Shown here piece after piece: positions 1 through 64,000 of a stretch of 64,000 bases of DNA (its first letter is position 1; each line of letters starts with the position of its first letter). A program made the position numbers and the translations under genes. Below the pieces are notes generated by a model, which saw only the letters and a list, made by a program, of their open reading frames with translations, was not told the origin of the DNA and did no database searches. Source of the stretch: Paraphysomonas bandaiensis (Eukaryota; Protista; Chrysophyceae); contig CBFFRP010000238.1 of NCBI GenBank assembly GCA_965644295.1, forward strand, positions 62,001-126,000. The letters run 5' to 3'.

Positions 1-715
1 GATACGATAGTAGTATGCAGCTGTACAAGAAACTTAGGGGATTGGGGTAAGTCGTCGCTTTTGTATAATGTGTTTTGTTTAGCCACACCTCACTTGCTTT
101 TAGGTGGAGGGAAGCAGCGTATGAATGCATGGACGAGATAGAGTGTGATGTACTATTAGATAACTCTTGTTGGAATATATTTTGGAGAAGCAATACTCTC
201 ATAGTACGTAACTGTTTGTTGAAGCAGTGTGTTTTCATGTGATATATTCTTTTGATGAGTGCTTGTAGTATCTGGATATATACGAGGACTTGGGGAGCTC
301 TTCTCCGAGCAAGATGTCAACGGAGTCAGACTTCCTTTATCGTGCCCTTCCCAGTGGGCAGTGTGAGCTATTTCGAGCGCGCCCTGTGCCATCTATGGAC
401 TGTACACTAGTGGCGTTGCTACCACTTATTCACAGCAGAGGTGGGAGGGTATCACGAGACCTGACAGAGGATGTTACTCACATTATAGTGGATCCTGAAA
501 ACTTGTCAAGAGCGCAACTAATTAAGGTATTTGCATGTTCTTTTGTAAAGTGTATACATTTGAATAATTTTTTGGGGCAGACGCGTTTGAGAGAGTTACG
601 ACTGAAGCCAACATACCGCTTCGAAAAGAGAGTAGTTTCGCCCGAGTGGGTATATGAATGCATCAAAACAAAATCAATAATCGTGCCATCTCATAATAAC
701 ACCGTGGACTTGTAA
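1..715 (+). CDS. 3' end of a multi-exon BRCT-domain protein (possibly DNA ligase IV C-terminus); 5' end lies outside the window
   Basis: RGGRVSRDLTEDVTHIIVD...RVVSPEWVYECI is a BRCT signature (GG, THII, W..EC). GT-AG introns at ~48-103 and ~528-580. Confidence 0.65.
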
Positions 716-1366
716 CATAGAGCCTCTAAGCAGCGATTTATACGAGTATATGTGGTGTGAAATTGTTATTTTGTACATATTTTAACTAGCAGTTGCTGGT
801 TATTCTAATAAATTTAAACGTTACTTCCTTATAAAGTTTAGAAGAATAGTTTCTACTGTGTAGAAAGCTAGCTATTACACTGTACATTTAATGTCTTGTT
901 ATCTTATATATTGTTAATTGTTAAACATCATCAGAACTCCTATAAATGGAGCTCTTCTCTATATAAATTATTAACTTTAAGTTAAGCTGTGACATTCTTA
1001 TATATACTTATACACTGGCACTGTTATATAAACATTATGATAACAAAGCAATACGGAATTTGTCAATCGATTGGTTCTGTTAAAAAGAAATATTGTGCAG
1101 TGCACTCATTAATCTGTCGGAGCAACGCATTTTGTACTTGTAGCTTTGTTTAACATTATAAGTGAAAAGAATACTATTTTCACATATTGTGCAATTGCAG
1201 ATTTATTCGATGAGATTATGTATTCTTATAGTTACAGAGTATGCAGGTGGTTTACTCGAGGCAGATTGTTTCTTTCTATATATTAAATCCGAAGGAGACA
1301 TCGACCATCTAATAATACCGCGGTACCCTCCATCCTTTCTTCATCTTACGAATACGCAAATGCTCT

Positions 1367-2247
1367 TCAGTTCTCTCCTCTATCGGGGGCAACTTCTGTC
1401 GTTCTCTGCAGTACTCGCTCTTTTCAGGCATTGACTGCGGAGGGTTCACGTCGAATCCGAGTCGCTTGATCTGCATAGTACATTATAGTGACAGTCATAT
1501 TTTGAACATGTATCTTACCATTTTGTCATTCAGGTTCCCTTTCATGTACAGAGCTTGACCAACAAGGCGGCGTATTTTCGTTATGTAATTCGAATCCTTT
1601 TCCAAACATTATTAGTACGATAAAATTATAAATCTCTCTACAGTACCCGCACACTGGGCTCGTCCAGGCCTAATAAATAATTATCAATGCCGCCTTCTGT
1701 GTCAATTCCACGTAACGCAGCAGTAGTCATTCGGAATCGAACCCAATCGTTTAATGCCTCACTCCAAACTTTCTTGTTGATTACATTGGGATACCTATAG
1801 AAAAATTACTACTAACATATTATATTAACATCTGAGGAGTTCAACCATTTTCTTTTTGTCTTCTTATGTGAGAAGGAAATGTAATTACCAGACATGATAT
1901 CTTTCCCATGATAGAGACCTGTATAACAATAGTCATATATATATATCATATATACTATGCATGTCATATACATGTGATATGGTACGTAAGGTATGTATGT
2001 ATGGGTGATATGTGTGTATGTATGGTACGTGTGATGTATATATATAGGCATATGTATGTATGTATGATACGTGTAGTGTATGTATGTATGGTATGTGTGA
2101 TATATATGTATATACTTTACCTTCTTTGGCTTTATTAGAGCGATGCACATTCGGACCATGTTTAGTTGTACGACTAGGCACACGAACAAATCTCAATGGA
2201 ATGATATTATTAATCCCTAATGGTGATCGTCTAAATAGACTACTCAT
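1367..2247 (-). CDS. MRPL28: Mitochondrial ribosomal protein bL28m (5 exons)
   Basis: Spliced product MSSLFRRSPLG...RSNKAKEG/LYHGKDIMSGNYISFSHKKTKRKW/YPNVINKKVWSEALNDWVRFRMTTAALRGIDTEGGIDNYLL matches the L28 motif. N-terminus resembles a mitochondrial presequence. Confidence 0.9.
1935..2115. repeat. Degenerate TATG/TGTA/TA simple-repeat tract inside MRPL28 intron 1
   Basis: Runs of tatgtatg/gtgtgatatata; they produce spurious H/T/Y-rich ORFs. Confidence 0.8.
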
Positions 2248-4812
2248 GATAATAAATACAATCAAATTGTATTATTATTCCAATTTTAAGGTAGATTATA
2301 TATGTAAGGTGAAGTCTATATATATATATGTATGTGTGTATGTATGATAAGAGTGGGATGGAGGGCTCTGCCTGATCTTATTTTCAGTTCAATTAAAAAT
2401 TATTTGATGTTTCAGTTTGTAACTTCTAAAGATACTGTACGTACGAACTTGATATGGTGTGATGTATAATTGTGTATTCGCGAGTATACAGTGTGTATAC
2501 CTCATATGACTATCTCCTCAATATAGTGTATGTCCTGTTGTTGAGGTGGACACTTTAGCATTGCATACAAGATTAAAGTACCCTGATTACTGATTACATG
2601 ACGTTATGATAGCATTTCAAAGTGTTTCATTCCCTCCGTTTCAGATAGCTGTCACAAGAAATCCATCATACATCGCACAATACAATATACTCTATACTCT
2701 CCCTCTACTAATACACTGCTGTATTCTGCCACTGTAGTCTCTCTCCTACTTCAACTTTGTGAGTGCCTGCCGCCTATAAAATCCAGGATCATAAAAATCT
2801 AGGTATTTATACACTTGTCCAGAGGGCTCTTCTAATATCTAGAATTTAGCGTTGGATACTGCCTAAATTTACATTACATAAAAATCTAGTATTATAAAAA
2901 TATGGGTATTTAATTACAGGATGCATACATATATATACACACCTGTGATGGACGATGCATAAGTCCGTTAATAATATCTATCCAAGCATTAGAACTTCAT
3001 GCATCAGTGGTCCACAGACAGGCATCCTAAACTACAAGAAGACCATTGTCATGCATATAGTCAGTGTTCTACTTCTTTCTTCCATACAGATCTGGGTAGC
3101 TGTTGCAGAGAGGTCAGATAGCACTATATGTACAGGCATGTATGGTGGATGAGGACTCAGACAATGATTGCCCTCTAAGTCTTGAAAATGAATTAGTGGA
3201 AAGAGTACATCTTGAAAAACAAGAAAGCAACACTGACAGCGAGAGTGGTGATGCAGTTGCCCGAGTAACCACTTCAGGAGCAGCCATACAAGAAAGCTCA
3301 CAACAGAGAAGTCCATCTAAGAACTGCCGATATGTCCCTCCAATTAGAACTACCGTCGTGAAAGAAATTAAGATATACGTTGATGGATTGTAAGGTAACC
3401 AAGACAGTAACGTCTTAGTTTCTTACATGCAGATAATGTTGTAGCAGCAAACTCTACAGAATCAGCATGTGAGATGCAAATGATGATGATGGGAAAACGT
3501 GGGCTACCAGCTACTACTGCACCCACTACCCCGGCACAACAGAGTAGTAGTAGGAATTACCTAATACAGATTCATGTGGGAGTGATTCTACATTGGACAA
3601 AGAATGCGTTTAATATATACGGACGCTATTACATATTTGCTATTGCAAGTAGGCTTAACGTAATTACTCAATACTTATTACATAAAATATCTTGCTTTGT
3701 GGTCGTAACACTCAAAACTTATGTACTGCTCTTACAAAGGATTAAAGACCGTGGCAATTTAATTTATCATTTATCCCACATGGTGAGTACGAAAATTGTG
3801 TACAAGTAGAATGACAAAAGTATATTTACAGGAGGTTAAACGACTGTTCATTCAAGAAAATATTCCTTGTAACGCGCGCATACCTCATTCAGCCGCTTGC
3901 CTCAATGATATGGACTAAACAAATTTTATCATTAAGGCCTTGTGCTAATATGCATTCTTGGACAACAGCATCTAGAGTAGTAAATACAATATTTAGAAAG
4001 AATGATACATTCTTGAATTAACACTGTTTCTATTACTCTACATGCCGTTGAAGTAACGACCCCAAATAGTAAACAGAAGTGCTTCAGTCACAAATTTGAA
4101 TATAAAAAGTTTATTCAGTTATGAAGCTGTTGTTGAGCAGATTTATGAATTTATATAACTTAGGCAGACACCCACTGTGTATTGTTATAATCTGCAGAGA
4201 AGTCTCCTGTATGGTGCAGTATAAAGTTCATACTCTAATGATAGTTCATATACTATACTGGCATGACAGCTAACAGTAACAAAGAATATGTATATTGTGA
4301 TTGCCTTATATTAAAATAGAAGCTGCTGTTGTGCATCATATTTGTTACTGTACTATTCTTCAGAATAAACTCAATGCGAAAACCAAGTGACCATATATTA
4401 CAAGAAGCTCTGTATACAACTAGTAACATACATATAGCCCTACTCAGCGAAATTGATATCGATAAATCAGTAGTGTTTCTTCAAACACTTTACATTGAAT
4501 GCAATAAATTGAATCCGCAGTACCTGTCTCTTGAAAACTTATTATGTCGTTGTTGAATCTTATACTCTTTTTCAAATCATCATATCATTGGGATAGACAA
4601 GATAAAAGGAGAAGATATAAATTACCTTTAAAAGTGTATGAAAACGGTAATTTCTTTTTTTCTTTTTCATAATACATGTGTCGTACCTGGCACTCGATTA
4701 CTTTAGTAGATTTGCATTTACTAACGACGAAAATGCGGTTACTGCTAATACCTCATTTCATTTGCGCCATGTAGAAGACTTATCATTTTTATATACTGTA
4801 TATCAACATAAA

Positions 4813-5400
4813 CCAGGACTGGAACAAGATATTGCAATACTATTGTAAGGTAGCGTCTCATCGTAATATATTGCAATACATTTTAAATCTTTGGCCAAAC
4901 TATACTATTTACAATATATTGTAATATATCAGTATTTTAAACCAGCAGTTAAATACATGCATATACTCTGCTTTTATAGTTCTACTTGTAATGAAGTTTA
5001 CAAGAGAACCAACCCATTGTCACTATATGTCATAAACGAGCTTTATTACAGAATGTTCAGTTAATACGCACTTCGTGCAATAGTAATAAACTAGTTAATA
5101 GTTAATAAAATACGTAATAGTGAGTTCAATAAATATAGAGCATTTCATCTCTCATTGTCCACATAAAAGGTTAAAGAGTCAAAGTACGAGCATATCAATA
5201 ACTGACATCTGATTTTAATTTTGGAGGTTTGCCTTAGGGCTGCATACCAATTAATTGTCAATTATTGAAATTGCAATGATTAAAATTGGGATTAAAATCA
5301 TAATTTCAACTATACTTGACTCCATCTCGCTTCAATTAATTGTCAATAAATTTCAATGAATTGATATAAAATCCAAATTGTGCCTCAATGCAGTGGCCAC
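4813..5400. mobile_element. Possible degenerate MITE/hAT-like remnants
   Basis: caggactgg...ccagcag (4813-4948) with repeated atattgcaatac, and tagggctgcat...atgcag (5235-5395) with repeated caattaattgtcaat. TIRs are imperfect and no TSD was confirmed. Confidence 0.3.
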
Positions 5401-5797
5401 ACTCTGCTTTCTGGGAAACTAGTCAAGATACAGTGGTGATAGTACCACTAATACTGTAACGTTACAGCGAAACGATATTCCGACTTTTCATTTGACCAAA
5501 ATATGAAAAGTCTCTAATTATTTGTGGTGCGTTTTGGCTATGAGAACGATTAGATGCGTTTCATATTTCACTGCATCACAAGGTGAAAAAGAAGAGGTAT
5601 AGTTTTATATACTATTACGTATTATTACGTAAATTTTATAACACTAAACCTGTGATTGATTCAAACTACAGAAAATCATCATTGCTACAGAATATACACT
5701 GTACCAATAAAAATACTTCGACGTATTTTACGCAGAAGGGTCAACTATGCTACGCAATACAATACTTAACAATTGTGTCGGTATTACGGCATCGTGG

Positions 5798-8700
5798 TCA
5801 GTGCGTCTTCTTTCCATGTAGCCAAAAGTGATACCTGGCATCCTTGAACGCAGCCAGCCACATATTTCGTTCCGATGCATTTCTGAATACATTAATATGA
5901 TGGTGTCAGTTAAGTATACAAATACATTTTAAAAACTTACGCCGTGTAAAACGTTTTGACAGCACCATTTTTCATTTCTATTTCGAACGGGAATTGATTC
6001 TTTTTACGGTCACTTGATGCATTATGAACACGAATATCTTTTATCTGACTAATAAGCAAGGCATCCAGTCGAGTGGATGGATCATCCGACAAATATATAG
6101 TCAGCGCGTCCTCATCAACCACACACCATCGTTTTGTAGAAACCTTTATGAGTTTTCCCTTGATAATTGTCAAGTATCCGGCGTAATGAATGGGTTCAAC
6201 ATTAGATCCGCTTTCCTCAGTCTCTTTCATTCTCCTCTGCAGTAAGTGAAGAAGCTCCAGTTCACAATTCTCTCTCAAGAAGTGTTCTACGTAAAGCTCT
6301 AGCTGCTTGGACGGGAGAACACACTCAATGAGTCCGCCGAATATAGAAATGCCTTTGCAGCGAGAGGTGTTGGATGGGTTGTTGCTAAGTTGTTTCAATA
6401 CCTGGCAATATGCCTCATCAGCCAACCCTCCATTAGTTCGCGCAATTGCATAGAACTCTTTGGCTAGCATTGGTGGAAAGTTGCAAACTCGATCACCCAT
6501 TGCACCGAGGAGGCACTTAAATGCAGTAGTCGCTAGAGTGATATCATGTGGTTCCGATAAGCGCGTCACAGATGTCGGAATCACTTCGTTGGAGAATTTC
6601 TTTCTGGAATCCTCGAGCTCAGGATCTGCAAAGCGGCGCAAACCACGATACCGATACCACATATAAGTATCTCCTTCGACACTTGTTTGCGATAATACAG
6701 TGGGCGTATCATCAGGATCCACTTCCACAACACGTGCTGGAATTGGCCGCTTGAACACTCCAGACTGCGTTCGAACAACAGCTTTATCCGCGGCAAGACG
6801 CTCGCGCTCTTTCACCATCTGCATTACAGTCCCCCCACATACCTGTCCGCGACGCGCATTTTTATCATCCACCATCACTTCTGGATCAACAACTTTGCTG
6901 GGTGCTGAGGGTGTAAATGGCACCACGGGAGATCTAACGTCTGGTTTTGGAAGATCCGACAAAAGATTCTCTGGTTCAGGCTCTGGTTCAGGTACTTGTT
7001 TTTTCAGTGAAAAGTAGTACTCATTCAACTCGACGTTCAATGCATCCACCATGTCTTTACGATTAAGGAAAGTGTTGAGATCAATCAGTGCTCGTAGGAA
7101 CGCCCCATAATCCTCTCTCCACTGCCCGACGAGATATTTCACATATTCCACCTCGTCATCTTCCACACTCCAGGCAGCGCACTCCTCAATAGCCGCCATC
7201 ATTGCTTCAACGTCACGACCATTCCACGACATATGTGCCTGACGTACACACATCCGAGCTCTCTCGAGGTTACTGACAGTGGCTTGATACACGTCCAGGG
7301 AAGTCGTAGAGGATAAAGCAATTGCATCAGCCGCAGTAATAGCTTCTGATAGTGCGGCAATTCTATAGGGTGGTGAAGAGACCGCCCCAAGAATATCTTT
7401 AACTTCAGCGAGCTTACTTACAATACTACGTCCTTCCGCAATAGCTTCTTCCATCCTTTCTGTACTGTGCAGGAGTTTCAACTGGCGATCAGACAGACCA
7501 TCGATTTGAGAAAGTAAAAAGTTTATTTGTCCAGCATCTTCCCGTTGAATTGCATCCAACAGAGAAGATTCGATTTCTTTTGATTTTTCTGCTTCAGCAG
7601 AGTGCATGTCATGATTCATGATCATCGTACGGTAGAACTCTAACTCCTTGGTACTATTTGATAGGAGTTGCATTTGGTACTTAGACTCCTTTGAAACAAG
7701 TTGCCTGAATTCAGACCACGCTGCCTCCTCACCGACATCCTCAGGTTGGAGTTCAGCTGCGCTACAGCGTAAGGACAGTACATATTCGGCAACCTCCACG
7801 AGAGCCTCAGTCGTCGGATAGAGATAACTCCACCCGGTATCTCCACTATTAAGAGCGCGCAGATTAGATAGGGCTTGCTTCAACTCCGATGTGTTCGACA
7901 AAGAATCATCTGCAGCCACATCTCTGTCGAGGACAGCAAAGAGTTGCTGCAATGCGTTGGTCTCTCGCTCCATGTTATCCAGTCGTTCCTGCACCTGACT
8001 TGCAAGAACATGAAAAAGTTTACGAGCTCTCACGTCTAGTAACATCCCATATCCAACATCCTCCGGACCATCAGGTGATCGCACCAAGAAAGGAGCTGTT
8101 GTAGTAATGCATTGGTTTATGTTATCAATGAGAGTAAGAGTTTTTTTCATTCCATCCGGCTCAGTACTTTTCAGTGAGGATTGGCTTTGAGAAATGATGT
8201 CTTTACAGTCTTCAATAATCTGTGTGCTTGTACGAACCTCATCCGATGCTATTTTAAGCACAGGGTCAATGTCTGCCCCGTCAACAAATGATGATACTTC
8301 TGGAAACTCCTTCAGGTGTTTGTCACACGCAGACCATAGAGTGTTGCTAGATGCGTTGTCAGGAGGTACATATCCACTCTGCTCCTTCACATTGGAGGAT
8401 ATAGCGAATACGCTCCCTCTCCTATGCTGCGGAGATATCATCACATTCGCCCGTCGAGGAGATACTGGTACGTTCTTTTCTGAGGTGGAATGGTAAGACT
8501 GTTTTGACCCCTTGGGAGGAGGAGGAGGGGGGAGGGTTGGTTTCACTGTGGGATCCTGACAAGACGCCTGTCGGAGAGAATTCAAAAGAAGCTCCCGTAA
8601 TTCGACGATGTAGTCTACTACTTGCATCGCAGCTCGAGCGCGCTTGCCAAGCTTCCTCTTTCCCGAGCTCGCAAATGACTGAATCCGCGTCACGTAGTCA

Positions 8701-11700
8701 TCACTCGGAGGGGCACCTGAGTCGCCGCTGTAGGCCTCAATGATGTCGTTTATCATGGCGTTCTCTTCTTCCAGCTGCGCCAGAAGTTCCTCTAGACCCT
8801 TAGCCTGATCCTCAGCAAAACGAGGAGTGTCTTTTCTGATGTCGCGAACATTCTTCATACATTCCTGTAAGGTGTTAATATCAATCTCGTCCTCATCCAG
8901 CAGAGCGAAGACACCTCTCAGAACTTCAGCACCATCTCCGACGAGCTCCTTGTACATATTCTGTAGTTGTATTGCAAGGGGATTCTTGAGATGAAGATCC
9001 CACGATCGTTCAACAGAACTTAACCAGTACTCATCGATATCTTTAGGTTCAAAGTGTTTTATGTTTTGCAGCCGATTCAGTGCTTCAATGCGACTATTGA
9101 CTATGGCAGATTCGCGCTCAATAATTTTCTCATAACTTGTGCGAAGTGGTATCTTCCTTAACTCGATCTTTATCTCTAAAATTGATTGCAACGCCTCGTT
9201 CTCGCTGTCAATAGACTCCGGAGTATCTGACTGTCTCGCATCGATAATGCGGTCAAGTTGGAGAGCCATATCATTTATCTTGGACTTGAGAATTCTAATC
9301 TGTTTCCTAACTCGCATACCACGGTATACCTTCTGCACAAGGATCACCTGGGACTGAATCTCCCTAGACCTTAAAGCTGAAAGCATCCTATCCTCAGTCG
9401 CCTTCCAAAATACCATTGTATTTCCAACCTGAATATTTTTGCAGGCATTTTCCATATTGGGCAGAGTGGAGAGTAGTCGGACCATTTCCTCACAAACGTC
9501 TTTCGCATTGTAGAGTCCTGCTACACAGCTGAAGCGCCGGTTAGTTTTATCTCGTACCAGTGGCCCATAACGATTAATAAAAACCTCGTGCTTGAACTGA
9601 AAATTATAGCCCCGCTTACGAATAGCTAACGCATCAAAGGCTCCCGACTGTTTTAGTTGCTGGTGCACACACACACCGTGAAAAAACTGGGCTTGCTTTG
9701 AGTCATTCGGCTTAACACAGCGAATAAAATGAGGAACTGATTCATTCAGTTTTCGAATCAGATCATCCAATTGTAACTTGAACTGCCCCCCAACAGTGAG
9801 TTGCTTTGGCTTGGCTCGTCCCTTCATACTTTTCTCTTCCTCCTCCTGTCGGAGTTGCTCTAATGTCTTGGGGGGCTCGAAAGACAAATAGCTCCGCTTA
9901 ATCATGGCTTCTAAATCCTCTCCTAGCTTATCTTTGTTCTTATCAAGGAACTCGTGTACCTTGTAAAACACCCTATAAAAGATGTTAGAAGACGATGACC
10001 AATTGCATAGTGGAACAGTTCATACTGCAACTTCAAAAAAATTACGACACACATAAGCTACTGACCGTCCAGCGTAATGATCAATGGCAAAGCTGTCCTT
10101 GGAAGCAGCCCCTTTTGCTAAAAGAAAACGCGGGTGCTTCGCATGCTTCTCCTTCAGTTTGTTAAGAAACGTTGTACCGCTGGACCGTGGGACTCGACAC
10201 TCGTCGTCAAGAATAGCTAATATTCCATTAGCTCCTTTCATCTCAATAAGATCCAAAACGATCTGAATAGTATATTCCTCTGATTGAACAAGATATAGTT
10301 TGAAAACAACCTACCTGATTGTCTGCAAAACTAAATTTTTCACAGGGAATGTTCTCCCGTTCACACGCTTCCATCTCATCTTTGAAGGTGTGCTGATTAA
10401 AGTGTTGTTGCAACTTTTCGTTCGCATAATTGATGCAGAACTACATACAGTATACATTAACACTAGGAAACTGAGTGATAACTAATAAGAGAACCTGTTC
10501 GAAACCGTTGAACTCAAATATTTCGAATCCGAATATATCAAGTATCCCGATGTATCGCCTATTAGAAGGCGCGGGTTTTCTGAACTTTCCTCGCTCTTCA
10601 TTGATATCACTGTTTGCATTGGGATCAATCATCGCCAGGTTAGTACGGTCTACCAGCCAGTCGAAGCAGTTCTTATACATCGCCTTACACAGGGCATCTC
10701 TCGCCTCAGAGGCCTGCGAAGCACTCAGTTGGACGGAGTTCACTTCGCCCCGTACAAGAAGTTCCCTCGTTCTCAGTCGGGAAGAGATCTCCTCCGCTGA
10801 CAGGCCCAGCAGGTTGGATGCATGCTCCAATGACTCTTTACACAGCGCGGTGGGCTCTACTTCGCACCCACCGGAGCCACTATTCGAATCTTGGAAGGTA
10901 ATATTTCCTAGGTGGAGAATTGCAGCACAAACAGCAAATGCATCGTTTAGCTCCGGTTGAGTCATGCCTAGCTTTATACAGGCGAACTCCATCTCGTGAA
11001 ACTGCTCCGTGTCACAAACGTTCGGAATAGATGTACACCCACTTTGAGTAAGGAATCTATAGTTCTCTGGAACGCCTAAATTGAGACGTGATAGGTCTGC
11101 CCTTGAAGACTTAACCGCTGGAGAGTCAAGTTCCCGCAGTGTCTGTCGCCTCATATAAGACGGGAGAATAGAGGAATCCTTCTTACTGGCTTGATCCTCA
11201 ACGGCGGCACGGCAAATCTGGTAGAAAATGTGATATGATCGCTCCCCCTCAGCCTGTTTGTGCACGCGACTCTTCTCCAGTAGATAATTAGTGGTTCCAC
11301 ACCCCACTACCACTCCGTCCAGTTCAAAACTTAGGTTCATGAACTTGCCAAATCGGGAGCTGTTGTTATTTCGCAAAGTCTTCGCGTTCCCAAACGCCTC
11401 CAAAATGGGATTCGCGGAGAGAATTTTCTGCTCGATCCCTGATGCGGATCCCGCAGCTTCAGACAAGAAGGACATGCAAAGTTTAGTTGTCTCTGTTTTC
11501 CCTGAACAATGTACACACTAGTTAGACGGATGGATAAGTGGCAATCATCATCGAGAGGGGTGCCTTGCCTGCTCCAGATTCTCCGCTTATAAGTATAGCT
11601 TGGTTTTTTCCATCCCGCAACATAGAACTGTACGCACGACGAGATATGTCGAATGGATGGGGTTTCAATTGGTCCTTGCTATCATATTGGAGGTACTTTT

Positions 11701-12146
11701 GCATCACCAGTGGTGTGTAGAGTGGAAGAAGACGAAACGGATTAATGGCAATCAAAATGTCTCCCACAGCAGTATATATATCATCTTGGTAATACCGCTA
11801 CATAAATATCATCCTTACATATCATATATAACAATACATATTACCGTACCTCAGATAGTGTATATACAATGCTCTTCTCTGACATATCATCCATATGAAT
11901 TAGATCATCAGGTAAACGTTTTAATCCAGCTAAACTTTGAATATTTTCACAAATATTTTCTTCATTACATTCAAAGATATCACCATCTATAGCTGATGCA
12001 ATTAAACTATCCCCATTTTTACTATAACTAATTTTAGCTGGAACCCATTCATAGTCCCTTAATACCCAGCGATAATCTCCATCATCGTCAGCAGGGCCAG
12101 CATATGAAGTTAAATCTTCAGATTGCCAAAATCCTGGATGAGCCAT
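5798..12146 (-). CDS. Unconventional myosin heavy chain: motor, IQ, long helical tail, MyTH4, C-terminal PH (multi-exon)
   Basis: GESGAG/KTE P-loop, [27 protein letters not shown] motif ([12 protein letters not shown]), MyTH4 ([18 protein letters not shown]), PH ([31 protein letters not shown] in a small last exon ending at TGA 5798). Confidence 0.93.
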
Positions 12147-13513
12147 ATCTTATATAGTGAATCAATGGAGTCACTATGTAGGTTTATATTCTACTAATCA
12201 TTGTGATACTATTCTATTGAACTTTACGTGTATATATAGACTGGAATATACAGCAGTATGTAACACTCTGACGTGTTGCTGTGTATGTCCCTAGTACGAT
12301 AGTTTTATTATCATAGTATGCAATTCAGTATGGTGTGTGTGTAGAGTCTGCCAGCATAATCTGCAAAAACTAAAGATTTTTTCGTTTTCTTTAATTTTGA
12401 TGTACAAAATGCGAAATATTTCCAATAAAAAAACAGAAAAGGTGTACGTATCTCTATATATACGGCGCTACACTGACAATACTGCGTAGGATGACAAGTG
12501 CAGTGTGCAGGATATATGCAGTCAGTCCAATGAGGACATCGCAAAATCTTAATGTAGTGTTGATGACCAGAGTATAGTGTGTGATAATTGACAGTTTGCA
12601 ATTATTATCTTATATCTCTTTCTCTACAGCATTTACCACGAATTAATATCCATATATACACTCCGCACTGCAAGTTGTTATTAACTTGTTTTGACAGAGG
12701 CTATCTGTGATATTATTGACTTGCATTACAAACAGTCAACTATCACATATTACACTCTGGTCATCAACATAACATTAAGATACATGTCCTAATACCCCAC
12801 ATTATTATATTGGCATCATACACTGTACTTCATAGTAGTACCGCCGTCATCATGTAGCAATCTGTCCATACTACACTGCATAGAGCCATATATACAGCGG
12901 ATGGATGGAGAAGAATATATGTCAATATCGTCGCTGCCAACATCATCCACCTGGGCTTTGAAACAATTGAATATTGAAATAGTGACAGCAAATAATGACA
13001 GCACTTTTATTTACTCCGGTCGGACTAAGCAAAAAGTAGAGAGCGTGTGTCGAAATGCGAAAGCTTCGTTGGAAATGTACAACTTTTATCTGTGTTTCCC
13101 CTGAATATTAAATCTAACAATTACATATATAAACCTTTATTGAGTACATAAGTATGCATTGTAAAAGTAATGATGTATAGGATATTTCTCTTATACTCCT
13201 TCCAGCAGACGATGGTTTCAGTTAAGCATATTGGAATGCATAAGCTATACTACTACAGTTTTAACTACTGCATTCTAAAAGTAACATCCTAAAATACAGC
13301 TTATACTTACTCACTATTACAAAAAAGGAAAAGTCAACACCTATGTAGTATAATGAGCAAGAGACAAAAATGTAATCATGCATGTATTGTTTGCAGTACT
13401 AAACTAACATTCACCACAACCACCTCGCTTGGAAAAGCCCGCGGAATGAAAAATTATAAAACATTATATCTAGTGTCAAAACAGAGGCAACAAAGTTCCA
13501 AAGCATAAGCTAC

Positions 13514-14267
13514 TCAGTTGTTACCAATTGAAACGAGTTTAGAAAGTGATGATATTCTATGCCAAGGAGTCTTCTCAGTACTATCATGTGCTCCTTGAGT
13601 TAGGCTAGTAACATGCACCATAACCTTCACAAACGGGTTCATAGCTTCGCATATCACTTTCTCTCCTGTAATGGTACATCCAATTTCAGACAACACTGAT
13701 TATAATTTAGGATGTGTGTCGCTTACCATCAATATGGAGGTGGGGTTGTAGCTGCCGAGCCATGGCTTTCTTTCCAATTTCGGTGGAGTAAAACAAAAAC
13801 CTCTGTCATGTCGTCAAAAATTAAGCGACTTTATCATATTCATAACATACATGGCTAGGAATAGTTATGTTTGACTTGATCAGGTTTTCAGAGATTCGTT
13901 TCCTAGCTTGCTCCTCTTCTTGGTCCGAATGGGCCTCCAGCAGTAGATACACATCAGAGCATTCGCAGATTGATGACAAAATTTGTACATCGGACTCATC
14001 AAAAGGCTCCTCACTGGGAAATATCTGAGAATATTATCACTCTCGTGTGGTTATACGAGCATAATTAGAACATACACTGTCTAAAGCTATCGTCGTCTTA
14101 CGGTTATCAGGTGGAAATTTGACAGCATTTTGTACTATACTTGCACCAGGAGATAATTCCTTCTGTACAGGTTCTTTTGGACTTTCAGTCAATGGTCTCC
14201 TCGCGGGAACAAGTACCTTATATACAATATACAACACCGCTAGACACACAAGTATAAAAGGAATCAT
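13514..14267 (-). CDS. PEX22: Plant-type peroxin PEX22-like protein (4 exons, N-terminal TM anchor)
   Basis: N-terminal hydrophobic helix. Spliced SDVYLL...RFLFYSTEIGKKAMARQLQPHLHID/GEKVICEAMNPFVKVMVHV matches the plant PEX22 consensus (VLFCSTEIGR.SFVRQLEPDWHID...L.RF....LHV). Confidence 0.75.
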
Positions 14268-14970
14268 ATACTATCAATAATAAAACTATTCACTCCTAAT
14301 TTAATTTAATAATGATTACAGTTTTTTTCAAAGGTGTCAATATTACTGTTGACACTCACGTTATTAAGATATATGACTCGTATTGGTTGCCGTGGCGATT
14401 GTATATGTATATATATGAGATGAGAGGCACAGTCTACACATACATGTATACGACAGCATACAGCAGTCTCATAGAGTGTGTAATACAGTATACTACAGTA
14501 CAGTGTTCTGTAAGTATATCTGTGTTATGTATTTTTAGTAATACAGTATTTTATAGTAGCAATACGTGTCACTGTATGGTTGTTCTCATAGTATGGTATA
14601 TACAGATATACCGTATGGACTATACAGCAGCCGTATACAGCTACAAGCCTGTGTATAATCCATCTATTCCATCATATCACTCTATTATACTATAGAACAC
14701 ACCATACTAAGTCTCATATCCATCTCTAAGCTACACTATTGACACTTTATCTCATCTGAAATCATTCTCTCTATTTCTTCATGATTACTTCTTAAATCAT
14801 CGCTTCATTGGGCCATTATATGACATGATATACAATATTATATAAGAACTTGTCAATATTCAGCCCATATCTATATACACCCCATATTAACACTCACTAT
14901 AAAGATAATCCTCATTAATATTTCACAGTATATCAATTGTAGGGATACTGTATTTAAAAAAAAAATAATT

Positions 14971-17001
14971 ATGGAAACTATAAAAAAATCAATGAAGAAA
15001 ACTTTTATTGATGTTGAGAAAAAGAGCAAACAGAGTAATAAAGAAAATAATTTCCCAGATTTTTCTCATGCTGCTCAATCTTTTCGTGATATTCCACAAA
15101 GTGATTTTCTTAATACACCGATAGCTGCTGTATCTGTGGTTGATAAAGGATCTGCATATGATGATTCGGTGATAAGAAGGGTATCTATGGGAGGCATGGC
15201 AAGCCTTGATGTCAGTGCATCTACACGTACAACACCACGACGACCATCAGACTCTAAATATTATTTATGTCCATCTAATACATTTGTTGCATCTAATGGG
15301 GAAGTATATCACGTGGATCCGTTTCAGTTACCACCACCTGCAGAGATTGCAAGTCTTTTTAACGAGAAGAATCAACAACGTGTCAATGCGAAGTATATGA
15401 AAGACGACTCCCTCTTATATCGCAGCAATACACTTCCCCCTGCATCCCCTCGTAACGTAAAAGATAATAATGGTTCTCCTAACAAGTACCCATCGTTGCC
15501 CGCGGAGTGGATGACATCTCCAGCTGTATCTGGTCCCGGGACTGGTACTTCAGACACTGAAGACGACAATGGTATGTTTGTATTCAGTAAATTTTCATGG
15601 AAGAAGTTTTTGCTGGCGGAAATTTTGGGTATTGGAGATCCCGGGCACTTGGAGCCCAATGCAGTTGAATACATTGATAATTTTTTGAATGTTCCGTTTC
15701 AACTTGAGAAGTTAATATTTTTTGGTGTGTTCGTGGCGTTGGACTCATTTTTGTATGTTATCACATATCTTCCCGTTCGCTTTATTTTAGCAACTCTGAT
15801 ACTGCTGGACGAGTGTATGCACTGGTTCATAGGGCTACGCCCTCTTGCTTACTTGTCGGGCACAGTATACCATTCTAATGCCGCCCCAACCAGTCCGAAG
15901 CGACGAACATTTGATTTCCCCACAACTCGACAGTATGACCTCATGAGAGGCTTGTTGCTTGTCATCGGGTGCTATGTTCTCCATTTGCTCAATATGTCTC
16001 GTGTATATCACTATATTCGTATGCAAAATACTATCAAGCTGTACGTACTGACTTCAATGATGGAAATTATCGACAAACTACTGTGTAGTTTTGGTATCGA
16101 TGCTCTAGACTCACTTTTTTGGAAAACACGCACGAGGGCAGGGAGCACAGCGATTATATTCTCTTTTTTTGTGACATGCGTTTATGTTGTTATTCACTGT
16201 GGACTGTACTTCACGCACCTGGCTACGCTTACAGTGGCCATCAATAATGTAGATCAATCTCTGACAACTGTCCTTATTTTGAATAATTTTGCCGAAATAA
16301 AGTCATTTGTTCTCAAAAAATTCGACCGAGAAAATCTTTTTCAGCTATCCTGCTCTGATATAACGGAGCGGTTTAAGATGACACTGTTCTACTGCCTAAT
16401 AATCGGGGTCGGAGTTGTTCAGGCGAACAATGTATGGGATGTCATCCCAATGTTTTCGGGTGTACTTGGGGCAATGGTTGCCTGTGAGATGTTTGTGGAC
16501 TGGATTAAGCACGCATTTATTGCCAAGTTCAACAAGATAGATGCCAGTTGTTATAAAGATTATGCTCGTATATTGCGAAGTGATATTCTAAACGGTCACA
16601 AGGATAAGATTACTCTGGATCATTCATACACTATCACCAAGCGACTAGGCATGTCACAAATTCCACTTGGTTGTGTTTTTTTCCGATTTATGTCTATTGC
16701 ATGGTCAGCCACAGGGATTTCCAGACACATTGTTAGATTTACTTCCTTTCAGTTAGTTTCAATTATAGTAGTATTGTGTATGCTTGTGGTTGGTTTCAAG
16801 GTAACACTTGGCATGTGCCTGATTTATTACACCGGACAGAAGAACAACAGAGAAAGACGAGAGGAAATTGAGCGTAAGCGTCGAGATGAATTAGCGTCGG
16901 AGACCTATGCCAAGAAAGTAGATGATGAGAAGAAAAAGTCCATTGATAAATTGAGCAATATCGAGAGGTATACGATGTTGAAGGGGCGAATAGAGGGGTA
17001 G
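14971..17001 (+). CDS. TAPT1: TAPT1/EMP65-family ER multi-pass membrane protein (DUF747)
   Basis: NFLNVPFQLEKLIFFG..LDSFLY, YHYIRMQNTIKLYV, DKLLCSFGID, NNFAEIKSFV.KKF, SDITERF, EMFVDWIKHAFI.KFN. Confidence 0.92.
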   Translation: METIKKSMKKTFIDVEKKSKQSNKENNFPDFSHAAQSFRDIPQSDFLNTPIAAVSVVDKGSAYDDSVIRRVSMGGMASLDVSASTRTTPRRPSDSKYYLCPSNTFVASNGEVYHVDPFQLPPPAEIASLFNEKNQQRVNAKYMKDDSLLYRSNTLPPASPRNVKDNNGSPNKYPSLPAEWMTSPAVSGPGTGTSDTEDDNGMFVFSKFSWKKFLLAEILGIGDPGHLEPNAVEYIDNFLNVPFQLEKLIFFGVFVALDSFLYVITYLPVRFILATLILLDECMHWFIGLRPLAYLSGTVYHSNAAPTSPKRRTFDFPTTRQYDLMRGLLLVIGCYVLHLLNMSRVYHYIRMQNTIKLYVLTSMMEIIDKLLCSFGIDALDSLFWKTRTRAGSTAIIFSFFVTCVYVVIHCGLYFTHLATLTVAINNVDQSLTTVLILNNFAEIKSFVLKKFDRENLFQLSCSDITERFKMTLFYCLIIGVGVVQANNVWDVIPMFSGVLGAMVACEMFVDWIKHAFIAKFNKIDASCYKDYARILRSDILNGHKDKITLDHSYTITKRLGMSQIPLGCVFFRFMSIAWSATGISRHIVRFTSFQLVSIIVVLCMLVVGFKVTLGMCLIYYTGQKNNRERREEIERKRRDELASETYAKKVDDEKKKSIDKLSNIERYTMLKGRIEG

Positions 17002-17607
17002 TGTTGAACATGACGGTGTAGGTAGCTGTCATGGAGGTGATTCGAATTGTGAAATATAACGTATCCGTTGAAAGTTGTAATAATTACATCAGTAATTGAC
17101 ATGAAATGAGTTATGTCTATTTTTAACTTCTGTGTTGCAATTGTTGGAATAGAAATAATATATCTCGTATTTCTGAAATCTATACACTACAATTACTACA
17201 CCACATATTCCAACGCAGTAATAACGGCGTAAGAAGAAATAGCAATGTATCTGCTATACCTTCCACATACAAAAATATCTGCAGCATTCTACATACTACT
17301 TTCTTAATGTAGACCTACGTATTTAGACAAGTATACGCGCAAGATTATCAGAGTGTTTTCTCCGAATTGCACAGCACAAAGTAATTATATTTATAAACAT
17401 AACTCACAAGTTCGTCAACATAGACACCGTATATTCATAGCACTACGCCGACCACTCACCCAACTTATGAACGTCATGCTTCATGTACTTGGAATACTTA
17501 ACACGGCAACATACACTCTGGAACAATATACACGTCATGCTTTAGAAACAAAGACGCATTCAGTATTCCAAATTAGTAACCACAAACTCATTTTACATCT
17601 AATATCT

Positions 17608-20218
17608 TTATGGTCTCACATCTGACCCTGATTTACTATCTTTCTCCTCACAATTAGGGAGTTTATTGAACTTTCGGGAGGATAATTTCGGCGAGGCAAC
17701 ATCTCGAGGGAGTGCCGTGGTATCAACTGCTTGTTCACACGAACCGTTTTGTGTACGAGGCGAATTTTCTCCTACAGATATGACAATCAAAAACTAGCCA
17801 ATGATTGGGCTGGGTGACTCACGTGTTTTCGCCGATGGAGTCCTCTGTCCGTTCTCTGAGAGTGCGAGTAAAAAATCTATGGTACAAACAATCACGCAAA
17901 TTTCCGTCAAAACATGATATACTGGTAACCTGCATAGGAGACTACTCCAGTGCCGTTTCTGTCAAACATATTGATTGCTCGATGAATCTGCTCTGCAACC
18001 ACTGGATCCAACTCTGATTTAGAAGCAAGGGTAAGCACAACATAATTCGTATTTCACAGTATCTGCAGACCTGGCGGGGATGGGGTAGCAGTCTGTGCCT
18101 TGCTGTAAAGCAATGGGGCAGATTTTGCCGAGAGAATCGGAATTACAGAAGACGACTTTTTGCGTATCTTAATATCGCTATTGGAGTGTTCACTCTCCCC
18201 GCTGGCACCAAACGACAATGCTACGGGCGCGCTTGTCATAGATGACCGACGGGGAGCAGTCATCATCGGCATGATATCTTTTAACATACTCGGTCTAAGA
18301 AATACAGTTTATACAGTGACAGCGACAATAAATATTTCAGATTCGTTACCTTCTCAGGATATTTCCCAGAGACATCGATCGTCCTCGTCCCCCAACACTA
18401 TGGTCGCTTGGATGGGGCCCATCATCCGCACTGTTATCGTCCGATTCTTCATTCGTGGGTACAATCTTTCCGGATTTATTTGACACCGCCGATTGTGGTT
18501 TCGAGGAGGGTGGAGAGGCTGAAGTAACTTTACCCAGCAGATTCTGTGAGGATGTCTGCGACATAATTACTGACCGCTTACGGGCAGCCGAGGTCACACT
18601 TAACACACGTTCCATGTCATTGAATGTAATATACCCTATGTTCAAAGCTTAGATTCCCAGCAATAAAACACATATCACTTGTACCTTTCTGATCTGTATC
18701 AAGAATTTGGAAAGCTGTATTGAGTGCTTGTATATCGAAGTCTCGAGGGTCCAATGTTGCTGCAAGGAATTCTGTAAAGGAAATTTGATTATCCCCATTC
18801 GCATCAACAGCCTTAAATATACAATCAATATCCTCTTCGGATAGCTTCTCAGTATCCCCGGTGTTAAATATATTACATGCCAACATCGCATTCCTGAACT
18901 CCTCTCGCGAAAGGGTCCCGTTCTTGTCCACATCGAAAGACTGAAAAAACGCCCTTCTGTCAGCAGTTTTGGTCTGCGGCATGTTATACGCTACAGCGAG
19001 CATACTCGTCTGATGAAGCACAGAGGCATCACTATGTCTCTTGAGATTCTTGAACGCCGTCTGAACCATGTTCGCATCCCCGGAAGAGTCAGACATGATA
19101 GACGTAGACGAAAACTTGCGCGCTCTGGCAACAGGGTCTGCAGGCTCATCCGTGCTATCAACATCATCAGCATCTCCAGAGTAGACCCCATCGTCATTCT
19201 CCAAAAACCATGGGTGTTCTAAAGCTTCCTGTGCACCCCAACGCTGCTTGTAGTCATGAGTTAGCATCTTTTGCGTAAAGTCCATGGCAGTCGAAGAAAC
19301 TCTCTTCCAGTCCTTGTGGCGGTAGTGATAGCGACCCATTAGAATATTTGCCATCACCGAACACTTCCCATCACTATCTTCTCCAGAAGCAGGATGCAGA
19401 ACTAGGGCTTCAAAAGGCTTCCTACCACTCAGCAAGGTAAAGGCCACCACCCCCGCACTCCATACGTCGCACCGTTCGTCATAGGACTCTCTAAGCACCT
19501 CAGGGGCAGTGGCGTAAAGGGTCCCACACCTGGTCTTCATAGGAGTTGCACCAATAAATCGCGTACCCAAACCGAAGTCAATCAGCTTTATCTGTGCATT
19601 CCACCCCGAATGCTCCCGCATTATATTTTGTAATTTTATATCGCGGTGGCATATTCCCCGGTTGTGCATATGAGCAATAGCGGAAAGGAGCTGTCGAATA
19701 ACAGATTTCGTCGTGGATTCGGGAAGCACTGCAGTGGGGTTGAACTGAATCCGCTCTAGCCAATGTCCTACATGTCCTCCCGTACAAAGTTCCATAACAA
19801 ATCCAACTTCATTAGGTGTATCATATACTGCAAACAGGCGAACAATATTCGGATGATCAATATCTTTCAACAACTTATACTCTCTCTCTATTCTATGCCT
19901 CTTCCCACTCTCTGTATTAACTAATTTAATCGCATATTCTACTTTAGATTCTCTATGAATTCCAGTGACTACTACACCATATGATCCTTTCCCTAATAAT
20001 GAATCCTCTTTAATTAAGTATGTTTCATCGATTGGTGTTGTAAATGTCATTACAAAATTTCCAGTTAGAGTATTGCGATGTTCTAATTTCCATTTTTTAC
20101 GTGATTCTTGAAGTTTATGCCTTTGAATAATTTGTCGATATTTTTTATAAGCAGCATATATAAGTATGATACCACCCACAGCAGAACATACTGCAATAAT
20201 AATGACAATAGAGGCCAT
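17608..20218 (-). CDS. Calcium-dependent protein kinase (CDPK-like) with N-terminal TM helix and four EF-hands; about 6 exons
   Basis: GKGSYG, YAIK, HRDIKLQN, DFG, CGTLYATAPE; junction segment; EF loops DVDKNGTLSREE, DANGDNQISFTE, DTDQKG/YITFND, DRNGTGVVSYA/D. Confidence 0.88.
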
Positions 20219-21000
20219 ATGAATGGATGTAGATGTTTCCTAGTGTGTATTTATATAGTCATGTATGTAAGATAATGAATAATAGAGTGGTTTAGTATAG
20301 AGGATCATTGTAGTGTTAATGTAGGAGAGTGTATCATGTTTAAGTGAATGATGTGAATGTTTCTATAAGGAAGTTAGTAAAATTTGGTTTGATGGTATCT
20401 GCAGATGTTCTAGTTTGCTTCTAAGGGTGTAACATACATACATACATAGTCTCGGTATATACGTAACAGGAGTGTATATACAGTCGTACGAAGCGAATGC
20501 TATTGTGTACCATATGTTCTTGTTAGTATACCATGTATACGACCCACCTACCCATCTACATACATGTACATATATACATACATACCCACCTACCCATCTA
20601 CATGCTGATATGTACATATATGTACATACACCCACCTATGTATATAGGAATTCCTAGATGATATGTATGTACATATACTATGTACTACACACCCATCCAC
20701 CTTCCTGTACCTACCTACCTACTGCTGTACATACATACGTACATATATATACAGTATACTGCTGTACATACATCATTATCGACGTGGACATATATGTACA
20801 TCTTTCTTTCGTTCTCTACACATGTATATAACCATGTCGTAGGTCATAGATTACTCTAATCATTAACAAGATCATAGGTCAGTATCATCTCATTCATCAC
20901 TCCATGTGACTTCATGACCCATGTGCTGATTGACCTCACCTGTAGCTTGCTATAACCAACATGGACATATACATACATACATATACTTATATACATACAC

Positions 21001-21933
21001 ATGACTGGATTATACGTATCAATTATAGTTGCTTCTATTGTATCAGTGTTATCTCAACATACATACATCTACTCCTCTAAATGTCTGAAGTTATTACAGA
21101 CTGACATTCAACTCACACAATTTCATCGTGCTAGAAATGAACTTAAACATATTGAATTACAGTGGAAAGATTTGAGTCGATCTCATTTTGTCGGGGGATT
21201 TCAGCGTATTTCTACACGGCCTCCTCACTCTTGTGTCTTCAATATTAGTAATGTTCCTGTATGGTATATTACCGTTTACAAAGGTGGTAATAACAACATA
21301 AGAAGTAATTTGAGGAAAAATATGGAGTCACCTCCTAGGTGGACCGCATTTTGTCCGTACCCAGATAATTCAAGCGTCTCGACTGCAGTTGAAACTATGG
21401 GATTTGTATACCAAACGGCCAAGTCCTTTACATTTGTCAGAGAACCTCTCAGCCATTTCCTCTCTGGTGCTCGGGAGGCCTACTATCGCAAGTTTCACTC
21501 AGCACACTCTGGTCGTGGTGGAATTCCCGTTAATCTTTTAGCAAATGAACACACAGTGAAACGTGTTATCTACGATATACTTAACGGTACAATAATGTCA
21601 TCTTTCTCCTCAGGAGCCATGCATATGTTCCCAATGGCTGCGATACTCTATCGATGGCGCCCAAATTTCATTGGGAGACTTGAAACTATGGAGCATGATT
21701 GGGTTCGGGTGAATGAGCTCTATCATCTCAATATGTCGTTTGATTCTCATGCAAGTGTTCATCAGTCCTCGACTGATGACTATAACTTGGCGAAAATGTT
21801 TTCTGTGGTTTTTGAAAGTAGTGATGGACCTTCCTACATAAGAGCTCTCTGTCATATATTTTTAGTTGACTATGAATGCTTTAATTTTTCTCTCCCTGAT
21901 GTATGTTTGGACATATCATTTTTACCAGTGTAA
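21001..21933 (+). CDS. Golgi type II carbohydrate sulfotransferase (Sulfotransfer_2-like)
   Basis: N-terminal signal anchor, 5'-PSB-like YITVYKGGNNNIR, 3'-PB FTFVREPLSHFLSG, FIGRLETMEHDW, C-terminal DYECFNF. Confidence 0.75.
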   Translation: MTGLYVSIIVASIVSVLSQHTYIYSSKCLKLLQTDIQLTQFHRARNELKHIELQWKDLSRSHFVGGFQRISTRPPHSCVFNISNVPVWYITVYKGGNNNIRSNLRKNMESPPRWTAFCPYPDNSSVSTAVETMGFVYQTAKSFTFVREPLSHFLSGAREAYYRKFHSAHSGRGGIPVNLLANEHTVKRVIYDILNGTIMSSFSSGAMHMFPMAAILYRWRPNFIGRLETMEHDWVRVNELYHLNMSFDSHASVHQSSTDDYNLAKMFSVVFESSDGPSYIRALCHIFLVDYECFNFSLPDVCLDISFLPV

Positions 21934-22333
21934 TGATATGTTAGTGATTAATTACATTCGATTATTTCTTCCTCAGTTGTATAAAACTAAATATACGAGA
22001 AGCTTTTCTCTATTAGAAAAAGAGCGTCTGTTGTTTGTACGAGACTTATACAGCTTGATCCTCTAGTAAGCAAGATCAATACAAAGTGTGTACCAGTGAG
22101 AACACACAACCAGAACAAATCGTTTTACAATAGTATACCCAATCGATAAAATTAATATTAAAACAATGTTATCTTGATCACATGACCTCACGGCAATACA
22201 AAATAATTCAGGTCGTTAGAGCTCAGAATGCTGCGATATCTAATTGATATTAAGTCATTCCAACATACATAAATCTCGCTGTTTAACATGCTATTGTCAA
22301 GTTAACCCAAGCAGAAACTTCTCGACGGCGTCA

Positions 22334-24248
22334 CTATGTGTACTTAGTACTGAGTTTATTTCGTAGACCATCGACATACATCCACTCGAGGGCACGTGCT
22401 GGGCTTAACAGCTTACAGTAATGAAACCCCGCAGAACACGGTATCTTCATCGTTTCTCCACAAGGATATGCATTCTCATTCTCACTGCCAAACCACACAC
22501 CCTGAACGGTTACTGTATTTGCTTCATCGTCCCGTTCAAATCTCAGAGGGTCCCATATCCAGCATGGACCAGCTTTGCATGTTCCTAGGTCTTCACCAAC
22601 AGTCAAGGCCTGTCCGTACTTCTCGTAGCGGGTACGAGTAGTGGATGGAAGTGTACTGAGAGCCCAGTCGATAGACGCCTGATTAATTTCAGCACACCTG
22701 TCTCCCGTCCCGCCAGCGGCAGCAGGTTTGTCAGTCTCAGTGAAGGACGCATTTAACACGCCTGCTGCCTCCCAGATAGCTTGTCGGCTTTTAAGCTTGG
22801 TTTTCAGCTCCCGAGCAGCAATAGGCAAGTAGCCCGTGTCGATCCACGGGACACTAAAGTGCAGCCGCCATATATCCACCTCTCCAGAGTTGTCGTAATT
22901 ATGCTGAGTCACGGTAGTGATATTTAACTCACAACCCACTGGAGTAGGACAGATTGGCGGCGTATTTCCGTCACCAGGGTTTGAGCTGTCCTCCCGATTT
23001 TCTCCCCCGTGAATATGTGGGAGGTGGCAGGAGGGATCTTCCTCTGTGACCAAATGAATTGAATCGGTAGCCACTACACTCAATCCTTCAACATCCACTT
23101 CGTCCAAACCTGCCATCACAACTTGTGAATGCTCACCAGTCCATTGAACACCACCTGTGCAGGAGGGTGTGGAAACACATGTTCCATACTGTAGCCCCCC
23201 GTACTCATCCTGTCAAAGCAATGAGCACCACAGAAATAATAACTGAGAAACAAGTTACGCACCTCCGTTTCACAGTAGCAAGGAGGAAGAAACTGTTGAT
23301 AACCCTCCATCAAAAGTGCATCAATCACAGGTTGTGTGAACTCGGTCGACTCCTGTACTCTACTACGCACAGTATTCACATAGTCAATGTTGTCCGGATA
23401 TATCAATGAGTTGAAAAATGCCGCGGCATCTCCAACCACACGCGAGTGCGCTTCTCCCTCCGATATCTCAGCCTGTAGATCGTTGTCTTTCACAAAAGTT
23501 GGAGGCTCCCCCGATGCGAACTGCATGTGGTTCATGCCTACAAACGGGTTGACAAAACCCCTAACAAATACAACGTATAACTAACCTTCAATCATTGTAA
23601 CCGGCATGTAGACAGCAGCTGTTTCGGGATCCTCGGAGAAAGTTATCTGAGTGTAAATGTTTTCGGCAATTCTTGTCATGCGACAGAGTCCGTCGAGCTC
23701 TCCGCCAATAGTTAACGTTGGCACGGGATATGACACCTGTGGACGACCCTCAGCTGTCACACCTGTTTTATATTTACGCGTCAAAAACGATCCCATTAAA
23801 ACCATGCCAGTAGCGGTCGTCGAAACTGTACTATTGACATAGTCCGGCATCATTGCCCCACCTAACGAGTGTCCACCATAGAAGAAGTAATTCGCATTCA
23901 TTCCCTCGGAAATCATCTTTTCATTAATACGATCAATTCCATTCGAAATAGCATTAGGAATTGCTGCGATATTATCAGGACACTGAGGGATACCAACCCA
24001 TAGAGGGAAATCCACAGCTTGTTGTAACTGTCCTAGTATATCAACATATTGTGAGGTCTCAATATCTGCACCTAATAAAACCATATGATATGTATTGATA
24101 TTGTTTGAATGAGTGTACCTTGTGCAAAGAATAAAACAGATGTAGGTCCATTCTTTGTAGATGGGGGCTGTAAGATGATATCATCCCATCCATAGACTAT
24201 ATGAGCTATTGATAGGGATAAATAGATCAATGAGGACTGGAATAACAT
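22334..24248 (-). CDS. Secreted alpha/beta hydrolase (multi-exon)
   Basis: Signal peptide MLFQSSLIYLSLSIAHIVYG from ATG 24248; GHSLGG nucleophile; LTIGGELDG acid; EG/MNHMQFA catalytic His; Cys-rich C-terminal half. Confidence 0.8.
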
Positions 24249-24756
24249 CACAAGACCTTTGATAGATAGAAAGTGTTATATAATAAAGTAGATTCTATAG
24301 TGTGGTTAGTAGATATATGTGTATATGTGTTGGATGTGGAGATGTATGTAAGTTGGATATGTATGTACTGTATGTATGTACTGTATGATATGATATCGTC
24401 ACTCTCTGTAGTTAGAACACACATACATCCCCTCCCTGCTGTATACTGGTATACGTATACATACATACCATACTCCTGTACTGTGAGAGAGTAAATAACC
24501 TGGTATTTTACATGTGAAAAGCACAGAAAATGTGAAATATAGGAATATTATATACACACCATCAATAAAATCTAGAGAAATACATATAATTCCTACAATA
24601 TTTTCTTATATAATATACAAAAATATGATATTTTTTAATAACAATTTAATTATGGAGGTCATCTTAATATACATACATATATCTACATTCATATGACAAT
24701 TATTTCAAAGCAAAGCTCATTTATTTCTATGTATTCATAGATCATATATAGATATA

Positions 24757-27346
24757 ATGGCACGTAAATCATGTATACTTACTAGTATAGCATTATTAGG
24801 TATCTTTATGTTTCTTAGTACATTATTTACAGTAGAAAACTATGGACATCATGAGTATCATTTCACACCCCGTAAAACATTAAATGATTTTACAAAACAT
24901 CTTTCATTAAATGATTCATTTACATTTAATCATAATTCTATACATGAATTACTTAATAAAACTAATTCTACATGGGATCCACATGGACAAGTACGTATCA
25001 CACTTGAACGTTTACGTAATCACAGTATGTCAGAGTTTTTTAAATCAGCTTTACATAGTAATTCACAACATGATACTATGAATTATGATTTATTGAATGT
25101 TTCATTTGAGTTTCCTGAGTTACCGTCATTTGAACAAATAAGAAACTCTACTGTGACGTTTCTCAAAGCAATAGAGGGGAGAATTGAAGGCGCGGTTGGT
25201 TATAATCACATTGATGGTGGCGATACCAGAAATAATTCTACTTCAGAAGATAACTTGGCTACATATACTAATCCTATTGACCCACCACCGTTGACTAAGC
25301 CGCCGCCTTCCAAACTGCAACAGTTGCTAGGGAATAGTCGTAGGGATCCATCTAATCAAGAGGTGGTTAGAACAGAGGGTATGTTACTTATCGAATTGTA
25401 AACTGTTGTAACATGGTATTGTAGACATGGGCAGGGATTCGAATGTGGAACGACGTGATCATGGTGAAAGTCGAAAGCAGAGTCAACATGCGGTGAATGA
25501 ACCAGGAACAATACCCTCCGCTTCTACATCTCCGCAACAATCGAAACTACAGAAATTACTTGGCCAAAAGCCAGTTCTAGATTCTGGAAGTGGTACTGGT
25601 AACCGTATGAGTACACCTCTTTCACCGACACCCAATGTGTCGTCAACGACTGGCTGGTCTAAGTTGCAGAAACTGCTCGGTCGTAAACACACAGAATTTC
25701 CAGATGCGGCTAGTGATCATAAGAGTACGACGAGGCAGCAAAATATGACATTACGAGCGATCCCTATTGAAGCGTCAATATCAGGGCAGTCAAAATATCA
25801 TAAACTTCTTAGCCATAACCACACAGCCGTTCCTGATTTATCGTATGACAACACCTCCCCTGATAACTCGATTGGGTTTAACTGTACGAAATCCTTCGAG
25901 CCAACATGTGATATGTTCCCTTATGTACGGTACTGGAAGAAAACTCTCAAAGCGGAGGATTGTCACAGATCTCCACTATATCGCTTGAAGCTGGAAAATA
26001 TGTCTGCATCCCCTCAAGGGGACCGTTACGTCGTTTTCCAGCCTGATTTGGGAGGTTGGAACAACATTAGAATGGCTGCGGAGACTGCCATGGTGTTTGC
26101 AATAGCGACTGGGAGAATACTTGTAATGCCTCCAGAGATAAACTTTTACCTGTTAGATAAAAACCCTCATGGCTTCAACAAGTCACTATTTGACAAATAT
26201 CTTAATTTGAGAAAGATTGTGGAACTCGTTGACATGATACCTATGAGGGAGTACATAAAGAGGCTAGTTAACTCTAAATTCCTAAATAGCACCACGGATA
26301 TTGATAAGTTTTCTAGGAATGGAAAGCATCTGTGGGCGTTCTTCGAGAAGAGCTGTTATACGAGAGATTACCATCCTGGTAGAATGTATTTCGGTTTCAA
26401 TATTACTAGGGATCCTGCCCATCGGTTCGGAACATTTAATCATGATGAGAGAATGAAAAAGCATGCGTCCCATAATAGACTCCTCGTAGAGTACAATAGA
26501 GAACTGGACAATCAGCCATGCATTTACTTTCCTGGAGACTACAGAGAACAGTATCGAATATTGACGCATTTTTATACTTATCTATTCTGGGCCGATCCGC
26601 ATGAGGAACATTTGTATAAGAGAATTGTCAGAGATAGGCTTCACTATCTTGACTCCATATTCTGCGGTGCAGGACAAGTAGTTAAACTTCTGTTGGCGGA
26701 GAGCCAAAAGATCATGAATAGCGAACATGGCATGTGTAATTCCGTATATGGACGACATAATCAGTCTCATTTAGCTTTGGAGAGCAATGTTGATGGTGTG
26801 TCATATAAGACTTGTCACGATAGAGTTACTCTGGGAGGCAACGTCAATGTGGGTCCCACTTATCACGCAATACATGTAAGAAGGGGAGATTTTCAGTACA
26901 CTAATACCAGACTTAGCGGAGAAAAGATATGGAACAATATAAAGCATTTGCTGAACAGCAGCGTTTCAAAAATTCTTTACATTGCTACCGATGAAAAGGA
27001 TACCTCATTTTTTGATTCTTTTAAAGAGGAATTTGAAGTTAGGTTTTTGAAAGACTACACCGCTAAGGCTAGGCTCAGAAAGGGAGAGTTCAATCAAAAT
27101 CATCTCGGAATGGTGGAGCAAATTATTTGTGCCAATGCACACACATTTGTTGGTACACCGTTGTCAACTTTTACGGGATACATAACGAGAATGAGAGGCT
27201 ACTATCGAGATGGGCGCTATTCGAACACGTATTACACGATGCCGAATACTATGTATCAGCTTCATACTCATCCAGAGTTAAAGGGGCCCTTCTGGGCAAG
27301 GGAATTTGCTCCTGGTCACAAAGATATTGATGATGATCATTTATAG
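24757..27346 (+). CDS. GDP-fucose O-fucosyltransferase (POFUT2/GT68-like), type II membrane protein, 2 exons
   Basis: TM anchor; GGWNNIRM, HVRRGDF, YIATDE, EQIICA, FVGTPLSTFTGYI. An intron at ~25379-25424 joins the two ORFs. Confidence 0.85.
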
Positions 27347-27945
27347 CTAACTCGCCTGTTGTATTCGCCGGTAGCGGTTTTGTGATAGTACACCCATAGT
27401 ACCTTGTACACTTATAGTAAAACTAGTTGTCTTACTTGTTACTTGTAATGAAAGTAACTTTGTCGACCACAGAATTTTCAATTGTTATTAGAAATAGCAA
27501 TCTATTTTTACCTACATTTTGCTCAATACGGTGCCGCAAAACAGGGTAACCATTAATGGTAGTCCAGTTCCCGGCAAATATAATGGCATTATTGAAAAAT
27601 ACCCCGGCAATTATAATTGCCATTAATGGCTCATTATGGTATACTTACAGCGTCTTTCAACTTTGGGAAAAAAGAATATATTATCAATGTTTTCTAGGTA
27701 AAATATGCATATTTTTAATGCTTTTTGAGTAAGAGTACGTTGTGATGTTATTGCTCAGGAATATTTTATAGAATATTGACTTTGACTTCGTTTATCACTT
27801 AGATTGTCGAAGAACTAGATAGATCACTTTTACAATTGTGTCGTGTTGCATAAAGTTTATCACCAACATTTTCACTTTTTATACAAATCACCGATAATCT
27901 TCAATCTTCTGTATCATTTTTTTGATTTCAGGATTTTTGATTCCG

Positions 27946-28071
27946 TAAGGTGAACCGCCCGGATGCTTGACTTCAGCACGCAGTCCAATACCCTGTATGC
28001 ATTTGAGATGGGCCCATTCCCGGATGCCTGTTTATTCATCAGAGCCCAAAGACATCTACGCAAGTGACACT
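27946..28071 (+). repeat. Interspersed repeat copy A (putative DNA-transposon end)
   Basis: Similar to the reverse complement of 49164-49263 (taaggtgaac..cccggatgcttgacttcag..caataccc..cggatgcctg..agcccaaagac..caagtgacact). Confidence 0.75.
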
Positions 28072-28661
28072 TATGCTATATTTATGTATTATGAATTATG
28101 TAATTATTTAGGTTGCTACACACCAACCCAGATTTTGTGATTATAGTTTTTTACGTTTATTCATTGAGGTAATATATAACCAGTAATATACGTATAAATG
28201 TTTGTGTGCAATAAATCAACTCTAACAATTTTCTATCTAGTTTACAAGAAGACTTGTTCCATTTTTTATAATATTTAACCGTGCCCAGTAAGTGATTTAC
28301 TAACCAACATCGAATAATCACATATCCATATTTCATATCTATGTTCTATGTGGATATTGGTTTCTTTCTATTAGGCAGGATATGTAATATGTACAACACA
28401 ATTAGTTTGCTTAAGCTAGTTTCGATAATAAAAAGATGATGCTTGTTTCATCATGATGCTTGCTCTCAATAAAACACCAATTAATTAATGTCCGCTACAA
28501 CTTATCAATCAATCCATTAGACAGGCATATGAACCACTGCGACTTCTGCAAATAACGATGAACAAAGCAATGCAATGAACAGTGCGTAAGAACATAGAAA
28601 TTCAGCTTGCTACAGTGCCACAATCGAGATTACTCCTATCTACCAATTACATTGCTGAGGA

Positions 28662-31232
28662 CTATTTAGGTTTTCCTAGCTTGAACTTCGGTAAATTTGA
28701 CAGGTTAGACGAAAAATGGGAAAATCCACCGCCAGCTTTGGCCTTGAATGACTCCACCGCATCGCCAAGTCTCGATGGGCTTTTCCCATTGAGATCCCCT
28801 GAGCTCTTGCGCTCTATGCTCGCCATTGAACTGAGATCGGAAGATGACCCAGAGACTTTGAGGTTTTTGATAGTTCGGAGATCACCGTCTTGGCCGTCCG
28901 GCCACATTATGTAAAAAGTCTCTTCGATCTGATCATCATCGCTGCAGATAAGTTTCAACACTACTTCAATCAGCCGAGCCTTCTTGCCCACCATTTCCAC
29001 ATATTTCTCTCCGATTGGCATACTTTGGCGCTCGTAAGATTTCGATGGGAGTGACATATGATGCAACTTTAGAAGCATTGGCTTTAGTTCGTTCAGATCA
29101 AGTAGAAGTTGCTCAGCCCCAACAACGCAAATCTTCTTCAGCCCCATTATTAGTGCAAGAAAGTGGTCTAAAAAATCACCACTGAAGCGATAGCACAGCA
29201 TCTCAAAACACTTCCACGATAGCACCTTTCTCAGACGAGGTATGATGCTACTAAGGCGGGAATTAAGCATTCGAATGTACGGGGAGCAGTCGCCGACAGA
29301 CGTCAGCTGGGCCCATGGAGTATTCACCATGTGTACCAGCACCTCATCAGTTCGTCCCAGCAAACCTCCAACCAAGACGTCCACGCCATGGGAGGATACA
29401 TCCTCAAACAACTCGACCTGAGCGCGCATATTTACGTCTCTCGCGTAGTCAGTCTGAATCTTAAGTGCGATTTCTGATTGCATCTGAGGGATGAGTGCAA
29501 TGCATCTCTCGGCGGTTACAACCGAGCGACAGGCAAGGATTTCTTCCTCTAGACTCAAAGCATGATGCGGACGACGACCATTAAGGGACGGTGGAGTGGT
29601 TGGACATAAACTGGTGCGCAGTGTCTCCGCATATATTTGAAAACAAACCTTGTACTCCATGGAGAGAGATACAAGTGGTTTACCCGTGGTGAATGAGGCA
29701 CAACGCAACAGAGAGCTGCGAATCGTCTGGAAAAGCATTTCGGCTGAGTTAAATACACTTTGGCAGGACGAGGTGTAGGCAATGAGATCCAACACTTCGG
29801 TTTTTTGAGATGCTGATTGGTTAGGTGAGGTGGTAGATGACGTAGACATCGTTCGAGAACGCGGAACGTGTAACCGCACATCTTCATTGACCAGTGATTG
29901 GATTAGAGATTGGACATTTCGACGCTCCGCCTTCACGAAAGGATCCAGATAATTGTCAAACATTGAACTCATTGCAGTACACCGATACGCACTAGTTCTC
30001 GACTCCGAATCTTGAGCCGAAACATATGAGGTAGTATTCATCGCAAACACACCATCATCGAACATCTTATGTACCTCCTGTTCAATAGCTAGAACACTTT
30101 TTAAGACCTGTACCACAAAATTTCCATGTTCTTGCACCAAAGAGGCTTCAATTTCCACTCGTTCTTCTGATTTAACCGGGGAAGAATCCCCACTGGACTC
30201 GCTCTCAGCAGTACGGGCTCGAATACTGCGCCCATGTTGATGTAACTTGTTCACTTCAATATCCAGCAGCATCTGAAGATGGACCGCTGTGCGACGACAA
30301 AAAAGCACATATAGCTTATACGTCAGGTCCCATTCGGAGGAAGTAATCCTCTGAATGTGAGGTGCAGAGGATGACCCAAGAAGACGGTAAAGCTCTTCCC
30401 ACCGCCGCTCCAGCTGCTCCTTATCGAGTCCGAAGAGGTCTCCACCTGGTATACCGCCGCGCAGTTGATACGGTAAGATTTGAACCTGTACCAATGTCTC
30501 CAGCAGATCTGTGACAGTCTCCTCGCCAAGCGTATCTACGACAATGTTTGCATTCCGCAACGAGTCTATCAGTGTAGATGCACGAGAGGACTGCACGATT
30601 TGTCCACCAGAAGAGTTGACAGGGATCTCATACCACTGTTACATGAACAAAAATTACCACAATATTTCTAAATCGATTGCAATACTCACAACGCCAAGTT
30701 CACGGTATCGTCGAAATATTTCACGCTTCAGCAAACATTTCGCTTCATCGACGCGGGCTAGTGAATTTCTAACCTCCTTGACACCGTGGAATGCAGTAGT
30801 TTCGGAGAGCTCATTGTCAATTATATCCAATATATTGTCAATGGTCCGAAAATCGAACTCCTTCACAGCAATCTGTAAATATATTACATAACATCTATGC
30901 ATATCGCAATATTAAACAATTACTTTATATTCCAATTCATCAATAGCTGAGTTCAATCGATCGAGTCTCATCATGAGATCACCATTGTCTGTTAGTTTAG
31001 AATGAGCAAATTTCAATTTCTCTGGATTTGATGCAATAATGTCAACATTTCTTTTGCATTTTTTAATAGAATTTAACATTCCAGTAATATGTTCAACATA
31101 TTGAGCAAATTCTTGTCCTGGATCACCATCTACATTATGACCTTCAGCTTTATCAATAATCACACTTTCAATATCAGTTATTTCATCATTTAATGTATTT
31201 AATATTTCATTAATATGATCTAATGCTGTCAT
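28662..31232 (-). CDS. VPS53: VPS53-like GARP/EARP tethering subunit (divergent, 3 exons)
   Basis: N-terminal coiled coil; LDKEQLERRW; FDNYLDPFVKAE; RCASFTTGKPL; VGDCSPYI; KKICVVGAEQLLLDLNELK (Vps53 C-terminal signature). Confidence 0.75.
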
Positions 31233-31987
31233 TATGAATATTTTAATATGATTATATATATATATATATGAATATGTATGGAATTGAATTATATGGACTA
31301 AACTATAGTGATAATTATAGTTATACACTCGTAATAGAAGTATGAGACATTAATGATAGATAGATATAGATAAAATTCTTAATTTAATTATATTGAATCT
31401 TTATATGAATGTATGTGTATGTGATTGTTAATAATAATCTTATTGCTACTTGATCTACTGCAATATATGCACACATGACCACATCCATATAGAGAGCTGC
31501 TGCTGTCAATGGTGCCTACCTGGTATCGGCATCGTTAGTATATTTTTGTTTAAAGATGCCTCTAATATTGAGACAATAATTATTTGTATTTCTACCGTAG
31601 TTGGATATCAGTAATACAGTGTAAATTTGCTTCAAATCATTTCCGAAAAATGAAATGCTGATTGTTGATACGCTACACATCACACTACACCCGGCCCTGA
31701 AATACTACGACGTCTAGATGTACGACTATAGATCCAGATACTGTATTGTAAAATAGCCCATTTTATATCATACTTTACCAAAAAGTGGTGGTTTATACAG
31801 CAGATGAAAAATTGAGAATACAGTGTATGCGTGGACGGATACGTTGTTGTATCTGTTCATAGAACGTATTACTCGATATACGGTGTATTATTTTGTAACT
31901 GTATCTTGCACTTGTCAGCACATCCATATATTAAATACATTGATAGGCAATGCAAATAGGACTAAAGTAGGCATCATATACCTCTAA

Positions 31988-33424
31988 ATGATTCATTTCA
32001 GTGTGCGTCATGTTAGACGACACTTTAATTGTGTTTGGATGCGATGTGCCAGTGATCGAGCATTTGACTGCTTTGTAATCGGTCGAACTGGAAGTATCAC
32101 TAACATATCACTCACATTTGAAGACTTTAAACGAGATGGATTACATGCAAGAGATTTTTTTGCCCTCGATTTGTTCTCAGATATTTCTTCCTGTGAAACG
32201 CAAAAGAAACATAGCAACTCAACATTAATAACACCTTTTCTCTTCCTTCCAAGACCGGGTTGCATTATAGTATCAATGGGAAACATGAAGAGTATTATAT
32301 ACGCGGATAGATTATTGGTATTCAATCCCAATCGGCCTGTAGTTAAACAGTGGTCTAATGAAGTATGTGGACGAATACATGAATTCCCGGAAGATTCGTC
32401 AAGTACCTCTTTCGAACTCTGCATCCTTGAGGAGATTCTGAAAGAGATGTGCGAGATGTTCGATCGCAGACTGAGATTATTTACACCCCTTGCTGAGAAT
32501 CTTCTTTTGCGTATTGATAATGAATTTGACGCATTTGAGGGTGTTCAGAAACTTGTTCCCCTACAAGATGGAATGCAGGCATTCGAAATCGAAGTTAGGG
32601 AGGCTCGTGAAAATCTCCTCAAAATGCTAGAGAACGATGACGATATGCGGGCCCTGCTATTGAGCTCAAGTGTACGGAAATGCCCCTCAGAGAGCGAAGT
32701 TGCCGTTGAACTATTACTTGAGAGTTATGCGGCCCGTTTGTCCCATCTCCTACACAGCATCACCTATATACAGCAAAAAATGGTTTCTAGGTCTCAAATG
32801 GCCCAGATGAGTATGACTATGCAGAGAAATCGTATCATGCGTATGAATCTACACACTAGCATAGGAGCCATCACACTCGCCTTCTGCTCGGTGGTTACTG
32901 GCGTGTTCGGCATGAATCTTCCTAGTGGGTTGGAGGAAACGCATGGGCTATTCATACCAGCAGTTATGGTGACTTTAGCTGGTAGTGCACTTATTCATGG
33001 TACCATGTTATGGACCATATTTGGGGGTGGTCTCAAAAGGAAGTATGAGCAGGAAGTGGGATACATGGAAGCGATGAAACGTATGCTGAGTGACATGGGA
33101 AGTTTGGATCACGCCGTAAAAACCGCATTCGCATGTATAGATGGTAGTTCAGTTCATACTAAATATGTTGAAAATTTAGAGAAATCAGGAAATGAAGACA
33201 GCACGCATAGGCAATCATTGTCCTCAAGGGTAGTTAGCAAGGCCCTCTTTCGTGAACTGATTCAAGAAGCTCGAATTGGGGCACCTAAACGGCACATAAA
33301 TAGAAGTATCCCTGTTGTCGATGAAGTTGATGTATTTTTCGACCTCATGGACACAGACGGTGATGGTTTACTAGAAAGTCATGAAATTAATAAGCGTCGG
33401 TCATCAAGTAACGTGAGTAGCTAA
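31988..33424 (+). CDS. MRS2: MRS2/CorA-family Mg2+ channel (likely mitochondrial) with C-terminal EF-hand
   Basis: Arg-rich presequence; LHARD; FELCILE; VELLLESY; RNRIMRMNL; TM1-GMN motif (GVFGMNL); TM2; EF loop DTDGDGLLESHE. Confidence 0.9.
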   Translation: MIHFSVRHVRRHFNCVWMRCASDRAFDCFVIGRTGSITNISLTFEDFKRDGLHARDFFALDLFSDISSCETQKKHSNSTLITPFLFLPRPGCIIVSMGNMKSIIYADRLLVFNPNRPVVKQWSNEVCGRIHEFPEDSSSTSFELCILEEILKEMCEMFDRRLRLFTPLAENLLLRIDNEFDAFEGVQKLVPLQDGMQAFEIEVREARENLLKMLENDDDMRALLLSSSVRKCPSESEVAVELLLESYAARLSHLLHSITYIQQKMVSRSQMAQMSMTMQRNRIMRMNLHTSIGAITLAFCSVVTGVFGMNLPSGLEETHGLFIPAVMVTLAGSALIHGTMLWTIFGGGLKRKYEQEVGYMEAMKRMLSDMGSLDHAVKTAFACIDGSSVHTKYVENLEKSGNEDSTHRQSLSSRVVSKALFRELIQEARIGAPKRHINRSIPVVDEVDVFFDLMDTDGDGLLESHEINKRRSSSNVSS

Positions 33425-34228
33425 ATCACTCCGTTGGTGTCAGTTTCTTTTATGTTAGGGTGATAATAGAATGATTGCTCTAATATTTGTATAATATGTT
33501 ACATAGTTACGATCGCGAATGAAGAGTGATGTTAAACGCAATATTTAAGTATTTATGTCATGCTCTTGTTATGCATGCATTTTTGGATTTGCGTTTTGGT
33601 TTTGACATTGTCAGATCTTCGAACGTATGTGGGACACACTCCTATGTAATTGATAATAGCAATGTTTAGTTTTTAGCTTGTCGTACACTCCCTTGCGATA
33701 AACTCACGGTATGGCCACATTCCTTTTCCATTTCTATTAGGAGTCATTGATTCACGTATATCTCTTAACGCGTGAATACAACACACGTATACAATGAAAT
33801 ACCAAGTAGACTGAATAATTACCAAACTATACATGATACGCGACTGTACAAGATACGCACATGTGTGGTGCTAACGCTCTTCTCAAACGTGTCTTGCTAT
33901 TATATTATTAGGCCTTATCGTTCTATCTTTATCTCTAATAATATCAAGACTAACCTTAAATCTTATTTATTTCTTTACATGCAGAGAATGTTCCGGATTC
34001 TCAGACATTGTGATAATTTACATGAAAAAGTATAATGCTGATACTATCCAGAATACAATGCGCGCTAGCTCCGACTGATGAGGGCATAATGCGATGTACA
34101 CGATGCTGATATAGCACATGCGATATCTAGGAGGATTGAAGTTATTCAATTAGATATAGATGTGTATGGAAATTACATACAAAAATACGGTCAAGAAAGA
34201 AACGCTACGAAAAAACTATGTATAACAG

Positions 34229-36875
34229 TTAACTCTTAGAATATGTACTTGGGCTTGGGCTAGAATGTGTAGTAGACGCAGGAACGGATTCGCTTGAACT
34301 TGAAACTGTGGTGTCATGTATCATCACAAACTTCGTGGTAGCTATTGGTTTTTCTGAATCCAGGGTTGAGTTTAGGCTGGAAATATCTTCGCTACTATCA
34401 TCATTGCTAGATAATTTTGAAACACTATTGCTGGTACGATTGCTGTTGGATGCATTCGTATCGAGAGTTCCGCCCACTACAAGATCCACGTTTTGTGGTA
34501 CATACTTTCCATTGGGTTCCATAACTACCAATTTTCCAGGCGTTCCCGAAGGGACATCCGCAACTCGCCATGTATTACTTGGACTAGAATCAGCAAATTT
34601 AACGGTTTTCGATTTAATTTTCACTCCAGGATCCCTCTCTTTCGTATGTTGCAAACTCATCGACGATGTAGACAGTCCACTATCTGCCTCGTTCACGCTG
34701 CTACTTTTAGGATTGTTACGGCTATTCACACCTCTATTGCCGAGCCCTACGGAACTGATTTCCGTGCTACACGTTGAGCCATTTTCACTTTCATCATAGT
34801 TGGAAGACAGCAGTCCATGTGAAGACAGACCCAAAGATGCACGTGGAAGTCCTCCGGCCTCTGAGTCACTAAGCCGACCATGTCGATCACTGCGTGGCCT
34901 CGGGCTACTCCGACCGTTTTTCCTATTCCCAAGCACGAAGCCCCTCCCAATTGTCAAGTTGCCAACACCACTTAACAGGCCATGTACACTGCTCATCAGC
35001 CCGCTACCATGTCCGCTTGATCCCTCTTTCTCAGATAACAGTTCACTTGTGAAACCATATTTGGAGGCATGTATGGCACGCCCTTGCTCCTGTCCAAGGG
35101 CTTTCTCAAAGTCGTAAAATCGATCTCGAAAACAAAATATAATTTGAAGAATGACATACGATATGGCATCTGTCTGATCAATCTGCTCAAAACCTACATA
35201 TTTATTCAAACATCTATAGTACATACTCCGGACATCACCAACCTAGATTCTCGTAAAACGCTTGTGTTTTTTGCTTCATTCCCCACACAGACAGTGTTAT
35301 CCGTCCACAACCAAGCTTTTCAGCCGACTGCTCTGCCCATTTCATTAGTCGGGTACCAACTCCTTCTCCATGCTCGCTCTCTTTAACGGCGAGAAAGTCA
35401 ACATATGCCTCACCGGGTGTGCAGACATGATCATTCAGTATCGCATGCTTGTAACGAAAACGAAGAGCATTAAATATGCCCAATTCGTGAAACTCTGGTG
35501 AGCAGGTAGGTGTGTCCTCTTCTGAAGGTGAGTCAAGAGACTCCATCGGAAGTGCCAAATCAGTAGCACTTGCGCCTCCCGGTGCAGATGAGTATACTGA
35601 GACTGACGAGGAGTCCAAAGGGTTGTAGTAATCAGTCGAAGTGCTACTCTGGAGAGAAGCATAGGCAGCTGTGTCTCCTGGGAGTTGCAGACTGAGAGCC
35701 CCAATAACCACTCCAGTTTCATCTCTTACCACTCCTACTCGTCCAAGCCACCTGTAAAAGACATGATACAAAGCCTAATAATCATACACATCTCAAACGC
35801 ACGATCATTGCAATCAAACGGAATATATTTCGGTAACATACTACCTTGTTAGAGTGATACGCCCGTGCGACCTCCAGTGGGCCTCTATGATATCTGGCCC
35901 CGCGCCAGAAGGGAGACCAATATAAGAAAATAAATCAGCAAACGACTCACAATATAACTTCGCGAGAGTAGGAATATCAGATTCATGAGCAAGATCTACA
36001 CCAAACACGAGGCCCTGTAATAACACAAGCACATTGAGAATATTTTCACAGCGGTTTACGTTGAACACAGCACCCATTGAATATATAAGGTTACAATAGG
36101 ATTCACTCATATGCCCCTCACTGCTACTCACCGTGTCTGGAAGAATTCTTCTGAGGGCATCGCCACTGTATACTGACCGGAACTGTAGCACTTCCACACA
36201 ATGCACAGCGTCGAGCACACCTTTCGTTACTCGGTACACATATAAACGCCATGGGATAGAGAGCACAACCTGTAGAATAAATATTTATGTTATACATAAT
36301 TTTAATAAAATATTTTCTTCCCACCTGGACTACAATGATGACTATGGCATTATCCCTTTCTACGTATTTATGAATACCATAATCATTTATATTATCTGGT
36401 AACTTCACAACCGAACGTTTGGACTCTGCTTCATCACCAAATGTAAAGCATTCAGTTATAATTGTCATAACAGCCATCGCAATGCCTAGTTGTGTCACAC
36501 GTAGGAATACTTTGAGTAGTGTTTTATCGGATATAATCTCTGTACTTCTCCCACAGAAGCAGAGATAAGTACAACAGGGCTTTTGCTTACAACATAAGCA
36601 CTGAATCCCACCATCTAATACTAAAATACTAAGTGTTATCGTAATGCAGCCTGCTCCCAATAGAGCCCCATAGGCACCTAAGAGTTCATAGCTAGTATCT
36701 GCAGTGATAATTCGTATTATAGCGATGACTAACAAGAGTCCCTCTAAAAACATGTCTTCCACACATATATTTCGCATTTTCATGTTCATAACGCCTAAAA
36801 TAATGATTATTTAATGATAGTAAGATGATAATAAGTACCCATAGAGCCAAAGGGACCGCGTAATATCTGTCGCAT
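34229..36875 (-). CDS. Membrane-anchored GNAT acetyltransferase with Ser-rich disordered tail (multi-exon; start uncertain)
   Basis: About 4 N-terminal hydrophobic helices; YVDFLAV..EHGEGVGTRLM (acetyl-CoA motif A); ITLSV..KTQAFYENLG (motif B). Confidence 0.7.
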
Positions 36876-37145
36876 ATTGTATAAAGCAGATGTGAGTGTG
36901 TTATATTGCTAATAAATCAGAAATGAAGCATGTATACAGTCATATATATATGAGAGATTGATACATATGCATAATACTAACAATATAACTTCATTGACTT
37001 CATGATACACTTCATTATACTTCACTTCATTCAACTGCCAGTAATTAAATTTTCACCATTGAGTTTATAAACGTAAATATAAGAAGCACGATTGGGTAAA
37101 ACAGGACGATTACATATGTGATAAATGGTTGAATATTTCCATGTG

Positions 37146-37222
37146 TATATATTATGTATATCACAGTATACCGTTGTATTCCAATATATTATGTATATCA
37201 CAGTATACCGTTGTATTCCAAT
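37146..37222. repeat. Local direct duplication (~37 bp x2)
   Basis: atattatgtatatcacagtataccgttgtattccaat occurs twice in tandem. Confidence 0.8.
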
Positions 37223-37509
37223 GACGTAAATCACATACGTAAAAAACACAAGTTTTTTAGATGAAAACAAAGTAGGATCATCTAATAATCATGTATTTTT
37301 CAAGAAATTGTAGAATAGATGAGATGATCTCTCATTGGACAAAGAATCGAGGGTAGAATGATACAGTGATATCATTCCATCGAATGTACTGCAGAATATT
37401 GCCACGTCAAGAAGATTATAGAAGGGTTAAGAATGTGATCCAGTTACTATTATACTTTAAATGAGTTTGTGATACGATTCAATTGAGACTATTAAGAACA
37501 TAAGAAGTC

Positions 37510-37875
37510 ATGGAAACTGTAAAGGATCATATGAAAGCAGTTAAAGAAACTGTCTCTGAGGCAGTAAATAATTACTCTAAGAAAGTAAAGGAGTCAGAAG
37601 AGGAAAGGCTGGAAAAGAAAAGAGCAAAGGAACTCGAAGAGCAAGGGTACAGCCCCGAAGAAGCCAAAGAAGAAGTACAGGAGAAGAAGAGGGCGAAAGA
37701 AATCAAAGAATCACTCGAAGGAGCAGTTGATACAGCTGCAGACACTGCAAAAGCGGTCGGAGATCAAGCAGCTAAAACAGCTGCTCATGCTGAACGAGTT
37801 TTACAAGAAGAGACGGATGCTATCGCTAATGAAAATACCCATAAGAATGAGACCTCTGACCAACAATCGAATTGA
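37510..37875 (+). CDS. Small highly charged LEA-like/hydrophilin protein (121 aa)
   Basis: E/K/A-rich, no Cys/Trp/Phe, internal EKKRAKE repeat, DTAADTAKAVGDQAAKTA LEA-type segment. Confidence 0.65.
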   Translation: METVKDHMKAVKETVSEAVNNYSKKVKESEEERLEKKRAKELEEQGYSPEEAKEEVQEKKRAKEIKESLEGAVDTAADTAKAVGDQAAKTAAHAERVLQEETDAIANENTHKNETSDQQSN

Positions 37876-38215
37876 GTTCTGTAAATTTACCGCTACCCCT
37901 TGTATATGCTGCATATAAACGAACCCATGGAATGGTGGTCTAGTAGATAGAACTACTAATACATTCATTAGGATAAATACTAATTAATGACTTAGTTGAT
38001 ATTTGTATAAGTTGCTGTATTGGCTCCCAATTTGAAACGATGTAACTAGTGTTGTATGTATAGTCTTATTGTGTTTACGTAAGTATACTTATTCCTACTG
38101 CGGATTTACTGCTTCATGTCAGTAGTCTAGAGTGCTAATACCGCAAACTTTAAGAACTTGTAAGGTATTATGAATACTGAAAATTTCCTTAATGACTATA
38201 TTATAGTGTATGTAA

Positions 38216-39664
38216 TTACTTAAAAGAAGCTACAAGAAGTATCCATTGGTAATAAGTTGTTTCGGGTAAATCGTGTGCCAAGTAGTCGTCCCAAGAAGAG
38301 TCATATAAGCGGTCTAGTCTATCACACTGAACGTGGCCCCTAACACTATTATAGCTCTCTGAGCAGTCGTCGAAACTTGTGTTCATATCAGTACTTTCCT
38401 GTACTGGTTTAAAACTCGAGTGGGACACAACGCGCTTATGCACATTGAGACCCACTTCATCTAATCTTGGAAGAAGCATAGATATTCCATACCTACATTA
38501 AGATCACACTTGCAGGCCACAGAATTAAATTTCGACTAACCTGTGGTATTCCCTAGGAACAGTGAATACAGCAAACCCATCGCGCTTCATATATCTTAAT
38601 ATACATTGCACCACACCATCTGCATCCCTGTCACAACATACCATATCGGATGCAACTATAACGTCGAATTTGTCTCCATCACTGTCTGGAGGGTCGAGGC
38701 TGTGATATCGACTAGAACTAGATTGAATAACATCAGATTCATCGCCAGGCCACACTCCCGTTTTACTCTGAGGTAAATTGTCTAACAAAACTGTCCAGTC
38801 TAATCTACACACCTGACAAATCACGAGAGCATGGTGAGACCAGTATGTGTCAAAAGAAAAATATACCTCAACATTGGAAGGATCGCATATAGCGCCTTGC
38901 TGCCCATTAATAGCGTGTGAACCTGAGTTCAACCGTACATTGTACGCAATATTATCTAAAATAATCTCACTGTAGTCCGTTATGCAGATGTGGGATGCCC
39001 CACAAGATGCTGCCACAATGCCACATAAACCATTTCCAGCTCCAATTTCGAGTGTCTTCTTTGTCGCAAATAGATCACGATTTATATGCATCCACCTATA
39101 AAAGATAACCTAAGATGCACTAATTGAAAGCAAGCCATCGCACCTACTGAGAATAACTGCTGCGGACCATATAATATATCCTACAGCAGCTTGACCTTCA
39201 CCATGCATTGCACTCGGAATTTGACGGAGAAGGACATTGATCGGCGCACTTTCTGAAATGCCAGGGTCTTTAAGATAATATTCAAGTGGTTTTTTGACAT
39301 CTTTACTGTCTGGTGCAACAAGACTTTGCATAGGATACGCGCATCCACTCGTCAAAATAACACCGATCACCACTTCACACTGAGCACTCAACTCGTCAAA
39401 ACGATCGCAGCGTTTGATTAAGAGATGGCCTCCAAATTCACCCAATTGAAAAGCAAAATCATAATCATAACTGCAAGATTCAATAATAGTCAGGATAGTT
39501 TGTAGGTTGGTAATGTTTCTAGTCCTCACAGATTCACTGAACACTGTGATAAAGTCAATAAAAACACTCGATAGACGTAATGCAGTGATCTGTCGAGTTG
39601 ATGTCTCATCACATTCATTGCCTATGAAAGAGTACACAGATTGGATAACAGTTACAGGGTCCAT
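38216..39664 (-). CDS. Methyltransf_16-family (METTL21/EEF2KMT-like) protein methyltransferase, multi-exon
   Basis: VGYIIWSAAVILSR/W, LEIGAGNGLCG (motif I), CITDY, RLDW, FDVIVASDMV. Confidence 0.85.
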
Positions 39665-40021
39665 ATCTTCATTCAGGTGTTAAAGAGGAACAGATGGATG
39701 TATTAATGGAACGAACAGGCAAATCTACGTACCATTGATTATACATACATACAGCTGTACCATACATACTGTACCAATGTATAGGCACGGAAATACGTCG
39801 AGTAGTACTGCTGTATATCACAAGTATATGTCGTTAAGGGGAGTCTGTACCACAACTGTCCATAGTATATCAGTACAAGTGTACCAGTGTACGTATACAT
39901 ATGATACTTATTTCTCCAGCATACATGCACCAAGAAATGCATCATAAGGCTCAATCATTTGCAACAGAGTATTAAGATCTCTTCTGCTCTCAATTGCAGT
40001 TACGCTTTGTCCCTTATTTAC

Positions 40022-40318
40022 ATGTCTTGCCGTAAGGAAATCAATGCTCTTAATAATTGCAAGTACGAATCACGTCAAGAGGAATTTAAAGCTAATTTAG
40101 ATGTTTGTATAGCCAAGAAGATTACACCTAACTGTAGCGCTGTAGCTGATAAGTATATTAAATGCAAAAAATCAGTAGCTAGCACTGGAGTATACTCTGG
40201 AAAGCCTACAGATTGCGTGGACCCCTACCTTATAGATGTTCGTGAATGCATTGAACTAAATAAACCTTCTCTTTCTTCTTATTCCCGTTCAATTATTTCG
40301 TGTACATACAAGTTGTAG
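40022..40318 (+). CDS. Small CX9C-motif protein (CHCH-like, probable mitochondrial intermembrane space)
   Basis: From ATG 40022: CRKEINALNNC (CX9C), CSAVADKYIKC (CX9C), CVDPYLIDVREC (CX10C). Confidence 0.55.
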   Translation: MSCRKEINALNNCKYESRQEEFKANLDVCIAKKITPNCSAVADKYIKCKKSVASTGVYSGKPTDCVDPYLIDVRECIELNKPSLSSYSRSIISCTYKL

Positions 40319-40749
40319 TATGTATGTGCACTGTAAACCGCACATTAGAGCTGTTGCTACCTAGAACTTTAGTAGTCATATGTTTCTCTAGAACATCAAT
40401 CCGTAGTGTGTGCAGAATTTACAGCTACCTCACACACAAACTTAAGTATGAAGCTTATACCTAATTTAAGGCGGTTGGTGCGTCATACAGTAAAATATCC
40501 AATGCGACACTGATATACTGGCTGCAGTCTGAAACTACTACTGTATGTTACTGACAAGGAAGTAAACCTGTCAACAATCCTCCAGTACACGGAATATTCG
40601 GACTTCATGTAAATGTGAACAAAGACTATACCATCACCATAAGAGTTCCATAAACATCATAGTACCACCGTCGTAAATTATTAACATGTACAGTGTGTAC
40701 TACTAGAAGTAACTTTAATAGTACATATACAAAAATATTCGTCAAAATA

Positions 40750-41667
40750 TTATTCCCGTCTTCGATTCCTGGCTAGACGTTCTCGTAGTGAAATAGCATG
40801 TGGAGAACATGGGGATACATCATCGTCGACCTCTACTGTAATTGGTGCGGATTGTACCGGAGGTGATGTCCATTCGTCTTCAGTATCTGAAAGTAATACC
40901 ACACTCTGTCGTCTTCTCCTTGTCGCGGACTGAGTTGGTAAATTATGTGCGGTATCACTTGAACTGATACTACGTGTTGTTGCATTGTATTGTCGGTTTT
41001 CAGCATCTATAAGAGTCTGGTATTGGGCCAGCAATAAGTCCTCATCATCATCAGATTCCAATGACACAACTTCGGCCGCAACAGGATCTCTTCGGAGTGC
41101 AACTCTACGACGTTGGGTTCTTCGGCTTCGTGTCTGCCTTGGCTGTCTCAGGCGCCTTCTAGAACGTAATACAGGGCCGTTATGGGATATAATATGAACA
41201 TCAACATTGTCCATCCACTCATCAACTTCTCCCTCCGTGACACTTTCACCAGAGGTTCCAGCGCTGCTATCATCATACGAACTTCTTCTTCCTTTATTCT
41301 TTACCTTAACTACTTTATTTCCACGCAGACGTTTACCGTTCTTTCCCACTTTCTCGGGTGTTCTAGATGCAGAGATTTTGTGAAACCTTTGCTGACAGAG
41401 CGGGCAACGGTTATTTACTTTACTCCATTGCTGAATACATTCAAAGCAGAACAAATGCTTGCATGAATCTATTGTACCAGTATTCAAGTTTTTCAATTCC
41501 TATAAACCACACTTACAGTGTTGGGGTCAGTGAGAATATACACATACCTCCATGCAAATAGTGCAACAGTCCACATCATCATCTTGATCCGAGGGGACAG
41601 AGATTCCTCTCTTTCGAGCCAATCTCTCTCGAAGTGACAGGACAGTCACCTCTGAATCGAATTCCAT
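40750..41667 (-). CDS. C3HC4 RING E3 ligase with acidic SIM-like motifs (TOPORS/PHRF1-type RING), 2 exons
   Basis: Spliced CTICME/ELKNLNTGTIDSCKHLFCFECIQQWSKVNNRCPLC; basic NLS-like stretches; VVSLESDDDED and VVLLSDTEDE. Confidence 0.85.
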
Positions 41668-42118
41668 AATTATTATGATTGTGGATATCAACCAGAGAAA
41701 TGGAATCCAACGGTCACATTGAGCGATATATGTATGTATTTGTATATGTATATGCAGAGTGTGGCTGTGTGTACGTTCCTACTGCATGTCTTGTACTACA
41801 TGATTGTATGTACTTGTATTGTATGTGTGTATGTACAGCAGTACGTACTGCACAGTATGTACTCTACATGCTAGATGCTTATTTTTGGACTTGTTAAAAA
41901 ATATGTGGACAAATCTAGAAATGTCAGACTTTTACTGTCCTAGAGTGCATGTACACAGCAGCTGCATATGGTGTACTGCAAGTGTGTGGGTCGTACAGCA
42001 GTACATGTATATATATTACAGGGCAGTATTACATTAATAGATGTCGTAAATGTGAGTATGTAGGTAGAATTCTATGCTATAACCCACCAGATCTTCAGTC
42101 AAGTAAATAATCATCCCA

Positions 42119-43421
42119 ATGAATCTCTGGCTTACTGCCAGTGATGCCCTGCAGTCTTTAAATGACTACACTGTCTCATCTCTAACAACACAGCGAGAGA
42201 CTCTTGATCCATCCACTTCATCTGATCCTATTAATGTATATAAAACACTACTTGAAGATGCTCAAATGCAACACTTTCATTTATCAAAACAATTTAGAGA
42301 AATTATTGCTGAAAAAGATACAGAAATTAAGGAATGGAAACGAAGATGTGCAGAAATAAGTGGAGAGGAGGTGGTGGATGACTCCTTTATATATCACGAT
42401 ATGGTAAAATATGAAGCTGAAAATAGATCTCTTAAAGAGACTGTAGAAGAATTAGAAAATGAATTAAAGAGGTGTTATAAGGAGAGAAATGAATCGGAAC
42501 CACTCCGTGTCAGGTCTTTAGAAATGATGGCTGAATGTAAGGACTTGCGAGTGGAATGTGAGCGTCTAAGGCAGGCCTTAGAAAAACAGTCGTTGGCAGC
42601 AGAATCATCTGAGGCTCAATTAACTCGTGAGTTGGAGGAGCTTGCCACCGAATACTCTAAATTGGCTGCTGATGATGAGTTACGCAGTTGTGCCGATGCT
42701 TTGCGAATAAAAGATCTCGAGATTAAGAATGAAGTGCTAACCATCAAAATGCACGCCTTAGAACAGAGTATAAAAGATTTGACGTCTGATGATGCACCAC
42801 CGCAAGAAACGTCACACGATAAAGATACAACCTCTGCTGAAAGCAATAGCGTTGGCAGTGGTGGTGATAGCACGGGAATTGGTGGTATGGACGCGGCGTT
42901 TATTAGAGACCTATTTTATTATGTTAGTGTGGGTAATGTGACCAAGCAAACCGAAGCCCCTACTTCAACTCCGATCAAATCTTCTGCGCTGAATGATAGT
43001 GATCCCAACGTTACGACAGTTTCTCAAGATGGCATCTTCCCACCACCTACGGAAGCAGGTTTCTCAGTGTGTATCGTATGCTCAAGTGTTTATTTGCTCT
43101 TTAATACTGCAGAAACTGCGGAAATGGAGGCTACGCTGGCGCAAATGCACTGTGAAGTATATAACCTGAAGCAAACGGTGCGCCGCTTGGAGGAAGAGAA
43201 AAAACAAACCGAAAGTGCAGGTACTGCATGTTTATACAACTTACTGCGTATATCTGCGCAATATCGAACTGCTGTTTTGCGGAGATTATTCAGTGCTATT
43301 TTTAATGATATGTATTTACTTATTTCGTACAGTCCAGCAATTTTTTGAGCTTCTGTGTAGTTGGGAAAAGTACATCAAAACGGATTTCCCCGCCCTTGCA
43401 GAGCAGTATTTAGATAACTAG
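42119..43421 (+). CDS. Coiled-coil protein of unknown function (3' part probably spliced)
   Basis: Long E/K/L heptad-rich ORF; probable short introns near 42900, 43060 and 43220-43330; last exon QQFFELLCSWEKYIKTDFPALAEQYLDN. Confidence 0.65.
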
Positions 43422-44119
43422 CCAAGCTATGTAACTGGGGAATTAGATGTGTATGAATTAGACACGACCAGACGTGTATGTATGGGGTATTATTAGCCGG
43501 TGTGCATCGCAAATGGGTTTGACAGTATGTGCATGATATGTTGTACATATATAGGCATAGAATAACTGTTGCATATGAACTGTCGAGGCCTAACACCAGT
43601 GTTGTCAGTATTTTTCATTAAATGTCGTGCGAGCAGATGAGTGGAGGAAATTGTCACGTTTTTGTAAAAATTAACCATAGAATTTGAGGGATCGTTAGTA
43701 ATGCACCACTGAAGTACAGGGTATTGCGACGGTACAACTATTAGTCTAATTTGTGTTGATGGATGAATACTTAGAGTAACTGTTCGTTGAACTCACTCAA
43801 TAATTAATTTGCATAATTATAACCAACATCTCTTATCTTTCATTGTCGTTCACTATATTTATATTCTCATTACTACCAATCAATGTTATCAGATCTTCTA
43901 TAGTCGTGATGTATATATGAGTACTTTTAAGTTAAAGCTAATGAATATGACAGTATCAACAAACGTATTATATAGTCATAAATCGATTTTTTAGTATTGT
44001 TGCTTGTCACATCTCTCAGTAGTGGCTTATTTATCTGAGTCTTCATATTACCTTGATCTGGTAAATACGTTTGGGGATAAGTACGGCAGTGGTAACTATT
44101 ATCGCATGAGCACAGTTAT

Positions 44120-44464
44120 TGTTAGCTTTGGACATTTCACTGAAGTTAACTTTGCTCTACACGTAAACCGTAAACCTTGCTGTTGAACACAATGCACTTT
44201 CAAGTAAGAAATTATAATTATTATTCTGAACACTTCACTACATATTCGTGTAACATATGTTGAAACATCTGTTCCCAGCAACACCTGTTTATCATATGTT
44301 CATCAGTCAGTTCTATATCTTGTATAGTCACACATCAGTAACTGAATTTAATTCCTTTGTAACTATAATCACCCGTTACACCTATGAGTTGACTTTACCT
44401 ATTGCACACTGTTAACTCACTTCAATTGCACAATATATATCACATCATATTGCAGAACTCAACA
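44120..44464 (-). repeat. 3' LTR (345 bp)
   Basis: tgttagctttgg...gcagaactcaaca, adjacent to the PPT (44465-44472). Confidence 0.95.
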
Positions 44465-44608
44465 CTCCCACTCAATTGGATGTAGTTAACCATTCTAAAA
44501 TATGTGAAGAACATTGCTATCGGATACGCAACCACCGAACCTCATAGGACACTGGTGGACGTATGACTCCGCTGGTATAGCTAGCTCCCACCATTCAGTA
44601 ACACCTAA

Positions 44609-45550
44609 CTAGGTACGACGAGCTCTCTTTACCTTGGGTACCTCTGCGATAATTTGTTCAGTAGTCTTAAATTTTTCCCCAAGATTTCGCTCCCTCTGTT
44701 CAATGAATATTGGACCTCTCAAAGCCTTGGTATATATATCAGCCATCTGTTGTCGACTGCTCACATGAATTAATTTCGCTGTATTAAACTGTTCGGGATC
44801 CACATGCTCTCTAATCATATGATACTTAATCTCAATATGTTTCGATCGTTGATGTTGCACTGGATTTTCCGATATATCCTGAGCACTTTGACTATCCAGG
44901 AATAATGGTGTGGGCTCGTCAATTTTCAATCCTACTTCACCAGTCACCCCCCGAGACCATATCATTTCCTGTAATCCATTATATAAGCATTGATACTCTG
45001 CTTGCATAGTCGATGTAGCTACAGTAGACTGAAGTTTGGAACCCCACGATAGTGGTCCACCAGCTCCAAACATAACATAACCTGAAGTTGATCTCCTCGT
45101 CAACGGATCGCCTGCCCAGTCAGCATCGGTGAACATATGAAGATCAAAATCTCTCCCTCTATAATGAATGCCTTTATCTGTAGTACCTCGTACATACTGC
45201 ATTAAATACATCAGGAGCTTACATACAGTGATATTAACTTTCGTTGAGAATCGTGACAATACTCCCACTGCATATGAGATATCCGGCCTTGTATTCATAG
45301 ATAAATAGAGTAACGCTCCTAGGAGTGGACGATAGGGAAAATTATCAACTAACTTCTGCTCCTCAGCTGAATACACATGTTCCACTCCCACTTTGACATC
45401 ACTAGGTAGTGGGTATAGCCGCGTCTTGTCCCTTGCACCCAGAAAATCCACATACTTCACCAATATCTTTTTGATGAACACTGTCTGGTCAAGTTTGAGA
45501 CAATTCGGAGTTCTCGTCACTCTCACGTTCAAAAAACTGGCCACTCTCAT
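44609..45550 (-). pseudogene. Copia pol remnant: RT C-terminus plus RNase H (open frame; upstream RT core broken)
   Basis: YRPLLGALLYL..TRPDISYAVGVLSRF, FTDADWAGD..RRSTSGY, RSKHIEIKYHMIRE, QMADIYTKAL. Confidence 0.92.
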
Positions 45551-46788
45551 TCATATCTGTAATATCAAACCTTTCACATACTCGTCGCTTAATTTCCAAA
45601 ATAATATTCGTATCTCGACATGCTCTCAGCATATTATCATCATGACTGTGGTGAGCTTCGAAGACCATATAAACTTTTCTTCAGTTTAAAGCAATATCCT
45701 GGTGGCAATTTGAAATCTGCTGGTGTTGCATACTTATACACACATCTCCTTTTATATCTGCATATACAAGAATGCATTAGATACGTCGAGTTGATGCACC
45801 ACCATATTCATAACAAACGCGATAGCTAATAGCAATCTTACTGTTACCGCTTTTACCACTGGAGTATAATTGTTGGCTCTACCAACCTCATGGCCTCCGC
45901 ATCCAAGTACCACAAGTCTTGCTTTCTATCGTGGAATCGCACCCTCCTTGTTGCGTTTCAAAGCAAAGACATACTCAGGATTCCAATTGCAGTGACACTG
46001 GGGTAGGGATGATGGGCTTAACTTCCATTACTTCCCTTCGTTCCAGTCTGTCACGCTCAGCCTGTCTTGCTGTCAATGGAGTGACACTGGGGTAGGTATG
46101 GGCTTAACTTCCATTACTTCCCTTCGTTCCAGTTCGTCACATTCAGCCTGGCTGAACTCCATTGCTTCCGTTCCGGCAACTCCAAGGATTCGGAATATGT
46201 CTGAGGCACCTTAGGTCCCGCTGACGAGCACCAGATGGAATCTGCCTCCTCTAGTAGGCTGCACTCCACTTCGTCACACGAAGGTAATACGTGCTTCTCC
46301 CCTACTACTGACACATTCGTCACCACCCTTGGAGCCCTTGTGCGCCTGCCCCTAGTTGAGCGATCTGATGGAGCTTCCTCTCCCGGAGTACTTACGAAGT
46401 CAGAAGGGGATGGAACCGTCCCAGTCAACTGCTGTAATAAATGTCCGCTGGTCCCGTCGTCACGAGATCCAGAACTAGCAGATACTCTTGTCACAAGGTC
46501 TTCACTCATCCGCGATGATGTGAATAGGAGTCTTAACTTCCAGTTGCTCCTCACCACCTGACATCAGGGATCTATATCCCACAGTTAGACCTCTTTCCGA
46601 ATCTATATTCGCGTGGTCTTGTTGTACAGTTGGCCGCCATCTTCACATGGGTTTTGTCGATAACACTCCTCCCTGAGGAACCACTGCCACCGTGGCTTAG
46701 TCCATTTCTCGGTAGTAATCAGCCGATCTCTAGGGCACTGATACATCAAACAGGACATGAACAGACGTGACTATTGTATCTCCTACTA

Positions 46789-46971
46789 TCAACACTTGAT
46801 ACCCCATCTGCTCGTTGGGAAACCCACAAAATATCCTGTTTGTGCCTTTTCCTCCCAGTCTTTCCGTCTATCGGCCTTCGGGACTAATACATACGCCTTG
46901 CACCCCCATTTCCTCTCAACCAGGATAACTCGGGCACCTTTCCTCCCAGGAACACACTCATAAGGCAACAT
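46789..46971 (-). pseudogene. Copia integrase C-terminal/SH3-like remnant
   Basis: PYE..PG...WGCKAYVLVPKADRRKDWEEKAQTGYFVGF. Confidence 0.8.
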
Positions 46972-47943
46972 CCACTAACTTTACTGTCCTCCTTGGCATT
47001 TTCCTCCATTACATGATGGCATGATGACGTAATAATAGGCTAATTCAAAACGTCATAATATTATATAGTGCCTCCCATGGCATTCCTCCATGCTCATCAT
47101 AGTCTCCAGCCAGCACCTCTCTACCAGTGTTTAACTCTACAATTCTCGGTACTCTAAGTAGTTCCAATCCACACACCAGTGCCCGCAGCATTCCGCCTGA
47201 GACAATATTCTTCACCGCATCTTCACATACTTTGATGCCTTCTCTTTTGCCAGTGTTGAAAGCTTCCTACTCCTTGAGTCTCCATTGCTGACCCCTTCTT
47301 CGTCAGAGATATGACTCCTGGCTCTGCTTCATATTTCTCTAGCACTCTATGATCTTTAACAACAATGAATAGCTGCTTTCCGGCACAACTGCCTAGATAC
47401 ACTCGTTGGTCTACTGTTTCAGTCATAAGCACTTCACCATCTATCATATTGGACTCCCCTCCAGATGAGACATCATCATCTTCATATTAGCACCATTCCG
47501 CCGATGAACTCTGTCTCTGTCTCTGTTCATGTGTATGTTCAGCACTCTCTGCTCGTTAACTATGAACAGCTGCACTGCTCTGCTGCTCTGCTCAGTGTAC
47601 AAGGCAGTTTTAGTAGAAAATACATTTCAGCCTATCAATCTCTATTTCGACCATATCATTGGCCAATATTTACAAGCTGGTATTTCGCTGTAGTCTTTTG
47701 GAGTACTACTCCCAACTCACTCCTAGACCTATCCACAAGCGTTTGAAGCATATGATTGGACAAAACCTCCTTATTCGGATCATCGTCTGGTAGTCGCCTC
47801 CATGTATCGGCTGGCACCCTCCAATACATCTGCGTCATGTTCACATGCCTCCCAAATCGTTACAACACACGTGTCGTTTCACTTGTCAAACTTCAGCACC
47901 TTGCTGTCCTCCTTCGCCTCATCAGAGCTACCACTCGCTACCA

Positions 47944-48287
47944 TGTTAGCTTTGGACATTTCACTGAAGTTAACTTTGCTCTACGCGTAAACCGTAACCT
48001 TGCTGTTGAACACAATGCACTTTCAAGTAAGTAATTATAATTATTATTCTGAACACTTCACTACATATTCGTGTAACATATGTTGAAACATCTGTTCCCA
48101 GCAACACCTGTTTATCATATGTTCATCAGTCAGTTCTATATCTTGTATAGTCACACATCAGTAACTGAATTTAATTCCTTTGTAACTATAATCACCCGTT
48201 ACACCTATGAGTTGACTTTACCTATTGCACACTGTTAACTCACTTCAATTGCACAATATATATCACATCATATTGCAGAACTCAACA
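47944..48287 (-). repeat. 5' LTR (344 bp)
   Basis: Near-identical to 44120-44464; followed on the minus strand by the PBS-like TGGTAGCGAG. Confidence 0.95.
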
Positions 48288-49163
48288 GTTATAGACAGGT
48301 AATATTCTGCCAACTCTTTGCATCATGCTCGTGTGCAAGGAACAAAAAATATGTGTTCATTTTCTAAACTGGTAAGGGCCTTGACGAATAAGCATGCATC
48401 CGTAAATATCAGTATGAGTCATTCATGGTATTGGACAGGTTGCTGTATCCACTTATAAGATATATATAAATTATATTCGAAGTAAGTAACTGAATTTGCG
48501 AACAACACACCCTCAAATAAAACTGTGATAGACATTTCTCAGCAGTGCTGTTTTTATCACACAATTATTATTTAGAAGTTCATAAAATGTAGTCATGTAC
48601 TTTGAGCAACGATTACAATTCTAAACCTTGAAATGCTTACAAATAATCACAACGGAACAACCTATTGAAGTTTAATAGCATCCACTAAGTCATATATATT
48701 AAGGACTTAAGTCTTGAATTCAGCATTGCCGCGCATTTGCTTCGATACCGAGAGAATAATTACTCTCTTCTTCTGCAGAGGGCATGTGCTTCAATGATTC
48801 ATACAACGACGGTTACATATAAGTTCTTGTGGTCATTAAATATATATCATAATATTATACTATGAGAGAAGTATATATGTGTCCATACCGAGATATGTGA
48901 GTGCACAATAAGAAACCTCACAGAGGTCCGTTTAGCTTGAGTGTTACACCTCTGTTGTATACTTCAAATACATTCTTGTACATTTCGTTTATGTAATATA
49001 TATGTTCAATCGCCCTCAACAAAGTCGGACATCCACTTTTCGTGGTGTTCTGGGGGATAAGTGCGGGAGATATTTTTCCGGGAAGCTAACATGAGCCGCA
49101 TAAATATGTCAGCTGATAATTCTCTGTCCACTCATGTCCAAATGCTTGTGTGGTACACTAAGT

Positions 49164-49263
49164 AGTGTCACTTGTGTAGTCGTCTTTGGGCTTTGACGAA
49201 AAAACAGGCATCCGGGGTATTGGGCTGCCTACTGAAGTCAAGCATCCGGGCTAGTTCACCTTA
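49164..49263 (-). repeat. Interspersed repeat copy B, ending at ...GTTCACC|TTAA
   Basis: Reverse-complement match to 27946-28071. Confidence 0.75.
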
Positions 49264-49957
49264 AGTGATTGCGCCTTGGTGCTTGCAGTGACGCACATGC
49301 AGCTTTCGTAGCGTTAAATAGTAGAATATCAGAGTTAAGCACTAGTTAGGCAAAATCCTTTTGCTACACTAGTTCTGACTTTTGGTGATAATCAGACATT
49401 CACTACTACTGTTCATTGGCCTTAATACTAGCCACACACTGTGAAGACAGTTTTACACATGATAAATAATAACCATCCACCATCCATCAATCAAGACAAA
49501 CCTGATTACGATTTTATATATAGAGGTTTCATAATCGCGATATATACTATTGATTCATTGCTGGTTAAGTTTCTTTCAGTGATTTGATGTTCCAGTCTAC
49601 TTTGTGAGACACTCACAAAGAAACGGAATAACTATATAAGATTTAAGAGTTAAGAGTGGGCAAGCTATGTTGGCAGCTGATGTATAGCTACTTGATAACG
49701 TATTTTCAATTCATTGGGACAGCAAATAATAATTGCAATTATAATTGCCTACAACCTGCTCCATGAACTAATATATGAACTGACAGACCATTGTTACGCA
49801 TCCCTGCTTATCAGCAGCGATTGGAGCTTACAAACCTAGTAGCCTCGGTGTCGTCAGAGTATATTTATGAAATGACTACATTACTTATCAATATATACGT
49901 ATCATTAGGTTGCACTGCTTCAATGAAGCACAATAGAAACACACACTAACGAGTCCG

Positions 49958-52900
49958 TCACTGTGACGACTCATACATACTGTCATCCATGCTCTCCATA
50001 TCATCCTGAGCATCGGAACACGTTATGGATAGAGTTAAAATGCTTCCCGAGGGAGTTGTCTCGTCTCCACGCAAGAACTCTACCCGCATGATATTTCCCT
50101 TGTGAGTGATTAGTTCGCCATACCGCAGGTCACACACAGCGAGCACTTGCGATTGACCATCCGCACGTCTAACTATCTGAATTCGGCAAGCGCGAACATC
50201 TGCGCTAGTGGAGCGATTCGTTACAATAACATCGCGAGACTTCAGCTTCAGGACACCGTGAATGAATTCAGCACGCTCGATCTCATAAATACCAGTCTCA
50301 CATATAATTTGGCAGGTAGTTGAAGTTAAATCTGAACTCTGAATAGTGGATGATATGTTCTCAATATTATTTAGTTGGATGACCACAGATTTGATTACTT
50401 CATTATCCATATGCGCTATCACCCCCGAGTCTTCCGTGAGAGTGTCTGATGCGCAGCTACCAGAATCATCCACAGTAGAGGACTTGCCCTTTCGTCTTCT
50501 AGAAGACCTCGTTTTTGTCTCACGCCGACTTCTCGACCTCCTAGAAATATTCGACGAATTGTCATCACTTACAGTCACAGTCACATCCTGGACAGAAAGC
50601 TGCATGTCATCTTCCGAATTCGTCTGGATAACAGAGACCGCAATCTTGTCCAGAGTATCCCCGATTTCAGTCTGCAGTTGAGATAGTTTCAAGTAAAGGG
50701 ATTTCTCGACAGCAGTGATATCGCTTTTGACTTCATTGCGCATGTCCTCTTCGACACTTTTGGCTAGATCCAACCTCATTGCTTTATTCATGGGAAACCA
50801 TCCAATATCATTCATTGCCACACTGCGTCTAACATACTGCTCTAATCCATCGTCATCATCCTTGTCTTGCTCCCATATATAAAATATGAAATACAAATAA
50901 TTCCACATGTTGTGATCGAGACGAATGTGTATTTTGAACCCATTAGGAACCTTTGAAGCGCGATCGAAAACCTGTTTGTCGATACCGCACATGAAACACT
51001 TCTCCGTCGTATCATGTTGACGCTCAAGTTTCTTCGCACGTAAGTCACCAAACGTATCGATGATGATACCAAAGATAACATTCAGCAAGACAATCAGCAC
51101 TACCAGGAAAAACATAAGATCGATTAAATATCTCTCGCCCAATGTGTGAGTCATTTGATCTCCAATTCCACCTGGTAGACGAACCCCATAACTCATAGTT
51201 GTCTTCAGGCACTTATACAAATTTTCACAATCACTAATAACCTCCTCTTGCATTTCATTTCTAAAAAAGAAGAACTGCACAAATATGTTAGGCACATGTG
51301 CAGGCAATTATAAGGGTGCTACTTACAATAACAAACGCAAAGATGTACATTACGAAGAGACCGAGCACCAATGTCATCGCCAATTGCTTTCGCGGATATA
51401 TGACAGCATTCAATACATCGCGCGTGGTTGAATTCTTGACAATGATGTCCAGTAACAAGAATGTAACAAACGTGTCACTATAATTGATTGCCAGGAGACA
51501 GAATATTAAATACATAAAGTAGTACATCGTAAGACCATCAGTCGCTGTGTTGATGACTGTCCACGTTTTACTATATCCCGCGGCGAGATTCGACTGATAC
51601 TTGACTGGAACTCGCACGACAAGAAATAATATTAACGTAAACGTGGCGAACACGAGCTGAAAAATATTTAAAGCGCGGACAACAATCTGCACCTCGCGTG
51701 GCAACTTGGGTTCTCCAGAGCTTGCAGAGTAATAGCACAGCAAAAGAAAATTAATAATCAGCGCCAGAAAAAATGCAATCCACGTGGCTCGATTTTGATT
51801 TGTGCGGCTAAAAATTCCACTGACGTTCCACTCTTTCAGCACTTGTTGGTGCTTTACCTCTCGGTACAAGTCATGTGCCCGAAAAACAAAGTCCTGTAGC
51901 TTGCTCTCCAGGTTACTTCTGTCCACATTCTCAACGAGGTTATCTTTGGAAGGCTTAGCGAGGTCACGGCATATATCTGGAACATGGAAGAAGCGCCTTT
52001 GTAGTTCTCCTCTCCATAATATCTCTACACACGCCACAGATGACCCTGCAACATCCTGGGCATCTTTTTGAAGGCCAAGTTCATCACGGAGGCTGGGTTT
52101 GTAGTCGCAGAGCATCTGAAGAAGCACAAGAGACTCCGTCTGCAGAGTTGCGGCTGCTTCTCCCAGTTCTACAGCAACGTCTTCATCATCCACAGTTGGA
52201 GTACACATCATCTGGATAATGTCCAAGTGAATCACACTGAGCACTCGTTCGTACACAACTTGATTTCCACCCTGCCCCTCCAGAAGTCCTTGGAAGATAT
52301 CGATCCCCGTTTTTTTCAACTCGAATTCGGCCTCTTCGTCACAATCACGTATTGGTTTCGCTCTCATGAGACGATTAAGAGTTTCAACTAGTTCTGTATT
52401 TAACACAAAATGTTCTTGATTTTTTTCACATGGTCCTTGTATTACTTCCAAAATTGTGGCAGAAATTCTCGTGGCAGCATCTGTGTTAGTCTTACAAGGT
52501 ATACGGCTAAGGCAATTCAAAAATGCCACGAAATCATCGAGCAGGTTAACAGAAGTAGGATTACAAGTTTGCTCACGCATGATGTCCTGGTTGGGCTGAT
52601 AGTGCCCCTCACACATCAACTGTAGAAACCTGACTATAATAATATCCTCGGGCAGCTCAACATCCTCATCCTCTTCGAGAATTATAACATCTTTCCAGTT
52701 GTGCCACTCAATAAGCTTTTGGATCGATATACGCATCTGACGGAAAAACAACTCCGAGTTGGAACCCTGCAGGTGATTGAACATTGTCTGTTGGACAGGG
52801 AGGTTGCCACCCTCCAGAAACAACATCGCCACACACAGTTTTACAGACTCAAGCATAAGCCCCGAATCGATGCCAATTGATATCAAATCCAAACAAAGAG

Positions 52901-55900
52901 TAGTCGCACCACAGTTGTTTAAAGCAGTGATGACAGGACCAGCAGCAATGTCCTCTTCTTCGCCTCCATCTTCATCCCTCTCGTATATACTCATCCCCCA
53001 TCGATTCTCAATCATTGTGCGGAAGGAACGGATAATCCACGTGGTTGTCTCCGTGCACCTCGCATCAAGTCGTTTCTCGCCATCTTGTACCTCCAATCGG
53101 TCTCTAACATGGGAAACGAGCTTCATAATCAAAGCTTCATATCTCACATCTGCTACTACGTTCTCATTTACTGACGGAAGCTTCTCTATCTTAGCAATAA
53201 ATTCTTTGTTTTCAGAGGCAGTTAATTCCTTGACTTCCTCATCCTCCTCAAGCGCCTTTATAAATACGCTGTACTGCGTTAGCACTTTGACAGATGGTGA
53301 CATTTCCTCATCTTCATCTTCTTCATCCAATAGATCAGACGCACTATTCATTTCAAACATTGCAGGGTCCACAATTAGTGTCCTACCAGCGCTTTTGTTA
53401 AGCCCATCTAAACTACTAATCAGATAGCCCTTGTGAGTACTATTGAGAATAGGCGAGTGAAGATCAAATAACGATTTTAATTTTTCAAAAAGTGCACCGA
53501 TCAAGTCATTTACTTGCTGCATTGTCATTTGAACTTTATCGTTCACTGAAACTGTTTCTTCGGCTCTTATTTTTGATGGGTCGTAGCAGTAATTGAAAAA
53601 ACCTGACACTATCATTGCACAAACAATAACATACTCCGACTTTTGTCGACTCACACCACTTCTTTCCCACCCAACCTTCTCTACCAGACGGAAGTCTTCC
53701 ACAGCGTCATCAAAAATTGGGACAAAAGTCTCAAGAAGTCTCCACAATCTAGCAGATTGCGATAAACCTGGTATTATGATTTCCACTTCAATAATGGCAT
53801 CGAATAAAAACAAACCCAAGCGGCTTTTAACAATGAGTAAACTTCTCTCATCCAACATCGCGTCAATAATATCCTGATAGTCAAACACTGACTGTACTTT
53901 AGCCTCTACGGTTGTAATATTTACCCTCCCTACTGTGCACCCAGAAAGGACACGTAAGAACTCGAGGTGGTACGCTAGCTCATGTGGCAGTTCAAAAACA
54001 TCGATGTCCTTTACATCCGCATAGGGAGCCATGAGTTGTACCTTTTGCTCATAGGAAGGGTCGTCCACAGGACAACAGAAACTAACCATTTTAGACAGTC
54101 GCGAGGGTGCAATTAATTGTTTCACAATTTCGTATTGGTTCTCGAGAATATTTCTCTCCCCCACATTGGTGATGGAAGCCAATAGGGTTAGATACTGGGG
54201 ACGACGCCCGATACGACAGACCTTATCTGTGAAATCGCCAATGAGGTAGCGTGGACAAGCCCGCATCAGCTCGTCGTTGTCAACAAATATAGCGTGAAAA
54301 ATCTTGTGACTACCGATTTTCATATCGATAGTGCCCAGAAAAAAATCTAGCTCTGAAAAAGCTAAAGCTTGATTTTTCTTGTTACCCACAACAAACCAGT
54401 AGAACAGTTCGTTGCACATACTAACGACCTCATGATTCACATCTTCCGCAATTTCTGAGTCGTCTTCGTACTCATTCAATAGACGAAGAACATCAAGACT
54501 GATTTCCATAAAGCCAAGATTGCGAAGCATATCCTGCACCTCAGTATCGGCCTCGTAATCTTCATTGAAGCAAAGAACTTTGCGACGGTGTCTACACATG
54601 TCGAGTAGCCGAGAGAGAATCGTCTTCGTTTCGTTATATATCAACCTGTCCTCTTCACTCTCTTGTTGGCACCATAATTCATTCGTTTCGGCATTGTGAG
54701 CAAGTTTTCGCAGCATATCTGAAATTTCATGCCGCTGCTTCTCTCGCTTGGATGAAACAAGCAATTGAACATTTTTAGCATTCTTTAGAAGAATACTTCT
54801 AGTAGAATGAGCAGCCATGAGAACATCAAGTACAACTTGGACAAGATTAGGATGGACAAACATTAGGTTGTCAATAAATATATCGTCAAAAGATCGTTTA
54901 GCAACAAGAGATAGCTCTCTTGTGCTCTCTACTGCGTCTTCAAAAATTTCTGCAGGGGTCCGCTTATCAAGCCCTTGTTCCCAACGGTAGAATGACCGCA
55001 ACAAAATCGACAAGTTTCTGTCCTCCAATATTTTTTCGACATACGAGAGAATATTAACGGCAGCCACCATTGTATCAAGTTCATGTGAAGGTGTCTTCAG
55101 ATAACGGATGGGCATTTTCCAGTCGTCGTGCTTCTTTGCACCCAAATCTTTCAGTTTCTGAACCAGCCTGGCGGCACGGAAAACGCGAATCAAACGTACA
55201 AGTCTCACCGCCCTGAGTGCCTTCGCAAACTCTGCCCCAGATCCTGACAACTGAGGTGTACCAAGAATCACCAAATCGATAATTACGACACCCACGTCAA
55301 TAACATTGAGTATATTACGAAAAAAGGAGTGAAAGTTGTTATTGATATAGACGTAGCAATAGTAGCGGAGTGAAACTTCCACGCAGAATATGGATATAAC
55401 TACATATTCAAAGTATTTGTACCCAGCATTTTGAGAGTGCGTCAACAACTGTACAACATTCGCAGCCAATGCAACAACAACCAAAAGTATGATAAACAAC
55501 AGCACACTCAACGAGTCCAAGAAATCATATGTCTTCTTTTGCCAAGGTGTGGCCCTTTCTTCTCCTTCTATGTCCTTTACGATGTCTTCTTCAACGGTTT
55601 CGTTTAGAGCCGACATGCTCAGTTCAGACGCGACTCGGGCCATGTTCTTTGATCGCAATCGTCGTATCTGCGGGGTACCACTGCGCTTTCCCTTCAATCT
55701 TTTCCTTCCCGATACCATTGTGGTAGCCTCAGTTGTGTGCACATGCACTTCCATCTTACGCCTATCCAGTGCTCGAATCAGTGGATCGATAACATCTTCA
55801 AGTCTCTCCGAAGTTCCATAGAAGTTAAACTCCACTAATTTATACATTAGCTGCATCATGTACAAAGACAATGTGTTCCAAAAATTTCCTTTCATTTGAT

Positions 55901-58692
55901 CCACGTGCTCGGATATTACATCCTGGAGCAGACCAAACAAGTATCTTCGCTCGGGTTCAACATAAGGGAGTTGTGGGATTTCATTTTTAGTCACTTGACT
56001 CCATGATCTCGTGAGAGACGGTATAACACTGACAACCTGAGGATCCCGATCCACATACAGATGCAGTACCAGGTTTACAGCAGCAGACTTAAGATACTCA
56101 TTCACTTGCATCTTTATCATAGCCACAAGCGCCTCGTATGGAAAAAGCGGCTCCAAGCTACGCATAGCGATGTAGTTTCGGCTCAGGCACATCTCTGCAG
56201 CCAAAAACAACTCGGAAGTAAAGTATTCCGCGACAGCCATCTTCTTGTCAAACACAGACATCTGGCGGTCATTAAATCGGTTTTTGTCATCCACATCCGC
56301 TACCATTGCCCCGCCTGGCTGAAACAAATCCGCCACAGGAACTTTATCCACTTTAAACAACTCTGCTGAGCTGAACCCAGGGCTACTCGTGTACCAGGAC
56401 AAAAATAATTGTGGTGCCCCATCAGTGACCATAGCGTACCCAAGAGTAGGGCTTGTTCCATCGAAGTATAGCTTCTTGTTACCGTTCCAGTGGACTGGCA
56501 CTCGAACACTATCGCAGTGGACTTGAATAATAATATCACTTATATCCTTGAATACAACTTCCGATACAGTGATCTGGTTTCCAACAACACCGCGACCAAG
56601 GCAGGAACAGCAGGCTCGCAGCAGCTTCAGATACATGCTGTTCATACTCGACTCTTTTAGTTTTTCAGTGAAAATCGTAATTTCGCGGACACCAATTTTC
56701 TCCTCCTGTAGCTCCATATTGGTTGCCAACATGTCTGTAACACATTTTGCTGCAAGTGACTGAGAGCCAACGTGCGCCAGAAGAATTGGCATAGCATCCG
56801 CAACAAACATTTGATTGCGTGGATTGAGAAGAACTGTATGGTACAAGAGGTTCAGACACTGTTTTATAATAGCTTGACCCATCCGCACAACCGCCTTCTC
56901 CTCCTCTGATTTAAAAGCCAGTGTCTTAGACCCAGATACGCTATCCAAACGCACAGATATCGGAATTAGTTTATCCAACAGCTTCATAAGAATATCCAAC
57001 GTGCCCTGATCACAAATCATGTTCTGTCGATTGCTGCGAACGAGATCAAGAGGCTTCTCTGCCAGTGCAATATTTTCACATGAAATAGAGTACCCTTGTG
57101 CAAATGAGTTGATCCTCTGCATTGTTGTCTCAAAGAACTGCAGCTCGCTATGATCTGTGTTGGGCCACACAGTACCAGAAGAATAATCCGAATTCTCAGG
57201 TATCTTCGTACGACGTAAAGTGTTCTTGAGATAGTTTCTTGCAGACACACCTACATAAACATCCCAGGGCTCCTGAATTACTCCCCTGTTGTCTTCCGTT
57301 ATTGGCACAGCTGTGCCCACTTCTTCTTTCCCTTCTGTGTACCGATGGATGAGCAGACTGACAGCTGCATTGCGATCCCGCGTACCCACGCAGGTATATA
57401 CATCAGCACTATCATCATATTCTCCCCTGCTAACCCATACACCACTCTGAGAAATCTGCACTGCCTTTGCATTTGAAAGGTATGTAGCAGTGCTGAACAG
57501 CTCATTGACGTTGAATAGGGTTCCAGGGTGGGCAATGTCGTGTGTTGTTGAGAGCAGAGGAACTAGTCTAGTGCCTCCAGAGGGATCCTCCATCAGAATA
57601 TTTTCCATTGACAAATACCGCCCTGTGTTCAAATTGCGGAATCTCACTAAGTCAGATTTCCATTGCACAGGGCCTCCAACTACAGTAAGTTTCGACTCCA
57701 ATACCCATAGAGCAGTTGTGTCCAACTCCCCTTTGGTGCTCGCCGGCTGAATTACAATTTCACTGTTATCATCAACAGTAGGAATTGTAGATGCTCCATC
57801 CTCTCTGTCCTCATTGTTGGCAAAGATAGATATGTTAGAACGCGTCTCAGGATCATGAATGAAGACCAACTGAGAACAGAAGAGTAGATTGGGGTCAGCT
57901 GCATCAGAAACATTCTGGAAACAGACAAGTTTCCATGAAGTATTCTCAAGTGAACAGTTGACCTCATGAGAGTATTCCGTAGGCGGGGGCTTGTCGGAGC
58001 AGTGAATGAACTCATTTGGTCTTTCTGATACTTTAAAATACACCTCTGTGTTACTGAGGATGGTATCACCTTCGCGATCTATCTTATAGCGTGGGAGAAT
58101 TTGTAACCAAGAATATGTACTTCCTTCAGCGGAGAGTGATATACGAATATTTTCCCTTTCGTCTCGCGCCAGCTGGTCCGGTATAATTGTTACAAATTTT
58201 CCCGATTTGACATGAAGAAGTTGAATAACATCACCAAAGCACACAGGAGTACCGATCTTCTGCTTCATGTAGGATTCATTTAATTTATTTTCATTATCCC
58301 GACCACGCTACACATTACCGTCAATATACGAAGTGAAGTATACAATAAACCTACTGATACCTGCAGCGCCTTCAGAAATTTAGAGGTATTACCATCCTCC
58401 ACATTATTTACATCTACTTCATAGGTGAGCAAAAACTCTTCCAGCTCACGAGATGCAGAGTATTGTCGTTGCAAATGAATACAGAATAAAGCATCTTCAA
58501 AGGATGACAATGAGTTGCTGACAACAATATCCTCCAGTAATATTCCCTCAGCACAGAGATAGCTATTGATCGTCAAGTTTTTGATAGTGATGTAATCTCC
58601 AATTTTTAGAGAGGCTGCAATAAAAAAAGTATCAATATGCAGTTGAATAGCAAAATACACTATTTACCATTCTCATTAGAGTTAAACTCCAT
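49958..58692 (-). CDS. IP3R/RyR-superfamily Ca2+ release channel (~2858 aa; exons 58692-58668, 58614-58361, 58307-51327, 51274-49958) with inserted voltage-sensor domain and C-terminal C2-like domain
   Basis: SLKIGDYITI, FGDVIQLLHVKSGKF (suppressor/MIR), VRFRNLNTGRYL, RIH repeats (RQNMICDQG, VQDMLRNLG, NKKNQ), RIH-associated RFLQLMCEGH..NQDIMREQ, EVIQGPCEKNQ, 6 TMs, filter GVRLPGGIGD, TM6 LLNVIFGIIIDTFGDLR, Zn-finger CFMCG..H..DHNMWNY. Exon phases join in frame. Confidence 0.95.
55141..55550 (-). other. S1-S4 voltage-sensor domain embedded in the IP3R-like channel
   Basis: S1 VLLFIILLVVVALAANVVQLL; S2 FEYVVISIFCVEVSLR; S3 NILNVIDVGVVIIDLV; S4 KALRAVRLVRLIRVFRAARL. Confidence 0.9.
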
Positions 58693-60733
58693 CACCAGAT
58701 TAAGAGTCGATTAATAGAAACCAATTGAATATACTCTGCTATAATATACACAAATCTATTGCATGAAAGCACCAGTTCTATAGATTTCCATGGATCGATA
58801 GGCTGAATATAATGCACCCTCCCTGCGAAGATGTCCGAAGATGTAATTAATCGATGAGATTATATATATATGGATTGATTATATGTGCCATACCACTCTG
58901 TGCTCATCATATATACATACACATCTCCTACCGTTTCATACTTCCAGACTGTTTGTTTGTTGTCCGGTTTTTTCGTTTTTTTATATCGACATGACAAATA
59001 AATATGCTTTTGTATCCATATATTCATATATTCATCATAAAAAACCATGTTTTTTAGCTCACTTTAACATCTACCACAAAAAATACCAAAAAAAGAAGTA
59101 TATTCTCAACCACAGTAAAAGTAGTATATCGTATCGGCAGTCAGCATCTTATTGTTTCGGAAATAAATTGAAGCAAATATACGCTACATTACTGAGATAA
59201 AACTACGGCTGGAATACATATAATTGTTGTCTCAATATTAGAGGCATCTTTGAACAAAAATATACAAAGGATGCCAATACGATCTCCAGGCAGGTCAGCA
59301 GAAGTCTATGATATCAATATCTTCATTATCCTTATGAAGCATATCTCTAAACCTTATGATATTTGTTGATAATCTTTCGTTCATATGGAAGGCTATCTGA
59401 CATGAACCAGTGTGATGTGCCGAAGAATCCTACTACCTCTAATCAGAGCTGATATGAGCAAATGAATATAAGGATATTACGCTAATTAATGTATATGTAC
59501 TGTGTATTTGTATTAGCGAGTGCTGTTGGGGAAATATATATGGATGTATAGTGCAGAGTGTGTACGAAGGAAGTATGAGTATGTGAGAAGCAGGGACGCA
59601 CTGAGTCCTCCCTTTCAGTGGTATGAGAAGCTTGAGGCGACTGCAAGCAACAGAGTGCACAACCACAATGTTTTTATCATTTTTAGCTTGCACGACCAAA
59701 CACTGTTTTATCTGTATCTGGCATTTAATTATGCCAGATTTAACAAGCAGCGTATATATTCTTCGATTTATAGACAAAATGTCTATTACAAATCACCCGT
59801 ACAACTTGGCTTATGACCTGGACTGTCTATTTACTGAGCTGTGAATAGATAACGCATCTAATATATGCAAAACGATTGTCTGATGTGTTGTTGAACAGGC
59901 ATGGTTGACGGTTGACCATGAGGTAGGTTGATGATAAAAACTGCATACAAGCAACAGTTATTTAGCATTGCAATATTCATTATTGAGGATTGACAATTGA
60001 GCCAGCTATGTGTATCTCATAGTATGATTCCTATAAGTAGTAAGTAATAAGTAATGTGTTACTAGGTGTGAATAGAAGTAAGTGCTACTAAGTTATGTTC
60101 AAAACTCCTAACCAATATATAATTTTGCAGTCCGGCTTAGATTGCTCATCTACCCTTCCGGTTTTCTTGTGTGTCTATAGTGTGCTTTAGTATATTTTAG
60201 GAAAGCCGCGCAAAGTATCAGATAACTGAATAATATTACTGTTGTCATTCCTGAAGCAAGCTAAGGACTACTTTCACAGTCATCTAAATTATTTTAATTC
60301 TTCATGTACCCTTATTAGGATTCAGCTTAATACATGATTGTATCAGTGAGTTATAATGTTCAATGAAATATACCATGAACTGAATTAGAGAGAGTATCTG
60401 TCGAAGATACGTGATCGTCATTATAACGTCGTCATTATCAGTTACACTTCTAACTATTCCATTATGCATGATAGCTACGTTCTATATCGTTATTCATAAT
60501 TTTCACTCTACCGTGTTCATTACTTACACTCTAATAACCACAACATTATTTTATTATTATTATAAAGATCAATTCTTTATTCATTTATAACTAGTCTAAG
60601 TATTAGAGATAATATAAGTAAATCAATTAATCTAAAATATGATATTTGAAGTCATCAACATATAAATGATTTATTAAACTATTTTTTAAACAAAAATAAA
60701 TATAATTAATTTGCCATGTCTATATATCCCAAT

Positions 60734-63145
60734 GGGATCTATTATTGAACCTAGTCAAATTGGTGTAATTTCCTAGTCACACCAAAATTGGTGTAAAAAC
60801 CTAGTCAAGCGGTTGAAAAACCTAGTCATTTAATAATTCATATTTTCAGTTTACAATGACTAGGTTTTATGGTATTCACCTAGTCAAAAATAAAAATTTT
60901 CATTCAAACATGGGAGCATACTCTATCCATCAATTGATAAATGTAGATATTGTATACATGCAATACATAACATTATAACGTTGCATTCCAATGAGAAATT
61001 GGTGACCATGTCCGGTGCTATTCCATAGCTTCCCAAGGGCCATGACATCGGTGGGTTCACCGTTGATGAGGGACCTCGCTGCATTGTGAGTCTTGATGGA
61101 GATCAACATGTGCTTCACATCAATGTTCCCTGAGCACATAATTAAGATATGTAGAGAGTTATAAATGTATTTTACATACCTCACAAGCGATATTGGGTTT
61201 GCACTTGATTATTAAGGGATCTCCCGTACAACATACATAATATTATACTGTGATGTCTGTCATACAATGATTAGCACTCACAAGATTGTAAAAAGTATTG
61301 TGTCACAATGATTAACAGTCACAAGAACGCAAAATATATTGTAATATATAAATGCAGAGTACATATCTATTGCACATACCTCACTAGAGGTAGGATCAAT
61401 AGCTGCTAGTACCCACAGCGCGGGCAGTTGTAGACAAGAACGATAATAATATAGGTTTCGCTCTTGATTTTGTAAGCTTCCTCCCTTACAGCATATATAG
61501 GCTGTGGTACCTATAATACAGTGATCCGTACTCTACTAAAACACATCAGTACAATATAAAACCTAGTCATATACTTACAGTTCAGAGGACCTGAATCCAA
61601 AATACGACATACCCATAAGCCACACTCATGATACTGTAAGACTGATGACACACTCATGATGCTGTAAGACTGATGACACACTGTAAGACTGATGACACAC
61701 TCATGATACTGTAAGACTGACGACACACTCATGATACTGTAAGACTGATGACACACTCATGATACTGTAAGACTGATGACACACTCATGATACTGTAAGA
61801 CTGACGACACACTCATGATACTGTAAGACTGATGATACACTCATGTTACTGTAAGACTGACGACACACTCATGATGATGCTGTAAGACTGATGACACACT
61901 CATGATACTGTAAGACTGATGACACACTCATGATACTGTAAGACTGATGACACACTCATGATGCTGTAAGACTGATGACACACTCATGATGCTGTAAGAC
62001 TGATGACACACTCATGATACTGTAAGACTGACGACACACTCATGATACTGTAAGACTGATGACACACTCATGATGCTGTAAGACTGATGACACACTCATG
62101 ATGCTGTAAGACTGATGACACACTCATGATGCTGTAAGACTGATGACACACTCATGATGCTGTAAGACTGACGACACACTCATGATGCTGTAAGACTGAT
62201 GACACACTCATGATGCTGTAAGACTGATGACACACTCATGATGCTGTAAGACTGACGACACACTCATGATACTGTAAGACTGACGACACACTCATGATGC
62301 TGTAAGACTGATGACACACTCATGATGCTGTAAGACTGATGACACACTCATGATGCTGTAAGACTGATGACACACTCATGATGCTGTAAGACTGATGACA
62401 CACTCATGATGCTGTAAGACTGATGACACACTCATGATACTGTAAGACTGATGACACACTCATGATGCTGTAAGACTGATGACACACTCATGATACTGTA
62501 AGACTGATGACACACTCATGATGCTGTAAGACTGATGACACACTCATGATGCTGATGTTCTGATGCTGCTCTACAGTCCACTTCAATGATGCTGCTTTTA
62601 GAAGTTTGTTCCCTGAAAACCTCCTTTTTTTCTTCGTTGGACTAAAAATAGGGAGATTTATGCACCCCTGAAAGCCAATACAGCAATCGAAGTCATTCAT
62701 TCAGTGCTGAAGTGAAGGAAGATGAGCGCCATCACTCCCAGCATATGAAGATCTCAAGATGTCCTGCGGATCATAGAGTGAGTTATGCCCACAGCTTCAT
62801 GGACCCTCCTCCCCATAACACTCACAGGGACCATCGCTATATGCATACATGCTACAGATAGGCTAGATAGACATACACGTACATCTGTGTTATGTAGATA
62901 TGTATATATGAGCTTATTGTTATGTTCGAGTGTTTGTTTTGATGCTCTGTAAGCCACTAATATATTGTGTGGTGTGAGATGGTATCTTAGACAGTCACAG
63001 TGTGTAATCAATGGATATAAGAACGACTAGGTTGAATACCAAAGTTGACTAGGTTGAGTCATTTATTACTTTGACTAGGTTATTCCACCAAAAATAGCGT
63101 GACTAGGTAATTCAACCAATTTGACTAGGTTGAATAATATTTCCC
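60734..63145. mobile_element. Non-autonomous TIR DNA transposon (MULE-like), 2412 bp, TSD ATATCCCAAT
   Basis: Left GGGATCTATTATTGAACCTAGTCAAATTGGT vs reverse complement of right GGGAAATATTATTCAACCTAGTCAAATTGGT; multiple subterminal CCTAGTCA/TGACTAGG motifs; identical 10-mer at 60724-60733 and 63146-63155. Confidence 0.88.
61621..62554. repeat. 28-bp tandem minisatellite (~33 copies): GACACACTCATGAT(G/A)CTGTAAGACTGA(T/C)
   Basis: Head-to-tail units with no spacers and two main polymorphic positions. Confidence 0.97.
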
Positions 63146-63202
63146 ATATCCCAATACTTAAGAAATGACCATAAAAACTGTTTACTAACTCGATTGAGAA
63201 TA

Positions 63203-63940
63203 ATAGATTTCTATTATACATAAGGCGTGAACCCAATACAAGGTTTCACACTGCAATATACGCATTAAAAAGCTTCTGGCTACTCCGAAGCCTGTCCAAA
63301 ACTCTTTTTATGTGTGTGCGGAGGATCGAAACTCATTTCTGCTAGGGCTCTTTTTATATTCCCATGCAGTATAAAGATGTCAGTATCATGGACTCTCTCG
63401 AGAATTATAGATTTCTATTATACATAAGGTGTGAACCCAATACAAGGTTTCACACTGCAATATACGCATTAAAAAGCTTCTGGCTACTCCGAAGCCTGTC
63501 CAAAACTCTTTTTATGTGTGTGCGGAGGATCGAAACTCATTTCTGCTAGGGCTCTTTTTATATTCCCATGCAGTATAAAGATGTCAGTATCATGGACTCT
63601 CTCGAGAATTATAGATTTCTATTATACATAAGGTGTGAACCCAGTACAAGGTTTCACACTGCAATATACGCATTAAAAAGCTTCTGGCTACTCCGAAGCC
63701 TGTCCAAAACTCTTTTATGTGTGTGCAGAGGATCGAAACTCAGTCCTGCTACAGTTCTTTTTATTCTCACACCACTACATATGTCGGTAGCATGGACTCT
63801 CTCGAGAATTATAGGTTTCTATTATTCATAAGGTGTGAACCCATTCAAGGTTTCACACTGCAATACACTCAAACAAACAAACGAAATATTTCCGAAGCCT
63901 GTCCAAAACTCTTTTTTTGTGTCTGCGGAGGATCGAAACA
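63203..63940. repeat. 204-bp tandem repeat (~3.6 copies, later copies diverged)
   Basis: Duplicate ORFs start at 63364 and 63568 (period 204). Each unit carries the hairpin GTGTGAACC-caataca-AGGTTTCACAC. Confidence 0.92.
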
Positions 63941-64000
63941 ATTGTGTCACATATTTTTATGGTGTTTTTTGTGTGCACATTGGCATTCTATGGAGTTGGC

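What the first reader, a model, noticed from the sequence alone, without database searches (positions are those of the whole stretch)
55141..55550. IP3R/RyR-family channel carrying its own voltage-sensor domain: candidate single-chain voltage-coupled Ca2+ release channel
Seen: inside the single long exon 3 of the IP3R-like gene, at residues ~1015-1150 of ~2858, there is a complete four-helix VSD. S2 has the counter-charges and charge-transfer Phe (E..S.F..E...R), S3 has N..D, and S4 is K-AL-R-AV-R-LV-R-LI-R-VF-R-AA-R (1 Lys + 6 Arg in i+3 register). This is in addition to the normal C-terminal 6-TM pore (GVRLPGGIGD). Known: canonical IP3Rs and RyRs have no charged S4 and no TM segments in the cytosolic region; in skeletal muscle RyR1 borrows the voltage sensor of a separate protein, CaV1.1. 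The insert lies between FNFYGTSERLEDVIDPLIRALD and ELDTMVAAVNILSYVEKILEDRNLSILL, which align by eye to the helices flanking a variable loop of mammalian IP3R1, and four TMs keep both flanks cytosolic. S1 has Ala where Hv1 has its selectivity Asp (LVVVA vs LVVLD), which favours a sensor over a proton pore. Inference: the VSD could sit in the plasma membrane at ER-PM contacts, giving excitation-release coupling in one polypeptide, or sense organellar voltage in cis. I do not know this architecture from characterised proteins, but novelty needs a search.
Basis: partly seen in the sequence, partly recalled or inferred. Interest (0 to 1): 0.95.

Follow-up and report, generated by a model that had tools for sequence, protein, structure and literature searches.

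The report
Calcium-release channel with built-in voltage sensor
A marine protist gene for a giant IP3-receptor/ryanodine-receptor-type calcium channel carries a complete, conserved and transcribed voltage-sensor domain in place of a known regulatory loop, so membrane voltage, not IP3, may control calcium release within a single protein.

Summary
Window 55141-55550 encodes a full S1-S4 voltage-sensor domain (VSD) inside the 7-kb exon of an IP3R/RyR-family gene. Pfam, PDB sequence searches and an AlphaFold model (2.1-2.8 A to NaV1.7 VSD-IV) agree.

- **Expression:** spliced transcript contigs from two runs keep the VSD.
- **Distribution:** the genome has about 6-8 such paralogs, and the scan's first readers flagged two other loci. 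At least 40 cluster representatives share the architecture, including a chrysophyte and the green alga Cymbomonas.
- **Conservation:** the gating residues are near-invariant, and 38 of 48 sequences keep seven S4 charges.
- **Insertion site:** the insert replaces the human IP3R3 "wedge loop" (Pro897-Glu958), which controls channel priming.
- **Ligand sites:** the canonical IP3 contacts are gone. The activating Ca2+ site is kept.

Most likely this is a voltage-modulated, Ca2+-activated channel with the VSD in the same membrane as the pore. That function is inferred, not shown. Nine literature searches found no description.

The parts
49961..51274 (-). Last coding exon (438 codons; stop at 49958-49960). 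It holds the pore helix, selectivity filter, S6, a Cys/His linker motif (CFMCG...H) and a long C-terminal tail.
   Evidence: Pfam Ion_trans positions 146-239; sequence; frame and length; splice joint seen in transcripts.
51158..51187 (-). Selectivity-filter motif GVRLPGGIGD (RyR-like GGIGD).
   Evidence: Read directly from the sequence.
51275..51326 (-). 52-nt GT..AG intron, phase 0.
   Evidence: Skipped in contigs of runs X1 and X2 and of metatranscriptome X4, retained in the DNA-like contig X13.
51327..58268 (-). Long exon (2314 codons counted from the first ATG; the true acceptor lies a few codons upstream). It encodes the beta-trefoil/MIR region, RIH1, the VSD insert, RIH2, RIH_assoc and TM S1-S5.
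   Evidence: ORF; Pfam; unbroken in 8.8-kb spliced transcript contigs from 51327 to at least 57000.
55141..55550 (-). Voltage-sensor domain (exon residues 907-1042).
55440..55511 (-). S1 helix (exon residues 920-943). It has no acidic residue at the Hv1 selectivity position (Ala933).
   Evidence: Model helices; column composition A31/S7/T6/D2.
55341..55427 (-). S2 helix (948-976) with E954, F961 (charge-transfer Phe), E964 and R968.
   Evidence: Conservation: F 47/48, E/D 48/48, R 47/48.
55245..55334 (-). S3 helix (979-1008) with N988, D991 and D998.
   Evidence: D991 is invariant (48/48) and D998 is kept in 46/48.
55140..55235 (-). S4 helix (1012-1043, 32 residues in the model) with K1016 and R1019/1022/1025/1028/1031/1034.
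   Evidence: All seven register positions are basic in 38 of 48 sequences and R1025 is invariant.
55551..55760 (-). N-terminal linker: basic, low-complexity and predicted disordered.
   Evidence: pLDDT below 50. Length varies from 26 to 127 residues across the family and identity is 11%.
55089..55139 (-). Short C-terminal linker from S4 to the scaffold, containing the conserved W-x-x-P-x-R-Y motif (55101-55121).
   Evidence: The distance from R1025 to R1055 is 27-33 residues, with a mode of 30 in 22 of 48 sequences. W is kept in 40/48, P in 43/48 and R in 46/48. pLDDT is 79-95.
55764..55829 (-). Scaffold helix before the insert (FNFYGT...RALD). By extrapolation from the alignment of preceding residues to ITPR2 775-884, it ends at about hIP3R3 890-897.
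54999..55082 (-). Scaffold helix after the insert (ELDTMV...SILL). It aligns to IP3R1 from residue 968, which is hIP3R3 ~960.
57768..57782 (-). Beta-trefoil-2 positions that align to the IP3R1 IP3 contacts R265-R269. Here they read P-T-V-D-D.
   Evidence: phmmer alignment to 5xa0, counted residue by residue. Posterior confidence is moderate.
57012..57038 (-). ARM1 positions that align to IP3R1 R504/K508/R511. Here they are S/N/C.
   Evidence: Family-profile alignment to ITPR2; per-sequence table.
56811..56831 (-). ARM1 positions that align to IP3R1 Y567/R568/K569. Here they are N/P/R.
52599..52616 (-). MCEGHY motif. E1887 aligns to hIP3R3 Glu1882 of the activating Ca2+ site.
   Evidence: Alignment end-points 179-257 vs 1873-1961; residue list from PMC10613215.
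52428..52451 (-). LEVIQGPC motif. E1941 and Q1944 align to hIP3R3 Glu1946 and Gln1949.
51327..51782 (-). Transmembrane S1-S5 of the canonical channel domain (exon residues 2163-2314).
   Evidence: Hydrophobic segments in the translation; coordinates; homology to the P0011 TMD.
58283..58660 (-). Probable upstream coding exon for the first part of the N-terminal beta-trefoil. Its limits are not determined.
   Evidence: The Ins145_P3_rec match in the long exon starts at profile position 98, so about 97 positions must be encoded upstream. The ORF translation resembles an IP3R N-terminus by eye only. Not tested and not joined.

Best explanation
The gene encodes a tetrameric IP3R/RyR-superfamily cation (Ca2+) channel. 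In it, a regulatory loop of the central linker domain, the 'wedge loop' of human IP3R3 (Pro897-Glu958), has been replaced by a complete four-helix voltage-sensor domain of the CaV/NaV/Kv type. SHOWN: the insert is real, transcribed, and conserved with all gating-charge and charge-transfer residues across a large family. The canonical IP3-contact residues are absent. The activating Ca2+-site residues and an RyR-like filter are present. The linker from S4 to the scaffold is short and of nearly fixed length, whereas the N-terminal linker is long, variable and disordered. INFERRED: the VSD is inserted co-translationally into the same membrane as the pore, with both ends cytosolic. Changes in that membrane's potential move S4. 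The cytosolic end of S4 pulls on the scaffold helix that lines the CLD/ARM1/ARM2/ARM3 cavity, the place where the mammalian wedge loop biases ARM2 between resting and primed states. Voltage thereby sets how readily cytosolic Ca2+ opens the channel. On this view voltage takes the place of IP3 as the priming input of a Ca2+-activated channel. Which membrane this is (ER, another store, or the plasma membrane) is unknown.
For: Architecture and VSD identity. The VSD is kept in spliced mRNA from two runs in two studies, and the splice is also seen in a marine metatranscriptome. About 6-8 paralogs in the same genome all keep the VSD signature. Eighteen close homologs and at least 40 cluster representatives at 50% identity have the order IP3R-N / VSD / IP3R-mid / IP3R-C. 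Pfam confirms the architecture in Cymbomonas and two metagenomic members. Conservation: S3 Asp 48/48, S2 Phe 47/48, S2 Arg 47/48, seven basic residues in S4 register in 38/48, and S4 is the best-conserved segment (53% identity, against 42-43% for the flanks and 11% for the N-linker). Linker asymmetry. Insertion site mapped to the wedge loop, and the loop's regulatory role. IP3 contacts lost. Ca2+-site residues kept. Precedent for a VSD driving a non-pore effector through the cytosolic end of S4 (SLC9C1, VSP): PMC13095418.
Against: There is no functional data of any kind. The geometry is unresolved: in solved IP3Rs the central linker domain belongs to the cytosolic assembly and is not membrane-adjacent (my recollection of the structures, not measured here), yet the short C-linker demands that it lie within a few nm of the bilayer holding the VSD. 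The docking test of the VSD against the channel's own TMD gave no verdict. Loss of the IP3 contacts is clade-wide and also occurs in VSD-less relatives, so it does not specifically tie the VSD to replacement of IP3. One subclade has let the VSD decay or disappear, so the sensor is dispensable in some lineages. ER membrane potential is generally thought to be small, which makes the physiological signal unclear if the channel is in the ER (established knowledge).
Confidence: 0.58

Rival explanations
1. Trans arrangement. The pore sits in the ER or a store membrane and the VSD sits in the apposed plasma membrane at a contact site, so plasma-membrane depolarisation is relayed mechanically to the release channel within one polypeptide. 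This would be a one-chain version of CaV1.1-RyR1 coupling.
For: The insertion is in the cytosolic cap, not next to the TMD. The short fixed C-linker places the scaffold close to whichever bilayer holds the VSD, which is awkward for the pore's own membrane if the canonical IP3R shape is kept (inference).
Against: Multi-pass segments of one nascent chain are inserted at one ER translocon, and I know of no protein with two multi-pass domains in two different membranes (established knowledge). No targeting feature or data supports it. The basic N-linker fits ordinary positive-inside insertion in cis.
Confidence: 0.07
2. Non-sensing role. The four helices act as an extra membrane anchor, an oligomerisation or targeting module, or a lipid (e.g. 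phosphoinositide) or ligand sensor, with no physiological response to voltage.
For: Some VSD-like domains (TRP and IP3R/RyR S1-S4, TMEM266) have no established voltage-gating role (PMC13095418). One subclade tolerates a degenerate or absent insert.
Against: An anchor does not need seven S4 charges in register, an invariant S3 Asp, a 47/48 charge-transfer Phe and paired S2 acidic residues kept from green algae to stramenopiles. Where the domain does decay, the charges go first (P0020, P0017/18), which implies that they are what selection maintains elsewhere.
Confidence: 0.15
3. Conducting VSD. The domain itself passes protons or cations (Hv1-like or omega current) and supplies counter-ion flux during Ca2+ release.
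For: Hv1 shows that a VSD alone can conduct, and Ca2+ release needs charge compensation (established knowledge).
Against: There is no acidic residue at the Hv1 S1 selectivity position (Ala in 31/48, Asp in 2/48). The hydrophobic plug Phe and a full arginine ladder are intact. The closest sequence and structure matches are CaV/NaV/Kv/VSP sensors, not Hv1.
Confidence: 0.05
4. Artefact. The VSD is an unspliced intron, an assembly chimera or a pseudogene fragment.
For: None found.
Against: The reading frame is continuous over 2326 codons. Spliced 8.8-kb transcript contigs run through it. The same architecture is found in 6-8 paralogs and in dozens of independent assemblies.
Confidence: 0.01

Closest known systems
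Mammalian IP3 receptors (hIP3R3 / IP3R1 cryo-EM structures)
   Different: The 61-residue wedge loop (Pro897-Glu958, with PKA site Ser934) is replaced by a ~220-residue insert holding a four-TM VSD. The IP3-coordinating residues R265, R269, R504, K508, R511, Y567 and R568 are all substituted. The filter is RyR-like (GGIGD).
RyR1-CaV1.1 excitation-contraction coupling
   Same: A CaV-type voltage sensor is paired with an IP3R/RyR-superfamily channel. The Ca2+-sensor region of this protein is in fact closest to RyR in the PDB, and its VSD is closest to CaV domain III/IV.
   Different: In muscle the sensor and the release channel are separate proteins in two membranes. Here they are one polypeptide, most likely in one membrane. 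No SPRY or RyR-repeat domains were found.
SLC9C1 (sperm Na+/H+ exchanger with a VSD) and voltage-sensing phosphatases (Ci-VSP/TPTE)
   Different: The effector here is the cytosolic regulatory apparatus of a giant tetrameric channel. The VSD is an internal insertion with both ends tied to the scaffold, not a terminal module.
Voltage-gated cation channels (CaV, NaV, Kv, NavAb)
   Same: The VSD fold and signature are the same: S2 E-x6-F-x2-E-x3-R, S3 N-x2-D, and S4 R-x-x-R repeats.
   Different: No S4-S5 linker or pore domain follows the VSD. The pore is ~1100 residues downstream and belongs to a different channel family with its own uncharged S1-S4.
Protist IP3R/RyR-like channels without a proven IP3 site (e.g. 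ciliate CRCs; from my own knowledge, not tested)
   Same: They are a divergent branch of the superfamily in unicellular eukaryotes, multi-paralog, with the IP3 contacts not conserved.
   Different: I know of no report of an internal VSD in those.

Membership tests
IP3R/RyR channel superfamily | N-terminal Ins145_P3_rec/MIR beta-trefoils, two RIH domains and RIH_assoc. | tested here: met
   Pfam: Ins145_P3_rec 1e-17, RYDR_ITPR 2e-24 (2 stretches), RIH_assoc 4e-20. MIR is weak, at 20.5 bits against a cut-off of 25.6.
IP3R/RyR channel superfamily | C-terminal 6-TM domain with a GG[IV]GD selectivity filter. | tested here: met
   S1-S5 lie in the long exon. GVRLPGGIGD and S6 lie in the last exon, which matches Ion_trans positions 146-239.
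IP3R/RyR channel superfamily | Activating (juxtamembrane) Ca2+ site: two Glu plus Gln/backbone (hIP3R3 E1882, E1946, Q1949). | tested here: met
   E1887, E1941 and Q1944 align by end-point counting to 7t3p/6dqj. The residue list is from PMC10613215. The third ligand (backbone Thr in the JD) was not examined.
IP3 receptor in the strict sense | Basic/aromatic IP3-coordinating residues (IP3R1 R265, T266, T267, G268, R269, R504, K508, R511, Y567, R568, K569). | tested here: not met
   Here the aligned positions are P, T, V, D, D / S, N, C / N, P, R. The identity of the contact residues is from established knowledge of IP3R1. The beta-trefoil part of the alignment has moderate confidence.
Ryanodine receptor in the strict sense | SPRY domains and RyR repeat (RY1&2 / RY3&4) domains. 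| tested here: not met
   There is no SPRY or RyR-domain hit in Pfam at E<=0.01 on the 2326-residue exon or the last exon.
[quoted passage not shown] | Four-helix bundle fold. | tested here: met
   AlphaFold model with pLDDT above 90 over S1-S3 and ~80 over S4. It superposes at rmsd 2.1-2.8 A on NaV1.7 VSD-IV and matches Ci-VSP, CaV3.2 and CaV1.1 VSDs.
[quoted passage not shown] | S4 with at least 4 basic residues at every third position. | tested here: met
   Seven here (K1016, R1019-R1034). Seven in 38 of 48 family members and at least five in 47 of 48.
[quoted passage not shown] | Charge-transfer centre: S2 aromatic plus acidic residue, and S3 Asp. | tested here: met
   F961 47/48, E964 (E/D 48/48), D991 48/48.
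[quoted passage not shown] | Gating-charge movement in response to voltage. | not testable with these tools
   This needs electrophysiology or voltage-clamp fluorometry.
Hv1 voltage-gated proton channel | Selectivity Asp in S1 (human D112), and conduction through the VSD. | tested here: not met
The S1 column is Ala here and A31/S7/T6/D2 in the family.

The most novel reading that the evidence does not exclude
This family is a natural single-polypeptide solution to excitation-Ca2+-release coupling. A CaV-type voltage sensor, spliced into the wedge-loop position of an IP3R/RyR scaffold, replaces IP3 as the priming signal of a Ca2+-activated channel. It arose before the split of the green-algal and stramenopile members, or spread between those lineages. 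It would be the fifth kind of effector known to be driven by a VSD, after pores, the phosphatase, Hv1 itself and SLC9C1, and the first in which a VSD acts on a channel through its cytosolic allosteric machinery and not through an S4-S5 linker.
Probability: 0.45. Interest if true: 0.95.

Novelty: new variant of a known kind. Interest (0 to 1): 0.86.

Why it matters
Voltage control of intracellular-type Ca2+ release channels is known only through a separate sensor protein, CaV1.1 acting on RyR1. How that mechanical coupling works and how it evolved remain open questions.

This family offers a compact case shaped by natural selection. The sensor is covalently wired into a defined allosteric site, the wedge-loop cavity that governs ARM2 priming in human IP3R3. 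It could be studied by cryo-EM and electrophysiology to learn how movement of a membrane sensor is passed to the giant cytosolic gating assembly.

It also widens the list of effectors that VSDs can drive. The 2024 review 'Voltage sensors' lists only channels, VSP, Hv1, TMEM266 and SLC9C1.

The proteins already sit in public databases, labelled 'hypothetical' or 'MIR domain-containing'. The second Ion_trans hit is easily mistaken for the pore. Marine protists with several paralogs each may therefore have a layer of electrical-to-calcium signalling that current channel surveys do not count.

Tried and rejected
- **Complex prediction** of the VSD (P0011 1015-1180) against the same protein's TMD (2265-2545) returned 'no answer', score 0.00. 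This is not evidence either way.
- **ESM Atlas feature search** gave no usable hit.
- **phmmer of a 200-residue ARM1 piece against the PDB** found nothing. A family profile was needed.
- **Does loss of the IP3 site track the VSD?** It does not. VSD-less relatives lack the same residues, so I dropped that argument.
- **Taxon labels.** Two cluster look-ups and two contig look-ups gave only Cymbomonas and Pedospumella. The long ENA contigs belong to one unnamed metagenome assembly, ERZ25071330.
- **IQ-TREE did not finish** in the time allowed, so the tree is FastTree with SH-like support and a midpoint root.
- **'Diatom' host.** This is the label in earlier notes on the genome, and I considered and set it aside. 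The nearest named silicon transporter is from the chrysophyte Ochromonas triangulata (66%), and no named diatom SIT appears among the 120 hits listed. So the statement that diatoms lack IP3Rs (PMC11085791) is not clearly contradicted.
- **Exon joining.** Every search used single exons or database proteins by reference.
Full report
**What is in the sequence.** The finding lies on the minus strand. Window 55141-55550 translates, in the frame of a single 2326-codon ORF (51288-58268), to four hydrophobic helices with the textbook marks of a voltage sensor. S2 reads E-x6-F-x2-E-x3-R. S3 reads N-x2-D. S4 has one Lys and six Arg at every third position. Pfam finds Ins145_P3_rec, a weak MIR, two RYDR_ITPR stretches and RIH_assoc on the same exon. 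Between the RIH domains it finds an Ion_trans match confined to profile positions 6-118 of 241, which is S1-S4 without a pore (E 4e-12 in context, 6e-14 for the 136 residues alone). The channel's own S1-S5 follow about 1100 residues later. The pore helix, the filter GVRLPGGIGD and S6 are in the next exon (49961-51274), after a 52-nt GT..AG intron.

**It is expressed and it is not an artefact.** Assembled contigs of 8832 and 8787 nt, from two runs of the same organism in two studies, lack the 52-nt intron (51275-51326) and run unbroken from 51327 to 57000, straight through the VSD. A marine metatranscriptome contig shows the same splice. A third, DNA-like contig keeps the intron. These are contigs, not raw reads, so they show that the VSD-containing mRNA exists. 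They do not show that no other isoform exists.

**It is a family.** The window's own 62.6-Mb genome has at least six to eight loci that match the VSD and its flanks, and their translations keep the S2/S3/S4 signature. First readers of this scan had flagged two such loci on other contigs. A search with the VSD and flanks found 18 full-length IP3R-like proteins, down to 35% identity, with the VSD at the same place. An exhaustive search with the VSD alone found 326 hits. Local comparison showed at least 40 representatives (clusters at 50% identity, 2000-3700 residues) with the order IP3R-N, VSD, IP3R-middle, IP3R-C. The next-best hits are ordinary four-domain CaV/NaV channels. The named members are three paralogs in the prasinophyte green alga Cymbomonas tetramitiformis, annotated 'hypothetical' or 'MIR domain-containing', and one in the chrysophyte Pedospumella encystans. 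The host of the window has at least seven silicon-transporter genes. The nearest named one is from the chrysophyte Ochromonas triangulata (66%), and no named diatom hit was listed. I therefore regard the host as a marine chrysophyte-like stramenopile, not a diatom as earlier notes suggested. The published statement that diatoms lack IP3Rs (PMC11085791) is not clearly challenged.

**Selection maintains the sensor.** Over 48 sequences reaching down to 23% identity:
- The S3 Asp and one S4 Arg are invariant.
- The charge-transfer Phe and the S2 Arg are each kept in 47/48.
- The S2 acidic position is E or D in 48/48.
- All seven S4 register positions are basic in 38/48.

S4 is the best-conserved stretch of the whole region, at 53% mean identity to the window's protein. 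The scaffold flanks are at 42-43% and the N-linker at 11%. S1 carries no Hv1-type Asp.

In a midpoint-rooted FastTree of the post-VSD region, three kinds of member form one nested, well-supported subclade inside the VSD-bearing radiation: those with a weak VSD, one with a degenerate insert (four hydrophobic helices but only two S4 Arg), and those with a 115-residue hydrophilic loop instead. This looks like secondary decay, with the charges lost first. There is a caveat: the sampling was driven by similarity to the VSD, and the tree has no outgroup.

**Where it is inserted, and why that matters.**
- The residues leading up to the scaffold helix before the insert align to ITPR2 775-884.
- The helix after it aligns from IP3R1 968, which is hIP3R3 ~960.
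- The insert therefore replaces hIP3R3 Pro897-Glu958.

Paknejad et al. [quoted passage not shown] It stabilises the extended ARM2 conformation, opposing the retraction that primes the Ca2+ site, and it carries the PKA site Ser934.

The two linkers of the VSD are very unequal. The N-terminal one is basic, disordered and 26-127 residues long. The distance from the invariant S4 Arg to the Arg of a conserved W-x-x-P-x-R-Y scaffold motif is 27-33 residues, with a mode of 30 in 22 of 48 sequences, and it is modelled with pLDDT 79-95. This is the arrangement expected if S4 movement is transmitted mechanically to the scaffold, as in VSP and SLC9C1 (PMC13095418).

**Which ligands remain.** The positions that align to the IP3R1 IP3 contacts are substituted as follows:

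| IP3R1 residue | Here |
|---|---|
| R265 | P |
| T266 | T |
| T267 | V |
| G268 | D |
| R269 | D |
| R504 | S |
| K508 | N |
| R511 | C |
| Y567 | N |
| R568 | P |
| K569 | R |

Canonical IP3 binding is therefore very unlikely, and the protein should not be filed as an IP3 receptor in the strict sense. It also has no SPRY or RyR-repeat domains. The loss is clade-wide and is shared by the VSD-less relatives, so it does not by itself link the VSD to the loss of IP3 control. In contrast, the activating Ca2+-site residues are present: E1887, E1941 and Q1944 fall on hIP3R3 Glu1882, Glu1946 and Gln1949. This region is closest to RyR in the PDB.

**Most likely mechanism (inferred).** I propose a Ca2+-activated channel of the IP3R/RyR superfamily whose priming step is set by membrane voltage through a VSD in the same membrane as the pore. 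Cis placement follows from co-translational insertion of all TM segments at one translocon, and from the positive-inside N-linker. The unresolved problem is geometry. The short C-linker requires the central linker domain to sit close to the bilayer, which is not how I recall canonical IP3R structures. So either the cytosolic assembly is arranged differently, or the membrane is strongly curved, or, improbably, the VSD sits in an apposed membrane. A docking prediction of the VSD against the TMD gave no verdict. The host membrane is unknown. If the channel is in the plasma membrane, it would be an unusual voltage-gated Ca2+ entry channel. If it is in a store membrane, it would sense store potential.

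**Novelty.** Nine full-text searches, and targeted reading of a diatom channel survey, an ER-calcium evolution study, an oomycete IP3 review and the 2024 'Voltage sensors' review, found no mention of a VSD inside an IP3R/RyR-type protein. The searchable library excludes most subscription journals, so a prior description cannot be ruled out. I rate this a new variant of known kinds, a new domain architecture built from two well-known modules, with high interest.

Noticed in passing
G000 contigs C46:103369-104715, C152:175323-176750, C288:422684-423964, C182:89723-91009, C324:248532-250058, C426:42964-44435, C409:8414-10069 (loci L002-L008): There are about six to eight paralogs of the VSD-bearing IP3R-like gene in the same 62.6-Mb genome. 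The C426 copy has its VSD split across two frames with stop codons between them, which means either an intron or a pseudogene.
   Followed up: partly
P0019, P0021, P0022 (insert ~residues 880-1030); P0020 (868-1089): Relatives in one subclade carry a 115-residue hydrophilic loop, or a four-helix insert with only two S4 arginines, between the same RR... and P-x-R-Y-x-K boundary motifs. This is a natural series of VSD decay and loss that could serve as ready-made controls.
   Followed up: partly
P0200 versus P0202 (Cymbomonas tetramitiformis): Two database entries are almost identical over the post-VSD region (branch length 0.0035), but one shows no VSD match. This is probably two gene models (NCBI and EukProt) of one gene, or possibly an isoform without the VSD.
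   Followed up: no
L010:1-1427 (ENA metagenome contig ctg580655): A second IP3R-like gene (Ins145_P3_rec, RYDR_ITPR) lies about 600 bp from VSD-bearing P0052, on the opposite strand. The family also occurs as neighbouring copies.
   Followed up: no
G000 contigs C348, C406, C398, C150, C405, C298, C149 (L011-L013): There are at least seven silicon-transporter genes. The nearest named relative is from the chrysophyte Ochromonas triangulata (66%), and a 'Symbiodinium microadriaticum' SIT fragment at 77% is probably a contaminant in that assembly. The host is a silicifier but probably not a diatom.
   Followed up: partly
window 52299-53171 (-): The Ca2+-sensor/RIH_assoc region is more similar to ryanodine receptors than to IP3 receptors in the PDB (E 2e-10 against 5e-08), and the filter is GGIGD as in RyR. 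The family sits between the two animal branches and not inside either.
   Followed up: no
window 18620-20218 (-), 31988-33421 (+), 5940-9971 (-): The neighbouring genes are a CDPK-type kinase with EF-hands, an MRS2-like Mg2+ transporter and a myosin with a MyTH4 tail. These are ordinary eukaryotic genes with no obvious functional link to the channel.
   Followed up: no
window 53997 and 56850: Two single-base differences (A>G and G>A on the + strand) separate the window from all three near-identical contigs of organism A. They are strain or allele differences or assembly errors.
   Followed up: no
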